Shown: positions 1 through 64,000 of the stretch, piece by piece | Position numbering within the stretch: the first letter of the stretch is position 1 | Layout: every line of letters begins with the position of its first letter | Source of the DNA: Thermoanaerobaculia bacterium | GTDB taxonomy: Bacteria; Acidobacteriota; Thermoanaerobaculia; Gp7-AA8 | Length of the DNA: 64,000 nucleotides | NCBI GenBank assembly: GCA_035996815.1 | Contig: DASYJF010000134.1 | Span: 34,096-98,095 of the forward strand | Direction of reading: 5' to 3' | Notes under the pieces: generated by a model | The model's database searches: none | What the model was told of the DNA's origin: nothing | The model's input: the letters and a program-made list of their open reading frames with translations, nothing else | Program-made: the position numbers and the translations under genes

Positions 1-120
1 GAGTGGGGAGTAGGGGGTTGGGTGTGGGAGATGAGAACGCTCGGGCCGCGTGGAATTGCATCGTCGAATCGCATATTCGCATCGCGCCTTCGCTCCCAAT
101 CCCCACTCCCCACCCCCTAC
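1..120. repeat. G-rich heptad inverted-repeat element (GAGTGGG/GGGGAGT-type arms, about 65-nt spacer, C-rich complementary arm)
   Basis: Left arm gagtggggagtagggggttgggtgtgggag and right arm tcccaatccccactccccaccccctac are reverse complements with 7-nt periodicity. Confidence 0.8.
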
Positions 121-128
121 AATGACGC

Positions 129-368
129 ATGCCCTGCGACCACATCGGACCGGCTGAATTAATCGAGATGGCGGAGGCGAACCTCCGTGAGCGCAACGTC
201 GTACCGATCGACGGAATGCGGTTTCGCTGGAGCGAGAATCCGATCGACGGGATGTGGGCGTCGATCGTGACGGAGATCGAGCGGCGCGGCGAACAGTGGA
301 TCGTGACGCGGCTCGATCGCAATCGTGAGGCGCTGCCGGTCGGCGAGACGGGATTCCGCGCGCTGTGA
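129..368 (+). CDS. hypothetical small protein (79 aa)
   Basis: ORF with genome-typical codon usage. Its TGA overlaps the GTG start of the LOG gene (GTGA), implying translational coupling. No recognisable motif. Confidence 0.35.
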   Translation: MPCDHIGPAELIEMAEANLRERNVVPIDGMRFRWSENPIDGMWASIVTEIERRGEQWIVTRLDRNREALPVGETGFRAL

Positions 369-949
369 TCCGGAGTCTGTGCGTTTTCTGCGGCTCGAAT
401 TCGGGGAACGATCCAATCTACGCGAAGGTCGCGCGCGATTTCGGTGAGTTGCTGGCGAAGTCGAATGTCGCGCTCGTTTACGGCGGCGGACATGTCGGAC
501 TGATGGGAATCGTGGCGGACGCGGTGCTTGCCGGCGGCGGCAACGCGATCGGAGTGATTCCGCGGATGTTGTGGGATCGCGAGGTCGGTCATCGCAATCT
601 GACGGAGCTGCACATCGTCGAGACGATGCACGAACGGAAGGCGATGATGGCCTCGCTATCCGATGCCTTCGTGGCGCTACCGAGCGGACTCGGGACGCTC
701 GAAGAGATTTTCGAAGTGTGGACATGGGCGCAACTAGGGATTCATCGCAAGCCGCTCGGCTTCCTCGATGCGAACGGTTTCTACGCGCCGCTGCTGTCGT
801 TCCTCGATCGAACGGTCGATGCGGGATTCATCCGCGCGCAGCATCGGTCGATGGCGATCGTGGATGTTGATCCTGCTTCGCTGCTGCGGCGGATGTCGGA
901 GTACGAACCGCCGGTCGTGGAGAAGTGGATCAGCGCTGCGGAGTCGTGA
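365..949 (+). CDS. LOG family protein (cytokinin riboside 5'-monophosphate phosphoribohydrolase-like)
   Basis: VFCGSxxG, GGGxxGLMG and PGGxGTxEE motifs typical of the LOG (TIGR00730) family. GTG start. Confidence 0.85.
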   Translation: MIRSLCVFCGSNSGNDPIYAKVARDFGELLAKSNVALVYGGGHVGLMGIVADAVLAGGGNAIGVIPRMLWDREVGHRNLTELHIVETMHERKAMMASLSDAFVALPSGLGTLEEIFEVWTWAQLGIHRKPLGFLDANGFYAPLLSFLDRTVDAGFIRAQHRSMAIVDVDPASLLRRMSEYEPPVVEKWISAAES

Positions 950-1006
950 TTTCGTGGCGGCCGCCTCCGCGGCCGCGAATCGTTTCGCCGCCGTCCACCC
1001 CGCGCC

Positions 1007-1243
1007 GAGCGCGGGGCTGCATTGTTCCGGCGCGCCTCCGCGCGCTCCGACCGACGCGACGAAGCGTGGCGTCTGCTCGGCGCAGCCGCACGATGAAACG
1101 CACGACCGTAGCGCCGCCGGCTCGGCGGCTGGACCGCCAGCGGCTCGCTGGCGCGGTGCGTACGCGCGCATGTGGCGTCGTCCGCACCGACGGCGCTTCG
1201 CGCGCGGGACAATGCAGCCCCGCGCTCTGCGCGGGGTGCGCGT
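1007..1243. repeat. inverted pair of about 40-bp REP-like units (core GAGCGCGGGGCTGCATTGTYCC) flanking about 155 bp, with a GTAG-type REP (1107-1142) in the spacer
   Basis: 1007-1047 is the reverse complement of 1201-1243. The same family occurs at 8863-9028. Confidence 0.8.
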
Positions 1244-1317
1244 CGGGAAGCAGGATTGCGCGGTCGCGGAGGCGGCCGCTACAAAACGTCGCGCGCGCGC
1301 ACGGCGCGTCACGACCG

Positions 1318-2175
1318 CTACTGCGCGCGGGCGTCGCCGGCTTCGTATTTCCACGGCGTCATTGCATGCGCGCCTTCGGCGAATCTGGTGTCGACGAAGT
1401 CTTCGAACGGGATGGCGTGATCGAGGACTCCTGTCTGCACCATCAGGTTGACGATCGTTTCAAAGTCGGCGCGGCGCGGGGATAGCGGCTCGTATTTGAC
1501 GCGGTCGATTGGATTCGTGAGCGCCCAGCGGAGGAGCTTGGGATCCTGGTGGTAGTAGAAGCGGCCGACGAAATCGGCGGCGTGGAGGCGGTGGCGTTTG
1601 GCGCGTTCCTTTTCGTCGAGCCAGAGTCCCGATCGCGCGACGCCGTCGACCAGCGTCTGAATGGCTTCGGGATGTTTGTCGATGGCGTCCTGGCGGACGA
1701 CGAGGACGCAGGAGATGTAGTCCGGCCAGTACTGACGTGCGTGAAAGAGCACGCGGCCGAAACCGGCCATCTCGGCCTGCGAGGGATACGGCTCGCCCAT
1801 CGAGAAGGCGTCGATCGCGTTGGCGGCCAGGGCGCCGGCGACGTCGGGCGGGGCCATCTCTACCATCCGCACATCTTTTTTCGCATCCATCCCGTTCGCC
1901 TGCAGGGCGCGGAAGACGATGAGGCGTTCGTCGGAAAAGCGGCTGGGGATGGCGATGATGCGGCCGCGCAGATCGGATACACGATGCACAGGGCCGTCAC
2001 TGCGGACGACCACGGCCGAACCGTAGCGGTGGCCGAGGTAAACAATCTTCACCGGAACGCCCTGAGCCCGCAGGGCGATTGCCATCGGCGCGACCATGAA
2101 CGCCGCCTGCATCTTGTTGGACATCAGCGCTTCTTTGATTTCAGGGAAGCCCTGAAACATGCGCGGGATAAACAA
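1318..2175 (-). CDS. ABC transporter substrate-binding protein, NMT1/SsuA/TauA (NitT/TauT) family; 5' end disrupted or non-canonical
   Basis: Mature-domain similarity to aliphatic sulfonate/nitrate/taurine binding proteins. It is the last gene of the permease-ATPase-permease operon. The signal-peptide-like segment continues upstream to 2379 but is separated by an in-frame TGA (2230-2232) and has no ATG/GTG/TTG start. Confidence 0.7.
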   Translation of the reverse strand: MFIPRMFQGFPEIKEALMSNKMQAAFMVAPMAIALRAQGVPVKIVYLGHRYGSAVVVRSDGPVHRVSDLRGRIIAIPSRFSDERLIVFRALQANGMDAKKDVRMVEMAPPDVAGALAANAIDAFSMGEPYPSQAEMAGFGRVLFHARQYWPDYISCVLVVRQDAIDKHPEAIQTLVDGVARSGLWLDEKERAKRHRLHAADFVGRFYYHQDPKLLRWALTNPIDRVKYEPLSPRRADFETIVNLMVQTGVLDHAIPFEDFVDTRFAEGAHAMTPWKYEAGDARAQ

Positions 2176-2394
2176 ATGTCCGGACTGCGAGTAGGCGGAG
2201 ATGTAGTCGGTGACCGGGCAAGCGAGATGTCACGTTACGGGGATATACGCGACATTGAGCTTGCGGTCTGCTTCGGGCAACCGGTCGTTCATCAGCACCT
2301 GCCAGTTCACGTTGAGTGCAAAATGCGCGGCGGTGATGGCGAGTATCCAGGTGGTGATGGCGAGGGTTAGTTTTTTGATTTTGGGCCTCCTTTC

Positions 2395-2467
2395 TAGTGG
2401 TCAGGGCTACTAGTGGTCCGTGGTCAGTCTTTGTTTCTTGCCCACTGACCACTGGCCACTGACCACT
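2395..2467. repeat. GGTCAGT-heptamer inverted-repeat hairpin between the permease and SBP cistrons
   Basis: Arms agtggtcagggctactagtggtccgtggtcagt and ccactgaccactggccactgaccact flank a 13-nt loop. The left arm supplies the last about 18 codons of the permease ORF. Confidence 0.8.
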
Positions 2468-3252
2468 TGTTCAACAGCGCGAATCGCTGTATCCAGCAAC
2501 AATCCAATCAATCCAATCAACAGCATTCCGGCGACTACGAGGTCGTAGTGTTTGCCGGCGTTGCGGGCGTCGATGATGAGGTATCCGAGTCCGGAGTCGA
2601 CGGCGATCATTTCGGCGGCGACGAGGACGACCCAGGCGATGCCGAAGGCGAGGCGCAGGCCGACAATGATCCGCGGCAGTACGGCGGGGATCATGACGCG
2701 TCTCATCAATTGCGGCGTGGAGAGTCCGAAATTGCGGCCCGCCTGGAGGTACATCGGCGGAACGTTGCGGACGCCGTTCATGGCCGCGACGATGATCGGG
2801 AAGAGTGAGGCCAGAAAAATCAGGAAGATCGGCGCGGCATTGCTGACGCCGAACCAGATCACAGCTAGCGGCATCCAGGCCAGTGGCGAGATCGGTCGGA
2901 GCATCTGAATCAGCGGATTGATCGCTCTTGCCAGTGGCGCGCACCAGCCGAGGAGGAAGCCGAGTGGGATACCGATGACCATGGCGGCGGCGTAGCCTGC
3001 AAAGACGCGCGTGAGCGAGTCGGCGATGTAGTGCCAGAGTAGCGATTTTTCTGACAGAGTGGCGATGGCCTTGGCAACCGCTGTCGGCGTTGGAAAGATT
3101 TTTGTGCCTGACGCTCTTACGGCGATCGACCAGAGGACCAGGATGATCGCAGCCGTGGTGATCGGCAGCAAAAAGCGTTGAAACCACAGAGGCACAGAGG
3201 ACACAGAGATAGCTTTCTCTGTGCTCTCTGTGTCTCTGTGGTGAGTTCTCAT
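2410..3252 (-). CDS. ABC transporter permease (NitT/TauT family, SsuC-like)
   Basis: Multi-TM protein with the EAA-like motif region (MIAVDSGLGYLIIDA). Paralog of 3980-4735. Confidence 0.9.
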   Translation of the reverse strand: MRTHHRDTESTEKAISVSSVPLWFQRFLLPITTAAIILVLWSIAVRASGTKIFPTPTAVAKAIATLSEKSLLWHYIADSLTRVFAGYAAAMVIGIPLGFLLGWCAPLARAINPLIQMLRPISPLAWMPLAVIWFGVSNAAPIFLIFLASLFPIIVAAMNGVRNVPPMYLQAGRNFGLSTPQLMRRVMIPAVLPRIIVGLRLAFGIAWVVLVAAEMIAVDSGLGYLIIDARNAGKHYDLVVAGMLLIGLIGLLLDTAIRAVEQVVSGQWSVGKKQRLTTDH

Positions 3253-3983
3253 ACTTGGTGGGCGAGTCCAATCTCGCCAAAAATGAGATCGCGTAATTCG
3301 ATATACCGCCGCGATGAGAGATCGCGCGGATGAGGAATGTCGATATCCACCACGCGTCGAATTTTCCCCGGGCGCGCGCTCATGACTACAACGCGGTCAG
3401 CGAGCTGCACTGACTCCTCGATGTCGTGTGTGACGAAGAGGACGGTTTTGCGTTCGGCGCGCCAGATCCGCAACAGCTCGCTGCGCATCTGCAATCGCGT
3501 GATCGAATCGAGCGCGCCGAAGGGTTCGTCGAGGAAGAGGACGTCGGGATTCACGGCCAGCGCGCGCGCCACTTCCACGCGCTGCTTCATGCCGCCGGAG
3601 AGCTCGCGCGGATAGGACTTTTCGAATCCTTTGAGTCCGACGAGATCGATGTACTGCGCGACGCGAGTGCGGCGTTCATCTTCTGACATATCGAACAAAC
3701 CGAAGCCGATGTTGCCTTCGACGGTCAGCCAGGGAAAGACGCCGCGTTCCTGGAAGACGAAGATGCGGCGGCGGTCGGGGGCGGTGACCTGCTCGCCGTC
3801 GATCGTGACTGAGCCGCTGCCGGGCGCGAGGAATCCGCCGGCGATGTTGAGCAGCGTCGACTTGCCGCATCCGGACGGACCGACGATGCAGAGGAACTCC
3901 CCTTCTTCAGCGCCGAGGGTGATGTGCTGAAGGACTTCCATCGCGCCGAAGCGCATCGAGATGTCGCTGAACTGGACTTTCAC
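3249..3983 (-). CDS. ABC transporter ATP-binding protein (NitT/TauT family, SsuB-like)
   Basis: Walker A GPSGCGKST, ABC signature LSGGMKQR, Walker B LFLDEP. GTG start overlaps the TGA of the upstream permease. Confidence 0.9.
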   Translation of the reverse strand: MKVQFSDISMRFGAMEVLQHITLGAEEGEFLCIVGPSGCGKSTLLNIAGGFLAPGSGSVTIDGEQVTAPDRRRIFVFQERGVFPWLTVEGNIGFGLFDMSEDERRTRVAQYIDLVGLKGFEKSYPRELSGGMKQRVEVARALAVNPDVLFLDEPFGALDSITRLQMRSELLRIWRAERKTVLFVTHDIEESVQLADRVVVMSARPGKIRRVVDIDIPHPRDLSSRRYIELRDLIFGEIGLAHQV

Positions 3984-4735
3984 TCGGAGGCGTAACCCCA
4001 GCGGACGGAATCGAGCCGCTCCAGGCGGCGCATCAGGAGATCGAGCACGATGCCGACCAGACCGATGAGCACCATGCCCGCGATGACGAGGTCGTAGCGG
4101 TTGCCGGCGTTGCGGGCGTCGACGATCAGGAAGCCAAGACCGGAGTTGACGGCGATCATCTCCGCGGCCACGACCACGAGCCACGCCACGCCGAGCGTGA
4201 TGCGCATGGCCACGATGAGCTGCGGAAGGATGGCCGGGACCAGCACGTCGCGCATCCGCGCGCGCAACGGGATTCCGAAGTTGCGCGCGGCGGAGAGGTG
4301 GACCGGATCGATGTTGTGCATGGCGTTCATGGTCGCCACCGTCATTGGGAGCAGGCTGGCCAGGAAGATCAGGAAGATTGCGGAGATGTCGCCGACGCCG
4401 AACCAAAGGATGGCGATCGGAATCCACGCCAGCGGCGAGATCGGCCGGAGGATCTGCAGGATCGGATTCATGGCCATCTCGCCGAGCCTCATCATCCCCA
4501 GCATTAGTCCGAGCGGGACGGCGATGACGAGCGCGGCGAGGTATCCCCACGTGACGCGGAAGAGCGAGGCCACGACGTATTTGACGAGCAGTCCGCGCAC
4601 CGCCAGCTCGCCGATGCCTTGCGCGACAGCGATCGGTCCGGGAATGAGCGATGACGGGCGGAGCATCACCGCGATCTGCCATGCGGCGAGGGCGGCGACG
4701 ATGCCGGTAAAGGGAAGCAGACGCGAGCGCGACAC
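3980..4735 (-). CDS. ABC transporter permease (NitT/TauT family), second paralog
   Basis: About 55% identical to the 2410-3252 product. GTG start. Confidence 0.9.
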   Translation of the reverse strand: MSRSRLLPFTGIVAALAAWQIAVMLRPSSLIPGPIAVAQGIGELAVRGLLVKYVVASLFRVTWGYLAALVIAVPLGLMLGMMRLGEMAMNPILQILRPISPLAWIPIAILWFGVGDISAIFLIFLASLLPMTVATMNAMHNIDPVHLSAARNFGIPLRARMRDVLVPAILPQLIVAMRITLGVAWLVVVAAEMIAVNSGLGFLIVDARNAGNRYDLVIAGMVLIGLVGIVLDLLMRRLERLDSVRWGYASE

Positions 4736-4755
4736 GGTGGCGGAAGATAGCAGAA

Positions 4756-4860
4756 GCAGTGGAATGGGGATTAGTGGTCAGTGGTCAGTGGTCAGTGGTC
4801 AGTGGTCAGTGGTCCAATGTTCTCTCCTGATCGACTAATCCACTACTCTACTAATCTACC
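4756..4860. repeat. composite heptamer element: 5 tandem GGTCAGT (4776-4815) followed by an ACTAATC-type arm (4816-4860) in the divergent permease/msrA intergenic region
   Basis: Perfect 5x tandem heptamer. The right arm shares TCCTGATCGACTAATC with the element upstream of cysS (12274-12322). Confidence 0.85.
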
Positions 4861-4866
4861 AACGAA

Positions 4867-5454
4867 ATGAAACGCATCCTTCTCCTCCTCGCCGCGCTTT
4901 TGCTTCTCTCCGCCGCACCCCCGCTGCGCCGCGCCGTCGCTACGTTTGCGGGCGGATGCTTCTGGTGCATGGAGCCGCCGTTCGAGCGGTTGAAGGGCGT
5001 CGTCTCGGTCACGTCCGGCTACACCGGTGGGCGTGTCGACAAACCTACCTACGAGCAGGTTTCGGACGGATATACGGGACATCGGGAGTCCGTAGAGATC
5101 GTCTATGACCCAGCGCAGATTTCGTATCAGCAGCTGCTCGACGTCTTCTGGCACAACGTAGATCCGCTCGATAACTCAGGTCAGTTTTGTGATCACGGCG
5201 GGCAGTATCGGACGGCGATCTTCGTCCACGACGCCGAGCAGAAGCGGCTGGCCGAGGCGTCGAAACAGGCGGTGGGCGTGCGGTTTCATCACGACGTCTT
5301 CACCGACATCCTTCCCGCAGCGCGCTTTTATCGTGCCGAGGAGTATCATCAGGACTATTACAAAAAGAATCCGCTGCGGTACAAGTTCTACCGCTTCAAC
5401 TGCGGACGCGATCAGCGGCTGAAAGAGTTGTGGGGCGCGGCGCCGGCGCATTGA
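4867..5454 (+). CDS. msrA: peptide-methionine (S)-S-oxide reductase MsrA, with signal peptide
   Basis: GCFWC active-site motif and an MsrA-typical C-terminal region. Hydrophobic N-terminal signal. Confidence 0.9.
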   Translation: MKRILLLLAALLLLSAAPPLRRAVATFAGGCFWCMEPPFERLKGVVSVTSGYTGGRVDKPTYEQVSDGYTGHRESVEIVYDPAQISYQQLLDVFWHNVDPLDNSGQFCDHGGQYRTAIFVHDAEQKRLAEASKQAVGVRFHHDVFTDILPAARFYRAEEYHQDYYKKNPLRYKFYRFNCGRDQRLKELWGAAPAH

Positions 5455-5556
5455 GGCAGTGGACTAGTCGATTAGCGGATTCGTAGATCAGAGCGAACTC
5501 GCTTCACTCGCCCACGAATCTACTGATCTACTAGTCCACTAGTCTACTAATCACGG
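5455..5556. repeat. GATTAGT-family heptad hairpin immediately 3' of the msrA stop
   Basis: Arm gcagtggactagtcgattagcggattcgtagatcag and its imperfect reverse complement ...ctgatctactagtccactagtctactaatc. Homologous to 56289-56336 and 59553-59616. Confidence 0.8.
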
Positions 5557-6801
5557 CTCGAGTCTCACTACCGAGGTCGCGATTGCGTGTGATGCCGTCC
5601 TGACCGCCGGCGCGTACTGCACGAAGGCCACCTTCCCGTCGGCGCGGCTGGCGTCGGGATTCACGATCCGCGACGGCGTCGACGTGATGATCGACTCCAG
5701 CTCCTGCGGCGTCAGGTTCGGACGTTCGCCCAGCAGGCGCGCGGCAATCCCGGAGATGATCGGCGCCGCGAACGATGTCCCCGAGCGCAGATTCGGCTTC
5801 GTGCCGCGGTAGTGATTGGTCGCGGTGATCGAAGCGCTGAAAATGCCCTGCGACGGCGCCAGGATTTCGAGGCCGCCGTGGCAGGCTCCGGGCCACCAAC
5901 TGTTGTCCGAGGTCATGCCGCCGACGGTGATGAGGCCGTCGAGATCCTTGCCGAGCGTGGCGGGGAAACGATCGACGACTCCGGCGCGGCCACAGCCGTT
6001 GTCGACGTTGTTTCCGGCCACGACGAAGAGGAAGCGCTTGCCGTTCGCGTCCGGGTGGCCGAGGGCGTCGACGCCTCCGATCATGTCGCGGATCTTCCGC
6101 TCGACCGCGGCGAACGTCACCGGCGCATCGTCGCGATTCGCGTACAGATGCTCCAGCACCCAGCCGCTGATGTTCACGACGGCCGTATGAAATTGCGGCG
6201 TCGACGGATCCCAAGCGTGGCGAATGATGTCGTTGAGACCGTCGAGGTACGTGCGCGTCGTAGCCAGCGCGGACTCGTTCATCACGCGCACGCTGACGAT
6301 GAGCGCTTCCGGCGCGACGCCGACGTTCTGTCCGGCCACGAGCGAGGCCACGCTCGTTCCGTGCGACGCGCCGGTCAACTCAGTCATCGTCGCGAAGCAC
6401 GGCATCAGCGCTTTGTTCGGACTGGCGCAGGTTGATGCGCCGACGGTCACGCCCTGCGTGGCGTCGAATCCGGCGATGACGCGGCTGCCGGCCGGCGTCG
6501 CGAACTCGGAATGCGCGGCCATGACGCCGGTATCCATGATGTAGACCACGGCGCCTCGACCGGCGTCGTGGCGGCGATACTCGCCATCGAGAATTCCGTC
6601 GCGCTGGTCGATCCGGTCGAGGTGCCAGAGAAGATTCGCGGCGGCCGGATCGCCGCATCCATCGAGCTTCGCGGCGTTGTGCGTTGCGTCAATCACGACC
6701 TCGGATTCGCGGCAGCGGGTCGAGGCGAGGTCCTTCGCGGAAGCCGGATAGACGGCCAGCACAAATAGGACAGCAGCGAAAACGCTTCGCAGCGGGGTCA
6801 C
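5551..6801 (-). CDS. S8 family subtilisin-like serine peptidase (secreted)
   Basis: Asp/His/Ser triad motifs VYIMDTGV, HGTSVASLVAG and GTSFAAPIISG. Start chosen at the GTG preceding the signal peptide; the ORF extends upstream through a repeat. Confidence 0.8.
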   Translation of the reverse strand: MTPLRSVFAAVLFVLAVYPASAKDLASTRCRESEVVIDATHNAAKLDGCGDPAAANLLWHLDRIDQRDGILDGEYRRHDAGRGAVVYIMDTGVMAAHSEFATPAGSRVIAGFDATQGVTVGASTCASPNKALMPCFATMTELTGASHGTSVASLVAGQNVGVAPEALIVSVRVMNESALATTRTYLDGLNDIIRHAWDPSTPQFHTAVVNISGWVLEHLYANRDDAPVTFAAVERKIRDMIGGVDALGHPDANGKRFLFVVAGNNVDNGCGRAGVVDRFPATLGKDLDGLITVGGMTSDNSWWPGACHGGLEILAPSQGIFSASITATNHYRGTKPNLRSGTSFAAPIISGIAARLLGERPNLTPQELESIITSTPSRIVNPDASRADGKVAFVQYAPAVRTASHAIATSVVRLEP

Positions 6802-6857
6802 CTGATTTTTAGGACGCCTTGGACGACGCGAAATAAGATTGAGGCGTCGCGGGAAAA

Positions 6858-8636
6858 ATGGCAAGAGAAAAGAATGGGAGTGGGGTGTGGGGTGTGGGGA
6901 GTGGGAGCATCCTTTTTGCTTTTTCTCCGACACCCCACTCCCTACTCCCCACTCCCCTCCTCGGCATCGCGTTCTTCGTCCTCGCACTGGCCTGCCGGTT
7001 CCTCAACGCGCCGTACGCGTTCGAGGGAGGCAGGCCGCGCATCGCGCCGGTGGACGAGCTGTATCACTGGAAGCGGATGGCGTACTCGGCGGCGCACTTT
7101 CCGCGCGTCCTGGAGCTCGATCGCGACCGCGGAGTCCGCGGCGCGTTTTGTCCATGGCCGCCGTTGTATGACGTGGCTGGCGGCGGCGCGGCGCGATTGC
7201 TCGGCGGCACAACCTCGGGCGAAGTCCTCGCGCGCATCATCTGGTTCCCGCCGATCCTCTTCGCGCTCTTCACCGGGATCGCTGTCTTCATCCTGGCCCG
7301 ACGGAGCGGGACGATGGTGGCGACGATTACCGGCATCGCGCTGGCGACGTCGCCATTTCTCGTGACTACGTCATGGATCGGCAGCATCGATCACCACTAC
7401 CTCGAGCCAGTGCTGACGTTCGCCATCGTCGGAGCGACGTGTCTCGGCATTCGCGCGGTGACACGGCGAGAAAAAATCCGCGCCGGCATTCTCCTCGGCA
7501 TCGCGATTACGGCGGCGATGTTCGTCCAGACCGCACTCCTGATCGCCGCCGCGCTCGCCTTCGCGGTGCTGTTCTTTGCGACGGACGGCATCGCAGCCGC
7601 TTGCGGCTTCAGCATCGCCGCGGTCGCGGTCGCGATCTACCGCCTCACCCGCGATTCCGGCTTTCCCGACAATCAATGGTTCCTCGGCTGGACCCACGCG
7701 ACGCTCTTCGCCGCCGCCGCAATTGCGTGCGCGATCGTCGCCACCCGACGTAGCGCCGGCGCGTGGCGGCGCGTCGTCGCGCTCCTCGCCGGTGGATTGA
7801 TCGCAATCGCGATCCCGACCGTCCGCGCATCGCTCTTCACCGGCTCGCACTTTCTCGGCGGCGACCGATGGCTGCGCACAATTCAGGAGTTCCAGCCGCT
7901 CTTGCGCGCGCGCGGCGACGATCTCTTATCCGACGCCGTCGGCCTCTCCGGCGGCGCGATCCTGGTCTGGTTCCTCGCAATCCGCGCAATCAAAACGCGC
8001 GACAGCGTCCGGCTCACGTTAGCCATCTTCGCGATCACCTACTTCGCGCTGACGATCACCAGCCGCCGCTTCTGGATCGTAGCCATCCCGCTGCTCGCCC
8101 TCGCCGGCGCGATGTACGTTCCGCTGATCGCGCGCAAGCGCCTGGCGATCGTCGCCGCACTTGTCATCGCGCTCCCTCCCCCGCTGCAACTTGCGGGATG
8201 GCTGATGACGCCGCAGTCGATCCCGCCGAATCAGCAGCAGTGGATTCGCGCAACGTCGTTCATCCGCACTCTCCCGCCCGGACGCGTCCTCGGACCGTGG
8301 TCGATGGGGCATTCCATCGACGTCGAAGGAAACCATCCCGTCATCCTCGACAACTTCGGCACGATGCCGGACGCCGCGACGTTCGAACGCGCGCAACAGG
8401 TGTTGCTGTCAACCGATGAGGCGACTCTCGCGCGCTACTGCGACGCGGCAAACGTCCGCTACCTGATCCTCGAACAGCCGCGCTTCGGAATCGCGTCCGC
8501 GAACGCCATCCTCGGCACACGACGAGCAGCGGAGTCGACATGGTGGTGGCGGGTCTGGCGGAGGGAGAATCGGGGAATGTTTCGCCTGATCTGGAGCGAG
8601 CCCGAGCTGAGAATTTACGAGCGACGCGGCCTTTGA
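6858..8636 (+). CDS. GT-C fold membrane glycosyltransferase-like protein (ArnT/PMT/STT3-like); start uncertain (6858 or downstream)
   Basis: About 12 predicted TM helices. A DE motif (APVDELYHW) sits in the first extracytoplasmic loop, followed by a C-terminal soluble domain. The ORF 5' end runs through the G-rich heptad repeat. Confidence 0.55.
   Translation: MAREKNGSGVWGVGSGSILFAFSPTPHSLLPTPLLGIAFFVLALACRFLNAPYAFEGGRPRIAPVDELYHWKRMAYSAAHFPRVLELDRDRGVRGAFCPWPPLYDVAGGGAARLLGGTTSGEVLARIIWFPPILFALFTGIAVFILARRSGTMVATITGIALATSPFLVTTSWIGSIDHHYLEPVLTFAIVGATCLGIRAVTRREKIRAGILLGIAITAAMFVQTALLIAAALAFAVLFFATDGIAAACGFSIAAVAVAIYRLTRDSGFPDNQWFLGWTHATLFAAAAIACAIVATRRSAGAWRRVVALLAGGLIAIAIPTVRASLFTGSHFLGGDRWLRTIQEFQPLLRARGDDLLSDAVGLSGGAILVWFLAIRAIKTRDSVRLTLAIFAITYFALTITSRRFWIVAIPLLALAGAMYVPLIARKRLAIVAALVIALPPPLQLAGWLMTPQSIPPNQQQWIRATSFIRTLPPGRVLGPWSMGHSIDVEGNHPVILDNFGTMPDAATFERAQQVLLSTDEATLARYCDAANVRYLILEQPRFGIASANAILGTRRAAESTWWWRVWRRENRGMFRLIWSEPELRIYERRGL
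6886..6958. repeat. G-rich heptad inverted-repeat element (GGGGAGT/GGGGTGT x4, 25-nt spacer, CCCCACT-type arm)
   Basis: Same family as 1-120. Lies between divergent protease and GT-C genes. Confidence 0.8.
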
Positions 8637-8663
8637 TGCTCGCTCGACTCCAGGCACATCTCG

Positions 8664-8818
8664 CGAAGCTTTGGAGTGCGGTGGCGACCGAGCCACCGCT
8701 TTGGGAGGGAGGGGGCCGGTGACCATCGCGTCGGTGCAAGCATCACACGCCGCGAATCGCCACGATTCCACCGCCCTCCCAAAGCGGTGGCCTTACCACC
8801 GCACTCCAAAGTGCTTCG
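8664..8818. repeat. 155-bp element with about 45-bp near-perfect inverted arms (MITE-like or structured RNA)
   Basis: gaagctttggagtgcggtgg...ccaccgctttgggaggg is mirrored by ccctcccaaagcggtgg...ccaccgcactccaaagtgcttc. Confidence 0.8.
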
Positions 8819-8862
8819 CACGAAATGAACGAGACATTTCCTATGGACGTACGTCCGTTCGT

Positions 8863-9028
8863 GTCGCGCGCGAAGGCGCGCTTGACAATCTCAGCCCCGC
8901 ACTCTGCGCGGCGTTTTGGTCGTGTCAACGAATGAGCGGCCGCCGCCGTGGCCGCACAACCAGGGCGGCATCGGTGACCCCACTCTGAGCGCGGGGCTAA
9001 GATTGTTCCCCGCGCCTTCGCGCGCGTA
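8863..9028. repeat. inverted pair of about 48-bp REP-like units (GAGCGCGGGGCT...ATTGTYC...CGCGCCTTCGCGCGCG), same family as 1007-1243
   Basis: 8863-8911 is the reverse complement of 8981-9028. Confidence 0.8.
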
Positions 9029-9065
9029 CGAACAGCGCAGTCTCGCCGCGGCAAAGCCACACACC

Positions 9066-10562
9066 ATGTTCGAAGAATTCACATCCGAGCCGATGAAGGC
9101 GCCCATTCTGGAACGATGGTTCGCGCCATCGGTCGCGCCATCGTTCGTCCGTGCGCGATGGATTTGGCTGCGCTGTCTAGGCGTCATCTTCTTCTCCGTT
9201 TTCTACTCGCTCTACTTTCAGATCCACGGCCTGATCGGTCCGCACGGGATCCTGCCGGCAGGGCAATATCTCGACGCGGTTCATCGCGCACTCGGACTGA
9301 AAGCCTACTGGTATGCACCGACGCTGCTCTGGTTCAGCACGAGCGATGCGATGCTCACCGCCATCGTCTGGATCGGGTTCGCGGCGTCGGTCGCGATCAT
9401 CATCAATATCTGGCCGCGCGTTTCGATCACCATCGCCGGCATCTGCTTCCTCTCGTTCGTCGGCGCGGCGCAGGAGTTCGCGGGATATCAATCGGACGGC
9501 ATGCTGCTCGAGGCGGCCCTGCTGTCGATCTTTCTCGCCCCGCGTGGCATTCGTCCGCGGATGGGCATCGATCAGCCGCCGTCGCGCGCGGCCGTCTTCC
9601 TGCTGCAGTGGGAGTGGTTCCGCATCTACTTCGAGTCGGGACTGGTCAAGCTGCTCAGCGGCGAGGAGCAGTGGCGCAACTTCACGGCGATGGACAAGTA
9701 CTACGAGAATGGTCCGCTGCCGTCGTGGATCGGCTGGTACGTGCAGCAGTGGCCGCATTCGTTCCACGCTTTCTCGGCCGGACTGACGCTCTTCGTCGAG
9801 TTGATTGTGGTCTGGCTCCTCTTCGCGCCGCGCAAGAACTCGCTCTGCCGGCTCATCGCATTCGTCATCGTCACGCCGCTGCAGATCGGCATCATCCTTA
9901 CCGCCAACTACGCCTTCCTCAACTACCTGGTGCTGTGCATCGCCATCCTCCTGCTCGACGACTCGATCCTGCGCGGTCCTCTTCCCACGCCGGCGAGCAG
10001 AAAGCCGTCGATCGCTGCCGCGGTGGTCCTGACGACGATCTTTCTCACCTCGATCGCCGCGTTTTTGGTGCCGTCGTTTCCGACCGTCACGCTTCTCGAT
10101 CCGTTCCGAGTCGCGAACCGTTACGGCCTCTTTGCTGTGATGACGCGCAGCCGCTACGAGATCGAGTTTCAGGGGACGCGCGACGGCACGACGTGGATCG
10201 CGTACCCGTTCCGCTACAAGCCACAGGACATTAAGAAAGCGCCCGGACTCTACGCGCCGTACCAGCCGCGATTCGAATGGAACCTCTGGTTCGCGTCGCT
10301 CGGATCGATTCAGGAAAACCAGTGGGTGCTGAACACGGAAGGGCGATTGCTGGAGAACTCAGCTCCCGTCCTGAAACTCTTCGCCGCGAATCCATTCGAA
10401 GGCAAGCCGCCGATCGCGGTGCGTGCGGTCGCGTATCAATACTGGTTCTCAACGACAGCGGAACGCGCCCGCACAGGCGCGTGGTGGCGGCGCGAGCTCC
10501 TCGGAGCGTACGCGCCGGCGGCGACACGGGATGAAGCGGGCGCGATTCGTTTCGGCGATTAG
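9066..10562 (+). CDS. lipase maturation factor (LMF1/DUF1222) family membrane protein
   Basis: Polytopic membrane protein with an N-terminal GLIGPHGILPA-type motif and a C-terminal RYGLFAVMT...FEWNLWF region reminiscent of LMF1. Start chosen at the ATG (MFEEF). Confidence 0.55.
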   Translation: MFEEFTSEPMKAPILERWFAPSVAPSFVRARWIWLRCLGVIFFSVFYSLYFQIHGLIGPHGILPAGQYLDAVHRALGLKAYWYAPTLLWFSTSDAMLTAIVWIGFAASVAIIINIWPRVSITIAGICFLSFVGAAQEFAGYQSDGMLLEAALLSIFLAPRGIRPRMGIDQPPSRAAVFLLQWEWFRIYFESGLVKLLSGEEQWRNFTAMDKYYENGPLPSWIGWYVQQWPHSFHAFSAGLTLFVELIVVWLLFAPRKNSLCRLIAFVIVTPLQIGIILTANYAFLNYLVLCIAILLLDDSILRGPLPTPASRKPSIAAAVVLTTIFLTSIAAFLVPSFPTVTLLDPFRVANRYGLFAVMTRSRYEIEFQGTRDGTTWIAYPFRYKPQDIKKAPGLYAPYQPRFEWNLWFASLGSIQENQWVLNTEGRLLENSAPVLKLFAANPFEGKPPIAVRAVAYQYWFSTTAERARTGAWWRRELLGAYAPAATRDEAGAIRFGD

Positions 10563-10582
10563 TACTTGTCATCATAAAGTCC

Positions 10583-11233
10583 TTGCCGTATCGTGCGGCC
10601 ATGTCGATCTTCGATCTCCTGTTTCTGGCCTCCATGCTCGGCGTGGCTATCGTCGTCGTGCGAGTGCTCTATCTCCTGATCCGCTCGCGGTGGCGCGCCG
10701 CGGGAAGGGCGGCGGCGTGGCTGCTGATGTTCGTCGCGGCGTACATGCTCGTGCTGGCCGGATTCTCGATCGCTGAGCCGCGGCAAGAGGTGGCGATCGG
10801 AACACCGCAGTGCTTCGACGACTGGTGCATCACCGTGGAAACGGCTTCGCGCCAGGACGCCATCGGTACGACGCGCGCAACCGGCACGTTCTGCATTGCA
10901 ACGGTACGCGTGAGCAGCCGCGCCAAAGGACGGCCGCAGCGCGAAACGGATGTTCGCGTTTATCTCCTCGATGATCGCGGACACCGCTTCGACGTTTCCT
11001 CCGCCGGCCGGCGGGCGCTGGAACAACACGGGTTGGCTGGCCTGCCGCTGACGTCGTTCGTCGACGCCGGAGGGTCGTTCGAAAGCCGCCTGGCGTTCGA
11101 CGTGCCGCGGGACGTCGGGCACCTGAACCTGGTCAAGACGAGCTGGGGCTGGTTCCCTTTCCGCCTGATCATCGGCGATCCACAAAGCTGGCTGCACAGG
11201 CCGACGGTCGTGCCGCTGCCGTTTCCGGGATAA
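10583..11233 (+). CDS. hypothetical membrane protein (2 TM plus Cys-containing periplasmic domain)
   Basis: ORF with typical codon usage and two N-terminal hydrophobic helices. No family recognised. Confidence 0.5.
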   Translation: MPYRAAMSIFDLLFLASMLGVAIVVVRVLYLLIRSRWRAAGRAAAWLLMFVAAYMLVLAGFSIAEPRQEVAIGTPQCFDDWCITVETASRQDAIGTTRATGTFCIATVRVSSRAKGRPQRETDVRVYLLDDRGHRFDVSSAGRRALEQHGLAGLPLTSFVDAGGSFESRLAFDVPRDVGHLNLVKTSWGWFPFRLIIGDPQSWLHRPTVVPLPFPG

Positions 11234-11278
11234 CGCGCTCCCGTCCGGCTGGCACGCGAGTAGCTATTGCTGAGCCGC

Positions 11279-11434
11279 ATGGGAAACTTACTTTGGATCA
11301 TCATCGTCGTTCTCGTCATCCTCTGGCTGGCCGGTTTCGCGATGCACATCGGAGGTGGACTCATCCACCTTCTGATCGTGATCGCGGTAATCGTGCTGAT
11401 CATCCAGCTCGTCACTGGCAGACGCGCACTCTGA
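11279..11434 (+). CDS. small hydrophobic membrane protein (51 aa, lmo0937/DUF5670-like)
   Basis: MGNLLWIIIVVLVILWLAGFAMHIGGGLIHLLIVIAVIVLIIQLVTGRRAL; two-helix mini-protein pattern. Confidence 0.5.
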   Translation: MGNLLWIIIVVLVILWLAGFAMHIGGGLIHLLIVIAVIVLIIQLVTGRRAL

Positions 11435-12250
11435 TCAGCGGCGCTTGAACGCGGCGACGAGCCGCTTCACGCGATCGGGATCGACGGGCGCTTCCACGCG
11501 TCCGTCGATTTTGATCGACGTCCCGACGATCGCCCCGTCGGCATCGGCGAAGCTTCCCGCGTTCGTTTCCGTCAGTCCGCTGCCGATGAGGATCGGTACG
11601 TCGCTGAGCGCCTCGCGCACACGCGCGAAGCTGCCTCGATCGGGCGCCGCTCCCGTTTCCGCGCCGCTGATGATGACCGCGTCGGCGAGTCCGCGATGCC
11701 GCAGATCCCTCGCCGCCTGCACCTCATCGATCGCGACGAGCGGCGCTGCGTGCTTGACCATGTGGTCCGCGAAGATCAGCACATCGGACGCAAGCGCCGC
11801 CCGCTTTCGCAGCGTTTCCGCCGCGCGTCCTTCGACGATCCCCTGATCGGTGAGCATCGCGCCGGTGTGGACGTTCACCCGAATGAATACCGCGCCAGTC
11901 GCCGCCGCGATGGCAATCGCTGACGCCGCATCGTTTCGCAGCACGTTCACACCAAACGCCATCCCAACCTCGGCCACGACTTCGACGATCACCCGCGTCA
12001 ACGCCGCCACCGTCTCCGCGGGGACGTGATCCTTGAGAAACGGACGATCGCCGAAGTTCTCGAACGCGATCGCATCGCAGCCGCCGTCGCGCAACGCACT
12101 CGCATCGCGAAGTGCAGCATCGACGATCACCTGCATCGATCCGCCATACATCGGCGCACCCGGAAGCGCAGCGATATGCACCATCCCGATGACGGCATTG
12201 CCACCGAAGCGGCGGCGGAAATCCTCGCGAGTCAGCATGCCGCGAACCAT
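11435..12250 (-). CDS. BtpA/SgcQ family TIM-barrel protein
   Basis: Family-typical length, Gly-rich N-terminus and conserved IGSG...T motif near the C-terminus. Confidence 0.75.
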   Translation of the reverse strand: MVRGMLTREDFRRRFGGNAVIGMVHIAALPGAPMYGGSMQVIVDAALRDASALRDGGCDAIAFENFGDRPFLKDHVPAETVAALTRVIVEVVAEVGMAFGVNVLRNDAASAIAIAAATGAVFIRVNVHTGAMLTDQGIVEGRAAETLRKRAALASDVLIFADHMVKHAAPLVAIDEVQAARDLRHRGLADAVIISGAETGAAPDRGSFARVREALSDVPILIGSGLTETNAGSFADADGAIVGTSIKIDGRVEAPVDPDRVKRLVAAFKRR

Positions 12251-12273
12251 ACTGTGATGAGCGCGGCACTGTC

Positions 12274-12322
12274 ATCCTGATCGACTAATCTACTCATCTA
12301 CTGATCCACTGATTTACTATCC
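12274..12322. repeat. ACTAATC-type heptad arm immediately upstream of the cysS ATG
   Basis: tcctgatcgactaatctactcatctactgatccactgatttactatcc; shares a 16-nt core with 4823-4860 upstream of msrA. Confidence 0.75.
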
Positions 12323-12329
12323 CCCGCGC

Positions 12330-13736
12330 ATGTCCGATCTCAAGTTGTTCAACACCCTCACGCGGGAGAAAGAGACGTTCGAGCCGCTCATCCCGGGCGA
12401 AGTGCGCATGTATTCGTGCGGGCCGACTGTCTACAACCACCTCCACATCGGCAACATGCGCACCTTTCTGTGGGGCGACGTGCTGCGGCGTTACCTCGAG
12501 TGGCGCGGCCTGCGCGTGAAGCAGGTCATGAACGTCACCGACGTCGAGGACAAGATCATCCGCAACGCCGCGGCGGCGGGACAGGATCTGCAGACCTACA
12601 CCGCGCCGTACATCGAGTCGTTTCATGCGTCGCTGGCCAAACTGCGCGTGCGCAAGGCCGATGCGTATCCGCGCGCCACCGAGTACATCCCGCAGATGGT
12701 GGCGCTGGTACAGCAGCTCAACGATCGTGGCCACACGTACAACGTCGATGGCTCGACGTACTTCAAAGTCTCCACGCTGGACGGCTACGGCAAACTCTCG
12801 CGCGTCGAGATCGACGAGACGAGCGAGTACAGCCGCATCGAGTCGGACGAGTACGAGAAAGAATCGGCGCGCGACTTCGTGCTCTGGAAAGCGAAGAAGA
12901 ACAACGAGCCGGCATGGATGACGCCGATCGGTGAAGGGCGTCCCGGATGGCACCTCGAGTGCTCCGCGATGTCGATGGACCTGCTCGGCGAGACCTTCGA
13001 CATCCACACCGGCGCGGTCGATCTCATCTTTCCGCATCACGAAAACGAGATCGCGCAGAGCGAAGGGGCCACCGGAAAGCCGTTCGTCCGCTACTGGATT
13101 CACGGCGAGCACCTCAACATCGATCAGCAGAAGATGTCGAAGTCGCTCGGCAACATCTATACGGTGCCGGAGATCGAGAGCATGGGCTACGACCTGCTCG
13201 CCCTCCGCTACGCGCTGCTGTCCGTCCCCTACCGCACGAAGCTGAACTTCACCACGCAGTCGCTCGACGATGCGAAGAACGCTCTGTCGCGCATCGAGTC
13301 GTTCCTCCTTCGCGTCGATGAAGTCTCACGCTCGGCCGCGCACGATGCGAAGCATTCGGACGGAGCAGCGGATCAGTTGATCGGCAAGTTCCTCACCGAT
13401 TTCGAAACGGCGATGGACGACGACCTCAACACCGCCGGCGCCCTCGGCGCGCTCTTCACGCTGATCCGCGAAGGCAACGTTGCGTTCGACGACGGCCGCA
13501 TTCTGGCGGGCGACGCCGAGGGGCTGAAGACGGCGCTGATGAAAATTGATCCGGTGCTAGATATTTTTCCGAAGCGCGAAGAGAGCAACGCCGAAATCGA
13601 CGCGTTGATCGACGCGCGCAACGCCGCGCGGAAGGCGCGCAACTTCGCGGAGAGCGATCGCCTGCGCGATGAGCTGGTGAGCCGCGGGATCGTGCTCGAA
13701 GACACGCCGGGTGGGACTCGGTGGAGAAAGGCTTGA
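12330..13736 (+). CDS. cysS: cysteine--tRNA ligase
   Basis: HIGN (HIGH) and KMSKS motifs and a CysRS-specific zinc-binding region. Confidence 0.95.
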   Translation: MSDLKLFNTLTREKETFEPLIPGEVRMYSCGPTVYNHLHIGNMRTFLWGDVLRRYLEWRGLRVKQVMNVTDVEDKIIRNAAAAGQDLQTYTAPYIESFHASLAKLRVRKADAYPRATEYIPQMVALVQQLNDRGHTYNVDGSTYFKVSTLDGYGKLSRVEIDETSEYSRIESDEYEKESARDFVLWKAKKNNEPAWMTPIGEGRPGWHLECSAMSMDLLGETFDIHTGAVDLIFPHHENEIAQSEGATGKPFVRYWIHGEHLNIDQQKMSKSLGNIYTVPEIESMGYDLLALRYALLSVPYRTKLNFTTQSLDDAKNALSRIESFLLRVDEVSRSAAHDAKHSDGAADQLIGKFLTDFETAMDDDLNTAGALGALFTLIREGNVAFDDGRILAGDAEGLKTALMKIDPVLDIFPKREESNAEIDALIDARNAARKARNFAESDRLRDELVSRGIVLEDTPGGTRWRKA

Positions 13737-13863
13737 AGTCTTGATGTCTAGATCCTGCGCGGAGACGCAGGATCTCCGGTGATACCGCGCTGGTTTTTCA
13801 TTCAACGTCATGGGCGGCGCCACCGGAGACCCTACGTTACGCGCAGGGTAGACTCCTAAGAAA

Positions 13864-14460
13864 ATGATCGGCTACCTCGAAGGCACGCTCAAACAACTCG
13901 ACGCCACGCGCGCGCTCGTCGTCGCCGGCGGCGTCGGGTACGAGGTGCATATCTCGCTGCAGACGTACTACAAGCTCGAAGGGCAGCGCGACGTCGCGCT
14001 CACGATTTACACGCATGTTCGCGAGGATGCGCTTTCGCTTTACGGATTCGCGTCGGGCGAGGAGAAGTTCGCGTTCGAGAGGTTGATCTCGATCTCGGGG
14101 ATCGGGCCGACGCTCGCCCAGAAAATCCTTTCGGGCATCGACCCGTCGGACCTCGCCGAGGCTGTGGCCAGGGGCGATGTGAGGAAGCTGTCGTCGATAC
14201 CCGGCGTCGGGAAAAAGACGGCCGACCGCATCGTCCTCGAGCTGCGCGACAAGCTGCTCATTCCGGAGTCGGCGCGGGAGCAGCCGGCGCCGTCGACGCG
14301 CACCTCCGTCGACGACGACGTCCACTCCGCCCTCATCAACCTCGGCTACCGGCCGAAGGATGCCGAGTCGGCGCTCGACATCGCGCGGAAAGAGCTCGGC
14401 AACGAAGCCGAGCTCTCCGCGCTGCTCAAGGCCGCGCTGCGGCAACTCACGCGGTCGTGA
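13864..14460 (+). CDS. ruvA: Holliday junction branch migration protein RuvA
   Basis: N-terminal OB fold (MIGYLEGTL), HhH motifs (ISGIGPTLAQKIL, IPGVGKKTADRIV) and a C-terminal RuvB-interaction domain. Confidence 0.9.
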   Translation: MIGYLEGTLKQLDATRALVVAGGVGYEVHISLQTYYKLEGQRDVALTIYTHVREDALSLYGFASGEEKFAFERLISISGIGPTLAQKILSGIDPSDLAEAVARGDVRKLSSIPGVGKKTADRIVLELRDKLLIPESAREQPAPSTRTSVDDDVHSALINLGYRPKDAESALDIARKELGNEAELSALLKAALRQLTRS

Positions 14461-14862
14461 CCACCGGCGTCCGTCGGCGCATGACGTTGTCGATGCTCCA
14501 GATTCCGGCACCGTGCGCGGCGATGAAAAGGAAGACGAAGCAGTAGAGCACCGCCAGTTCGCCTTTGTTTTCGAGCGGCCAGAAGCCGTGCGACGCGTGG
14601 TTCATAAAGTACGCGACCGCCATCTCGCCGCTGGCGATGAATGCCGCGATGCCGGTGAAAAGGCCGATGGCGATCAGCAGTCCGCCCACCAGCTCAATAC
14701 CTCCCCCGACTTTCATCAACGGTGGCAACGGGCCGGACATCCCGGGCGGCATCGGTGGCCATCCCAGGAGTTTTTGCGTTCCATGCATCGCGAACATCAG
14801 GCCTGCGACGATGCGCAACAGCGCGAACGTGTGGGCCGAAAAGCGTCCGATAACCTCGGGCA
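14447..14862 (-). CDS. DoxX family membrane protein
   Basis: Four-TM DoxX pattern. 3' end overlaps ruvA convergently. Confidence 0.75.
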
Positions 14863-14946
14863 TACTGCACCTCCGGAAGGGACGGCGTTCACGTCGCGCG
14901 CCAACCGGGCGCGACGATTGCTCCATGTTCTGTTCGGAGGTTCCAA

Positions 14947-15183
14947 ATGCTTCGCAAGATCATCGGCATCGTCGCCATCGTCTCTCTTTGCAGCGCCTGC
15001 GGCGGCGGAAAGCCCGCGGAAAGCACGGCCGAATCATCCGAAACGGTGAAATCAACGGCTACAGGAACCACAGCCACGGAGACCGGCGCGGGCGCGCCTG
15101 TGACAAACACCGCCGCGACGACGAGCAGCGTCACAACCGCCACCGCCGCATCAGGGACGAGCGGTTCAACCAGCACCCACTAA
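14947..15183 (+). CDS. small secreted Thr/Ser-rich protein (putative lipoprotein)
   Basis: Signal peptide with a Cys-containing lipobox-like LCSAC, then a low-complexity T/S/A-rich region. Confidence 0.4.
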   Translation: MLRKIIGIVAIVSLCSACGGGKPAESTAESSETVKSTATGTTATETGAGAPVTNTAATTSSVTTATAASGTSGSTSTH

Positions 15184-15193
15184 TCGATTTCCA

Positions 15194-16138
15194 ATGTCTC
15201 GCTTCCTCCCGATGCTTTGCTTGCTGGTGGCGGTTCGCGCCACGGCGGTGGACAACAGCAGTCTCCGTCTGCTCGATCGCGCCTGGCCGGATGTCGCCTC
15301 ACGGCAGGTGAGCCAGATTGGACGTGGCGTCGGCGTCGTCTTCAGTCCCGATCTCTCCGTCGCCGGCAACTGCCGTTTCTACGAGTCGCTCGGCTTCGCT
15401 TGTTTTCAGGATGCGGACTGGGAAACGATTCTCGACGACGTTCATCGCTACAACGCGCTTTATCCGGAGCGGCGCATCTTCACGCTGATCCTCGAAACGC
15501 ATGGTACCAACGGCAATGGACTGAAGCTGCAGACGAGCTACGACCCCGACGCGAGCCGCTCGTACATCTCCGCCGGTGGGCTGCAGCAGCGGCTGGAGCC
15601 GGAGGGGATTTACTACGTGATCATCAGTGCCTGTAACTCGGGGCGGCTGCTGCGTCCTGCGATTTACAACCAGCTCGATCCGAACAACGGCGACAAGCTT
15701 TTTCTCCCGGCGACCAAGGGGATCGTCAACGCATCGCCTGATTTCGTGGCGTCGCGCAGCGCGGTCATGATCATCACGCCGGAGTCGAGCCACATCGAGA
15801 CGACGCTGGTCGGGAAGATCGCTGAGCTCTCCCTTTCCTCCCGCCGGGCCATCACCGACTCCGCCAAATCGCTCGGCATCACGCCTCCAACCGAGTTTGC
15901 CGTGTCGGACATGATGACGGCCATGCTGACGCGCGACGCGCAACTGCAACTCAGCTCCGGCAGCTATGTCGATGAGCTTTCGCGCGCGGCCGCTCCCGTC
16001 GATCGCAGCGAGCAGCTCTTCACGAAATTCGTCCGCTACGTCAACGCTGTGGCCGCCAAGCAGTACCCGCCGGCAGCGAAAAAGAAGCCCGTGGTCGCGC
16101 GCAAAGCTCCGAAGAAAAAGTCTGCCGTCCGCCCGTGA
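15194..16138 (+). CDS. secreted hypothetical protein with clan-CD (caspase/legumain-like) His-Gly...Ala-Cys dyad and Lys-rich C-terminal tail
   Basis: Signal peptide. Hydrophobic strand plus HG (TLILETHGTNG) and, 44 residues later, hydrophobic strand plus ACxSG (YYVIISACNSG), as in C13/C14 peptidases. Confidence 0.55.
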   Translation: MSRFLPMLCLLVAVRATAVDNSSLRLLDRAWPDVASRQVSQIGRGVGVVFSPDLSVAGNCRFYESLGFACFQDADWETILDDVHRYNALYPERRIFTLILETHGTNGNGLKLQTSYDPDASRSYISAGGLQQRLEPEGIYYVIISACNSGRLLRPAIYNQLDPNNGDKLFLPATKGIVNASPDFVASRSAVMIITPESSHIETTLVGKIAELSLSSRRAITDSAKSLGITPPTEFAVSDMMTAMLTRDAQLQLSSGSYVDELSRAAAPVDRSEQLFTKFVRYVNAVAAKQYPPAAKKKPVVARKAPKKKSAVRP

Positions 16139-16200
16139 CGCTGGAGCACTTTGTGCACATCAGCCGCCCGTACCGTGACACGAAAGGAGAGATTCGAAAA

Positions 16201-16839
16201 ATGAGGAAAATGAAAAACTACCCGTGGATTCTGGCGCTCGTCTGCGCACTGGCGGTGATGGCCTTCGCCTGCCATCACGAGAATAACGACAACAACGTCG
16301 CGACCGATACGTCGACCACAACCACCAGCGGCACCGATACGTCCGCGACGTCGACAGTCGCTGATACGTCGGGGACCGCCGCCACATCGACGATGGCCAC
16401 TACGCTCGATCCCGGCGATCAGGAGTTCATGAACAAGGCGGCGCAGGGCGGCATGGCCGAGGTGATGCTCGGGCAGACCGCGTCGACGAAGGGCACGAGC
16501 CCCGATGTGAAGAACTTCGGCAACCGCATGGTCAGCGATCACGGCAAAGCAAACGACGAGCTGAAACAGCTCGCGCAGACCAAAGGCGTGACCCTCCCCG
16601 CGGACATCGATGACGAGAGCAAGAAAATGTCGGACAAGCTCTCGACGCTGAGCGGCAAGGACTTCGACAAGGCGTACATCGGCGGCATGGTCGACGACCA
16701 CGAGAAGGACGTGAAGGAGTTCGAGAAGGCGTCGAAGGATGCGAAGGATCCGGACTTGAAAGCGTGGGCCACGAAGACGCTGCCGACGCTGCAGGATCAC
16801 CTGAAGATGGCCAAAGAGGCGAAGGCGAAACTGAAGTAG
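16201..16839 (+). CDS. DUF4142 domain lipoprotein
   Basis: Good RBS (aaaggagag), signal peptide, Thr-rich linker, then a DUF4142-like helical domain (DQEFMNKAAQGGMAEV...MVSDH...LP). Confidence 0.65.
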   Translation: MRKMKNYPWILALVCALAVMAFACHHENNDNNVATDTSTTTTSGTDTSATSTVADTSGTAATSTMATTLDPGDQEFMNKAAQGGMAEVMLGQTASTKGTSPDVKNFGNRMVSDHGKANDELKQLAQTKGVTLPADIDDESKKMSDKLSTLSGKDFDKAYIGGMVDDHEKDVKEFEKASKDAKDPDLKAWATKTLPTLQDHLKMAKEAKAKLK

Positions 16840-16867
16840 ACGTTTCGTTTTCGACAGTTGTTTACGA

Positions 16868-16900
16868 ACGCGCCGGTGCGAGCCGGCGCGTTTTTGTTTG
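16868..16900 (+). terminator. rho-independent terminator after the DUF4142 gene
   Basis: GC-rich hairpin gcgccggtgcgagccggcgc followed by TTTTTGTTTG. Confidence 0.7.
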
Positions 16901-16961
16901 CGCATCGATCGTCAACATCTTGACGTGCTCCGTCGTCTGATCTGAGAAGGAGCTAAACGCC

Positions 16962-17171
16962 ATGAAACGAATCATCTCAGCATCGATCATCGCGGCCAGT
17001 CTGATGACCGCCGCCTGCACCACCGTCATCGCCCGTCCACCGCGGCCGGGCCTCGTGCTCGTCGAAGGGCGCTGGGTGGAAGCGCCGCGCGCCGGCGCGG
17101 TGTGGATCGCGCCGCACTGGGAGCGCCGCGGGTTCCGCCGGGTCAAGATCGCCGGCTACTGGCGCTACTGA
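16962..17171 (+). CDS. small lipoprotein (69 aa) with W/R-rich C-terminus
   Basis: Signal peptide plus Cys (LMTAAC), RBS gaaggag upstream. Confidence 0.45.
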   Translation: MKRIISASIIAASLMTAACTTVIARPPRPGLVLVEGRWVEAPRAGAVWIAPHWERRGFRRVKIAGYWRY

Positions 17172-17557
17172 GCGATTTTCCAGCCGCTGCCGAGCAACGG
17201 CACGGTCGCGCAGGCGGGTCCTCCGTCGCGCGCCGTGCCGGCAATGCGGGCTTCGATCACGGAGCCCGCAGCGTTCCTGATGAGACTCCACGTGATGCCG
17301 CCCAGCGGAACCTTCGCGCGGCGGCCCTCGGAGTTCACGTAAACGAACCGGCCGCCAACGGGACCTTGCGCGAACGGGCCGAGAAAATTCGGAGCGCTAT
17401 CGGATCCGTCGTCGCGGGCTCGGACGGAGAACTCGAAGACCTGTTGCTTCGCACTCGCCGAGGTTGCGTGGAGCAGTTCCGCCTTGCCGCGCTGCACGGC
17501 AAAGTGAACCGGTGGATTCTCGACGATGATTCGGAGGAAGACGTTTTGATCAGTCAT
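17165..17557 (-). CDS. hypothetical protein (130 aa)
   Basis: ATG one nt after the stop of the upstream GT-C gene (coupled). No recognisable motif. Confidence 0.5.
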   Translation of the reverse strand: MTDQNVFLRIIVENPPVHFAVQRGKAELLHATSASAKQQVFEFSVRARDDGSDSAPNFLGPFAQGPVGGRFVYVNSEGRRAKVPLGGITWSLIRNAAGSVIEARIAGTARDGGPACATVPLLGSGWKIAQ

Positions 17558-17558
17558 A

Positions 17559-19331
17559 TCAGCCCGGTCCAAACGAAAGGCCGCGCACGGTCATCCCCAA
17601 CTCGCGCGGTTCGTGAATCGTTCGATCGATCGACAACTCCAGCACATTCGGCGCCGCATCCGCGGCAGGCGTGACGTGGTAGTCGCGAACATCCTCATCG
17701 GCGGCCGCGAAACGATCGATGACGCGGCCGTTCAGCGCGATCGTGATCGTGGTGCGCGCGGCGACTAACGCGTGGGGAACTCGAAATTGAATCCGCAGGA
17801 TCGTCTCGCCGCGCGACCCGGGAAGTCGCGTAACGGAGTGGCCGGTCATCGCTCGCATTTCGAATGGCGTCTCGCGGACGGGCGGATACCAACCGGCGAT
17901 GAATTGCGGCGGAGTCCGCAGCGGGATCACCTCCGCGTCGAAGTAGTGGCGCCGGGCGATGTTCCAGAGATGTCCGCGCTCGCGATGAAACACGAATGCG
18001 CCGCGATCCTTCGCCCCTGCCTCGGCGAGTACCCACGGCCGGCGGCTTCCGATCGACAGCGGCATGGCCCGCTTGTCGAGCACGTGCACGTAGGGATAGC
18101 CCGGCAAGAGATACAAGAGGAAGGGGTCGATGTCGCCCGCGACAAACAGCTCGTCGGTGGGGCGATCGAGGTGCTGCGCCACGGCTTCGACGGCGAGCAC
18201 CGAGGGAGCCTTCGTGTTGCGGACCACGGCCAGAGCGGGCAGCGTCCAGACGAAGAACGATGCGATGAGGGCCCCGCCGGCAAATGCCTCGGCTCGCGGC
18301 CAGGCGCGCGTTAGCCGGCGGATGCCGTCCGCGGCGAGGATCGCGAACAGCGGGCAGTAGCCGAGGGAGAAGCGGTTGATGCTGTAGCGGTCGAGCATCA
18401 GCCAAGCGAAAACTGCAAACGGCCCGAAGCTGAGCGCGAGCCAACCAATGGAGCGATCGCGCGACGCGAGAGCGCCACCGATGGAAACGAAAACCGGGAT
18501 CGAGGTAATGAAGCCGAGCGCGATCGACTGGTATTGCTTGATGAAGAAACGGTCGAAGAGGCGCCACAACGCCGGGCGGGAGGGGCTGCGGAAGGAGTCG
18601 ACGCGGGTGATGTACTGGCCGTGCTCCTTCGCCGATGCGAAGTACGGCTGCGGTCCGCCGGTCGCCGCGATCGCGCCTCCGAACGCGACGGCGACGATGA
18701 TCGCGCCGACCATCGCGGCGAAAACAACGTCCCGCCACGCGGCGCGAGCGCGATAAACGGTCGCCAGCACGCCCGGCGCAAGACCGATCAGAAAATTCTG
18801 CGGACGAATTCCGGCCGCAAGCGCCAGGAGCGCCGATCCAATCAGATAGGCGTTCGCATCGCGGCATCCGCGGAAGAGAAACGCGACCGCGAAAACGACA
18901 AGGACGAGGGAGGGAACGTCGCTGAATGCACCGCCGCCGAAAAACCAGACATTCGGAAAAAAGGCGCAGAGCGTAGCGGCGATCGTTGCGGTGACGAACG
19001 GAAGGCGCAACTCGCGCGCGAGAAAAAAGATCGCCGGAAAAACGAGAATCCCTGCGGCGAGGTTGACGGCCTGAAGGGCGCGAAACTCATTGGGAACGAC
19101 CGTCTGCACAATTCTGCCGAGCGCGATGTAGACAGGAAAACCGGGCGGATGCGGGTGGTGAAGCGTTACGTCATAAGAACGCATACCGAGGCACAACAGA
19201 GCCTCATCCCAATCCCAAAGAGTTCTGGCCATCGCCAGAAACCGAGTTCCCGCACAAAACAATGCGAGAAGCCAAAATGACAGGCGTTGATACGGCGTCA
19301 GCGAAGAAGGTGGTTGCGTAAAGTCCATCAC
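17559..19331 (-). CDS. GT-C fold membrane glycosyltransferase family protein (GT39/ArnT-like)
   Basis: Polytopic. DE motif (WDWDEALLCLGMRSYD) in the first loop, a Pro/His-rich motif, and a large C-terminal extracytoplasmic domain. Confidence 0.65.
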   Translation of the reverse strand: MMDFTQPPSSLTPYQRLSFWLLALFCAGTRFLAMARTLWDWDEALLCLGMRSYDVTLHHPHPPGFPVYIALGRIVQTVVPNEFRALQAVNLAAGILVFPAIFFLARELRLPFVTATIAATLCAFFPNVWFFGGGAFSDVPSLVLVVFAVAFLFRGCRDANAYLIGSALLALAAGIRPQNFLIGLAPGVLATVYRARAAWRDVVFAAMVGAIIVAVAFGGAIAATGGPQPYFASAKEHGQYITRVDSFRSPSRPALWRLFDRFFIKQYQSIALGFITSIPVFVSIGGALASRDRSIGWLALSFGPFAVFAWLMLDRYSINRFSLGYCPLFAILAADGIRRLTRAWPRAEAFAGGALIASFFVWTLPALAVVRNTKAPSVLAVEAVAQHLDRPTDELFVAGDIDPFLLYLLPGYPYVHVLDKRAMPLSIGSRRPWVLAEAGAKDRGAFVFHRERGHLWNIARRHYFDAEVIPLRTPPQFIAGWYPPVRETPFEMRAMTGHSVTRLPGSRGETILRIQFRVPHALVAARTTITIALNGRVIDRFAAADEDVRDYHVTPAADAAPNVLELSIDRTIHEPRELGMTVRGLSFGPG

Positions 19332-20116
19332 GCTTCCTTCGCCCGAGCAACGAAATAGAAGTTCTGCACCAAAGGTGCAAAGACACGCTCCAGGAAATGG
19401 TCGGCGATATTGACAGCCGAAGCCAGCCGCCGGCCGGAACGCAGAGAGGCCGGCAGTCGATTGAATGAATTGCGTGGCAGAAAACCGTACTGCCCAAATT
19501 CGGCCATTTGGAACCCGGCGCCTTCCACAAGAGCGGCGAGGTCGGATACGCCGAAACGGTATTTGTGAAACTTGACGCTCTCCGCCACATGGCGATACCG
19601 CCGGCCGTACGCGATCCGAGCAAGAGCTTCAATGTAGCTGCGCCGGTTCGGGATGTGGTACGCGATCAGTGTCCCTGCGGAAGACAATACCCTTCGCAAC
19701 TCCTTCAAACTCTCTGACTCAGTGCCGCCAACTTCTCGAACGTGCTCAAGAACACCGACGCTGAAAGCCGCATCGAACGAATTCGCAGGAAAAGGGAGAA
19801 ACATCGGAGCGTCGCCGCGGACGACTGTGAGCCTGCTGCGCTCTTCTGCATTTAATGCCATGAAGACCTGCGGAGCATCTTCCAGAGAGTACGCCGTAAC
19901 GCGGTAACCCCGTTTGAGCAGGTAGTAGGAGAAATGACCGCGACCGCAACCCCAGTCGAGCACAGCCGAGCCGGGCGCGATGTAGTTTTCGGTTAATTCG
20001 TAGAGCTTTCGATATTGATTCGCGGCGGGCAGACTTTGGAATTGGTCGATCGGTTCGCCGTAATGCGCGCTAATGTCGTCATAAATGTGCGCGACTTCTG
20101 CCTCGAACGCGAGCAT
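19328..20116 (-). CDS. class I SAM-dependent methyltransferase
   Basis: Motif I VLDWGCGRG and motif post-I. Stop overlaps the ATG of the GT-C gene (ATGA). Confidence 0.8.
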   Translation of the reverse strand: MLAFEAEVAHIYDDISAHYGEPIDQFQSLPAANQYRKLYELTENYIAPGSAVLDWGCGRGHFSYYLLKRGYRVTAYSLEDAPQVFMALNAEERSRLTVVRGDAPMFLPFPANSFDAAFSVGVLEHVREVGGTESESLKELRRVLSSAGTLIAYHIPNRRSYIEALARIAYGRRYRHVAESVKFHKYRFGVSDLAALVEGAGFQMAEFGQYGFLPRNSFNRLPASLRSGRRLASAVNIADHFLERVFAPLVQNFYFVARAKEA

Positions 20117-20180
20117 GAATGGAAGGCCTACTTCTGCAAGCAGGACAACTCCACGCGATCGTCACGTTCAATAGCTCGCA

Positions 20181-22316
20181 TCATCGATAGAACTTCCCAT
20201 CACGTTCCGCGAGTCTGCGCAGCGCGGCGGTGGCGAGGAAGCGTTTGCCGTGCTTCTGGAACAGATCGTCGAGCCGCGCCAGGATGTATGGCAAACCGAG
20301 TTTGTCGGCGTAGCGGAGCAGACCTCCGCGGAATGGGGGGAAGCCGGTGCCCATGATCATGGCCAGGTCGAGCTCCGCGGGCGAGGCCACGATCTTTTCG
20401 TCGAGGATCATCGCGGCTTCGTTCACCATCGCAAAGATCATCCGCTCCACGACCGCGGTCGCGTCGGCGGCATGTGTCGAACGGATGTTCAGGAGTTTGT
20501 AGACCGAGGGATCGGGACCCTGGCGCTTGCCGCCTTCGTAGAGATAGAGACCCTTGCCGTTTTTCTTGCCGTAGCGGCCGTCGGCGTAAAGCGTCTCGAC
20601 GACGTGCGACGGTTCCATGCGATCGCCGAATGCGCCGCCGAGGATCTTGGCGACTTTCGCGGCGACGTCGATGCCGACTTCGTCGAGCAACGCCATCGGT
20701 CCCATCGGCATCCCGAAGTCGACCATCGCTTTGTCGAGCGATTCAATCGAATTACCTCCTTCGAGCAGGAAGCCGGACTCGTTCATGTACGGGCCGAGAA
20801 TGCGATTGACGACGAACCCGGGCCCGTCGTTGCAATACACGACAGTCTTGCCGAGCTTGCGCGCGAAGTTGGCGACGGTGACCATCGCCACGTCGGAAGT
20901 CTTCGCGCCGCGGATGACTTCGACGAGCGGCATGCGGTCGACGGGATTGAAAAAGTGCATTCCGGCCACGTTCTCAGGACGTTTGGCCTGCGCGGCGATG
21001 TCGGTGATGGGAATCGTCGAGGTGTTGGTGGCGAAGATGGCGTTCGGACCGGCGATCGCTTCGAATTCGGCGAGCACCTGACGCTTGACGTCGACATTTT
21101 CGACGACGGCTTCGACGACGACCTGGCAACGATCGAACCCGCTCCAGTCGGTGGTGGAGGTGATGCGCGCCAGTTTTCGCTGCATCTCCCCTCGGGTCAT
21201 GCGGCGCCGATCGACTTTCTTCTTCCAGATTTTCGCGGCCGCTTTCATGCCGCCGGCGATCGCTTTCCAGTTGATGTCGCGCATGCGAACCGAGGCGTCC
21301 GTCTTATCGGCGATGAGCTGGGCGATGCCGCCGCCCATGATGCCGGCACCGAGCGCTCCGGCGTCGCGGACTTCGATCGGCGTCGCCGCTATGCGCTCCT
21401 TCTTCGAATCTTCCATCATGAAGAAGAGGCGGATGAGGTTCTGCGCAACTTCGCACTTCGGACCGACGATGAGCGGAACGACCGCTTCGACCTCGCGCGC
21501 GAGGCCGCGCTCGACGCCAGCGGACATGCCGTACTCCATGACGTCGATGGCGGTCAGCGGCGCGGGATAGTGGCCGTGCGTCTGCGCCATGACCGCTTTG
21601 CGTGCTTTGCCGAAGATGACGCGGCGCGCGAGCGGGTTGCCTTCGATGTAGAACTTGGTGCGGCCACTGCCGCGGCGTTTTGGTTTCGCCGAAAACTGTT
21701 TGGCGATATCGAGCAGGATCGCGGGGGGGACGACTTCGTCGACGAGTCTCATTCGTTTGGCTCTCTTCCCGTCGAGCGTTTTGCCGTTGAGGATGATGTC
21801 GAGCGCGGCCGGAAGGCCGATGAGGCGCGGCAACTTCGTTGTGCCGCCCCAGGCCGGGAAGATACCGAGTTTCGTCTCCGGCAATCCGATCTGCGCTTTC
21901 GGGCTGTCGGACATGACGCGGTAGTCGCAGGTGATGGCCAGCTCGCAGCCGCCGCCGAGCGCGGCGCCGTTGATGGCGGCGATGGTGACCTGCGGCAGCT
22001 TCGAGAAACGGTGAATGGTCTGCTGGCCGAAGCGGGTGTACTCCGCCGCCTGGTCTGCAGATGTTGCCTTAGAGAACTCGGTGACGTCCGCGCCGGCGAT
22101 GAAGATCGACGGCTTGCCCGAGGCGATGATGACGCGCTTGATATCGCGATCGTTTTCGAGCTCGTCGACCACGGCGGCGAACTCGGACATGACGGCGGTC
22201 GAGAATTTATTGACCTTTTCGCCGGGGAGATCGAACCAGACGATGGCGAGATCTTCGTCGCGTTCGATGCGGAACGCGGATCCGATTCGGGATGGAGTTT
22301 CCGCCACGCTGGTCAT
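20181..22316 (-). CDS. fatty acid oxidation complex alpha subunit (enoyl-CoA hydratase / 3-hydroxyacyl-CoA dehydrogenase, FadB/FadJ-like)
   Basis: N-terminal crotonase fold, central NAD-binding GAGIMGGGIA, C-terminal 3HCDH domains. Confidence 0.9.
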   Translation of the reverse strand: MTSVAETPSRIGSAFRIERDEDLAIVWFDLPGEKVNKFSTAVMSEFAAVVDELENDRDIKRVIIASGKPSIFIAGADVTEFSKATSADQAAEYTRFGQQTIHRFSKLPQVTIAAINGAALGGGCELAITCDYRVMSDSPKAQIGLPETKLGIFPAWGGTTKLPRLIGLPAALDIILNGKTLDGKRAKRMRLVDEVVPPAILLDIAKQFSAKPKRRGSGRTKFYIEGNPLARRVIFGKARKAVMAQTHGHYPAPLTAIDVMEYGMSAGVERGLAREVEAVVPLIVGPKCEVAQNLIRLFFMMEDSKKERIAATPIEVRDAGALGAGIMGGGIAQLIADKTDASVRMRDINWKAIAGGMKAAAKIWKKKVDRRRMTRGEMQRKLARITSTTDWSGFDRCQVVVEAVVENVDVKRQVLAEFEAIAGPNAIFATNTSTIPITDIAAQAKRPENVAGMHFFNPVDRMPLVEVIRGAKTSDVAMVTVANFARKLGKTVVYCNDGPGFVVNRILGPYMNESGFLLEGGNSIESLDKAMVDFGMPMGPMALLDEVGIDVAAKVAKILGGAFGDRMEPSHVVETLYADGRYGKKNGKGLYLYEGGKRQGPDPSVYKLLNIRSTHAADATAVVERMIFAMVNEAAMILDEKIVASPAELDLAMIMGTGFPPFRGGLLRYADKLGLPYILARLDDLFQKHGKRFLATAALRRLAERDGKFYR

Positions 22317-22319
22317 TGA

Positions 22320-24143
22320 TCAGGCCCGTTTTCCTTCGCGCTCATCGGCGTCTTCGTCGATGTACATGAGGTCGATGCTGTCTTTGTATTTCTTGTCGAT
22401 CATCTTCCGCTTCACCTTCAGCGAGGGCGTGATCTCGTCCTCCTCGATGCTGAAGTCGCGCGGCAGCAGAGCGAAGCGGCGGATCTTTTCCTGCCGGTCG
22501 AGGTTCGTGTTGAAGCGGTCGATCTCGGTCTGGTAAATCTGCCGGACTTTCTCGTTGCCGATCAATTCGTCGCGATTCGCAAACTGCACGCCCATGGCCG
22601 ATGCATCGCGCTCGAGCTTGTCGAAATTCGGGACGAGCAGCGCCACTAAGTACTTGCGGCGATCGCCGATGAGCACCGGCGTGCCTATGTACGGCGAGCT
22701 TTTCAGGAGCGCTTCCAGCGGCTGCGGGGCGATGTTCTTGCCGTAGGCGTTGATGATGATGTCTTTCTTGCGGTCGGTGATCTTGAGGAAGCCGTCCTTG
22801 TCGATCTCGCCGATGTCGCCGGTGTGGAACCAGCCGTCGTCGTCGATGGCCTGCTTCGTGGCGTCGTCGTTGTTCCAATACCCCTTCATGATGTGCGGGC
22901 CTCTGCTCAAAATCTCGCCATCTTCGGCGATCCGCACTTCGACGCCCGGGATGATCCGGCCAACGGTTCCGACGCGGCGCCATTCGGGAGTGTTGACGGC
23001 GATGACGGGCGAGGTTTCGGTGAGGCCGTAGCCTTCGTAGATGTCGAGCCCCGCGCCGATGAAGAACGCGGCCAGTTCTGCGGACAACGGCGCGCCGCCG
23101 GAGAGGACCATTTTCACGCGACCGCCGAGACGCGCCAGGATTTTGCCGAAGACGAGTTTGTCGGCGATGAACGATTTCATGCTCAGGCCGAGCGGCATCG
23201 GCTTGCGCGACACGCGATACGGCAGCCGCTGTTCGGCGATGCCGAGCGCCCATTTGAAGATTTTCTGCTTCGAGGCCGGCTGCACGGCCACGCTGTCGAG
23301 AATCGTGGTGCGCATCTTCTCGAAGAGACGCGGTACGGCCGCGAAGAGATCGGGGCGTATTTCGCGAAGGTTGTCGCCCACTTTCACGACACTCTCGGCG
23401 TACGCGATCGTGCAGCCGCGATAGAAGTAGGTGTAATCGCCCATCCGCTCGAGGATGTGCGAGAGCGGCAGGATGGAGAGGCCAACCATCCCCTTGCCGA
23501 TCGGAAGCACATTCGCCGTTGCAAGGACGTTGCTGGTGATGTTGCCGTGCGTGAGCATGGCGCCCTTCGGATTGCCGGTCGTCCCGGAGGTGTAGACGAG
23601 CGTGGCCAGATCATCCGGCTTCGGTTTGGCGCGCGTTTCGTCGAACCAGGTCTTAGCGGCGGCGTCATCGCCTTTGCGGCCGCTCTCGACGACGTCCGCG
23701 AAACTGAGGATGCCAGGTGGCAGCTTCGGCGGCAGATCGCAGACGATGACGTTGTGAATGTGCGGGCAGTGATCGCGAATCCCCGCAACCTTCTTCATCT
23801 GCTCTTCGTTCGAGCAGATCACGGCCACGGCGCCGGAGTCGTTGAGGATGTACTCGATCTGCCATCCGAGGAGCGTCGGGTAGACGGGAACAGTGACGGC
23901 GGCGCTGGCGAGGATGGCGAAATCGGCCATCGCCCATTCCGGCCGGTTCTCGGAGAGGATGGCCACACGGTCGCCGGCTTTGAGTCCGAGGAGGCGCAGG
24001 CCGGTGGCGAGGTAACGGACGGTGTCGCGGAATTCGTCGACGCTGGTGTCGACCCACTTGCCATCCCGTTTGTATTTCAGCGCCGCTGGACGATCCAGCG
24101 AGCAGGTGACGGTGTAGATGTCGTTGAGAGTCTTGATCTCCAT
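22320..24143 (-). CDS. long-chain fatty acid--CoA ligase (AMP-binding)
   Basis: AMP-binding motif YTSGTTGNPKG and GYGLTET; FACS-like length. Confidence 0.9.
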   Translation of the reverse strand: MEIKTLNDIYTVTCSLDRPAALKYKRDGKWVDTSVDEFRDTVRYLATGLRLLGLKAGDRVAILSENRPEWAMADFAILASAAVTVPVYPTLLGWQIEYILNDSGAVAVICSNEEQMKKVAGIRDHCPHIHNVIVCDLPPKLPPGILSFADVVESGRKGDDAAAKTWFDETRAKPKPDDLATLVYTSGTTGNPKGAMLTHGNITSNVLATANVLPIGKGMVGLSILPLSHILERMGDYTYFYRGCTIAYAESVVKVGDNLREIRPDLFAAVPRLFEKMRTTILDSVAVQPASKQKIFKWALGIAEQRLPYRVSRKPMPLGLSMKSFIADKLVFGKILARLGGRVKMVLSGGAPLSAELAAFFIGAGLDIYEGYGLTETSPVIAVNTPEWRRVGTVGRIIPGVEVRIAEDGEILSRGPHIMKGYWNNDDATKQAIDDDGWFHTGDIGEIDKDGFLKITDRKKDIIINAYGKNIAPQPLEALLKSSPYIGTPVLIGDRRKYLVALLVPNFDKLERDASAMGVQFANRDELIGNEKVRQIYQTEIDRFNTNLDRQEKIRRFALLPRDFSIEEDEITPSLKVKRKMIDKKYKDSIDLMYIDEDADEREGKRA

Positions 24144-24194
24144 CCGCGCAGCCCCCTGTGTTGTGTGGATTAGGCGCGGATCATACTTGATGCG

Positions 24195-25520
24195 TCAGGC
24201 CACCTTGAGCCAGCGCCACAGTTCGGGAATGGTCGGACGCTTTCCGTACGAAAGGATGCCGACGCGGAAGATCTTCGCGGTGACGTAGAAGAAGACGGCG
24301 ATCGTGACGATGGAGACGCCGATTGAAACGAGGATGTGCCACACAGGCGGTTCTGAGACGAGCGTCCGAACGAACATCGTGATCGGACCGTACACCGGCA
24401 TCAGCGAAAGGGCGACCGCGAAGGAGGAGTCGGGATTCGTGATGATGGCAAACATCACGAACCAGGGAACCATCATCAGCATCTGGATCGGCGCGACGAG
24501 CTGCTGCGCTTCTTTGTCGGTGTTGCATGCGGCGCCGGCGATTGCGTAGACGCAGACGAAGGTGAGATAGCCGAGGAGGAAGAAGAGGGCAAAATAGACG
24601 AAGACCATGGGCCGGAGGAACTGCTTGACGTCGAAGCCTGCGACCATCGCGCTGGCTGCCGCGAACGCGCCGCCGGCGGCGATGATCGTGAGCCAGGCTG
24701 CGACCTGTGTCAGTCCGACCGCGGCCACGCCGAGAATCTTGCCGGTCAGGAGCTCCCGCGGCGACATCGACGAAACAAGCACCTCGACGATGCGCTCGCT
24801 CTTTTCCTGCACGATTCCGCGCATCGTTTCGAGACCGTAGATAAAGGACGGGATGATCAGCAGCGCCGCAAAGATGAATCCGAAGATGAGCGTCGCTTCG
24901 CTCCCCTTCTTCTGTTCGCCGCTGCGCGAGAGTTGCACGCTTTCGATGGGAACTTCGCGCGTGAGAGTCTCGACTACGGTCGCATCGATGCCGCGTCCGG
25001 AAAGGCGCTGCCGCTGAATGGCACGATTGGCAACGGTGGCGAGCCGCTCCTGGGTAAAGACGTCGGTCGATGACCGGCTGTAGTAGGTCATCTTCGCGTC
25101 ATTCCCCTCGAACGCATTGCCGGGGATGACGAGGACGGCGTCGAGGTGCTGCCCGGAACTCTTGTCCGCGTTCATGCGATCGAAGTACGGCTTCGCGGCC
25201 GCAGTGGGGCTGGCTGTCCCGTTCGCCGGAACATACTCAACGTCGATTGACTGCGGCAGCTCTCCCCGTCTCTTTCCGGAGAGGGTCTGTTTCGGGTCGG
25301 GCGTGGCCGGTTCGAGATGGTGCGCGAACGCGTTTTTGAGCGCTCCGGATCCATCGACGACCGCCACTTTTTTTCCGCCCAGACCTTTGGCCACCATGAG
25401 CCCCGGCACGATGAAGAGCCCGGCCATGAGGACCGGGAAGAAGAGCGTCATGAAGATGAACATCTTCTTCCGGACGGCCTGCAGGTATTCGCGCTTGATG
25501 ACTGCGAACATTTTGTTCAT
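24195..25520 (-). CDS. ABC-2 type transporter permease (NatB-like)
   Basis: N-terminal TM helix, large extracytoplasmic loop, then five C-terminal TMs. Coupled to the ATPase. Confidence 0.8.
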   Translation of the reverse strand: MNKMFAVIKREYLQAVRKKMFIFMTLFFPVLMAGLFIVPGLMVAKGLGGKKVAVVDGSGALKNAFAHHLEPATPDPKQTLSGKRRGELPQSIDVEYVPANGTASPTAAAKPYFDRMNADKSSGQHLDAVLVIPGNAFEGNDAKMTYYSRSSTDVFTQERLATVANRAIQRQRLSGRGIDATVVETLTREVPIESVQLSRSGEQKKGSEATLIFGFIFAALLIIPSFIYGLETMRGIVQEKSERIVEVLVSSMSPRELLTGKILGVAAVGLTQVAAWLTIIAAGGAFAAASAMVAGFDVKQFLRPMVFVYFALFFLLGYLTFVCVYAIAGAACNTDKEAQQLVAPIQMLMMVPWFVMFAIITNPDSSFAVALSLMPVYGPITMFVRTLVSEPPVWHILVSIGVSIVTIAVFFYVTAKIFRVGILSYGKRPTIPELWRWLKVA

Positions 25521-26440
25521 CGGTTGGCCTCCATGGTCATGGTCTCGGCGCCGACCTGCTCGATGAAGATCTCTTCGAGCGACGGCGCGGCCAGCTCGAA
25601 TCTGCGGATGCGCAGCTTGCCGATGGTCGCCTCGAGGATCTGCTGCGGATCGGCTCCATCCGCAAGACTGATCTCGGCGCCGTTCGGAACGATCGTGGCC
25701 CGCTTGACCTGCGGAAGCTGTTCGAGAAATCCGCCGTCGCCTTCGTAGTCGATGTGCAGCGTGTTCTTGCCGAACGAGTCGCGGACGGCGTCGAGCGCAC
25801 CGGAGAGAACGACCTTCCCCTTGTGCACCAAAATGATCTCGTCCGCCATCCTCTCGGCCTCGGCCATCATGTGCGTGGAGAGCAGGATGGTCCGACCTTC
25901 TTCCTTCAACTCGCGAAGGAGGTTGCGAACGAGCAGCATGTTGACGGGATCGAGACCCGACTGCGGCTCGTCGAGAATGATGAGATCGGGATCGTGCAGC
26001 AGAGTTCCGATGAGCTGGACTTTCTGCTGGTTCCCCTTCGACAACTCCTCGACCTTGGCGTCACGCTTGTCCCAAAGCTCGAACCGTTTAAGCCAGCGCT
26101 CGGCAGAAGCCACGACGGAGCTGCCGCGCTTGCCCTTGATCTCGGCAAGAAACAGCAGATGCTCCTTGACCTTCATCTGCCGGTAGAGCCCGCGCTCTTC
26201 CGGCAGATAGCCGATACGGTCGCGCGCGTCACGATCACTGCCGAGCCACTCGATCGAGCCGGCGTCAGGAAAGAAGACCCCGGTAATCATCCGGATGGTG
26301 GTCGTCTTCCCCGCGCCGTTCCGGCCGAGCAGCCCAGTAATCGTGCCGCGCTGGACGGTGAACGAGACTCCGTCCACCGCCCGCACAGCCCCAAACGTCT
26401 TCACCACATCCCGAACCGCCAACACAACCGACATGAGCAC
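25517..26440 (-). CDS. ABC transporter ATP-binding protein (NatA-like)
   Basis: Walker A GRNGAGKTT, signature LSKGNQQK, Walker B ILDEP. Confidence 0.9.
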   Translation of the reverse strand: MLMSVVLAVRDVVKTFGAVRAVDGVSFTVQRGTITGLLGRNGAGKTTTIRMITGVFFPDAGSIEWLGSDRDARDRIGYLPEERGLYRQMKVKEHLLFLAEIKGKRGSSVVASAERWLKRFELWDKRDAKVEELSKGNQQKVQLIGTLLHDPDLIILDEPQSGLDPVNMLLVRNLLRELKEEGRTILLSTHMMAEAERMADEIILVHKGKVVLSGALDAVRDSFGKNTLHIDYEGDGGFLEQLPQVKRATIVPNGAEISLADGADPQQILEATIGKLRIRRFELAAPSLEEIFIEQVGAETMTMEANR

Positions 26441-26477
26441 GCTCCCCGATTAGCCGGCGTATTGTAAGGGTTGGGGG

Positions 26478-26669
26478 TCAGGGTTTGGGGAAAGACGGAT
26501 CGTCAAACGGCGTGGGGAGAAAAATCTTGCGAATATGGTTGACGATCTGCCCGAGTCGGCTGAAGAAGCCTGCCTGCGGGTCTTCGCGCTTAGGAGCAGC
26601 GGCAATCCCGCTGGTGAGGACGACGAGAAGTACGAACGTAGCAACTCTGGTTTTCGATCTTGTAGACAT
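26478..26669 (-). CDS. small secreted hypothetical protein
   Basis: Signal-peptide-like N-terminus; short ORF downstream of the anti-sigma gene. Confidence 0.3.
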   Translation of the reverse strand: MSTRSKTRVATFVLLVVLTSGIAAAPKREDPQAGFFSRLGQIVNHIRKIFLPTPFDDPSFPKP

Positions 26670-26773
26670 ACACCCTCCGTCGAGTTCGGATGAACTCGTT
26701 TGTTTGGAGGGCGCCCTCAACTAGGAGTGTCTGGCGCCGACTTTTCCCTACCCACGATGGTCGAGATTGCGGC

Positions 26774-28102
26774 TCAGCAGTATGCCTGCATCAACTCAGG
26801 GCGCTTTGCTTGAGCTACAAAAGCCATCCGCAAATCTGACACTAGTGAGCTGGTTGCTTTACCGGCCAAGGCGGCTTCGCACAGGTACGTAATTGCCATC
26901 CGAGCTGCCTCCGACGCGGTGAGTTGCGCGCTTTCGAAGTAGGCCATTGCCGGTCTGCAAGCGGCGGCTATCTCACTGTGCCGTTCGGTCGCAATCAGAA
27001 CTTCCGCGATATCGAGCGACACGATGGCCACGTCGTTGGCCATCCCAAGTTCGCCAAATTCTCCGCGTAGTTCGCTCAGCATGCGCAGCGCTGGCTCGTA
27101 CTGAGTCCGAGCGACGAAGATGCGGGCAAGCGTCCACCTCGCTTTCGCTCGGAAGGACATCATCCCCGCGGATTCAAACGCGCTTATTGCCTTGACGAAG
27201 TGTTCGGTTGCCGCGTCAAAATCGCCGAGTTCGCGGTAACACGTCGCGGCGTTCTGCTGAGCGGCTGCCCGCCAGCGGGCAGCGATCGTCTCTTCATTCG
27301 CGATTTCGAGATTCAGTCTCAAAGCTTCGCGGAAGCGGTGACTGCTATACAACGCCAGACCTTCCGCAAGTTTCGCCGCATAGGAACGGTCCTTGTCGCC
27401 ATACTCGCGGAAGATTGCGGCTGCGGACGCGATTACCGGTAGCGAATCACCGCTTCTTTCCAGAGCGCGGTAAACCATCGCGCGTACCAGATAAAGTCGT
27501 CCCAGTTCGTGGTTGGCGAATCGAACGCTGACGAAATGCGACTCCGACGTTGTGAGTGCACCGAGAGCTTCGCCGTACGCGCCTGTGTACAGAAGCGCGT
27601 ACCCGAACTCGTACCACGCGCTTCCGCGTAGTTGAGCGGCGCGATCCGAATCAGGCAAATTGTCCGCGATGGTGGACGCCATCCGCGTAATCTCCACCGC
27701 ATCCGACGGCATCACATCAATCGCGCGATCCGTCGCCGCGATCAACTTCCTCACCACGCCCGCCGTCCGCCATTCCGGGTGTTCGGCGAGGCGTCCCGCC
27801 CATGTGTCGCGTGATCCGGCCAGGAGTTGTTTGACGTAGCCCTCGGCGGCGGCGTCTTCGTCGGACATCGTTCGCTGCACGTTGCGGAGGAAAGCCAGCG
27901 TTTCGGGGCGAGGGGCGCTGGAAAATGATTCGCGGCTCCAGACGTCGGACTGCTTCAGCAGGCCGGCCGTGTCGCGGATCGAATTGAGCGTCTGTTTGCA
28001 GAGCGAGCAGCCGGCCAGGTGCCGGTCGCGCGCCGCGGAATCGATCGGCTCCGCGAGGAAACCGGCGAGCACTTCTTCGTCGTAATGCTGTTCGATCATC
28101 AT
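26774..28102 (-). CDS. putative anti-sigma factor (zf-HC2-type N-terminus plus TPR-like helical domain, no TM)
   Basis: N-terminal Hx3CxxC motif (HLAGCSLCKQ) typical of ChrR/RsrA-type anti-sigma factors. ATGA overlap with the upstream ECF sigma gene. Confidence 0.6.
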   Translation of the reverse strand: MMIEQHYDEEVLAGFLAEPIDSAARDRHLAGCSLCKQTLNSIRDTAGLLKQSDVWSRESFSSAPRPETLAFLRNVQRTMSDEDAAAEGYVKQLLAGSRDTWAGRLAEHPEWRTAGVVRKLIAATDRAIDVMPSDAVEITRMASTIADNLPDSDRAAQLRGSAWYEFGYALLYTGAYGEALGALTTSESHFVSVRFANHELGRLYLVRAMVYRALERSGDSLPVIASAAAIFREYGDKDRSYAAKLAEGLALYSSHRFREALRLNLEIANEETIAARWRAAAQQNAATCYRELGDFDAATEHFVKAISAFESAGMMSFRAKARWTLARIFVARTQYEPALRMLSELRGEFGELGMANDVAIVSLDIAEVLIATERHSEIAAACRPAMAYFESAQLTASEAARMAITYLCEAALAGKATSSLVSDLRMAFVAQAKRPELMQAYC

Positions 28103-28698
28103 CGCTTCACCGCCGTGATGCTGAGGTAGATCTCCCGAACCCGTTTCAGACAGTTGTGGATCAGCTTCTCCGCGTAGCGTGACGTCGTATCGAGCGACAC
28201 CGCAACATCATTTGCGGAACGGCCTTCGTAGTAATGGAGGTAAAGCGTTTCGCGGCAGCGCGGCTGGAGGTAGCCGAGCGCTTGCTGCATGGTGATGATC
28301 ATGGCCAGCTTGTCGGCGATTCCGTTCGACGACGGATCGGTGTGATCGTCAAAATCGTCGGGTAGCGGTTCGGTGCGTCCCTGGCCGCGCCAGTAGTGGC
28401 GGCTGGCGTTGCACATCGCCGCCACCAGCCAAGCCCGCGTGTTCTCGACCTTCGTCGTGGTCGTCATGAATGACACGAAGACTTCCTGGATCAGCCCTTC
28501 CGCGTCCTGCTCCGGGATGCGGAACTTGCGGCAGCCGACATGGAGAAGGAGCGGACGGTGACGAACGTAGAGCTCGCCGATCTCCTCAGGCTGCGGATCG
28601 GGCGCAGGCGCTGGCGGCGGCAGAACAGGTTCCACCTCCGGGGCAGGCATGGTCAGGGGGGCGCTTGTAAGCGTTTCCAGCACGTTTGGATCAAGCAC
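28099..28698 (-). CDS. RNA polymerase sigma-70 ECF-type factor
   Basis: Sigma-70 regions 2 and 4 with a Pro-rich N-terminal extension. GTG start. Confidence 0.85.
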   Translation of the reverse strand: MLDPNVLETLTSAPLTMPAPEVEPVLPPPAPAPDPQPEEIGELYVRHRPLLLHVGCRKFRIPEQDAEGLIQEVFVSFMTTTTKVENTRAWLVAAMCNASRHYWRGQGRTEPLPDDFDDHTDPSSNGIADKLAMIITMQQALGYLQPRCRETLYLHYYEGRSANDVAVSLDTTSRYAEKLIHNCLKRVREIYLSITAVKR

Positions 28699-28963
28699 GA
28701 CCGCGGTCCTCTCTCTCGGAAGCTGCGAGTCGATAATTATGGACGAGATGCGCAGACCATACCATGAAATCTGAAAAGTACAACTTTCCGTTGAGACGTC
28801 AATTTATGCGAACTGTCGATTGCTTGGAGTTCGCGCATCATAACCGATTAGTAGCGGAAAGGTGTCGCTGATTCTTGACGGACAGGATGGCGATTCCGCG
28901 AAGGGGCCGCCGCAGTGATGCTATCCTCCGCCGTCGCAAACGCCGCCCGCAGAAGGTAAGTCG

Positions 28964-30373
28964 ATGAATTCAGAACAGATCGCCCGTAGCGTCGATCAGA
29001 TTTGGGACGCTTCGATCGTTCCCACTCTCCAGCGGTACATCCGCATCCCCAACCAATCCCCTCTCTTCGATCCCGACTGGAAGCAGAACGGGCACATGCA
29101 CGAAGCGGTGGCCCTGGCGAAGGCATGGGTGGAAGAGCAGCGGATCGAAGGTCTACGCATCGAAGCCCACGAGCTGAAGGGACGCACGCCGCTCATCTTC
29201 ATCGAAGTCGATGGCGACGATTCGTCGACGGTGCTGATGTACGGTCATCTCGACAAGCAACCCGCCATGATTGGCTGGGACGCCGGCCTCGGGCCATGGA
29301 CTCCGGTCCTGCGCGACGGCAAACTCTTCGGACGCGGCGGCGCCGACGACGGCTACGCGATCTTCGCGGCCGCCTCCGCCATTCGGGCGGTAAAGGCGCA
29401 GAACGCGCCGCATTCGCGCATCGTGGTCATCATCGAATGCTGCGAAGAGAGCGGATCGCTCGATCTGCCCGCATACATCGATCTGCTCTCGGACAAAATC
29501 GGAACGCCGCGGCTCGTGATTTGTCTCGATAGCGGCTGCGGCAACTACGAGCAGCTCTGGATGACGACATCGCTGCGCGGCTCGATCGTCGGCAATCTCA
29601 CGGTCGAGGTACTCACCGAGGGCGTGCATTCCGGCGATGCCAGCGGAATCGTTCCGTCGAGCTTTCGCATCATTCGCATGCTCCTCGATCGCCTCGAAGA
29701 CGCGACGACGGGCCGCATCATCCCAGAGTGGCTGCACGCGGACGTTCCGCCGGATCGGATGGCCGAGGTGAGAGAGACCGCTCGGATCCTTGGCGACGAG
29801 ATCTACAACAAGTTCCCGTTCCTCCCCGGCATGACGCCGATGGCGACCGACCCTGTCGAACTTCTGCTGAACCGTACGTGGCGGCCGATGCTGTCGTATA
29901 CGGGCCAGGCCGGCCTTCCCGATCTCGTGCAGGGCGGCAACGTGCTGCGTCCCAAGACGTCGATCAAACTCTCTCTTCGCGTTCCGCCGACACTCGACGC
30001 CACCAATCTCGATGGAAAGTTGAAAGAGTTGCTGGAAAGCGATCCGCCGTACGGCGCGCGGGTCACGTTCGAGCCGGAGAAAGGCGCGGGCGGATGGGAA
30101 GTGCCGAAAGTGCAGCCGTGGCTGGAGAAATCGATCGACTCCGCGTCGCAGAACTTCTTCGGCAAGCCGGCCACGACGTGGGGCGAAGGCGGGTCGATTC
30201 CGTTCATGGGAATGCTCGGGCAGCGTTTCCCGAATGCGCAGTTCCTCATCACCGGCGTCCTCGGGCCGCACAGCAACGCGCACGGCCCGAACGAGTTCAT
30301 CGATATTCAGACGGGGAAAAATGTGACCGCCTGCGTGGCCCAGGTGCTCGCGGACGAACGGACGAACGCGTAG
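28964..30373 (+). CDS. M20 family metallopeptidase (dipeptidase/ArgE/DapE-like)
   Basis: M20 metal-binding motifs (YGHLDKQP, GRGGADDG, EESGS) and dimerisation domain. Confidence 0.85.
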   Translation: MNSEQIARSVDQIWDASIVPTLQRYIRIPNQSPLFDPDWKQNGHMHEAVALAKAWVEEQRIEGLRIEAHELKGRTPLIFIEVDGDDSSTVLMYGHLDKQPAMIGWDAGLGPWTPVLRDGKLFGRGGADDGYAIFAAASAIRAVKAQNAPHSRIVVIIECCEESGSLDLPAYIDLLSDKIGTPRLVICLDSGCGNYEQLWMTTSLRGSIVGNLTVEVLTEGVHSGDASGIVPSSFRIIRMLLDRLEDATTGRIIPEWLHADVPPDRMAEVRETARILGDEIYNKFPFLPGMTPMATDPVELLLNRTWRPMLSYTGQAGLPDLVQGGNVLRPKTSIKLSLRVPPTLDATNLDGKLKELLESDPPYGARVTFEPEKGAGGWEVPKVQPWLEKSIDSASQNFFGKPATTWGEGGSIPFMGMLGQRFPNAQFLITGVLGPHSNAHGPNEFIDIQTGKNVTACVAQVLADERTNA

Positions 30374-30377
30374 CGGC

Positions 30378-31271
30378 TTAGGCGTGGCCGCCCGCGTACT
30401 TTTTCTCTCCCGCTTCGATGCGGATCGGGAGCCGGTTCTGCGGAGGCGGGAGCGGACACGTCGCGTACGGGGTGAACGCGCACGGCGGGTTGTACGACTT
30501 GTTGAAGTCGACGATCGTCTTGCCGTTGGCGTCGGGCGGATGCGCGTAGAGGTAGCGCGCGGCTCCGTAGGTTTCTTTGCCGCTCGTCGCGTCCTTGAAG
30601 ATGATGAAGTAGTCCGTCTCGCCCTGCTCCAGAATCGGATCGATGCGGAACTCGCGGCCCTGCAGCGTGAAGACGAGCGCGCCCGGCGCGATCTCGTTGC
30701 TGGTCATTCCTAGGACGTTCGTGATCGGGATCTTCTTGGGCGGGTTGTACGGCTCGAAGCGCGCTTCCACGCTCGAGCTCGGATCGACCGGGAAATAGTC
30801 GAGCCCTTTGAAATGCGCGCGGGCATCGGCGTCCGTATCGCGAAGCCGAACTCCGAAGCGTGGTCCGTGCGCGGCGTCTTCGCGGCGAATCGCGACGAAT
30901 GACAACGTGCCGGTGCGGACCACCGTCGGCTTCGGCTGCAGGTCGTCTTGCAGCACGACCGGCGCGGTGACCGGCTTCCCCTCGATCGTCAGCGACGGAT
31001 TCGGCTGCAGCGTCACCTTCCCGTTCTGCAACACGAACTGCGCGGGCACTGGCGGCTTCGCGGGAAGCGAGACATCGTTGTTCCCGTCGCTGAGCCAGTA
31101 AAGCCCGGCCAGCGTCAGCCAGCCGTCCGGCGCCTTGAGCCGTTCGGCGCGATGCGCGCGCCAGGCATCCTCGTCCTTCTGAATCGATGATCCGTCGATC
31201 GTTCCGGCGGGAGGTTCGTAGCGGCAGGCGGCGGCGAGGAGGACGAGCAGGACGGCGAAAGCGGATTTCAT
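30378..31271 (-). CDS. DUF1684 domain-containing protein (secreted)
   Basis: Signal peptide. DUF1684-like region (WRAHRAERLKAPDGWLTLAGLYWL). Confidence 0.7.
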   Translation of the reverse strand: MKSAFAVLLVLLAAACRYEPPAGTIDGSSIQKDEDAWRAHRAERLKAPDGWLTLAGLYWLSDGNNDVSLPAKPPVPAQFVLQNGKVTLQPNPSLTIEGKPVTAPVVLQDDLQPKPTVVRTGTLSFVAIRREDAAHGPRFGVRLRDTDADARAHFKGLDYFPVDPSSSVEARFEPYNPPKKIPITNVLGMTSNEIAPGALVFTLQGREFRIDPILEQGETDYFIIFKDATSGKETYGAARYLYAHPPDANGKTIVDFNKSYNPPCAFTPYATCPLPPPQNRLPIRIEAGEKKYAGGHA

Positions 31272-31331
31272 CGGTCGGATAGGATACTCAAACCGTGGTT
31301 TCGAAATGTCGCAGAACCGTGTCCTATCGGG

Positions 31332-31946
31332 GTGAGCAATGTGGCCCCCTTTCCGGCGATGCGGCCGGAGCATGATGCGGTGATCCCCTCCTGGAATGAG
31401 GAACATCGACTGCTCGCCGCAATCCGCGGAGGCGATCGCAGCGCCGCGGAGGAGTTGGTCGATCGCACCTACTCATCGGTTTTCGCATCGATGTGCCGGC
31501 TCTGCGGCGACCGCGAGCTCGCGGCTGACCTCACGCAGGACACGTACCGCAAAGCGTGGGAAGCGCTGCCGGGATTCAACGGCCAGTCGCAGTTTTTCAC
31601 GTGGCTCTACCGCATCGGATACACGACATTTCTGAATCACATCCGCCGTCCGCGGCTGATGAAATCGCTCGACGACGAAAACATGCCGGAGACGCCGGAC
31701 AAAACGCCCGGCGCGGAGGAACTGCTCGGCAATGCCGAGGAAGCCGAACAGTTGAGGGAGGCAGTGCTGCGGCTGCCCGAAGATCTCCGTTTTACCGTCA
31801 CCGCACATTTTTGGGGCGGCCTCGCGGTGAAGGAGATTGCCGTAATCGAAGAGATCACAACCGTAGCCATCCGCAAGCGGCTACACAAGGCGTTTTCCCT
31901 GCTGGAACAAGCCCTCGGCCGGAACGTTGAGGAAGAAAGACAATGA
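31332..31946 (+). CDS. RNA polymerase sigma-70 ECF-type factor
   Basis: Sigma-70 regions 2 and 4. Confidence 0.85.
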   Translation: MSNVAPFPAMRPEHDAVIPSWNEEHRLLAAIRGGDRSAAEELVDRTYSSVFASMCRLCGDRELAADLTQDTYRKAWEALPGFNGQSQFFTWLYRIGYTTFLNHIRRPRLMKSLDDENMPETPDKTPGAEELLGNAEEAEQLREAVLRLPEDLRFTVTAHFWGGLAVKEIAVIEEITTVAIRKRLHKAFSLLEQALGRNVEEERQ

Positions 31947-33175
31947 CCCGTAACCGCAAAGCTGATCTGCAGCGGAAGCTGACCATGGCGCCGGTGGCGA
32001 AGCCGCCCGCGGGTCTGGCAGACCGCATCAAGAGCGAGATCCCGCGGCACTTCGCGTTTCAGCCCGAAAAAGAGCGCGCGCAGTTGCGCAAGTCGGCGAT
32101 GTTCAACTTGCGCATTGCTGCGTCGATCATCCTGCTCGTCTCGTCGCTGTATCTTGCGCTGCACCTCGTTTCACGAAACGGAGCGAACCTCGACACGCAC
32201 TCGATGATGGCGAGCAAGGACGCCGCCGCGCCGGCGCGCGTCGCCGTCGCACTCCCCAACACGCCGCCCGCCCCCGGCAGCGCGCGTGTGCAGGAGCCCA
32301 CGGATTTGCCGCCGCTTCCGCGCGTGCCGCCGCCGCCGAGCATCGCCGCGCAGCCGACGCACGAGCGCATCGCGGAAGTGAAACACGAGGAATCGGTCGC
32401 GATGTCCAAGGGGACTCCCGTTTACGTCGCCGATGCGGGCCAAACGCCGCCAATCACCGAGAGCACTTCGATCGTCAATGCCGTTCCTGCTGCGCCGACG
32501 GCTGCGCCGGCAGCGGAAGCACCGGCAATCACCGCCGAGGGCGGCGCGCCGTGGCGCGAGCGGACGTTCGCGAAATCGTCGGCGGCGTCACCGTCAGAGG
32601 CTCGCGACGCGGCTGCGCCTCAGGCCCGTAACTTCTACGCGATCCAGCAGGCGATCTCGCACGGCGAAACGCCGCGCGATGCGGACGCCTACGCGTTCGT
32701 GCAGCACTTCGCCGCGCCGGAGCGCAAGCCTGCCGATCTGCGCGTCGAGCTCGAAGCGTCAGCGACGCCGCTCGACGCAAACAGGTGGCTGCTGCGCGTT
32801 TCCGTCGACGCTCCTGGCAAAACATCCGCGCCAATCGATCTCGCATTCGGCGATGCCATCGCCACACACCGTGCGTTGACCGGATCGGTTGCGGCGAATG
32901 AAACGGCGTTGTACGAGATCGAGTTCAAGCCGAATGCGAAAACGGATGAGACCATCGCTACCATTCGTGCGGGCGACGCGAAAAATACGTTGCGGGTCGC
33001 CGATCTCCGTCACTGGAACGACGCTTCGCCGCGGATGAAGCGGGCTTCTCTTGCCGCTGCGTGGGCGCGCGTGCCGCAGTCGCGGAAGCAGACCGAGGAG
33101 ATCGTCGCAAAAGCGCGCGAAGCGCACATCGACGACCTGGCGGATATCGCCGAACAGTCCTTCAGGATCCGTTAG
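31943..33175 (+). CDS. putative membrane-anchored anti-sigma factor (one TM, Pro/Ala-rich linker, C-terminal domain)
   Basis: ATGA overlap with the preceding ECF sigma gene; N-terminal cytoplasmic segment followed by a single TM. Confidence 0.5.
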   Translation: MTRNRKADLQRKLTMAPVAKPPAGLADRIKSEIPRHFAFQPEKERAQLRKSAMFNLRIAASIILLVSSLYLALHLVSRNGANLDTHSMMASKDAAAPARVAVALPNTPPAPGSARVQEPTDLPPLPRVPPPPSIAAQPTHERIAEVKHEESVAMSKGTPVYVADAGQTPPITESTSIVNAVPAAPTAAPAAEAPAITAEGGAPWRERTFAKSSAASPSEARDAAAPQARNFYAIQQAISHGETPRDADAYAFVQHFAAPERKPADLRVELEASATPLDANRWLLRVSVDAPGKTSAPIDLAFGDAIATHRALTGSVAANETALYEIEFKPNAKTDETIATIRAGDAKNTLRVADLRHWNDASPRMKRASLAAAWARVPQSRKQTEEIVAKAREAHIDDLADIAEQSFRIR

Positions 33176-33429
33176 TTACGTGGGCGTCCGCCGCCGAAGT
33201 TCCGCACCGACTGAAAATGCACATCGAAGTAGCGGGCCGCCGCGCGCACGGCGCGCGAAACGGTCCACGCATCTTTCGACGGGATCCGCTCCAGCGCCTG
33301 CCGCATATTTTCGGGAAGCTTCGCGCGGCAACTGCGGCAAAGGGCATTGCCAATCGTCTTGTTGAGGTCGCAACGAGGGCAGCGCGGTGTTTTGGCCAGT
33401 CCGGAAACCTGTTCCTTCGTCAGCGTCAT
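33172..33429 (-). CDS. small zinc-ribbon protein (CxxC...CxxC)
   Basis: CPRCD...CRSC motif; 85 aa; good codon usage. Confidence 0.4.
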   Translation of the reverse strand: MTLTKEQVSGLAKTPRCPRCDLNKTIGNALCRSCRAKLPENMRQALERIPSKDAWTVSRAVRAAARYFDVHFQSVRNFGGGRPRN

Positions 33430-33536
33430 TTTTAGAATCCCTCTCTCCGAGCGCGGTTATTCTGCCATGAATACGCGCCACGCACGGCATCGGTTCCGCG
33501 CTGCATTAGAATTCCCGCGATTTCCAGGAGGATCCG

Positions 33537-34199
33537 ATGGGAGAACGCGTCGAATTTCCGTCGAACGGGCACACGTGCCAGGGCTACTTCGCAGGTAAAG
33601 GTCCCGGCATCGTCGTGATTCAGGAGTGGTGGGGTCTCGTACCGCACATCGAAGAGATCGTGGACCGCTTCGCCGGCGAAGGCTTCTCCGCGATTGCGCC
33701 CGATCTCTTTCACGGCAAAACGACCACGTCGCCCGACGAAGCCGGCCGGCTGCTGATGGAGCTCGACGCCGAGCGCGCCGAGAAGGAAATTGCCGGCGCC
33801 GGCGCTTACCTTCTCAGCCGGCCCGAATGCACCTCGAAATCGTACGGCGTGATTGGATTCTGCATGGGCGGCGCGCTCGCGCAGTACGCGGCGACGAAAG
33901 AAGCGAACGTCAGCGCCGCCGTCAGTTTCTACGGCGGCTTCAAGAAAGTCGCGTCGCATTGGTCCGATCTCACGGCTCCGATCATGCTCATCTACGCCGA
34001 GGCCGACCAAGGCGTACCGATCGAACAAGGCCGCGCGCTCGCGAAGCAACTCGAAGAGCTGGGCAAAGATGTTCGCCTTCTCGTCTACCCGAAGGTCGGG
34101 CATGCCTTCTTCAACAACACCGGCGGTAACTACAACCGCGAAGCCGCGGAAGACGCGTGGCAGCAGACGATCGCGTTCTTCAAAGCGCACCTCACGTAG
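33537..34199 (+). CDS. dienelactone hydrolase family protein
   Basis: Alpha/beta-hydrolase nucleophile elbow GFCMGG and DLH-typical layout. Confidence 0.85.
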   Translation: MGERVEFPSNGHTCQGYFAGKGPGIVVIQEWWGLVPHIEEIVDRFAGEGFSAIAPDLFHGKTTTSPDEAGRLLMELDAERAEKEIAGAGAYLLSRPECTSKSYGVIGFCMGGALAQYAATKEANVSAAVSFYGGFKKVASHWSDLTAPIMLIYAEADQGVPIEQGRALAKQLEELGKDVRLLVYPKVGHAFFNNTGGNYNREAAEDAWQQTIAFFKAHLT

Positions 34200-35122
34200 T
34201 GCAAGCGCTTCGCGTCGCTGTCTTCGCCGCGCTGCTGATTTTCTGCGTCACGCCGTGGGCGTCGCCGCCGATTGCGCTCGCCCTCGGCCTCGCGCTCGCG
34301 CTGACGCTCGGCCATCCATTCGCGTCGCGCAATTCGAAAGCGACGAAGCTCCTGCTGCAAACCTCCGTCATTCTCCTCGGCTTCGGGATGAATCTGCAGA
34401 AGGTCGTCGAAGCCGGGCGCACCGGCTTCATCTTCACCATCGTCACGATCGTCGGGACGTTGCTCCTCGGCTTCCTACTCGGCCGCGCGATGAACATCAG
34501 CCGCACCATCTCGCACCTCATTTCGTCGGGGACGGCAATCTGCGGCGGCAGCGCAATCGCAGCGGTCGGCCCGGTCGTCAACGCCACGGATGAAGAGATG
34601 TCGGTTGCCCTCGGCACGGTCTTCATCCTCAATTCGATCGCACTCTTCGTCTTTCCGATGATCGGCCACCGCCTCGGCATGACGCAGCCGCAGTTCGGCG
34701 TCTGGGCCGCGATCGCGATTCACGACACCAGCTCCGTCGTCGGCGCCGCCGCGAAATACGGAGCCGACGCGTTGCAGATCGCTACGACCGTGAAGCTGAC
34801 GCGCGCGCTGTGGATCGTTCCCGTCACGCTCGCCACCGCCTTCTTCTTCAAACGGAAATCAGCGAAGTTGACGATTCCCTGGTTCATCCTCTGGTTCGTC
34901 GTCGCCTCGGTGCTCCGAACCTACATCGCCGCGCCGTCCGAAGTCTGGTCGACGCTGACGATGCTCGCGCGCATCGGATTGACCATCACGCTCTTCCTGA
35001 TCGGTGCCGGCCTCTCGCGCAAATCGATCGCTGCCGTCGGCGCGCGTCCGCTCATCCTCGGCATTCTGCTGTGGATTGCGATCTCGTCGGTCTCCCTATT
35101 CGCCGTGCTGCGCACCGTGTGA
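34199..35122 (+). CDS. YeiH/UPF0324 family putative sulfate exporter membrane protein
   Basis: About 10 TM helices. GTG start overlaps the TAG of the upstream gene. Confidence 0.75.
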   Translation: MQALRVAVFAALLIFCVTPWASPPIALALGLALALTLGHPFASRNSKATKLLLQTSVILLGFGMNLQKVVEAGRTGFIFTIVTIVGTLLLGFLLGRAMNISRTISHLISSGTAICGGSAIAAVGPVVNATDEEMSVALGTVFILNSIALFVFPMIGHRLGMTQPQFGVWAAIAIHDTSSVVGAAAKYGADALQIATTVKLTRALWIVPVTLATAFFFKRKSAKLTIPWFILWFVVASVLRTYIAAPSEVWSTLTMLARIGLTITLFLIGAGLSRKSIAAVGARPLILGILLWIAISSVSLFAVLRTV

Positions 35123-36775
35123 GTACGTACGCAACCGCGTGCGGAGGATGTCGGCCGGACTGATGAATCCCGCTACGCGGCCTTCATCATCCGTGACTGC
35201 ACAGCGATCGACATTTGCGTGGGCGAGGCGGCGAATCAGGTCGAGCATGTCGTCCGCCGCATTGGCGACGATGACGTTCGGCTGCACGTGCGCGGCGATC
35301 GGCTCGTCCATCGTTCCCGATTGTGCGGCGATGTCGATGGCCGAGGATGGAAGGACGCCGAGGAGTTTGCCGTCCTCGTTGACGACCGGATAGGCGCGGT
35401 GGCGACTGCCGGACATGCGCCGCGCCGCGTCGAGCATCGACAGGTCCGCGCGAACGGTCACGATAGCCGTGCTCATGACGTCCGCGGCGGTCAGGCCGGC
35501 CAGTGGATCATTTGCTTCAACCGGCTCGCGGAAGCCTTCCTCGTGCATCTGCAACTCGGTCAGGCTGTGCGGCGCGATGCGTCGCGAGAGGCTTGTGGCG
35601 ATGGCGACGGCCAGCATTACCGGCAGAACGAGGCCGTAGTCGCCGGTAGTTTCGAAGACGATCAGCACCGCCGAGACCGGACAGCGCAGGAACGCCGCGA
35701 AGAAGGCGCCCATGCCGATGAGCGCATAGGCGCCGGGGTCGACATGCGCGTGCGGCAGAACGAGCGCGGCGGCGTGACCGATGCTTCCGCCGAGCGCCGA
35801 GCCGATGAACAGCGACGGCGCAAACGTACCGCCGATGACGCCACACGATAGCGCCGCCACGAACGCAGCGATCTTTCCGCCGAAGGCGACCGCCGACTCG
35901 CGCAACGTCGCGCCGCCGTGCAGGAAGAGCGACGTGGTTTCGTAACCCACACTGAGAACGTGCGGGACGAAAACGCCGATGCCGCCCACGATCGCGCCTC
36001 CTACTGCCGCCCGGATCGCGATGTGCGGAATGACGCCCACCATGACGCGCCGCAATCTCCAAATGGCGACGATGGCGATGCCGCCGGCGATTCCGGCGAC
36101 GACGCCCGCCGCAGCGAATCCGATCAGCTCGCGCAGATCGCTCCACGATGCCGGCGAGACTGCCAGGATCGGTTTGCCGCCGAGCATGAGCCGCTCCACG
36201 ACGGCCGCGGCCACGGCCGCGATAATCGTGCCGCCCAGAACATCGCGGCTGGCGGTGCCCATCACTTCTTCCATCGCGAAGACGACTCCGGTGATCGGCG
36301 TATTGAAAATCGCGGCGATGCCGGCGGCGGTGCCGACCGGGATCATGCTGCGCACGATGCTCTTCGGCGCGCGGGCGATCCGCGCAATCCACATCGCCGC
36401 GCCGCTCGCAATGACCACCGTCGGACCCTCGGGACCGAGCGGAGCACCGGCGCCGAGGGAGATCGGCGTCAATGCGAGGGTGGCCAGAATGCTGCGGTCG
36501 TCGAGGATCGCGACATCGTCCTCGTACGCGCGGCGAACGCGCGCCAGATTCGCTCCCGATGCAAACGGCGCCACGCGTCGAATCACCAGCGCGATCAGGA
36601 ACGACGCCACCGCCGGCACGGCGATCACCAGTACGAATCGTAGCGGCGGGTGCTGATCGAGCGCCGCGCCGATGAGGAGCGTGCGCATCGTATCGACCAG
36701 TTTGTGAAATCCGACCGCGACGATGCCGCACGCGGCACCGGCAACGATCAGAAGGAGTAGTGGAAAACGGCGCAC
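35096..36775 (-). CDS. ClC family voltage-gated chloride channel with C-terminal CBS pair
   Basis: ClC selectivity motifs GxEGP (GPEGP) and GIxxP, followed by two CBS domains. Confidence 0.85.
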   Translation of the reverse strand: MRRFPLLLLIVAGAACGIVAVGFHKLVDTMRTLLIGAALDQHPPLRFVLVIAVPAVASFLIALVIRRVAPFASGANLARVRRAYEDDVAILDDRSILATLALTPISLGAGAPLGPEGPTVVIASGAAMWIARIARAPKSIVRSMIPVGTAAGIAAIFNTPITGVVFAMEEVMGTASRDVLGGTIIAAVAAAVVERLMLGGKPILAVSPASWSDLRELIGFAAAGVVAGIAGGIAIVAIWRLRRVMVGVIPHIAIRAAVGGAIVGGIGVFVPHVLSVGYETTSLFLHGGATLRESAVAFGGKIAAFVAALSCGVIGGTFAPSLFIGSALGGSIGHAAALVLPHAHVDPGAYALIGMGAFFAAFLRCPVSAVLIVFETTGDYGLVLPVMLAVAIATSLSRRIAPHSLTELQMHEEGFREPVEANDPLAGLTAADVMSTAIVTVRADLSMLDAARRMSGSRHRAYPVVNEDGKLLGVLPSSAIDIAAQSGTMDEPIAAHVQPNVIVANAADDMLDLIRRLAHANVDRCAVTDDEGRVAGFISPADILRTRLRTYSHGAQHGE

Positions 36776-36776
36776 T

Positions 36777-38177
36777 TTAAAAGTAGCGAAGTGTCAGGTC
36801 GATCAGTTTCTTTTTGAACTTCGTGTACGGCGGATACAGAAGCTGGATGGCGCTGAAGCGCGTCGGCTGCTCGAAGACGCCGCGCGCATTCGAGAATGCT
36901 TCGAATCCGAACTGGCCATGCGCTTTGCCGACGCCGCTCTCCCCCACTCCGCCGAACGGCAGATTGAGTTGGTAGAACTGCACGAGCGTGTCGTTGATGG
37001 CCGTGCCGCCCGCTGTCGTGCGCCGCAACACATCGTCGATCACTTTCCGGCTACGGCTGAAGAGGTAAAGAACGAGCGGTTTTTCACGCGCGGCGATGAT
37101 GCGCAACGCGTCGTCCAGCGTGCGGTACGTAATCATCGGCAGCAGCGGTCCGAAGATCTCCTGCTGCATCACGGGCGACTCCGGATCGACATTGGCCAGC
37201 AGCGTCGGCGTGATTGCGCGTTGATCGAAGCCGCCGCCGGCGACGACTTCCGCGCCGCCTGCAACGGCGTCATCGAACAGATGCTTGACACGCGCGGCGT
37301 GGCGGTCGTTGACGATGAGTCCCGTCTCCGGCGCGATCGCGGCGCGCAGTTTTTCGACGAACGGCGCCCGGATCGCTTCATCGATGAGCAGGTAGTCAGG
37401 CGCGATGCAGATCTGTCCGCAGTTGAGGAACTTGCCCCACGCGATCTTCTTCGCCGCCTCGTCGAGATTCGCGGTGCGGTCGACGATGACCGGCGACTTG
37501 CCTCCCAGCTCGAGCGTGACCGGCGTCAGATGCTCGGCCGCCGATTTCATGACTACTCGGCCGACGGCCGGACTGCCGGTGAAGAAGATGTGGTCCCACT
37601 TCTTGCGCAACAGCGCCTCGGCTACACCGGCATCACCTTCGACGACGGCTGCTTCGCTTTCGTCGAACAGCTCGCCGATGATTCGCTTCATCAGAGCGCT
37701 CGTGTTCGGCGTCATCTCCGACGGCTTCATCACGACGCAGTTGCCCGCGGCGATCGCCGAAACGAACGGTCCGAGCGTGAGATTTACCGGGAAGTTCCAG
37801 GGCGAAAGGATCAGCACAACGCCTTTGGCCTCGTGCACGATGCGCGAGCGCGATCCGAGGAGCGCGAGCGGCGTGGCCACGCGCCGTGGGCGCATCCAGC
37901 GGCGGAGGTGCCAAATCGCGTGCCGCGCCTCGGACACGACCGGGTAAATCTCCGACATGTCCACTTCCGGCGCGGGCTTCTCGTAGTCCGCCCAGAGCGC
38001 GCCATAAAACTCTTCGCGGTGCGCGAACATCGCCGCGTGGAAGCGGCGGAGTTTTTCGATGCGCTCGGAAGCTGACGTCGCTGCTACGACGTCGCGGTTC
38101 GCGCGCTGCTTCGCGTAGATGCGTTCGATGTCGTCGGACGCGGCGGCAAGGGCAAAGCGCGGATCGATGCTGACCAC
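36777..38177 (-). CDS. aldehyde dehydrogenase family protein (ALDH3/coniferyl-aldehyde DH-like)
   Basis: ALDH catalytic Cys region (FLNCGQICIAPDY) and Glu motif (LELGGKSP). Confidence 0.9.
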   Translation of the reverse strand: MVSIDPRFALAAASDDIERIYAKQRANRDVVAATSASERIEKLRRFHAAMFAHREEFYGALWADYEKPAPEVDMSEIYPVVSEARHAIWHLRRWMRPRRVATPLALLGSRSRIVHEAKGVVLILSPWNFPVNLTLGPFVSAIAAGNCVVMKPSEMTPNTSALMKRIIGELFDESEAAVVEGDAGVAEALLRKKWDHIFFTGSPAVGRVVMKSAAEHLTPVTLELGGKSPVIVDRTANLDEAAKKIAWGKFLNCGQICIAPDYLLIDEAIRAPFVEKLRAAIAPETGLIVNDRHAARVKHLFDDAVAGGAEVVAGGGFDQRAITPTLLANVDPESPVMQQEIFGPLLPMITYRTLDDALRIIAAREKPLVLYLFSRSRKVIDDVLRRTTAGGTAINDTLVQFYQLNLPFGGVGESGVGKAHGQFGFEAFSNARGVFEQPTRFSAIQLLYPPYTKFKKKLIDLTLRYF

Positions 38178-38219
38178 AATTTCAGTCTACCGCGCCATGC
38201 CCGATTGCCCGATGCGTGC

Positions 38220-38954
38220 CTACGGAAAATCGATCTCCGCGATGTCGGTGAAGCGGTAGTACTGAAACAGCCCGGTCGATTTTTCGCGGCCGGCGAAATC
38301 GACTTCATTGCCGGAGCAACTGTCCTTGAAGTACACCTTGAATTTGGCGCCCGACTTCATCTCAACATTCGCTGTCATCGCCGCGTTACCGAACTGACAG
38401 CATTGAGGCGCCGCTTCGGGGACGGCGGGACCGATGATGCGCACGAACTCAGTCTTGTCGGGCGTGAAATCGGAGCCATCGTCTTTGCAGAAGTTTCCGG
38501 TATCCGACCGGTTCGGATTGCTCAAGACCGCCGCGTTCGCGAACTGCGCCGTACCAATATCGACGATGTGCGTTTCATTCGTCTTCGTCTTGATCGTAAC
38601 GGACGCCTTCCCGATCAGGTTCAGCTCGTACGTGCCGTCAACCTGCGCCGTAATCGTTTGCGAAAAAGGCGCGAAAGCAAGGTGCGTGACCGTGACCACG
38701 GCCGGTTTTCCGATCGGCAGATTGAGGGAAGCCTGTCCGCTACCGTTTGTGGTCTGGGTCTGAGCGGCGTAGGTGATCGTCGCTGCGGCGACGGGGATTC
38801 CGTTCGACGCGTCCTTCACGGTGAAGATCGCCTTGGCCGTAGGTCCGCTCGCGAGCGCCGGCGAAACGGCGCGGCGCCGCGTCGTCTGCGCCACGGTGGG
38901 AATCGCTGCCGCCGCGATCAGGATGCAGATGGAAATGCGGGAAACGAGAGTCAT
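38220..38954 (-). CDS. secreted hypothetical protein
   Basis: Signal peptide; beta-rich; C-terminal Cys cluster. No family recognised. Confidence 0.55.
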   Translation of the reverse strand: MTLVSRISICILIAAAAIPTVAQTTRRRAVSPALASGPTAKAIFTVKDASNGIPVAAATITYAAQTQTTNGSGQASLNLPIGKPAVVTVTHLAFAPFSQTITAQVDGTYELNLIGKASVTIKTKTNETHIVDIGTAQFANAAVLSNPNRSDTGNFCKDDGSDFTPDKTEFVRIIGPAVPEAAPQCCQFGNAAMTANVEMKSGAKFKVYFKDSCSGNEVDFAGREKSTGLFQYYRFTDIAEIDFP

Positions 38955-39085
38955 GAAATCTCCTTTAATCGGTCACGCCACATCGGGCCGTGGCGAAGTG
39001 GCATGGTAGCCGAACGGTATACGAGCGGCACGCGTCAAACGTCCCCTGACGGCCACGGCTATACTCCGGCGGCTTCGCGAAAATC

Positions 39086-40147
39086 ATGCGCCTTTTCGAC
39101 AGCTTCACGATCCGCGCCGTCACCTTCCGCAACCGCATTTTCGTCTCGCCGATGTGCCAGTACTCAAGCGATGACGGCCTCCCGAACGACTGGCATCTGG
39201 TCCACCTCGGCAGCCGAGCGGTCGGCGGAGCGGGACTGGTCATGGTCGAGGCGAGCGGCGTTTCACCCGAAGGCCGCATCACGGCGTGGGACAGCGGCAT
39301 CTGGTCGCAGCAACATGCCGAAGCGTTCCGGCCGATTGTTGCGTTCATCGAACGCAACGGCGCCGTCGCTGGAATTCAGCTCGCGCATGCGGGACGGAAG
39401 GCGTCCACCGACGTGCCGTGGCGCGGAGGCCGCGTTATCCGCGAAGGTCCGCATTCGTGGCAGACGGTGGCACCGAGCCCGATTCCGTTTCGCGACGGCG
39501 AGCCGGTGCCGCACGAGCTGACCGCCGGAGAGATCGACGAAATCGTCGAGCAATTCGTCCGGTCGACCGAGCTGGCACTCGATGCAGGATTTCGCGTCGT
39601 CGAACTGCACATGGCGCACGGCTATCTCCTGCACGAGTTCTTATCGCCGCTCAGCAACGCGAGGACGGACGACTACGGCGGAGCGTTGGAAAACCGGATG
39701 CGCTTTCCGCTTCGCGTCGCGGAACGCGTCCGGCAGACGTGGCCCGATCACCTGCCGCTCTTCGTGCGCATCTCCGCATCCGATTGGGCCGAAGGCGGTT
39801 GGGATCTGCGGGACTCAATCGAATTCGCGAAACGCCTGCATGACCTCGGCGTCGACCTCGTCGACTGCTCCAGCGGCGGCGCGGCTCCCGCCGCGAAGAT
39901 CGAAATCGGCCCCGGCTATCAGGTGCCATTCGCACGCGCGATTCGCGCCGAGGCCGGCGTCGCGACGGGAGCGGTGGGGCTGATCACGGATGCGCATCAA
40001 GCCGACGAAATCATTCGCAGCGGTTCCGCGGATGCCGTCCTGCTGGCGCGGGAACTGCTGCGCGATCCCTACTGGCCACTCCACGCCGCACACATCCTCG
40101 GCGTCGATGTTCCGTGGCCGGATCAATACCTGCGAGCGAAGCCGTAA
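39086..40147 (+). CDS. NADH:flavin oxidoreductase / NADPH dehydrogenase (Old Yellow Enzyme family)
   Basis: OYE FMN-binding TIM-barrel motifs (SPMCQYS, HxAHGYL). Confidence 0.9.
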
Positions 40148-40157
40148 GGAGCCTTTC

Positions 40158-41060
40158 ATGACCACCGCAACTCGCAACGCCGCAGCAAGTGGCACGTTCC
40201 TCCTCGGCGGCGACCTTCCTGTACACCGCCTCGGCTTCGGCGCAATGCGCATCACCGGCAAGGGCATCTGGGGTCCGCCCGCCGATCACGCCGAATCGCT
40301 GGCTGTACTCCACCGCGCCATCAACCTCGGCGTGAATCTCATCGACACCGCCGAAGCGTACGGACCGCATACCAGCGAAGAGCTGATCGCCGAGGCGCTG
40401 CATCCCTATCCGCAAGATCTCGTCATCGCCACGAAAGGCGGACTCGAACGGACCGGCCCGAATCAGTGGCCGGTCAACGGCCGCCCCGAGCGGCTGCGCG
40501 AGGGCGTCGAAGGCAGCCTGCGGCGTCTGCGGCTCGATCGCATCGACCTCTGGCAGTTGCATCGCATCGATCCCGACGTCCCCGAGGACGATCAATTCGG
40601 CGCGATCCGCGAGTTCCAGCGCGAAGGGAAAATTCGCCACGTCGGGTTGTCCGAAGTGACCGTCGAGCAAATCGAACGCGCGCGAAAATTCTTCGACGTC
40701 GTCTCCGTCCAGAACCGCTACAACCTCGCGGACGTCGAATGGGAGAACGTCCTCGACTACTGCGACGAGAAGAACATCGCCTTCATCCCGTGGTTCCCGC
40801 TGCAAACCGGCAAGCTCGCCGAAAACGGCGGCCCGCTTGTGCGCATCGCGGAACGCCATCACGTCACGCCCGCCCAAATAGCGCTGGCCTGGCTGCTGAA
40901 GCGGTCCAACGTGATGCTGCCGATTCCGGGCACGTCGAAGGTGACGCACCTCGAGGAAAACATCGGCGGCGCGGCGATTTCGTTGACGCACGACGAGTTC
41001 ATGGAGATCGGCGGGTCGTCGGACGGGAAACAGTTTCACGCGGAAACCACCGCGTCGTGA
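40158..41060 (+). CDS. aldo/keto reductase
   Basis: AKR fold with catalytic D/Y/K/H positions ([16 protein letters not shown]). Confidence 0.9.
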
Positions 41061-41171
41061 GACGACGATCCGTGCCGGACGATCATCGGTCTTGGTTGAC
41101 TGAATCCAGAACTCGGGCCGTTATGCCAAACTTCTGTCCTCAAGATGTCAACCAGAAACCACGGGGAAGGA

Positions 41172-41519
41172 ATGACAATGAAAAGAATCGGTTGGTTGCT
41201 ACTCCTCTTCGCAACTGCTTGCATTACGACGCAACTGACTCCGGAAGGCATGAAGGTGCGAGTTACGTCGAATCCCGAGGCCGTACATGGATGCACACTG
41301 ATCGGCGAGGTAAAGGGCGCCGACCACCTTAACGGCGGGATTATGGGGCAGGGCGCAGCTCAGGAAACCGCGATGCGTGAGCTGAAGAATCGCGCGGCGG
41401 CCGCAGGCGCAAACGTCGTACTGATGGTCACGTCAACCACGAACACATCAGGATCTGTGCAGCTCGGCGAAGGGTATCGGTGCACTGCCGACCAACTTCA
41501 ACCGCCGTCATCTCACTGA
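41172..41519 (+). CDS. DUF4156-like lipoprotein
   Basis: Signal peptide with lipobox LFATAC; about 100-aa mature domain. Confidence 0.55.
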   Translation: MTMKRIGWLLLLFATACITTQLTPEGMKVRVTSNPEAVHGCTLIGEVKGADHLNGGIMGQGAAQETAMRELKNRAAAAGANVVLMVTSTTNTSGSVQLGEGYRCTADQLQPPSSH

Positions 41520-41532
41520 TGAGGGTTGAACT

Positions 41533-42147
41533 TCACTGACCGATGGGCACGCCGTCGAAAAAATCGACGGTTCCGGTTTCCAGCGAATACTCGGCGCCCA
41601 CGACGAGCAAGCCCCCATCGCGAATGAGCCGTTCGAGGATTTCGGATCCGTGCCGCAGGTGATCGGCGGAGGCGCGAACGTTTGCGCGAACGGCTTCACG
41701 GACCAGCGTCGCCGGATCAAGGTTGCCGCCGGCGGCGATCACGCTTTCGACCGAAGGGCGCACGCGGTCGACGATCGATTGAAGATTCCGGGATTGGGTC
41801 GCCTGTCCGGCTAGCTCCTCGAGCGTGGCGGTAATCGCGCCGCATTGAGTGTGTCCCATGACGACGACCAGCGGCGTTCCAAACCGCGCCGCAGCGAATT
41901 CGACGCTTCCGACCTGCGACGGCGCCACGATGTTGCCGGCCACACGAATGACGAACAGATCGCCGAACCCAAGGTCGAAGACCAGCTCCGCAGGGACGCG
42001 CGAATCCGAGCATCCCAACACGATCGCAAACGGCTCCTGCCCCGCCGCCAGCGAAGCACGATGCCCATGATGTCCGACCGCCTCGGCCTCGACAAATCGC
42101 CGGTTGCCGTCGCGAAGACGGGTGAGTGCTTCGGTTGCCGCGATCAT
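41533..42147 (-). CDS. beta-class carbonic anhydrase
   Basis: Zn-ligand motifs CSDSR and HTQCG. Confidence 0.9.
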   Translation of the reverse strand: MIAATEALTRLRDGNRRFVEAEAVGHHGHRASLAAGQEPFAIVLGCSDSRVPAELVFDLGFGDLFVIRVAGNIVAPSQVGSVEFAAARFGTPLVVVMGHTQCGAITATLEELAGQATQSRNLQSIVDRVRPSVESVIAAGGNLDPATLVREAVRANVRASADHLRHGSEILERLIRDGGLLVVGAEYSLETGTVDFFDGVPIGQ

Positions 42148-42769
42148 TCGATCACCTCTGTGCGACCGCCATTGTCCAACGCGCTCTTGATGTATGACAA
42201 CGCGTGAGCGAAATCATTCAGGACATCGCATTGGTCGACTGAAAGCTCAGCAGACTCTTTGCATTTACGCGCGAAGTTCCGATCTTTCGTTACGAAACAC
42301 TTCCGCCCAGCGCGCGTTTCCGAATGTGATTTGACAGAAGCGAGTACGAGCGCGTCCTGTGGCGAGAGCGAATGCGCATCTTCGTGGAGACCAACCATCA
42401 GCATGGTCGACGTCGTCACCGGAATCATTTCACCGTCGGCTCCGACACTCGCGATTGCAGCAAGAAGCCGATCCCGAGACTCGTCGCTGCCGGCGATCAA
42501 CGCGGCCATCGCCTCTCGATACTGATCCGCGAGGCCGCGGTTCGGCGCCGAGCGCGAGAGCTCCGCAAGATACGCTTGGAGTTGCGTATGGAATTGCTGC
42601 CGTTCCGTATTCTTGCGATGCCAGGTTAAATACGATTCGGTAATGCAGCATGCAGGCAATACGAGAGAGATCGATCGGCTCCCAGCCAATCGCAAAATCT
42701 CTTGGCAGCTCTCGTAACTCTCCTGCATGTAGGCAAGCTCAAGGAGGAAGTTGGTTTCGACGTAGACGA
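42144..42769 (-). CDS. PIN-like domain protein (hypothetical)
   Basis: N-terminal beta-strand VIVYVETNFLLE and C-terminal FVTKDRNF resemble PIN motifs 1 and 4. GTG start overlaps the TGA of the upstream gene; its stop overlaps the ATG of the CA gene. Confidence 0.45.
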
Positions 42770-43216
42770 TCACGCTGCGATATTTGTGCGGATGTAGCCG
42801 TCGCGCACTGCTGCGGCCAGACCCGAGTCTACGAGCCACTTCCGATCGCCGGCGTCGGGCAGGACGCCCATCACCAGCTCGCCAACCCACGATTGGATGA
42901 GCATTTCAAAACCGCTCTGGCTCAGCTTATCGAGAGGTCTACGGAGGCGCGCCAGGTACGGCTGCAACGCATCAGAGGTGTCGCCTTCGTACTCCGGCAG
43001 TGAGACAGGCGGCGTCGGATCGCGCCAGAGATACAGGTGGTTGCGCAATCCAAGGAGGAAGTAGTCCGTTTTCGGGATGTCGCCGTGCGCCAGAATGTTT
43101 CGAAGAAACTCCGCGGCATATTCGGCGGAAGGGGCTTCAACGTTCCTTGCTTCCACCGCAAGAATCGCAATTCCGCGCTTCTCGATCACAAAGTCGACTG
43201 TCTGCCCGTTGCTCAT
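42770..43216 (-). CDS. HsdR_N-like PD-(D/E)XK nuclease-fold protein (hypothetical)
   Basis: N-terminal DFVI...IAILAVEAR matches the D...(E)xK core of restriction-endonuclease-like folds, with Lys replaced by Arg. Confidence 0.4.
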   Translation of the reverse strand: MSNGQTVDFVIEKRGIAILAVEARNVEAPSAEYAAEFLRNILAHGDIPKTDYFLLGLRNHLYLWRDPTPPVSLPEYEGDTSDALQPYLARLRRPLDKLSQSGFEMLIQSWVGELVMGVLPDAGDRKWLVDSGLAAAVRDGYIRTNIAA

Positions 43217-43228
43217 AACCCACGCATT

Positions 43229-43765
43229 CTACTCGCGTCCCCACTCCCCCCTCACCGCCCCGTAGTAGTCCACATCCACGTGTTCGCCCCATTTCACGAT
43301 GTGCTGGCGCATGGTGCCTTCGCGTTTCATGCCGATCTTTTGCAGGACGCGGCCGGACGCGGGATTTGCGGTGAAGTGGAACGCGAAGACGCGGTTCAGG
43401 TTGAGCGTGTTGAAGACGTAATCGACGATCGCGTTCGCGGCCTCGGTCACATAGCCGCGGTTCCAGTACGGGACGCCGATCCAGTAGCCGATCTCGGCGC
43501 GATCGTGATTGCTGTCGACGTGCAAACCGATCGCGCCCATCGCTTCGCCGCCTTCGCGCGGGGTGATCGCGAAGATGTGATTGTGGGACGTGTCGTCGTG
43601 ACCTTCGATCCATTCCGCCGCGGCTCCCTCGGGATATGGATGCGGGATCAGCAGCGTGCTCGCCGCGATCTCGCGATCCGAGGCCAGTCGCTGGATCGCA
43701 GGCGCATCGGCGGGAGTGAATGGGCGCAGCACGAGGCGCTCGGTCGTAATGGTGGGGCGAGGCAT
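43229..43765 (-). CDS. GNAT family N-acetyltransferase (RimJ/RimL-like)
   Basis: GNAT motifs A/B (RGYVTEAANAIVDY; VLQKIGMKREG). Confidence 0.85.
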   Translation of the reverse strand: MPRPTITTERLVLRPFTPADAPAIQRLASDREIAASTLLIPHPYPEGAAAEWIEGHDDTSHNHIFAITPREGGEAMGAIGLHVDSNHDRAEIGYWIGVPYWNRGYVTEAANAIVDYVFNTLNLNRVFAFHFTANPASGRVLQKIGMKREGTMRQHIVKWGEHVDVDYYGAVRGEWGRE

Positions 43766-43801
43766 TCGAAATGGGCCGGGGAGTGCCCGGCCCCACGAAC
43801 T

Positions 43802-44560
43802 TTACTGCGGTTTCTTCTCTTCCGTTTTCGGTGCCGCGGCTACCGCGGGCATCTTGAACATCGCCGCGTCAACCTTCGGATTCAGCTCGATCTTTTCCAG
43901 GGTAATGGCCTGTCCACCCTCTTTGCCTTTCACGTGGCTTTCCATCGAGTAGGGCATCGTCAGTCCGTCGACGGTCTTGTAGTCGCCGATCGACGTCTCC
44001 ATCTCCAGATCCTGTCCCTGGACGTTGCGCGTGGCCTCGGTGCGGATGACCAGGTAGGTTTCCGCGTCGAGGTAGATGTTGGACTCTTTGCCTTCCTTGG
44101 TCGTGACGTGCAGTTTGTACGTCGGCGTTCCCTCGGTATCGACTTTCCCGACGTACTCGACCTTGTTGCCCTTGGCCTTGTAGTCGAACGTTGGACCGTC
44201 GAAGTCCGCCTCGACTCGGATGTCTTTCAACTGCTCTTCCGTCATCTTCTGCGGGTCTTTGTTGCCCATGAACGGCATCAGGTTCCAGCCGGTCGTGCCG
44301 TCGTACGCGGACGTTCCTGTCATGCCCTGGATCGTGAAATCGACGCGCATGTCCGCGGGGCGCGCTTTGACGATCGTGATCGGCGCCTCCATCGGGCCCA
44401 TCTTCATCTTTCCGGTCAGGCGCATCGACTGGACGGCTTTGAGTTTGTCCTTGCCGCCCATCGCTTTGAGGTTTTTCTCCAGCAGCTCATCGGCGGTCTG
44501 GCCGAACGCGGAGACCGTGAGCAGCACGGCGCAAAGGGACAGCAGTAGTTTCTTCGACAT
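43802..44560 (-). CDS. outer-membrane lipoprotein-sorting (LolA-like) family protein
   Basis: Strong RBS aggagg, signal peptide, Lys-rich beta-rich domain. Confidence 0.65.
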   Translation of the reverse strand: MSKKLLLSLCAVLLTVSAFGQTADELLEKNLKAMGGKDKLKAVQSMRLTGKMKMGPMEAPITIVKARPADMRVDFTIQGMTGTSAYDGTTGWNLMPFMGNKDPQKMTEEQLKDIRVEADFDGPTFDYKAKGNKVEYVGKVDTEGTPTYKLHVTTKEGKESNIYLDAETYLVIRTEATRNVQGQDLEMETSIGDYKTVDGLTMPYSMESHVKGKEGGQAITLEKIELNPKVDAAMFKMPAVAAAPKTEEKKPQ

Positions 44561-44631
44561 GAATCCTCCTGGTTGTGTTTGGGACGTTTCGTCGATTGTG
44601 ACATACGTCCGACGGGCCTCGGAGGTTGCGT

Positions 44632-46185
44632 TCAGACGCTGGCGACAAGGTCGCGCACTCTGCCGCGGATGTCCTCCGGCTCGGCGATAAGGCGGTCGCG
44701 CTCGGCGGCATCGAGGAGGGAACGAAGGGCGCGATACGCGTCGCCGCGATCGGACGTTTCGCGAAGAATGGCGATGGGATCGAGGCCGCGGATCGAGAAC
44801 CATTCGTCGACAGCGATGCGCGTTTCTGCCGGCGTCTCGCGCACGAGCGCGCGTGTGTCGCGCCTGATGGCTCGCGCGCGTGAAATGCGAGGCCAGGCGA
44901 ATGCGAGCAGGATGAGGAGCGCCGCCGCGATGCCGATGAATGGAAGCGACTGGCGGGCGGCTTCGACGGGCGCGTTGCCCGGCGCGGGCGGTGGGTGCGA
45001 CTGCAGCAACGCCGCGTCGGCCGCCTGAACCATCAGCGCTCGCTGTTCGCAACGAAGCTCGCGCCGCACACCGGCCGGCGTCAAGATCTGCGCCGTCAGC
45101 GGCGGGATGACGAACATGCCGGTGCTGTTTGGGAAAATCAGAAACCGCCAGCGCCGCGTCATCACCGCTTCATCGCGCCTCTGCACGCTCACCGCCCCCT
45201 CGGCGATTTGCACGCTTCCGTCGATCGCTTGCGCAAACGATGGCGGCGGCGCGGCGCGAAGGTTCGCGGCGCCGGTCATGATCACGCCGACTGCCACCGG
45301 TCCGCCGTTCTTCTGCACCGGCGCCTCGCATTGCAGCGAGATGTCGCCGACCGCGGCGACGGGCGGCCCGGCCGGAATCGGACGCGCGTCGATTGGTAGC
45401 GGCGACGAGCGGCGCTGCACATCGACGACGCTTCCCTCGAACAGACGCAACGGATTGCCGAAGCCGAGCGGCTTCATGATCTGCGCCTCGATCGCGAGCG
45501 GATCGACGGTCAGCGTGCCGTTGCGCAGTGGAAAAAGCGCCACGCGGCGGATGATCAGCTTCTGCAGCGCCACACCGCCGAGGAAAACCTGCTGCGGCGT
45601 CTGACCGCGAGTGTCCAGTTCCTCGACCCAGAAGTCGGCCAGCTTCGGCATCCGCGCGATCCCGTGTTGCTGCACGTTCGCGGCGTTGTAAATCGTCCAC
45701 GTGACGATGACCTGTTCGCCGGTGAAGACGCTGCTCTTGTCCGCCTCGGCGACGACGAGAATCGGATCGCGTCCGGTGGCTATGAGCTCGTGAAGGATGC
45801 GGATCGGATCATTCGTCCCGGCGGCGAGATCGGGAAGCACCTGAATCGACAGCGGCGCGAGCGTCTCGACGTCTCCGTCCGCACCGTGCAACGTCAACGG
45901 TCCGACGAGGGCTGCGCCGGGATGGATCGGACGCGCGACGTAGCGCAGCACTTTGCGCCGCGACGACTGCCCGTTGATCCACGAGAACTCCGACGACACG
46001 GACGGCGATCCGTCGATGACGAGGTTCTGCAGTGGGAGCTGGAGATTTTCCGCCGAGGCGAAGGCGTCCGTGAGGGTGAGCGTGATGGTGAGGGCGTCGT
46101 CGGTGGAGAGGGTTCGTTTATCGACCTGAAGGTCGCTTGCCATCGCGGGTAGCGCGATTATCAAAAGGAGAAAGGCAATGTTGAA
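44632..46185 (-). CDS. BatD-like protein (Bat operon); 5' end uncertain, ORF continues into a heptamer repeat
   Basis: Last gene of the Bat cluster; BatD-like length with a C-terminal TM. Confidence 0.65.
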   Translation of the reverse strand, partial: FNIAFLLLIIALPAMASDLQVDKRTLSTDDALTITLTLTDAFASAENLQLPLQNLVIDGSPSVSSEFSWINGQSSRRKVLRYVARPIHPGAALVGPLTLHGADGDVETLAPLSIQVLPDLAAGTNDPIRILHELIATGRDPILVVAEADKSSVFTGEQVIVTWTIYNAANVQQHGIARMPKLADFWVEELDTRGQTPQQVFLGGVALQKLIIRRVALFPLRNGTLTVDPLAIEAQIMKPLGFGNPLRLFEGSVVDVQRRSSPLPIDARPIPAGPPVAAVGDISLQCEAPVQKNGGPVAVGVIMTGAANLRAAPPPSFAQAIDGSVQIAEGAVSVQRRDEAVMTRRWRFLIFPNSTGMFVIPPLTAQILTPAGVRRELRCEQRALMVQAADAALLQSHPPPAPGNAPVEAARQSLPFIGIAAALLILLAFAWPRISRARAIRRDTRALVRETPAETRIAVDEWFSIRGLDPIAILRETSDRGDAYRALRSLLDAAERDRLIAEPEDIRGRVRDLVASV

Positions 46186-46288
46186 TGTTGAATGTTGAAT
46201 GTTCAATGTTGAATGAGGAGGCCGAGGGCGTTTCCGCCGTCCCCTCCATCCAACATTCACCATTGAACATTCAACATTCAACATTCGC
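46177..46288. repeat. AATGTTG-heptamer inverted-repeat hairpin between batC and batD
   Basis: (aatgttg)x5 ... loop ... (caacatt)x5 with minor variants. Confidence 0.85.
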
Positions 46289-46296
46289 TTTCCCGC

Positions 46297-46932
46297 CTAC
46301 CACCCCACATGCAACCGCTCGCGAGTCGGCCGGTGCATCCGCGACAACTCTTCCTGCTCCTGCTGCTGCACTGACCGCAACAATCCGTCGACATTCGGTT
46401 CATTCTTCGGCTGCTGCGCTCCGCCCGCCTGCGGCGACGGTTGCGGCTTCTGCTGCGGCTCCGGTCCGTGATCCTGCTGCGATCCGCTTCCGCCGCCCTG
46501 CTGTTTCTGCATGGCCTGTTTGCGGCGAAGGGCGATCTCCAGATTTCGCTTGGCGTCTACGTCGGATGGCCGAATTCGCAGCGCGTCGGTGTAGTCGCGG
46601 ATGGCGTAGTCGAACGCGTTCGCGGAGAGCGCGCTGTTTCCGCGATTGAAAAGCGCGTCGGCGCGCAGCGACGGATCGCCGAGCGCTTTGGCGATCGTCG
46701 ATGATCCCGCCTCGCGATTTCCCGCGGCGATTTGCGATGTGCCGAGGTTGAAGGCGCGGGCGGGAGTGGACGCGATCGAGGTGGCGGTGGCGAATGACTT
46801 CTGCGCCTCGACGTACTTTTTCTGCTTGAACTGCTCCACTCCGCGCGCAGTGGCGGCGTGTGAGTTGGTTTCTCTGGTAATCCGGCCGGCGAACGGCAGC
46901 GTGATGAGGAGCAAAATGGCGGCTAGTTTCAT
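46297..46932 (-). CDS. TPR-repeat protein, BatC-like
   Basis: Signal/TM, TPR repeats, Gln/Pro-rich C-terminus. GGGAGG RBS. Confidence 0.7.
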   Translation of the reverse strand: MKLAAILLLITLPFAGRITRETNSHAATARGVEQFKQKKYVEAQKSFATATSIASTPARAFNLGTSQIAAGNREAGSSTIAKALGDPSLRADALFNRGNSALSANAFDYAIRDYTDALRIRPSDVDAKRNLEIALRRKQAMQKQQGGGSGSQQDHGPEPQQKPQPSPQAGGAQQPKNEPNVDGLLRSVQQQEQEELSRMHRPTRERLHVGW

Positions 46933-46947
46933 CTCCGCCTCCCGCCC

Positions 46948-46974
46948 GCACAGACAAGAGTGTCTGTGCCACAC
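46948..46974. repeat. REP-like palindromic unit GCACAGACAAGAGTGTCTGTGCCACAC (left terminal copy)
   Basis: 8-bp stem CACAGACA/TGTCTGTG with loop AGAG; inverted copy at 47551-47577. Family also at 56499-56525 and 57789-57815. Confidence 0.85.
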
Positions 46975-47194
46975 TCACTTTCGCCTGCGTCACAGGTGCT
47001 GCTCGGACGGCACAAACAATGTGGCACAGACCACAGCTGTCCTAATTGGGTTGAGAAAATGTCGGTTCTCCTGAGTGTCCGAGCCATGTTTGACAGAAAA
47101 GTACGATCGACCTCCTCAGATGCTGTCAGATTGAGTGAGAGTTGAGCGGCTGGAGGGAGTGGTGGTGGACTGAATGGGCCGTAACGCACTGCAA

Positions 47195-47515
47195 GACGGC
47201 GGGTTACACGGTGCGGGACGTCGCGTCCCACGGTGCGGACGTCGCGTCCCACGGTGTGTGACGTCGCGTCCCGCGGTGCGGGCGTCGCGTCCCACGGTGT
47301 GTGACGTCGCGTCCCGCGGTGCGGACGTCGCGTCCCGCGGTGTGTGACGTCGCGTCCCGCGGTGCGGGCGTCGCGTCCCGCGGTGTGTGACGGCGCGTCC
47401 CACGGTGCGGACGTCGCGTCCCGCGGTGCGGACGTCGCGTCCCGCGGTGTGTGACGTCGCATCCCGCGGTGCGGACGTCGCGTCCCACCGTGCGGAGGCC
47501 ACGTCACACGGTGCA
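47195..47515. repeat. tandem array of 13-14 direct repeats of 21/22 bp, each containing the palindrome GGGACGTCGCGTCCC; two alternating subtypes give a 43-bp higher-order period
   Basis: Units cggtgcgg(g)acgtcgcgtccc and cggtgtgtgacgtcgcgtccc alternate. No spacers, so not CRISPR. Confidence 0.9.
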
Positions 47516-47550
47516 AGGATTTAGACCCTGTGCCGCTAATTTGGACAACT

Positions 47551-47577
47551 GTGGGCACAGACACTCTTGTCTGTGCG
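47551..47577. repeat. REP-like palindromic unit (right terminal copy, inverted relative to 46948-46974)
   Basis: Reverse complement equals cgcacagacaagagtgtctgtgcccac. Confidence 0.85.
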
Positions 47578-47590
47578 GGTCCTCGCGCAG

Positions 47591-48550
47591 TCATTCCGCA
47601 CCTCGATTCGCGAGCGACCCGAGGAACATCGCCACGCACGCGAACGCCAGCGGCCATTGGTAGCGCTCGATCGGGACGCGCACGTTGCGCTGCTTCATCG
47701 TCCCGCCGGACGCCGCCAGCGAGTCGAGCGCGTGCTCACCGAACGGATTCGCGTAGAACTTCCCGCCTGTTGCCGACGCGATCTTCTGCAGCGCCTCGGG
47801 GCGCGCGTACGTCGTCACCACCTGGCCGTTGTCGTCGACCAGATCGCCGCCGCCCTCCGGCCGCGGAATCGTGCTGCCGGCCGCCGTGCCGATCAGGATC
47901 GTCGACACCGGCACGCCGCGTTGGGCGAGTTTGGCGACGGTGTCGTCGAGCCGCGTGCTCTGATCCTCGCCGTCGCTGATGACGACGATGTCGCCGCGCT
48001 GCGCGGTGTCGCCCGCCAGCCGCAGCGCGGCCATCAGCGCGACGGAGAGATCGGAGCCGGGATTCGAAACTTCGCCAGCCTGAATCGAATCGAGCAGCGC
48101 CTCGACCGCTTCGTCATCACTCGTCAGCGGCGACACGACCTCGGCGGCCGACTCGAAGACGACCAGGCCGACACGTCCTTGTTGCGCATCGATGATTCGC
48201 TTCGCGATTGCTTTCGCCGCATCGAGCCGCGACGTGCCGACGTCCTGCGCGGCCATGCTCAGTGAGACGTCGATGGCGATCACGCGATTCGATTCGCGCT
48301 GCTCGATCGGAACAATTCGAAACCCAGCCTCGGGACCAGCAAGCGCGATGACGCATCCGAGAAGTGCGATCGCTGCAAGCCACGGCCGCACGGAGCGTAG
48401 CGGATTGGCCACTCCGCGAAGCCGCTCTGAAACGAAACGGCGCGCGATACGGATTCGCTGACGCTCGCGCGCGATGAAGAAGATCAGCGCAACTGGAACG
48501 GCGAGCGCCAGCCAAAGCATCTGCGGGAAACGGAAGGAAATCGCGTTCAC
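47591..48550 (-). CDS. VWA domain protein BatB
   Basis: N-terminal TM pair plus VWA with MIDAS motif DVSLSM. Confidence 0.85.
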   Translation of the reverse strand: MNAISFRFPQMLWLALAVPVALIFFIARERQRIRIARRFVSERLRGVANPLRSVRPWLAAIALLGCVIALAGPEAGFRIVPIEQRESNRVIAIDVSLSMAAQDVGTSRLDAAKAIAKRIIDAQQGRVGLVVFESAAEVVSPLTSDDEAVEALLDSIQAGEVSNPGSDLSVALMAALRLAGDTAQRGDIVVISDGEDQSTRLDDTVAKLAQRGVPVSTILIGTAAGSTIPRPEGGGDLVDDNGQVVTTYARPEALQKIASATGGKFYANPFGEHALDSLAASGGTMKQRNVRVPIERYQWPLAFACVAMFLGSLANRGAE

Positions 48551-48587
48551 GCGAGCCTCCGCAGGCGTAGCGCCGGCGCTACGAGCC

Positions 48588-49597
48588 TCACGCTGTCACC
48601 TTCTGCCACACCGTTTCTCCCGACAACAGCGCCAGCGCCAGCGCGATCACGCCGAGCGCGAGCGGCAATCCGTACAGCTCCTCGATCTTTTCGCTTTTCG
48701 GCGCAGTCAGCCGCGTCTTCTCGAGGTGATCGATGCGGTCGAGCACATCGCTCATCGTCCGCGCGTCCGTGGCGCGGAAATACTCGCCGTTGGTCGTCTT
48801 CGCGATCGCCGCGAGCGCTTCTTCGTCGATGTCCGCGCGAACGAGTTGATACGTGGTCACGATCTCGCCGGTGAATGGGTCTTGCCGCTTGATCGGAATC
48901 GGAACCGGCCCGCGACTGCCCACGCCGATCGTGTAGATCTTGATTCCGTATCGCGCGGCCAGCTGCGCGGCAACCAGTGGATCGATCGAGCCGGCGTTGT
49001 TCACGCCGTCGGTAACGAGGATGATGATCCGGCTGCGCGTCTTCGAGGTGCGCAAGCGGTTCACCGAGGTGGCGATGGCGTGGCCGATGGCCGTGCCGTC
49101 GCCGTTCTCGCCGACCTGCGCGCGCTCCAGAATCGCGCCGGCGATATCGCGGTCGTACGTGATCGGAACACGCGTCGCGGCGCGGACTCCGAATGTCACG
49201 ATGCCGATGCGGTCGTCCTGCCGTTTGCTGATGAAATCGCCGATCAACTCCTTGGCCACGGCGAACCGATTGCGCGGCTTGAAATCCTCGGCGGCCATGC
49301 TCCCCGAGGCATCGAGAGCGACGACGATGTCGATGCCGAAACGGTCGTTGGAGGCCATCTTCGTCACGCGCTGCGGGCGAGCCAGCGCGACGATCATCGC
49401 CAGCGCCGCGATCGATTCGAGAAGGAACGGAATTCCCGCGAGCTGCGCGCGAAGACTTGGTTTTGGTGAAGTCAGCGACAACGTTGAAATCGCGAACGCG
49501 CCGAAGCGCCGCCGCCGGTCGCGGATGAGGAGCGCGATTCGCCCGATGATCGCGAGGATCAGCAGCAGCCAGAGCGGATTCGCGAAGCGGATCACGC
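48588..49597 (-). CDS. VWA domain protein BatA
   Basis: TM pair plus VWA with MIDAS motif DASGSM. GTG start. Confidence 0.85.
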
Positions 49598-50314
49598 TGC
49601 CTCCTCGGCCTGAACGGTCGGCGGCTCTGCCCACGCCGGAATCGCCAATGCCTGATTCGCGATCGCGTCGAAATCCGCCGGCGCCGCGTCCCACGGTGAA
49701 AACTTTTCGAGATCGCCCTGACGAAGGATTTGTGCGATCGGTGGGTGATCGATGCGCGCCAGCAACTCCGAGGTCGTCAACTCCGCGCCGAGGTCGGCGC
49801 GGACGGCGGCGAGGTAGGCGCGGACGATGTCGGCGAGGACCGCCCATCGCTTCAGCGCGTCGGGACGAAGAGTCCGAAGACGCCGCCGGAATTCGTCAGC
49901 AGGCGCGATCACGATGATCGGCTTCGGAACGCGGCGCTTCGCGAGCAACACCACCGCGACCCACGCCGCGGCCGCGGCCAGTGCCGCGACTCCGATGGCG
50001 ACGAACGGCAGCCGCGGCCAAGGCTCCGGGTTGGGAGGTTTCAGCGGCGCCGGCTCCAGCTTGTCGTCCGGCTTCAGCACCGAGTGAATCGGAATCATTA
50101 CGCTGACCGGACCTTCCGCCGAATGCGCGTTGACCGTGATCGTATGCGGGACGAACGTGCGGATCACGACCGAGTTGCCGTTGCGCGAAATCACTTCGTA
50201 GTCGGCGGACGGATCGACCGTCGTCGGCGACGCGAACGTGATCGTGACCGGATCGCCGATCGCCGGCCTCGGCGGCTGGAATGTCGTGATCAGCAGAAAG
50301 AGGAGGGCGCCCAT
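49592..50314 (-). CDS. DUF4381 domain protein (Bat operon member)
   Basis: Position between the DUF58 and BatA genes; single TM; Pro-rich. Confidence 0.7.
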   Translation of the reverse strand: MGALLFLLITTFQPPRPAIGDPVTITFASPTTVDPSADYEVISRNGNSVVIRTFVPHTITVNAHSAEGPVSVMIPIHSVLKPDDKLEPAPLKPPNPEPWPRLPFVAIGVAALAAAAAWVAVVLLAKRRVPKPIIVIAPADEFRRRLRTLRPDALKRWAVLADIVRAYLAAVRADLGAELTTSELLARIDHPPIAQILRQGDLEKFSPWDAAPADFDAIANQALAIPAWAEPPTVQAEEAA

Positions 50315-50318
50315 GACG

Positions 50319-51215
50319 TTATCGCCTTCTCACGGCGCGCTCGCGGAAGAAACGCAGCAGCTCCCGATCGTACGGAATGGCCGTCGAAACGTTGAGGTGA
50401 TCGACGCCGGCCGCGCGGAACCGACGCGTATTTTGCTCGCCGCGCGTCGCCGCGCGTCGCGCAACGTCCGCACGGCGCAGATCGATGAGGCGCAACGCGC
50501 CGGTCTCCGCGTCCGCGACCTGTGCCAGTCCACGCTCCGGGAATCGCTCCTCGCGCGGATCGCCGACCGTGATCGCGACTACATCGTGCCGCCGGTTCAA
50601 TCGCCGCATCGTTCGTTCAAAGTTCTGATCGAGAAAATCGCTGATGACGATGACCACCGCGCGCCGCGTGCTGACCTGCTCGAGGTAACGCGCGGCGCCT
50701 TCCAGATCGGCCACGCCTTTCGGCCCACGCATGGCCGCATAGACGGCCGCGCGGACGATGACCTGCGCGTGCATCCTCCCCCGCCGCGGCGCGATGTATC
50801 CCTGAATTTTGTTTGTGAACAACAGCAGCCCGATGCGATCCGAATTCTGTACCGCCGAAAATGCGAACACCGCGGCCAACTCCGCCGCCACGTCGCATTT
50901 GCGCCAGTCGACCGATCCGAATCCCATCGATCCCGAAACATCGATCGCCACGAGCACGGTCAGGTCGCGCTCTTCCACGAACTCCTTCACGTGCGGCGTG
51001 CCGCTGCGCGCGGTCACGTTCCAGTCGATCGTCCGCACGTCATCGCCCGGCTGATACTCACGCACCTGCGAAAATTCGATTCCTCGGCCATGAAACGCGG
51101 AGTGATAGTCGCCCGCGAATCCGGCGCGAATCAGCCGCGCCGAAAGGATTTCGAGATCGCGCACACGCCGCGTGAGCGGAGCGCGGAAGCGCGGTTTTCG
51201 GGGGCGGAAGAACAT
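50319..51215 (-). CDS. DUF58 domain protein
   Basis: DUF58 core (EFSQVREYQPGDDVRTIDW). Confidence 0.85.
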   Translation of the reverse strand: MFFRPRKPRFRAPLTRRVRDLEILSARLIRAGFAGDYHSAFHGRGIEFSQVREYQPGDDVRTIDWNVTARSGTPHVKEFVEERDLTVLVAIDVSGSMGFGSVDWRKCDVAAELAAVFAFSAVQNSDRIGLLLFTNKIQGYIAPRRGRMHAQVIVRAAVYAAMRGPKGVADLEGAARYLEQVSTRRAVVIVISDFLDQNFERTMRRLNRRHDVVAITVGDPREERFPERGLAQVADAETGALRLIDLRRADVARRAATRGEQNTRRFRAAGVDHLNVSTAIPYDRELLRFFRERAVRRR

Positions 51216-51217
51216 GG

Positions 51218-52207
51218 CTACGGAACCGCGACCGCTCCCAGGATCTGCGCGACGATCGCGTCCGCCGTCACGTTTTCGGCCGCTGCTTCGTAACTGAGCA
51301 CCAGCCGGTGCCGCAACACCTCCGGCGCGATCGCTTTCACATCCTCCGGGATCACAAACGCCCGCCCCTGAATGAACGCGTAACCCTTCGCCACATGCGC
51401 GAGCGCCAGCGTGGCGCGCGGCGAGGCGCCGAATGCGATGTGCGAAACGAGCGACGGCAGCTTGAACTCAGCCGGCCGCCGCGTGGCCGCGACGAGCTGC
51501 ACGATGTAGCGTCCAATCCGTTCGTCGACATGAACGCCGGCCGCAAGATGGGCGATCTGCTCGATGTCGGCGATGCGCAGAATGCGTCGCATCGCAATCT
51601 GCGGCGTCGTCGGATCGAGGTAGATTGCGAGCATCCGAATCTCTTCATCAGGAGTCGGATAGTCAACGCGCAGCTTCATCACAAAACGATCGACCTGCGC
51701 CTCGGGCAATGCGTACGTCCCCTCATGCTCGATCGGATTCTGCGTCGCGATGACGACGAACGGCTGCGGCAGTTTGTACGACGTATCGCCGATCGTGACT
51801 TGCCGCTCCTGCATCGCCTCCAGCAGCGCCGACTGCACCTTGGCCGGCGCGCGATTGATCTCGTCGGCCAGCACCAGGTTCGCAAAGATCGGCCCCTGCC
51901 TCGGCGTGAACACGCGATCGGCAGGATTGAAAATCAGCGTGCCGGTGATATCGGCCGGCAGCAGGTCGGGCGTGAACTGAATGCGATGAAATGACGCGTC
52001 AATCGCGCCCGCGAGCGTCTTCACGAGCAGCGTTTTGGCGAGTCCCGGAACGCCTTCGAGCAGCACATGCCCGCGAATCAGCAGCGCGATGACGAGCCGG
52101 TCGACGATCGCTTCCTGCCCGATCACCGCTCTTCCCACCTCGGCGCGCAGTTTGGCGATCACCTCATGTGCCGCGGCGATGTCGGTATTGATAGTGGCCT
52201 GGTCCAT
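51218..52207 (-). CDS. MoxR family AAA+ ATPase
   Basis: Walker A GVPGLAKT, Walker B, MoxR-specific C-terminal region. Confidence 0.9.
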   Translation of the reverse strand: MDQATINTDIAAAHEVIAKLRAEVGRAVIGQEAIVDRLVIALLIRGHVLLEGVPGLAKTLLVKTLAGAIDASFHRIQFTPDLLPADITGTLIFNPADRVFTPRQGPIFANLVLADEINRAPAKVQSALLEAMQERQVTIGDTSYKLPQPFVVIATQNPIEHEGTYALPEAQVDRFVMKLRVDYPTPDEEIRMLAIYLDPTTPQIAMRRILRIADIEQIAHLAAGVHVDERIGRYIVQLVAATRRPAEFKLPSLVSHIAFGASPRATLALAHVAKGYAFIQGRAFVIPEDVKAIAPEVLRHRLVLSYEAAAENVTADAIVAQILGAVAVP

Positions 52208-52244
52208 GGCGGCGGAGTTTATCGTGCGAACATCTGCGTCGAAC

Positions 52245-53009
52245 ATGAGCCATCCAAAGAAAAAGTGGGGCCAGCACTTTCTCCGCAATCGCGGCGCGGT
52301 GGCGCGCATTGTCGAGGCGGTTGAAGCGGCGCCGGATGACGTCGTCGTCGAGATCGGCCCCGGCGAGGGAGTGCTCACCGAGAAACTGGCCGCGCTGCCG
52401 AATGAGCTGATCGCCGTCGAGATCGATCCCGAACTGTCGGAGCGGCTGCAAAAACAGTACGGCGATCGCATCACCCTCATCAACGAGGACGCCATCGACG
52501 CGCCGTTGCCGACGCGGCCGTATCGCGCGGTCGGCAATCTCCCCTACAACGCCGGAACGCCGATTCTTCGCCGCGTCGTAGCGGACCCGAATTGCCGCCG
52601 CGCCGTCTTCATGCTGCAGAAGGAAGTCGCAGACCGCCTCGTGGCCGCGCCCGGCGATGAAGCCTACGGCTACCTCACCCTCTTCGTCCGCCTCTACGCC
52701 TCGGCGCGCATTATCCTCACGCTCGAACCGAAGTCGTTCTATCCGCCGCCGAAGGTGCGCAGCGCCGTCGTCGTGCTCGATCCCGATCCGAAGCCGTTCG
52801 CCTCGGAAACGCTCATCCATCTCATCAGCGCCTCGTTCCGGATGCGGCGCAAGAAACTGGTCAACAACTTGGCGGAGTTCGGAACGAAGGAAGCGATCGT
52901 CGCCGCAATGGAGCGCGCCGGCATCGATGCCGATATTCGCGCGGAACGGCTGTCGCTCGAGGACTTCGCGCGGCTAAGCTCCGCTCTTGCGGCGGCGAAG
53001 CCGTCGTAA
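52245..53009 (+). CDS. rsmA: 16S rRNA (adenine1518-N6/adenine1519-N6)-dimethyltransferase RsmA/KsgA
   Basis: KWGQHFL, SAM-binding VVEIGPGEG, and NLPYN motifs. Confidence 0.9.
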   Translation: MSHPKKKWGQHFLRNRGAVARIVEAVEAAPDDVVVEIGPGEGVLTEKLAALPNELIAVEIDPELSERLQKQYGDRITLINEDAIDAPLPTRPYRAVGNLPYNAGTPILRRVVADPNCRRAVFMLQKEVADRLVAAPGDEAYGYLTLFVRLYASARIILTLEPKSFYPPPKVRSAVVVLDPDPKPFASETLIHLISASFRMRRKKLVNNLAEFGTKEAIVAAMERAGIDADIRAERLSLEDFARLSSALAAAKPS

Positions 53010-53012
53010 GAA

Positions 53013-53165
53013 CCGTAGCCACGGCTTTGAGCCGTGGGTTAAGGGATCGTCGTGCAGTTGTGAGCCTGCCTCGGCGGGCGATAGAAAGCTTTCTTTCGCC
53101 CGCTAAAGCAGGCTCACAGGAATCAGACCCACCGGACACCCACGGCTCAAAGCCGTAGGCTACGA
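53013..53165. repeat. about 150-bp nested near-perfect palindrome (26-bp outer arms CGTAGCCACGGCTTTGAGCCGTGGGT, inner arms TGTGAGCCTGC, central 26-bp palindrome)
   Basis: Outer arm 53014-53039 is the reverse complement of 53138-53164. Confidence 0.8.
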
Positions 53166-53200
53166 TTCTTACGCCGGCTACGCCGACGAAACACATACTC

Positions 53201-53446
53201 ATGTCCCGCTACATCAAGAAGTTCCGATCGACGACCGCGCTCGGGCCGACCGAAGAGCGCGGCGTGCCGCTTTGGGTCGGCTACGACGTCGAAGGCGTGG
53301 ACGATGATCTGTCCGACGCTGGACTCACGAAAGCGAACGATTTGACCGACGAGGAGTTGCGCGAGCGCGGTGTCATCAGCTTCACGCGCGTGGCGGCTGG
53401 CGATCAGGCGACGTACGAGAAACTCGGGATTGCGAGGAAGGACTAA
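53201..53446 (+). CDS. hypothetical small protein (81 aa); paralog of the N-terminus of the convergent neighbour
   Basis: MSRYIKKF...WVGYDVEGV...DLTDEELRERGVISF parallels MARYIQRI...WIGWEIDGV...DLPEEDLRSRGVKEF. Typical codon usage. Confidence 0.4.
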   Translation: MSRYIKKFRSTTALGPTEERGVPLWVGYDVEGVDDDLSDAGLTKANDLTDEELRERGVISFTRVAAGDQATYEKLGIARKD

Positions 53447-53892
53447 AGCGGTCCCAAAATCCGCAGATAGCACTCGTCCTGCCCGACGAACTCCACTGCC
53501 CCGCGCGCTTCCCACGCCATGAGGCGCTCGATCACTCGCGGGTGATTGAGCTGCACCGCATCGCCGAACATGTGCATCAGCACTGCACGCGGGACAGTGT
53601 TGCTGCCTCGGCTACGCAGACGTTCCAGTCCGACCTGCAGCGCGTCGAGGCGGAACTCGACATCCTCGTCGAGCAACTTCCCTTCGTACGGCTCCTCGGA
53701 ACGCGGATTCATCTCCAGGAACGTCTCGAACGGCAGCGGACGGAACTCCTTCACGCCGCGGCTGCGCAGGTCTTCCTCCGGCAGATCGTCCGCGAGCACG
53801 AGGCCCGGAATCTCCGTCCCGACGCCATCGATCTCCCATCCGATCCAACGTTGCCTGCCGAGGAGCGTGATCCGCTGGATGTAGCGCGCCAT
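53443..53892 (-). CDS. hypothetical protein (149 aa)
   Basis: Paralogous N-terminal about 55 aa to 53201-53446; 4-bp 3' overlap. Confidence 0.5.
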   Translation of the reverse strand: MARYIQRITLLGRQRWIGWEIDGVGTEIPGLVLADDLPEEDLRSRGVKEFRPLPFETFLEMNPRSEEPYEGKLLDEDVEFRLDALQVGLERLRSRGSNTVPRAVLMHMFGDAVQLNHPRVIERLMAWEARGAVEFVGQDECYLRILGPL

Positions 53893-54017
53893 CTCTCTGT
53901 CGTTCCCTCGAAAAACGAACGCGATGATGGCATGGACGGAGCTCGATCGCCATCTGCCGCACAGAAGTTTGACGTGAGGGTGCCGAAAGTGGTGCTACGC
54001 TTTCGACCTTCCTTTCC

Positions 54018-54809
54018 ATGTTTGAGTCCGTCGCGCCCGAAGTGTTCGTACCGCGCACCCGCCGCGTTTTCTACGAGACGCTCCCGATCTCGATCGCGGT
54101 GCACGTGGTCGCCGCCGGCGCCGCGCTGGCCAGCATGATCTGGAACGTCGTGCTGCCGACGCAATCGCCGAAGATGATCGTCGCCTACAGCCTGACGCAG
54201 GTTCCCGATCCGCCGCCGCCGCCTCCCTCGCCGCCAAAAGCGGAGCCACCCAAGCCGTTCCTGACGCTGCCCAAACTCCCGTCGCCTCCGGCGCCGACGC
54301 AGATCGTGGCCCCGACGGTCATCCCCGATACCATCCCCGAGGTCGTGCCGCCACCGCCGGTGGTCCCGCCGCCGCCCGCGCCTGCCACGGTCGCCGCTCC
54401 CGCTGTTGCTGATGCAGCAGGCTCACCGAACGGAATGACCGGCGGACAGATCGGCGGCACCAGCAAGACCCTCGGCACAGCCGGCGGCATCACCTTCGGC
54501 GAGGATGGACGCGTCTACGTCGACCGCAGCGTCAAGCTGCCGCTCAAAGAGGTCGACCACGAGTTTCCGCATTATCCCGACGGGGCAAAAAAGAACCGCC
54601 TCGAGGGGACGTGCGTGGTGCGCTACACGGTCGGCAAGAACGGCCGCATCATCGACGTCGCCATCCTCAATCACGCCCCCGATCCGATGTTCGACGAAGA
54701 AACGCTGAACACGATCCGAAGCTGGCGCTACCGCCCGATGATGATGAACGGCAAGCCGGTCGAGGTCGTTCACGAAGTGGAAGTGAATTTCCAGTACATC
54801 GTTCGGTAG
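54018..54809 (+). CDS. energy transducer TonB family protein
   Basis: N-terminal TM, Pro-rich spacer, C-terminal TonB domain (YPxxA...GxVxV). Confidence 0.8.
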   Translation: MFESVAPEVFVPRTRRVFYETLPISIAVHVVAAGAALASMIWNVVLPTQSPKMIVAYSLTQVPDPPPPPPSPPKAEPPKPFLTLPKLPSPPAPTQIVAPTVIPDTIPEVVPPPPVVPPPPAPATVAAPAVADAAGSPNGMTGGQIGGTSKTLGTAGGITFGEDGRVYVDRSVKLPLKEVDHEFPHYPDGAKKNRLEGTCVVRYTVGKNGRIIDVAILNHAPDPMFDEETLNTIRSWRYRPMMMNGKPVEVVHEVEVNFQYIVR

Positions 54810-54914
54810 CCCTGCGACCGCGGGCGTCCCGCCCGCTTCACGGAGACGGCGGGCAAGATGCCCGCGTTCCCGGCGCGGCACCTCAATTGCTGATTACCTG
54901 CCGCAGACCGCGGC

Positions 54915-56285
54915 ATGGCGACGTACGACGAGAGGTTCCCCTACACCAGTGAATTGGCGATGCCGGTCATCGGGCTGGAGGCCGAGTTCAAAGTCTTCGT
55001 CGATGACGCGGAGCGCACACCCGAGGAGGTGTGGCGGACGCCGGCGGCATTCATCGACCGGCCGCTGGTGAAGCGCACGAACAAATCGCTGCAACTTCCC
55101 ACCGGCGGCGCGCTCTACTTCGATGGCGGCGTGATCGAGGTGGTGACGCCGGTGATCGAGATTGCGCCGCAGTGCACGGCTCGCGTCGTGCGCAGCCTTT
55201 GGGAGCAGATCGGATTCGTCCGCGATCAGCTCGACAAATGGGAAGCGAAGAACGGCACGCGCGTCCGACTCCAGGCGTACAGCCTTCACGTCAACATTTC
55301 GTTCGAGCTCGCGCGCGAGGAGAGAAGTCATCATCGGAATGTTCAGAAGCTGGCCATGATGCTGATCAATCTTCTTCCCGTGCCGATCATCGTGGCCGGC
55401 GCGAATCGAAAGTCGACCGGCATCGGCGTTCGTCCGCGGCGCGAGCGGATCGAGCTGACGATGGATTTCACGCCCGATCCGGGACTGATGGCGGCCATGG
55501 TGGCGCTGATCGTCGGCATCGTGCGCGAAGCGATCAGCTGGCCGTCGTATCGCGTCGAGGTGCTGCGCGAACACGGCATCCCGGCGCTGACCGGCGTGAC
55601 GCCGGGCAAGCATCCGACGCGCAACGGCTGGATCCTGCGCGATTTTCACTTCCCGCGCAGTCCGTTCACGTCCGACATCGACGACGAGTGCTGGTCGACC
55701 TCCGACCGCGCGTTGCTGTCACTGCGGCAGATCGCATACGACACGGTGATGTCCTTCCGCGATGCCATCCGCCGCGTCTCCGATCCGTTCAGCTATCGAT
55801 TGCTGCTGTCGGTGATGCGCGGCGAGACGCCGTCGCTGCTCGATCTCGACGATCGTCCTGCCGCATACGACGACGTCGGCCGCTCGACGCGGTGGGGCTC
55901 GGTGCTGCCGGAGCTGGAGAATTTCGCGGCGCTCATGCATGACGATGATGGCGCAATGTCCACTCCGAGGCGACGCAGTGCCGACGTCGACGAGAAGCTC
56001 GCGCCGCCCTGGTCGGGCGAGAAACCGGAACGCCGCGGCCGTTCGCGCCGGTCGACGGAACGACGCGGTTCACCGCCGCCCGCGCCGTCGCAACGGCTGA
56101 CCCGCTCCGCGTACGAGAAGGTCTTCCTCAAACTCGGCGAAGGCCGCCAGCTCCGCATCGGCGAAGACCTCCTCACGCCGGTGAAAGTGAAGGGTTGGTA
56201 TCACTCGATCTTTCGCGACGTACGCGGCGACGAACGGATGTTGTCGATCGATCAGTTGCTGGACTACATGGGATCGTGGGAGTGA
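54915..56285 (+). CDS. carboxylate-amine ligase superfamily protein (GCS2/YbdK- or PafA/Dop-like fold) with Arg-rich C-terminal region
   Basis: N-terminal IGLEAEFKV (cf. GIETEYG/GIELEM), GGALYFDGGVIEVVTP (cf. PafA NGARLYLDVGSHPEYATPE), SLHVNISFE (cf. HVHVG/CHENY). Confidence 0.55.
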   Translation: MATYDERFPYTSELAMPVIGLEAEFKVFVDDAERTPEEVWRTPAAFIDRPLVKRTNKSLQLPTGGALYFDGGVIEVVTPVIEIAPQCTARVVRSLWEQIGFVRDQLDKWEAKNGTRVRLQAYSLHVNISFELAREERSHHRNVQKLAMMLINLLPVPIIVAGANRKSTGIGVRPRRERIELTMDFTPDPGLMAAMVALIVGIVREAISWPSYRVEVLREHGIPALTGVTPGKHPTRNGWILRDFHFPRSPFTSDIDDECWSTSDRALLSLRQIAYDTVMSFRDAIRRVSDPFSYRLLLSVMRGETPSLLDLDDRPAAYDDVGRSTRWGSVLPELENFAALMHDDDGAMSTPRRRSADVDEKLAPPWSGEKPERRGRSRRSTERRGSPPPAPSQRLTRSAYEKVFLKLGEGRQLRIGEDLLTPVKVKGWYHSIFRDVRGDERMLSIDQLLDYMGSWE

Positions 56286-56288
56286 TGA

Positions 56289-56336
56289 AGCAGTGGATTA
56301 GTCGATTAGTAGATTAGTCGATTAGGGTGAACCGCT
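56289..56336. repeat. GATTAGT-family heptad arm directly after the stop of the ligase-like gene
   Basis: gcagtggattagtcgattagtagattagtcgattagg; near-identical to 5455-5490 after msrA. Confidence 0.8.
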
Positions 56337-56498
56337 TCCCCCGAGATCACTGTCTGGCACGATTCGAGCTCTTGCCACAATCGGCCCGAGAGCATCCGGG
56401 AGACGCTGGCGAAATTGAAGCGCGCCGATAATCCCCAAGGGGTCGGCGCGCTTCGTGTTTTTGCGGCAAGCCGCGCAGCGGCGCGTTCGCGCGCGAGG

Positions 56499-56525
56499 CA
56501 CAGACATGAGTGTCTGCGCCACACA
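56499..56525. repeat. REP-like palindromic unit GCACAGACATGAGTGTCTGCGCCACAC (3' of metK)
   Basis: Same family as 46948-46974. Confidence 0.8.
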
Positions 56526-56558
56526 AAAAAAGGCACAGACCGAAGCCTGTGCCTTTCG
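56522..56558 (-). terminator. rho-independent terminator of metK
   Basis: On the minus strand: AAAGGCACAG-gcttcggt-CTGTGCCTTT followed by TTTTTTTGTG. Confidence 0.75.
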
Positions 56559-56578
56559 AATGAATCGATCGCGAGCTG

Positions 56579-57748
56579 CTAAACCGTGACTGCCTCCGCC
56601 TCCACGCCCGCGGCGCTGCGCAGGGTTTCGGCTTTGTCGGTTGCTTCCCAGGTGAACTCCGGCTCGGTGCGGCCGAAGTGGCCGTACGCCGCGGTCTTCT
56701 TGAAGATCGGACGGCGGAGTTTCAGCGAGTCGATGATGCCGCGCGGCGTCATCATGAAATTCTCGCGGACGAGATCGACGATCCGTCCCTGCGAGATGCG
56801 CTCTGTCCCGAACGTGTCGACGTACACCGACACCGGATCGGCCACGCCGATCGCGTACGCCAGCTGCACTTCCACTTCGTCTGCGAGTCCCGAGGCCACG
56901 ATGTTCTTGGCGATGTAGCGGGCCATGTAGCACGCCGAACGGTCGACCTTTGTCGGGTCTTTGCCCGAGAACGCCCCGCCCCCGTGACGGCCGCGGCCGC
57001 CGTAGGTATCGACGATGATCTTGCGTCCGGTCAGGCCGGTGTCGCCCTGCGGTCCGCCGGTGACGAAGCGGCCGGTCGGATTGATGTGGAACTTCGTATT
57101 GGAATCGAGCAGCTCCGCCGGAACGACCGGCTTGATGATCTTCTCGATGATCGCGTCACTCAGATCGCCGTGGCTCACGCTCGGCGAATGCTGGGTCGAG
57201 ATGACGATGGCCGCGGCGCGAATCGGACGCTTCCCCTCGTACTCGATCGTCACCTGTGACTTGCCGTCGGGACGGAGGAAGTCCAGATCGTTCGCTTTGC
57301 GCACTTCCGCGAGGCGGCGGGCCAGCTTGTGCGCGAGCATGATCGGCAGCGGCATCAGCTCCGGTGTTTCGCGGCAGGCGAAGCCGAACATCAGCCCCTG
57401 ATCGCCCGCGCCGCCGGTATCGACGCCCTGCGCGATGTCGGGCGATTGCGGATCGATCGACGACACGACCGCGCACGTCTCGCTGTCGAAGCCGTACTTG
57501 GCGCGGGTGTAGCCGATCTCCTTGATGGTGCTGCGCACGATCGACGGAAAATCGACGTACGTCTTGGTGGTGATCTCGCCCGAGATCATGGCCAGACCGG
57601 TCGTGACGAGCGTTTCGCACGCCACGCGCCCGATCGGATCCTCGGCCAGCACCGCGTCGAGAATCGCATCCGAAATCTGGTCGGCAACCTTATCCGGATG
57701 CCCCTCGGTGACAGACTCCGAGGTGAAGAGAGTTCTATGGATTGACAT
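56579..57748 (-). CDS. metK: S-adenosylmethionine synthase
   Basis: MetK motifs GHPDK, GAGDQG, DTYGG. RBS aggagc. Confidence 0.95.
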
Positions 57749-57788
57749 CGTTAAAAGCTCCTGATTGGAATTGGCGAATCCTAACATG

Positions 57789-57815
57789 GTGTGGCACAGG
57801 CACTCCTGTCTGTGG
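57789..57815. repeat. REP-like palindromic unit (inverted copy) in the metK 5' leader / ubiB-like upstream region
   Basis: Reverse complement equals cacagacaggagtgcctgtgccacac. Confidence 0.8.
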
Positions 57816-57850
57816 AGACTCGGCAAGCGCCGTGCAGACTCATCCAAAGA

Positions 57851-59548
57851 ATGCTGAAGACACGCAACATCGGCGCGTATCGTGACCTGCTCGTCCTGTT
57901 TACAAAATACGGCCGCAAAGACTTCCGCCTCTCGCTCGATCCGGAGAGTGTCATCGCCTCCGACGACTCCTCGGCAGAGATCGAGCCCGACGTCGCCAAG
58001 CGCGCGCAAGCGTTCGCGAACACGCTGAAAGGCATGGGCCCGACCTACGTCAAGTTCGGGCAGGTCCTTTCGACGCGTCCCGACATCGTGCCACCCGAAT
58101 ACATCGCCGCACTCGAATCGCTGCAGGACGACGTCGAGCCGTTCTCGTTCGCCGAGGTGGAGAAGATCGTCGAGGAGGAGTTGAAGGTTCGCATTTCCAA
58201 AGCCTTCGAATCCTTCGAATCGACGCCGCTCGCCGCCGCATCCCTCGGCCAGGTTCATCGCGCCGTGCTGCGCGACGGCCGCGAGGTCGTCGTCAAAGTG
58301 CAGCGTCCGAATGTGCGCGAGCAGGTTCGCCACGATCTCGAAGTCTTCGCCGAGATCGCCTCAACGATCGAGCAGCACAGCGACATCGGCCGCAAGATGA
58401 ACCTGACCGGCGCCATCGAGCAGGCCCGCGTCACGCTGCTCAACGAGCTCAATTACGAGCAGGAGGCGCGGAACACGGAGATCCTTCGCCGCAACCTCGC
58501 CGAGTTTCCGCAGATATCGATCCCGACTGTGATCGACGACATGACCACCTCGCGCGTGCTGACGACGGAGCTGGTGCGCGGCCGCAAAGTGTCGAAGCTG
58601 ACGCCGCTGCAGATCATCGATCACGACTACGCCGAGCTTGCCGCGACGCTGACGCGCGCCTACCTGAAGCAGATCTGCGTCGACGGCATCTGGCACTCCG
58701 ATCCGCATCCGGGCAACGTCTTCGTGCGCGATCTCGAAGACAACCAGGCCGAGGTGGTGCTGCTCGACTTCGGGATGGTGAGCCGGATCAGCCGCGAGTT
58801 TCAGGACGAGATCATCAAGATGCTGCTGGGGATGTCGTCGAATCGCGGCGCCGAGGTCGCGGATGCCTGCGTACGCGTGTCCGAAGTGCAGGACGGATTC
58901 GATGCGCCGAAGTTTGTGCGCGAGATCTCCACGGTCGTCGCCACCTTCCACGACGTCGACGTACGGCAGATCAACGTCGGACAACTGATCTTCAACGTCA
59001 TCTCCATCGCCAACAACAACGAGCTGAAGGCGCCGGCGGAGCTGGCCATGCTGGCCAAGACGCTGCTGCACCTCGACAGCGTTACGCGGCGGCTCGATCC
59101 GGAGTTCGACCCACATACGGTGATCCGCGACTACGCGGAACGGTTGATGGGGCAGAAGCTGGCGCAGAAGTTCGCGCCGCGCAATTTCTATCCGGCGCTG
59201 CTCGACCTGAACCAGCTCGTGCTCGACCTCCCCCACCGTGCGCGCGAAATCATCGACCAGACCGCAGCCGGCAAACTGTCGTTCAGTCTGAAGTTGATGC
59301 AGGCGGAGCAGTTTCTGGCCGGCATGCATAAGATCGCCAACCGCATCACGGTCGGCGTGGTGATCGCGGCGCTGCTGATCGCGTCATCGATGATGATGCG
59401 CGTCCCCACGCGCGTGCAGCTCTTCGGCTATCCCGCGATGGCAATGATCGGCTTCCTTCTCGCGGCCGCCGCGGCGCTGTACCTGATCGTGACGACGTTC
59501 CTGCGCGACCGCGCGGATGAGGAGAGGACGAAGTTGAAGGGAAAGTGA
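57851..59548 (+). CDS. ABC1/UbiB/AarF family atypical protein kinase
   Basis: ABC1 kinase-like motifs ([30 protein letters not shown]). Two C-terminal TMs. Confidence 0.85.
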
Positions 59549-59552
59549 GAGA

Positions 59553-59616
59553 CAGTGGATTAGTGGATTAGTAGATTCGTGCTTGGCCGCGCCCGAATCT
59601 ACTAATTCACTGCTTC
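59553..59616. repeat. GATTAGT-family heptad hairpin between convergent ubiB-like and lptE genes
   Basis: Arms cagtggattagtggattagtagattcg and cgaatctactaattcactg flank a 15-nt GC loop. Confidence 0.8.
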
Positions 59617-60129
59617 TCAGAACCCCTCGAGCAAATTCGTCACCAACGACTCCGCGAACCGCACTGCGATCTCGTTGATCGCGCGCGTCTCCTGGTCAAA
59701 CGCATCGGTCGACTCGGTGTTGACCTGATAGTTCTCGGTGAACCGGTACTGATCGTTCTTCCAGAGCACTTTGTCGTCGGCGCGGTGATCGAGCAGCTCG
59801 ATCTTGGCGGTGATCGAAATCTGATACTGCGTCGCGCGTCCTTGCTGATTGAAGGCGACCGGGAAGATGCCGAAGGAGTCGATGGAGCCGCGCAGGATGA
59901 CGTCCGCGGCCGGCGCGGAGTTCACCAGTTTCAGCCGCCCGCGCGACACGAACTCCGCCGCCACCGCCTGCGTGACGCGCTGTTCTAGCTCGACGCGCGT
60001 AGTGCGGTTCACGAACGCGGGCACCTCGATCGTATGCACCGTTGGCGCAAGCAGGTTGTTGGCGTTGCCGACGAGGCCGTAGCCGCACGAGGCGAGCATC
60101 GGCAGAAGGAAGAGGACGAGGCGTTTCAT
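59617..60129 (-). CDS. lptE: LPS-assembly lipoprotein LptE-like
   Basis: Lipoprotein signal (LASCG). Position immediately downstream of leuS, as in the conserved leuS-lptE arrangement. Confidence 0.6.
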   Translation of the reverse strand: MKRLVLFLLPMLASCGYGLVGNANNLLAPTVHTIEVPAFVNRTTRVELEQRVTQAVAAEFVSRGRLKLVNSAPAADVILRGSIDSFGIFPVAFNQQGRATQYQISITAKIELLDHRADDKVLWKNDQYRFTENYQVNTESTDAFDQETRAINEIAVRFAESLVTNLLEGF

Positions 60130-60156
60130 CGCGGTGAAAGGTAACACGTGACGCGT

Positions 60157-60189
60157 CGTAGCGCCGCCGGCTCGGCGGCTGGCGCTACG
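60157..60189. repeat. GTAG-type REP-like palindrome CGTAGCGCCGCCGGCTCGGCGGCTGGCGCTACG (leuS-lptE intercistronic)
   Basis: Perfect 8-bp outer stem GTAGCGCC/GGCGCTAC with an inner GCCG/CGGC stem. Copies at 1107-1142 and 62732-62768; short version at 48566-48583. Confidence 0.8.
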
Positions 60190-60192
60190 TCG

Positions 60193-62709
60193 CTACGCTT
60201 TCACCACGATGTTCACGAGCTTCCCGGGAACGTAAATCTCTTTCACGACTTCCTTCCCCGAGATCCACTGCTGAACTTTCGCGTTGCCACGAATCGCGGC
60301 CAGGACGACATCCTTCTCCGGCGGATTCGGCACTTCCACCTGTCCGCGCAACTTCCCGTTGACCTGCACGACGATCGTGACGACATCCTCGATCATCAGC
60401 GCAGGATCGGCTTTCGGCCAGGTCGACGTAAGGATGAATCCGGCGTTTCCGAACATCGCCCACAACTCCTCGGTGATGTGCGGCGCGAAGGGATGCAGAA
60501 GTTTGAGCAGCGCCGTGTACGAAACGCGCGCATCCGCCTTCTCGGCCAGCGCATCGCCGATTGCGTTCGACAACTCCATCAGTCCCGAGATGGCGGTGTT
60601 GAATTCGAAGCGGTCGAAACGGCGTGTGACGGCATCGATGGTCTGGTGCGTTTTGCGTGTTAGCACGGCGGATGAAGAGCCAGCATCGCTCATCGTCAGA
60701 ATCTGCTCGCCCATGTTCCACACGCGGTTCAGAAAGCGCGACGCGCCGACCACGCCTTCGTCCGACCACGCCGCTTCCTTCTCCGGCGGCGCGATGAAGA
60801 GCGTGTAGACGCGCTCCGTGTCGGCGCCGTAGCGGTCGATCAGCTCGTCCGGCGGCACGACGTTGTAGCGCGACTTCGACATCTTTCCGACCTCGGCAAT
60901 GACCGGCGTGCCCGTCGGCTTGTGTACTCCGTTCTCGACCTCAGACGGCGAAACCCAATTGCCACTCGCCGTGCGGAAACCTTCCTTAGTGATCATCCCC
61001 TGATTGAAAAGCCGCGTGAACGGCTCTTCGTAATTGGTCAGTCCCATGTCGTGCAGCGTGCGGCAGATGAAGCGCGCGTAGAGCAGGTGCAGGATGGCGT
61101 GCTCGATGCCGCCGATGTACTGATCGACCGGCAGCCAGCGATTCACCAGCGACGGATCGAAGATCTTCGTGTTATCGCCGGCGGAAATGAAGCGCGCGTA
61201 GTACCACGACGAATCGACGAACGTATCCATCGTGTCGGTTTCGCGCTTCGCCGCACCGCCGCAGACCGGACAGGTGGTGTTGACGAATCGCTCGTCCTTC
61301 GCCAGCGGATTTCCCTCGCGTCCCGTGAACGGAACATCGAGTGGCAACTCCACCGGCAGCTCTTCCTCAGGCACCGGAACGATGCCGTCGCGATCGCAGT
61401 ACACCATCGGGATCGGCGTGCCCCAGTAACGCTGGCGCGAGATCAGCCAGTCGCGCAGACGATAGCGAGCCATCTTCTTGCCGATGCCGAGGCGTTCGAT
61501 TTCTTCGATGATCCGTTCGATCGCTTTGGGAGTTGGGAGTCCGGTGATTTCGCCGGAGTCGATTGCGACCGCCGAGTCATCCTTCGCCGAATACGCCTCC
61601 TCAGCGCTCGGCACCTCGCCATTCGCCGGCTTCACCACGACGCGGACCGGCAGCCCGTACTGGCCCGCGAATTCGAAGTCGCGCTGATCGTGTCCAGGCA
61701 CGGCCATGATCGCGCCGGTCCCGTACTGCATCAGCACGAAGTTGCCGAGCCAGATCGGAATCTGCTCGTTCGTGAACGGATTCGTGGCCGTCTTGCCGGT
61801 GAAGCGTCCTTCCTTCCCCGCCTCCTGCCGCTCCAGGTTCGATTGATTGCGCACGCCGGCGATCCACTGCTCGATCTCCGCGCGATCCGGGTTGTCGGCG
61901 ATCAGCGTCGCGACCTCGGGATGCTCCGGCGCGAGAACCATGAACGTCGCGCCGTAGATCGTGTCGGGACGCGTGGTGAAGATTCGGATCGACTTCGCCA
62001 GCGACGGCACCGCGAACTCGACATCGGCGCCAACCGAGCGTCCGATCCAGTTGCGCTGCATCAGCTTTACTTTTTCCGGCCAGTGCTCGAGCGTGTCCAG
62101 CCCTTCGTCGAGCCGGTCGGCGTAGTCGGTAATTCGCAAAAACCACTGCTCGAGGTCGCGCTGCACGACGACGGTGCTGCATCGCTCGCAGCGGCCGTCG
62201 ATGACCTGTTCATTCGCGAGTACCGTCTGATCGGACGGGCACCAGTTCACCGGCGCCTTGGCGCGATACGCCAATCCTCGGCGATACAACTGCAGGAACA
62301 GCCACTGGTTCCAGCGGTAGTACTCCGGCTCGCACGAGGCCAGCTCTTTCGACCAGTCGTAGAGAATCCCCCATCGCAGAAACTGCTTCTTCTCCCGCTC
62401 AATGTTCGACAGCGTCCACTGACGCGGATGGATGCCGCGCTTGATGGCCGCGTTCTCGGCCGGCAGTCCGAAGGCATCCCACCCCATCGGATTGAGCGCC
62501 GCGCGCCCCTGCATCCGAAAATATCGATAGAGGGCATCGCCGAGGATGTAGTTCCGGCCGTGGCCGACATGGAGATCGCCGGACGGATACGGAAACATAT
62601 TCAGCATGTAGAACTTGTCGCCGGGCGCGGCCACATCGACCTCGGCCACCTTCGCATCCGCCCACGCGCGCTGCCACTTCTCTTCGATCAGTTTGGGTTC
62701 GTAAGGCAT
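60193..62709 (-). CDS. leuS: leucine--tRNA ligase
   Basis: HIGH-type motif (HVGHGRNY), KMSKS, and editing/CP1 domain. Confidence 0.95.
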
Positions 62710-62731
62710 AGGCGGCGGAGTATAGCGAGGG

Positions 62732-62768
62732 CGTAGCGCCGACGGCTCGTCGGCTGGGACCGCCAGCG
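62732..62768. repeat. GTAG-type REP-like palindrome upstream of leuS
   Basis: cgtagcgccgacggctcgtcggctgggaccgccagcg. Confidence 0.75.
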
Positions 62769-62855
62769 AAGGCTTTCGAACCGCAGAGGCCGTCAAGAAA
62801 TCCCCAGGGAATGGGCTACGGACGGAAGTATACTTTGCCTACCAAGGAGGAAGTT

Positions 62856-63428
62856 ATGCACAAGATTCGCAAGGCAGTCCTGGCCATTTCGTTCGCCGCC
62901 CTCTTCATCCTGGCCGGCACCGCAGCGCATGCAAGTTGTCCCACGATCACGACCCTCTATTCCTACCCATCCACCTATTACCAGTTCGCCGTCGATTCGA
63001 CTTGCCTTACCAGCTCAGGGGTTACGCCGGTCTCCGTGTCGTGGTGCTATCCCATGTACGTACCGGGCTACTCGTACGGAATGGGCTATGACAACAACAC
63101 CACGTGGTCGTTCACCGTGCCTGCTGATGATGCGAACTACACGAGAAAGGCAAACTGGAGCGCCAGCACGCAGGTGACCTTCTCCTCTCCGACCTCGAGC
63201 TCCTACGACGCTATCCGTGGCTATGTGTACGTCACACACAATGGCTACACGTCGGTTTACAACTGGTTCTCCCTCTACGGGGGCGGCTCGTCGACCCAGT
63301 ACTGCAATAACCAGAGTGTGTCGTTCAGCGCTACGACCGGCGACACAATCACGCTCGTCATCGAGAACACGCGGTGGGACTCCAACGCCGTCACGGAGGC
63401 TGGGACGCCGTACATCCTCAACTACTAG
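62856..63428 (+). CDS. secreted Ser/Thr/Tyr-rich hypothetical protein, lower GC than surroundings
   Basis: Strong RBS aaggagg, signal peptide ending AHASC, four Cys; distinct composition. Confidence 0.5.
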   Translation: MHKIRKAVLAISFAALFILAGTAAHASCPTITTLYSYPSTYYQFAVDSTCLTSSGVTPVSVSWCYPMYVPGYSYGMGYDNNTTWSFTVPADDANYTRKANWSASTQVTFSSPTSSSYDAIRGYVYVTHNGYTSVYNWFSLYGGGSSTQYCNNQSVSFSATTGDTITLVIENTRWDSNAVTEAGTPYILNY

Positions 63429-63474
63429 CCCAGCTTGGTTGCTTGCGCTAAGCGACGGCTCGGGGATTCCTTCG

Positions 63475-63912
63475 TTACGAGTTCCAAACGAAGGTGACCG
63501 GGCCGTCGTTCTCCAACGACACGATCATCATTTCGCGGAAGCGTCCCGTCTTCACCTCGATGCCGGTCGAGGCCAACTCGCTGACGAACAGCTCGAACAT
63601 CACCCTCGCGCGCTCCGGCTCCTCGGCGTTGTCGAAACTCGGACGGCGTCCGCGTGCGATCGATCCCGCCAGAGTGAACTGCGACACCGCGAGGATCGAG
63701 CCGCCGGCTTCGGTGACATCGCGATTCATCTTGCCCGCGTCGTCGCTGAAGATGCGCAGCTCGCGGATCTTCTTCGCGGCGTCGTGCATGACCTGCTCGG
63801 CGTCGCCTTTCTCGACTGCGGCAAGGACGAGCAACCCGATTCCGATCTCCGACACGGTCTCGTCGCCGACGGTCACCGAAGCTCGGCGAACGCGCTGAAT
63901 GACGCACTTCAT
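63475..63912 (-). CDS. dtd: D-aminoacyl-tRNA deacylase
   Basis: Dtd motifs (MKCVIQRV, SQFTL, GPVT). Confidence 0.9.
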   Translation of the reverse strand: MKCVIQRVRRASVTVGDETVSEIGIGLLVLAAVEKGDAEQVMHDAAKKIRELRIFSDDAGKMNRDVTEAGGSILAVSQFTLAGSIARGRRPSFDNAEEPERARVMFELFVSELASTGIEVKTGRFREMMIVSLENDGPVTFVWNS

Positions 63913-64000
63913 GGGCGAATTCTACCCACGGTAGAAAAACGCACGGCATCGCGCCGCTCGCATAAAATGCGCGGACCCGCACGACTTCCGGAGACCCTCG

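What the first reader, a model, noticed from the sequence alone, without database searches (positions are those of the whole stretch)
46948..47577. Iteron-like tandem array of palindromic 21/22-bp units, bracketed by inverted REP-like elements, inserted between batB and batC
The batB-batC intercistronic space is about 660 bp; neighbouring Bat genes are separated by 0-40 bp. It holds 13-14 head-to-tail copies of a 21/22-bp unit at 47195-47515. Each unit carries the perfect palindrome GGGACG-TCG-CGTCCC. Two unit subtypes (cggtgcgg(g)acgtcgcgtccc and cggtgtgtgacgtcgcgtccc) alternate, giving a 43-bp higher-order period. The array is preceded by a markedly lower-GC segment (47041-47190) that contains a consensus TTGACA. 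The whole block is bracketed by inverted 27-bp copies of a REP-like hairpin (GCACAGACA-AGAG-TGTCTGTGCCACAC at 46948-46974 and its reverse complement at 47551-47577). Direct repeats spaced at two helical turns with internal dyad symmetry, next to an AT-richer region, are the architecture of plasmid iterons and partition centromeres (F sopC has 12 x 43 bp). Here the array lies inside a chromosomal operon and would be co-transcribed with batC/batD as a string of 13 or more small RNA hairpins. Possible roles are a protein-binding array, a MITE-like insertion carrying one, or a regulatory RNA hairpin array.
Basis: partly seen in the sequence, partly recalled or inferred. Interest (0 to 1): 0.8.

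Follow-up and report, generated by a model that had tools for sequence, protein, structure and literature searches.

The report
Repeat insertion splitting the batB–batC overlap
A block of repetitive DNA, including a 14-unit minisatellite, has inserted exactly where two genes of an uncultured soil Acidobacterium once overlapped by four bases; it seems to be tolerated because a stop-free reading frame bridges the two genes, so it is most likely selfish repeat DNA and not a plasmid-style protein-binding array.

Summary
The array and its flanking inverted hairpins are real. TRF finds 7.2 copies of a 43-bp period at 47207-47513, flanked by perfect 26-nt inverted arms, and two other metagenome assemblies carry the block unchanged.

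Only 1 of 14 units has the full 15-nt palindrome. The batC-batD gap (153 nt) also holds a repeat hairpin.

The operon runs on the minus strand. In every sampled relative (BatB 95-97% aa, about 90% nt) batB and batC overlap by ATGA or GTGA. Here 658 nt sit between two copies of ATGA.

A stop-free 221-codon frame runs from the ATG overlapping the batB stop to a TGA overlapping the batC ATG (P about 0.01). A GGGAGG lies 5 nt upstream of that ATG. This is the layout described for mycobacterial MIRUs.

The same 21/22-bp unit family forms arrays at two unrelated intergenic loci in related Thermoanaerobaculia. One of those loci has a 138-bp empty site in relatives.

There are no partition or replication genes nearby, no plasmid, phage or Rfam match, no covariation in the unit hairpin, and no consistent orientation relative to transcription.

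Verdict: a lineage-specific minisatellite inside a composite repeat insertion with a MIRU-like translational bridge. The iteron or centromere reading is not supported.

The parts
47591..48550 (-). batB (VWA-domain protein, 319 aa); stop TGA at 47591-47593
   Evidence: Pfam VWA_2, VWA and a weak BatA N-terminal match. 100% identical to P0001 and P0002.
47591..47594 (-). ATGA copy 1: the batB stop overlapping the ancestral batC start codon, which now starts the bridging frame
   Evidence: Minus-strand sequence. Empty sites in relatives read ...cggaATGAag... or ...ggagGTGAag....
46929..47594 (-). Stop-free bridging frame of 221 codons, running from the ATG overlapping the batB stop to a TGA overlapping the batC ATG
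   Evidence: JGI gene calls in L012 and L013. No internal stops, against 4-5 in each of the other two minus-strand frames; P = 0.011 on shuffling the 358 non-array nt; GC3 0.48 in the unique part against 0.78-0.79 in batB and batC. No homologs except ORFs called over sister arrays.
47554..47579 (.). Right REP-like hairpin arm (GGCACAGACACTCTTGTCTGTGCGGG on the + strand), inverted copy of 46945-46970
   Evidence: 26 nt, 100% complementary. 9-bp stem, -14.9 kcal/mol.
47514..47553 (.). Unique tail between the array and the right hairpin
   Evidence: No homolog in any fetched locus other than the identical copies in L012 and L013.
47207..47513 (.). Minisatellite: 14 units of 21 or 22 bp (43-bp dimer period), consensus CACGGTG(T/C)G(T/G)GACGTCGCGTCC; the last unit (47486) is degenerate and partly inverted
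   Evidence: TRF; unit lists; core census; sister arrays in L011, L014, L015 and L016.
46971..47206 (.). Unique lower-GC segment (about 50-57% GC). It contains TTGACA (47090-47095, + strand), a half REP copy (47020-47031) and a weak terminator-like hairpin on the operon strand (47035-47020)
   Evidence: Composition. No promoter called, one terminator-like site. No homolog anywhere. Rfam hits at chance level only.
46945..46970 (.). Left REP-like hairpin arm (CCCGCACAGACAAGAGTGTCTGTGCC)
   Evidence: An identical 27-nt copy is in L014 at 9237-9263.
46933..46944 (-). 12-nt right outer flank that supplies a Shine-Dalgarno-like GGGAGG (46938-46943) 5 nt upstream of the batC ATG
   Evidence: Minus-strand sequence.
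46929..46932 (-). ATGA copy 2: the batC ATG (46930-46932) overlapping the stop TGA of the bridging frame (46929-46931)
46297..46932 (-). batC (TPR protein, 211 aa)
   Evidence: Pfam TPR_1 and TPR_2. Same length as the orthologs, and the N-terminus MKLAAILLL matches theirs.

Best explanation
The block is a composite insertion of repetitive DNA. It is not a plasmid-type protein-binding array.

Shown:
- The ancestral state of this operon is a 4-nt stop/start overlap between batB and batC.
- In this genome 658 nt now lie between two copies of that ATGA.
- On the operon strand the 658 nt read: 11 nt, a REP-like hairpin, a 40-nt unique tail, a 14-unit minisatellite, a 236-nt unique lower-GC segment, the inverted REP-like hairpin, and 12 nt carrying GGGAGG.
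- The minisatellite belongs to a rare family found at three unrelated intergenic loci in a clade of soil Thermoanaerobaculia.

Inferred:
- The array has no sequence-specific cellular role. It grows and homogenises by slippage or unequal recombination in 43-bp register, and it is copied between loci by an unknown route.
- The insertion survives inside an essential-looking operon because it has the layout described for mycobacterial MIRUs. Ribosomes finishing batB would restart at the overlapping ancestral ATG, which keeps its old SD (GAGGTG). They would translate a stop-free 221-codon junk frame through the whole insert, melting its hairpins and avoiding polarity. They would then terminate on a TGA that overlaps the new batC ATG, just downstream of GGGAGG, and so hand over to batC.
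For: Insertion and empty sites:
- Eleven loci from four BatB clusters (95-97% aa, 89-90% nt) all show the 4-nt overlap.
- The filled site has ATGA at both ends.
- The block is identical in L012 and L013.

Bridge:
- The frame 47594->46929 has no internal stops, while the other two minus-strand frames have 4-5 each.
- P(open) = 0.011 when the 358 non-array nt are shuffled.
- The frame is coupled by ATGA at both ends.
- GGGAGG lies 5 nt upstream of the batC ATG.
- GC3 of 0.48 against 0.78-0.79, and the absence of homologs, argue that the product itself is not under selection.
- The MIRU precedent is described in PMC12548453 and PMC3184786.

Satellite nature:
- Sister arrays lie downstream of DAHP synthase (L011, L016) and upstream of a 191-aa gene (L014, L015).
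- At the DAHP synthase locus, relatives L021-L023 have a 138-bp empty spacer against 1043 bp in L016.
- Each array has its own unit variants, yet some exact variants are shared between loci.
- Orientation relative to transcription is inconsistent across the three loci.
- The same intergenic regions are full of other repeat families: REP hairpins, heptamer hairpins and TGTGAGCC palindromes.

Against a specific function:
- No covariation in the unit hairpin.
- Unit folds are no better than shuffles.
- No Rfam family matches.
- No plasmid, phage or viral match.
- No par or rep genes within +/-10 kb.
Against: - The open frame is a single observation at P about 0.01. It was noticed after the fact, and translation has not been measured.
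- The duplicated ATGA does not abut the inverted arms; 11 and 12 nt intervene. It is therefore not a textbook target-site duplication. Selection for a stop and a start could have produced it.
- The nearest empty-site genomes are only about 90% identical in batB, so the block may have been built in several steps. Its age is unknown.
- No second copy of the whole element (unique segment plus tail) was found, so mobility of the composite is not shown.
- Only 64 kb of the host genome could be read.
- The unit core (GACG-TCG-CGTC) and the 43-bp dimer period persist across arrays in different genomes. Some constraint, such as a binding protein, could explain that.
- The spacing of about two helical turns fits a protein-binding array.
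Confidence: 0.6

Rival explanations
1. The array is a binding platform for a DNA-binding protein, acting as an iteron, centromere or operator array. A dimeric protein would recognise the dyad in each unit, and the roughly 21.5-bp spacing would place all sites on one face of the helix. That would nucleate a nucleoprotein complex which regulates or marks this region.
For: - Tandem direct repeats with internal dyad symmetry, spaced at about two helical turns.
- The inner arms GACG/CGTC and the 43-bp dimer period recur in arrays from different genomes and loci.
- In L016 ten units carry perfect 7-8-bp arms, GTGTGACG-TCG-CGTCACA(C).
Against: - No rep, par or regulator gene is linked to the array at any of the three loci.
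- No plasmid, phage or viral similarity.
- The palindrome is weak or broken in most units here and in all A-type units of L014.
- The commonest state of the outer pair is a T.C mismatch, in 23 of 43 units.
- Closely related genomes do without the array at this junction and at the DAHP synthase locus.
Confidence: 0.12
2. The insert is an RNA-level regulatory module inside the bat mRNA. The REP hairpins and the structured array would act as a 3'-exonuclease barrier, a processing site or a partial terminator. That would uncouple batA/B levels from batC/D levels, as REP elements do in enterobacterial operons.
For: - The insert is co-oriented with, and almost certainly co-transcribed with, a tightly packed operon.
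- Each REP arm forms a 9-bp-stem hairpin of -15 to -17 kcal/mol.
- The whole insert folds at -332.7 kcal/mol, z = -6.1, with the two arms pairing over a long range.
- A weak terminator-like hairpin with a T-rich tail lies on the operon strand at 47035-47020.
- REP effects on intercistronic mRNA stability are established knowledge; the review PMC3184786 cites them.
Against: - The low folding energy follows trivially from inverted repeats plus GC-rich quasi-palindromes. Units and dimers score z about 0.
- No covariation.
- The array's orientation relative to transcription is opposite at the other two loci.
- No Rfam family matches.
- A translated bridging frame would melt these structures.
Confidence: 0.15
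3. The 221-codon frame is a genuine protein-coding gene, encoding a basic, repeat-rich disordered protein acquired between batB and batC.
For: - The frame is open, which is unexpected (P about 0.011).
- It starts with an SD-preceded ATG and is called as a gene by JGI.
Against: - A 21/22-bp repeat shifts frame at every dimer, so no repeated peptide can be conserved.
- An exhaustive HMMER search of 1.84 billion representatives finds only ORFs called over sister arrays, plus one repeat-inflated false hit.
- GC3 is 0.48 in the unique part and 0.61 overall, against 0.78-0.79 in the neighbouring genes.
- No Pfam domain.
- At the L014/L015 locus the corresponding frame changes mostly by non-synonymous substitutions.
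Confidence: 0.03

Closest known systems
Mycobacterial interspersed repetitive units (MIRUs; Supply et al. 1997, as summarised in PMC12548453 and PMC3184786)
   Same: - Tandemly repeated units sit in the intercistronic region of an operon.
- Comparing filled and empty sites shows a duplicated tetranucleotide.
- An ORF inside the repeat overlaps the flanking genes' stop and start by 4 nt, so translational coupling is kept.
   Different: - No sequence relationship was tested or is expected, and the phylum differs (Acidobacteriota).
- The repeat is a 43-bp dimer of quasi-palindromic 21/22-bp units, so the frame rotates through the array.
- The element is composite: inverted REP hairpins plus 276 nt of unique DNA.
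- The bridge is 221 codons long, not a short ORF.
- Only 3 loci are known, against about 40-50 per mycobacterial genome, and the other two loci are not coupled to genes.
BOX elements of Streptococcus pneumoniae (boxA-boxB(n)-boxC)
   Same: A non-autonomous modular repeat with related inverted terminal modules and an internal module that is tandemly repeated a variable number of times. It is intergenic and transcribed with neighbouring genes (PMC3184786; modular structure from established knowledge).
   Different: - Here the terminal modules are copies of an independently dispersed REP-like hairpin.
- The other arrays of the family are not bracketed by them.
- No second copy of the whole composite was found.
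REP / BIME / REPIN elements
   Same: The 26-27-nt GC-rich hairpin GTGTGGCACAGACA-CTCTT-TGTCTGTGC is dispersed in intergenic DNA. It is found at 4 sites in 64 kb and also in L014, including inverted pairs and sites between operon genes.
   Different: - The two arms are 583 nt apart, not tens of nt as in a REPIN.
- They enclose unrelated DNA.
- Whether a RAYT transposase is present in the genome could not be checked.
F-plasmid sopC centromere and plasmid iterons
   Same: Head-to-tail repeats with a 43-bp period, internal inverted repeats and an adjacent lower-GC stretch.
   Different: - The setting is chromosomal and inside an operon.
- No sopA/B, parA/B or rep genes lie nearby.
- No plasmid or phage similarity.
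- The dyads are degenerate and variable.
- The array is absent from sister species. The resemblance is numerical only.
Bacterial minisatellites / VNTR loci in general
   Same: An intergenic array whose unit number and unit variants differ between orthologous loci (L014 against L015, L011 against L016), with partial within-array homogenisation.
   Different: The same unit family appears at several unlinked loci and shares exact variants between them. This implies that arrays are copied between loci, which ordinary VNTRs are not.

Membership tests
Plasmid iterons / partition centromere (sopC type) | Tandem direct repeats (about 20-43 bp) with internal dyad symmetry | tested here: met
   TRF period 43, 7.2 copies. 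Units listed. Dyads are mostly only 4-5 bp.
Plasmid iterons / partition centromere (sopC type) | Linked to cognate rep or parA/parB genes on the same replicon | tested here: not met
   The neighbours are batB and batC. The Pfam-annotated genes +/-10 kb in L012 include no Rep, ParA or ParB family.
Plasmid iterons / partition centromere (sopC type) | Resides on, or is homologous to, a plasmid or phage replicon | tested here: not met
   No blastn match in 72,556 plasmids or 50,697 phages. No pattern match in IMG/VR. The contig carries housekeeping genes such as metK and ksgA.
Plasmid iterons / partition centromere (sopC type) | Units bound by a specific initiator or centromere-binding protein | not testable with these tools
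   Needs EMSA, pulldown or ChIP.
MIRU-like translationally coupled intercistronic repeats | Tandem repeat located between genes of one operon | tested here: met
   The repeat lies between batB and batC, which are co-oriented within a MoxR-DUF58-BatA-BatB-BatC-BatD cluster with 4-nt overlaps or gaps of 4-37 nt elsewhere.
MIRU-like translationally coupled intercistronic repeats | Tetranucleotide direct repeat at a filled site compared with an empty site | tested here: met
   ATGA at 47591-47594 and 46929-46932. There is a single ATGA or GTGA in L002, L005, L007 and L017-L019.
MIRU-like translationally coupled intercistronic repeats | ORF within the element overlapping the flanking genes' stop and start (-4 spacing) | tested here: met
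   The 221-codon frame runs 47594->46929 with no internal stops, P = 0.011. Translation itself was not measured.
MIRU-like translationally coupled intercistronic repeats | Many dispersed copies per genome, typically at start codons | tested here: inconclusive
   Only 64 kb of the host genome is available. Public data show 3 loci. The other two loci are not coupled to start codons.
MIRU-like translationally coupled intercistronic repeats | Sequence homology to mycobacterial MIRUs | not tested
   No MIRU reference sequence was compared. Membership is not claimed; only the working analogy is.
MITE | Terminal inverted repeats | tested here: met
   26-nt perfect arms.
MITE | Target-site duplication directly abutting the inverted repeats | tested here: not met
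   11 and 12 nt separate the ATGA copies from the arms. Only an imperfect CG(C/G)GAGG adjoins them.
MITE | Multiple copies of the whole element | tested here: not met
   The unique segment and the tail have no second copy in the window, in 25 fetched loci, or in plasmids, phages or viral contigs. The rest of the host genome could not be searched.
REP / REPIN | Short GC-rich hairpin dispersed in intergenic regions | tested here: met
   Four full copies in the window (46945, 47554, 56498, 57794), one in L014, and half copies in L002 and L007.
REP / REPIN | Two inverted REPs separated by a short spacer, forming one hairpin (REPIN) | tested here: not met
   The spacer is 583 nt.
REP / REPIN | Cognate RAYT (IS200-like) transposase in the genome | not tested
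Known structured RNA (Rfam) | Match to a curated covariance model | tested here: not met
   Nothing at gathering score in the window. Only E = 2.9-7.7 chance hits in 46850-47680.

The most novel reading that the evidence does not exclude
The composite may be a member of a so far undescribed class of operon-dwelling mobile repeats in Acidobacteriota. Such an element would target ATGA stop/start overlaps and carry its own 'translational bridge', a stop-free frame plus a terminal Shine-Dalgarno and ATGA. That would make it a non-homologous, much larger analogue of MIRUs. In addition, the conserved 43-bp dimer could be recognised by a lineage-specific protein that copies arrays between loci.
Probability: 0.2. 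Interest if true: 0.6.

Novelty: new variant of a known kind. Interest (0 to 1): 0.38.

Why it matters
If the bridging frame is really used, this is an independent example of the MIRU strategy. It comes from an uncultured soil phylum and is far larger than a MIRU. It would show that repeat DNA can colonise the tightest junctions of operons, the 4-nt stop/start overlaps, by rebuilding translational coupling around itself.

It also flags a practical annotation problem. Gene callers turn such arrays into 'hypothetical proteins' (P0121, P0122, P0124, P0125).

The clade is unusually rich in intergenic repeat families: REP hairpins, hairpins built from heptamer repeats, and this minisatellite. That makes it a useful place to study how such elements arise and spread.

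If the frame is not used, the finding is an ordinary selfish repeat insertion.

Tried and rejected
- Assembly artefact: rejected. The block is identical in L012 and L013, which come from different samples. A short-read Logan contig (L001) merely breaks inside it.
- Polyangiaceae hit L010 from the genome-contig scan: rejected as unrelated. It is a strict 21-bp repeat lying in an ORF that reads DVASIEP heptads. Only the 13-nt GC-rich core coincides.
- P0123, a 5126-aa repeat protein at E = 7e-18: rejected. It gives 19 weak 34%-identity stretches against the unique segment, so the score is inflated by repetition.
- Homology between the unique 'leader' here and the leaders of the L011 and L014 arrays: none found.
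- Promoter at TTGACA: no -10 partner found.
- Rfam: nothing.
- Plasmid, phage and viral collections: nothing.
- Compensatory evolution of the unit hairpin. GGGACG/CGTCCC against GTGACG/CGTCAC looked promising in L011 and L016, but the tally shows the mismatch state T.C is the commonest, and L014 has lost the dyad in all A-type units.
- A longer degenerate duplication (GAGGTGCGGAATGA against GAGGCGGAGATGA) and a 7-bp CG(C/G)GAGG repeat next to the arms: considered as alternative target duplications, and neither is convincing.
- IS200/IS605-type PATE with subterminal hairpins: considered. The two hairpins are exact reverse complements, loops included, and are not same-strand look-alikes, so this was not pursued.
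Full report
**What is there**

The region holds a tandem array at 47207-47513. TRF gives a period of 43, 7.2 copies, 89% matches and a score of 444.

The 13-nt core GACGTCGCGTCCC occurs 13 times with at most 1 mismatch (9 exact). All 13 are on the + strand between 47217 and 47486. The rest of the 64-kb window has only four 2-mismatch hits.

Splitting on the spacer CACGGTG gives 14 units of 21 or 22 bp. There are two types:
- a 22-bp type, CACGGTG-TGTGACGTCGCGTCC;
- a 21-bp type, C(A/G)CGGTG-CGG(A/G)CGTCGCGTCC.

The two types mostly alternate, with two breaks. The last unit (47486) is degenerate and partly inverted (I2-I4).

Perfect 26-nt inverted arms lie at 46945-46970 and 47554-47579. Each arm is a 9-bp-stem hairpin.

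GC falls to 0.49-0.57 between 47000 and 47199 and rises to 0.75-0.80 in the array.

- Only the first unit has the full GGGACG-TCG-CGTCCC palindrome. Arm lengths are 6,5,4,3,4,5,4,4,4,5,5,2,5,3.
- The batC-batD gap is 153 nt, not 0-40 nt, and holds a different repeat hairpin.

The block is 100% identical in two other assemblies from different JGI samples (L012, L013). It is therefore real DNA.

**Context**

The genes are on the minus strand. The order is MoxR-type AAA, DUF58 (50319-51215), a 240-aa ORF, BatA, BatB (47591-48550), BatC (46297-46932) and BatD (44632-46143).

Junctions elsewhere in the operon are tight:
- DUF58 to the 240-aa ORF: a 4-nt gap.
- The 240-aa ORF to BatA: a GTGA overlap.
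- BatA to BatB: 37 nt.

The organism is an uncultured Thermoanaerobaculia bacterium (Acidobacteriota), according to the source names of identical and near-identical BatB proteins.

**It is an insertion into a 4-nt gene overlap**

I fetched eleven loci from four BatB clusters, at 95-97% aa and 89-90% nt identity. In all of them the batB stop and the batC start overlap. The sequence reads ...cggaATGAag... or ...ggagTGAag... with a GTG start.

In the window, the minus strand reads ...cgaggtgcggaATGA-[658 nt]-ATGAaactagcc.... ATGA is therefore present at both ends (47591-47594 and 46929-46932). batB keeps its C-terminus and stop codon. batC keeps its normal N-terminus (MKLAAILLL) and length (211 aa).

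On the operon strand the 658 nt are:
- 11 nt;
- a hairpin arm;
- a 40-nt unique tail;
- the array;
- a 236-nt unique lower-GC segment;
- the inverted hairpin arm;
- 12 nt, cgGGAGGcggag, which place a Shine-Dalgarno-like GGGAGG 5 nt upstream of the batC ATG.

The closest empty-site genomes are only about 90% identical in batB, so the insertion cannot be dated as very recent. It may have been built in several steps.

**The bridging frame**

JGI gene callers annotate a 221-aa 'hypothetical protein' here. It starts at the ATG of the first ATGA, which overlaps the batB stop and keeps the old batC SD, GAGGTG. It ends at the TGA of the second ATGA, which overlaps the batC ATG.

This frame has no internal stop. 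The other two minus-strand frames have 4-5 stops each. Holding the array fixed (its minus strand cannot encode stops) and shuffling the 358 non-array nt leaves the frame open in 1.1% of 20,000 trials.

The frame does not look like a native gene:
- GC3 is 0.48 in the unique part, against 0.78-0.79 in batB and batC.
- The 21/22-bp period rotates the frame through the array.
- It has no Pfam domain.
- An exhaustive HMMER search of 1.84 billion representatives returns only itself, two ORFs called over sister arrays, and one repeat-inflated false hit.
- A word-indexed search of 5.8 billion proteins adds one more such ORF.

This layout has four features: an intercistronic tandem repeat, a duplicated tetranucleotide, an internal ORF coupled by -4 overlaps, and a product that seems irrelevant. 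Reviews describe the same layout for mycobacterial MIRUs (PMC12548453 and PMC3184786).

I therefore infer that the insert is tolerated because ribosomes are passed from batB through the bridge to batC by termination-reinitiation. That mechanism is documented for ATGA overlaps generally (PMC6728339, abstract). Translation itself has not been shown.

**The array is one of a small family**

A dimer pattern scan of 185,579 species-representative genomes found only an unrelated coding heptad repeat in a Polyangiaceae MAG. The same scan of JGI metagenome contigs found L011. The protein searches led to L014, L015 and L016.

Together these give three loci:
1. batB/batC: the window, L012 and L013.
2. 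The spacer between DAHP synthase and an M20 peptidase: L011 and L016, whose DAHP synthases are 97.9% identical.
3. Upstream of a 191-aa gene: L014 and L015, whose flanks could be matched by eye along their length, with scattered substitutions.

All of these arrays keep the 21/22-bp units and the 43-44-bp dimer period.

At locus 2, relatives with 93%-identical DAHP synthase (L021-L023) have a 138-bp spacer, against 1043 bp in L016. The array is therefore an addition at that locus too, sitting among other nested repeat elements.

Unit variants are partly array-specific. Examples are GGGACAGGGCGTCC in L011, GACGTCGTGCCC in L014 and GTGTGACGTCGCGTCACA in L016. Yet L014 and L016, at different loci, share exact variants. 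Three arrays also end in a similar degenerate unit, GTAACCGCGCGTCC. Arrays therefore seem to be copied between loci as arrays, by an unknown route.

The unique 'leader' and tail of the window's block have no counterpart anywhere.

**The flanking hairpins**

The hairpins are members of a dispersed REP-like family. Two more copies, with 2-3 mismatches, flank metK at 56498 and 57794. An identical 27-nt copy lies 180 nt from the L014 array, and half copies lie upstream of metK in L002 and L007.

The other arrays are not bracketed by such hairpins. The bracket is therefore a property of this composite, not of the array family.

The duplicated ATGA does not abut the arms, so the block fails a strict MITE test. 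The 583-nt spacing fails a REPIN test.

**Tests of the functional readings**

Protein-binding array (iteron or centromere):
- No Rep or Par family lies within +/-10 kb or at the other loci.
- No plasmid, phage or viral similarity.
- The dyad is weak and variable. All A-type units of L014 have lost it.
- Sister species lack the array.

RNA hairpin array:
- Single units and dimers fold no better than dinucleotide shuffles, with z from -0.24 to +0.32.
- The outer stem pair is a T.C mismatch in 23 of 43 22-bp units, T-A in 12, G-C in 6 and G.A in 2.
- The array is antisense to transcription here and sense at the other loci.
- Rfam finds nothing.
- The strong whole-insert fold (-332.7 kcal/mol, z = -6.1) follows from the inverted arms and the self-complementary array.

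A REP-type effect on mRNA stability, or partial termination at 47035-47020, remains possible and is listed as a rival.

No promoter is called at the TTGACA.

**Verdict**

This is a lineage-specific minisatellite inside a composite, REP-bracketed insertion that split the batB/batC ATGA overlap. It was probably made harmless by a MIRU-like translational bridge.

It works like a MIRU or BOX-type interspersed repeat, but I do not claim membership of any sequence-defined family. The iteron or centromere interpretation is not supported.

Interest is moderate. The kind of element is known, but this variant has not been described. It combines a 221-codon bridge, a quasi-palindromic 43-bp dimer and REP brackets, in Acidobacteriota.

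Noticed in passing
window 46170-46292 (batC-batD spacer); also 3185-3240, 6871-6961, 4773-4859, 5458-5540, 12277-12318, 56292-56325, 59554-59611; L002 11605-11715; L014 7567-7660; L016 7657-7779; L011 1689-1789: Many intergenic regions carry long hairpins whose arms are tandem repeats of a 7-8-nt word: N7 x about 5, a loop, then the reverse complement x about 5. The word differs from locus to locus (AATGTTG, GGGAGTG, AGTGGTC, AGTGGATT, TCAGTGGA, GTTGTCC and others). The AATGTTG hairpin in the batC-batD spacer is shared with L002 (about 90% nt relative) but absent from L007. The same word also occurs at an unrelated locus in L014. The origin and role of these hairpins are unknown; they could be terminators or another mobile family.
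   Followed up: partly
window 56495-56524 and 57789-57815: Two diverged copies of the REP-like hairpin GTGTGGCACAGACA-loop-TGTCTGTGC flank metK (56579-57749, minus strand), one in the 5' leader and one just past the stop. The downstream copy is followed by a second terminator-like hairpin, aaaaaaaGGCACAGACCGAAGCCTGTGCCttt. Half copies persist upstream of metK in L002 and L007.
   Followed up: partly
window 53059-53118; L016 9930-9995: A perfect-centre palindromic element, TGTGAGCC.GC...GCGGGCGAAAGAAAG|CTTTCT...GCGGGCTCACA, is present in the window. In L016 it lies in the same intergenic region as the array, nested inside another long inverted repeat (cggcgtaagaaccgtagccccc...gggggctacggttcttacgccg). 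This is a third dispersed repeat family, shared by these genomes.
   Followed up: no
window 48551-48587 (batA-batB spacer); L011 and L016 intergenic regions; L021 5020-5130: The mini-hairpin GTAGCGCCGGCGCTAC in the batA-batB spacer resembles a second REP family (GCCGCCGAG..GGCGGCGCTACGA) that is abundant in the L011, L016 and L021 genomes.
   Followed up: no
window 46157-46184 (minus strand): The only sigma-70-like promoter match in 46000-48000 (TCAACA-16-GATAAT) lies inside the heptamer hairpin just upstream of batD. It is a consensus match only.
   Followed up: no
L010 4406-4840 (Polyangiaceae MAG CAYJPW010000146.1): A 21-bp x 13 repeat, TCGAGCCGGACGTCGCGTCCA, reads as DVASIEP-type heptads inside an ORF. 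It shares the 13-nt core GGACGTCGCGTCC with the array studied here, apparently by chance.
   Followed up: partly
L012 15335-16407 / L005 14678-15750, compared with L002 and L007: The window's lineage and L005 carry a two-gene insert (a 148-152-aa ORF plus a PIN_12 protein, toxin-antitoxin-like) between the acetyltransferase and carbonic anhydrase genes. L002 and L007 lack it.
   Followed up: no
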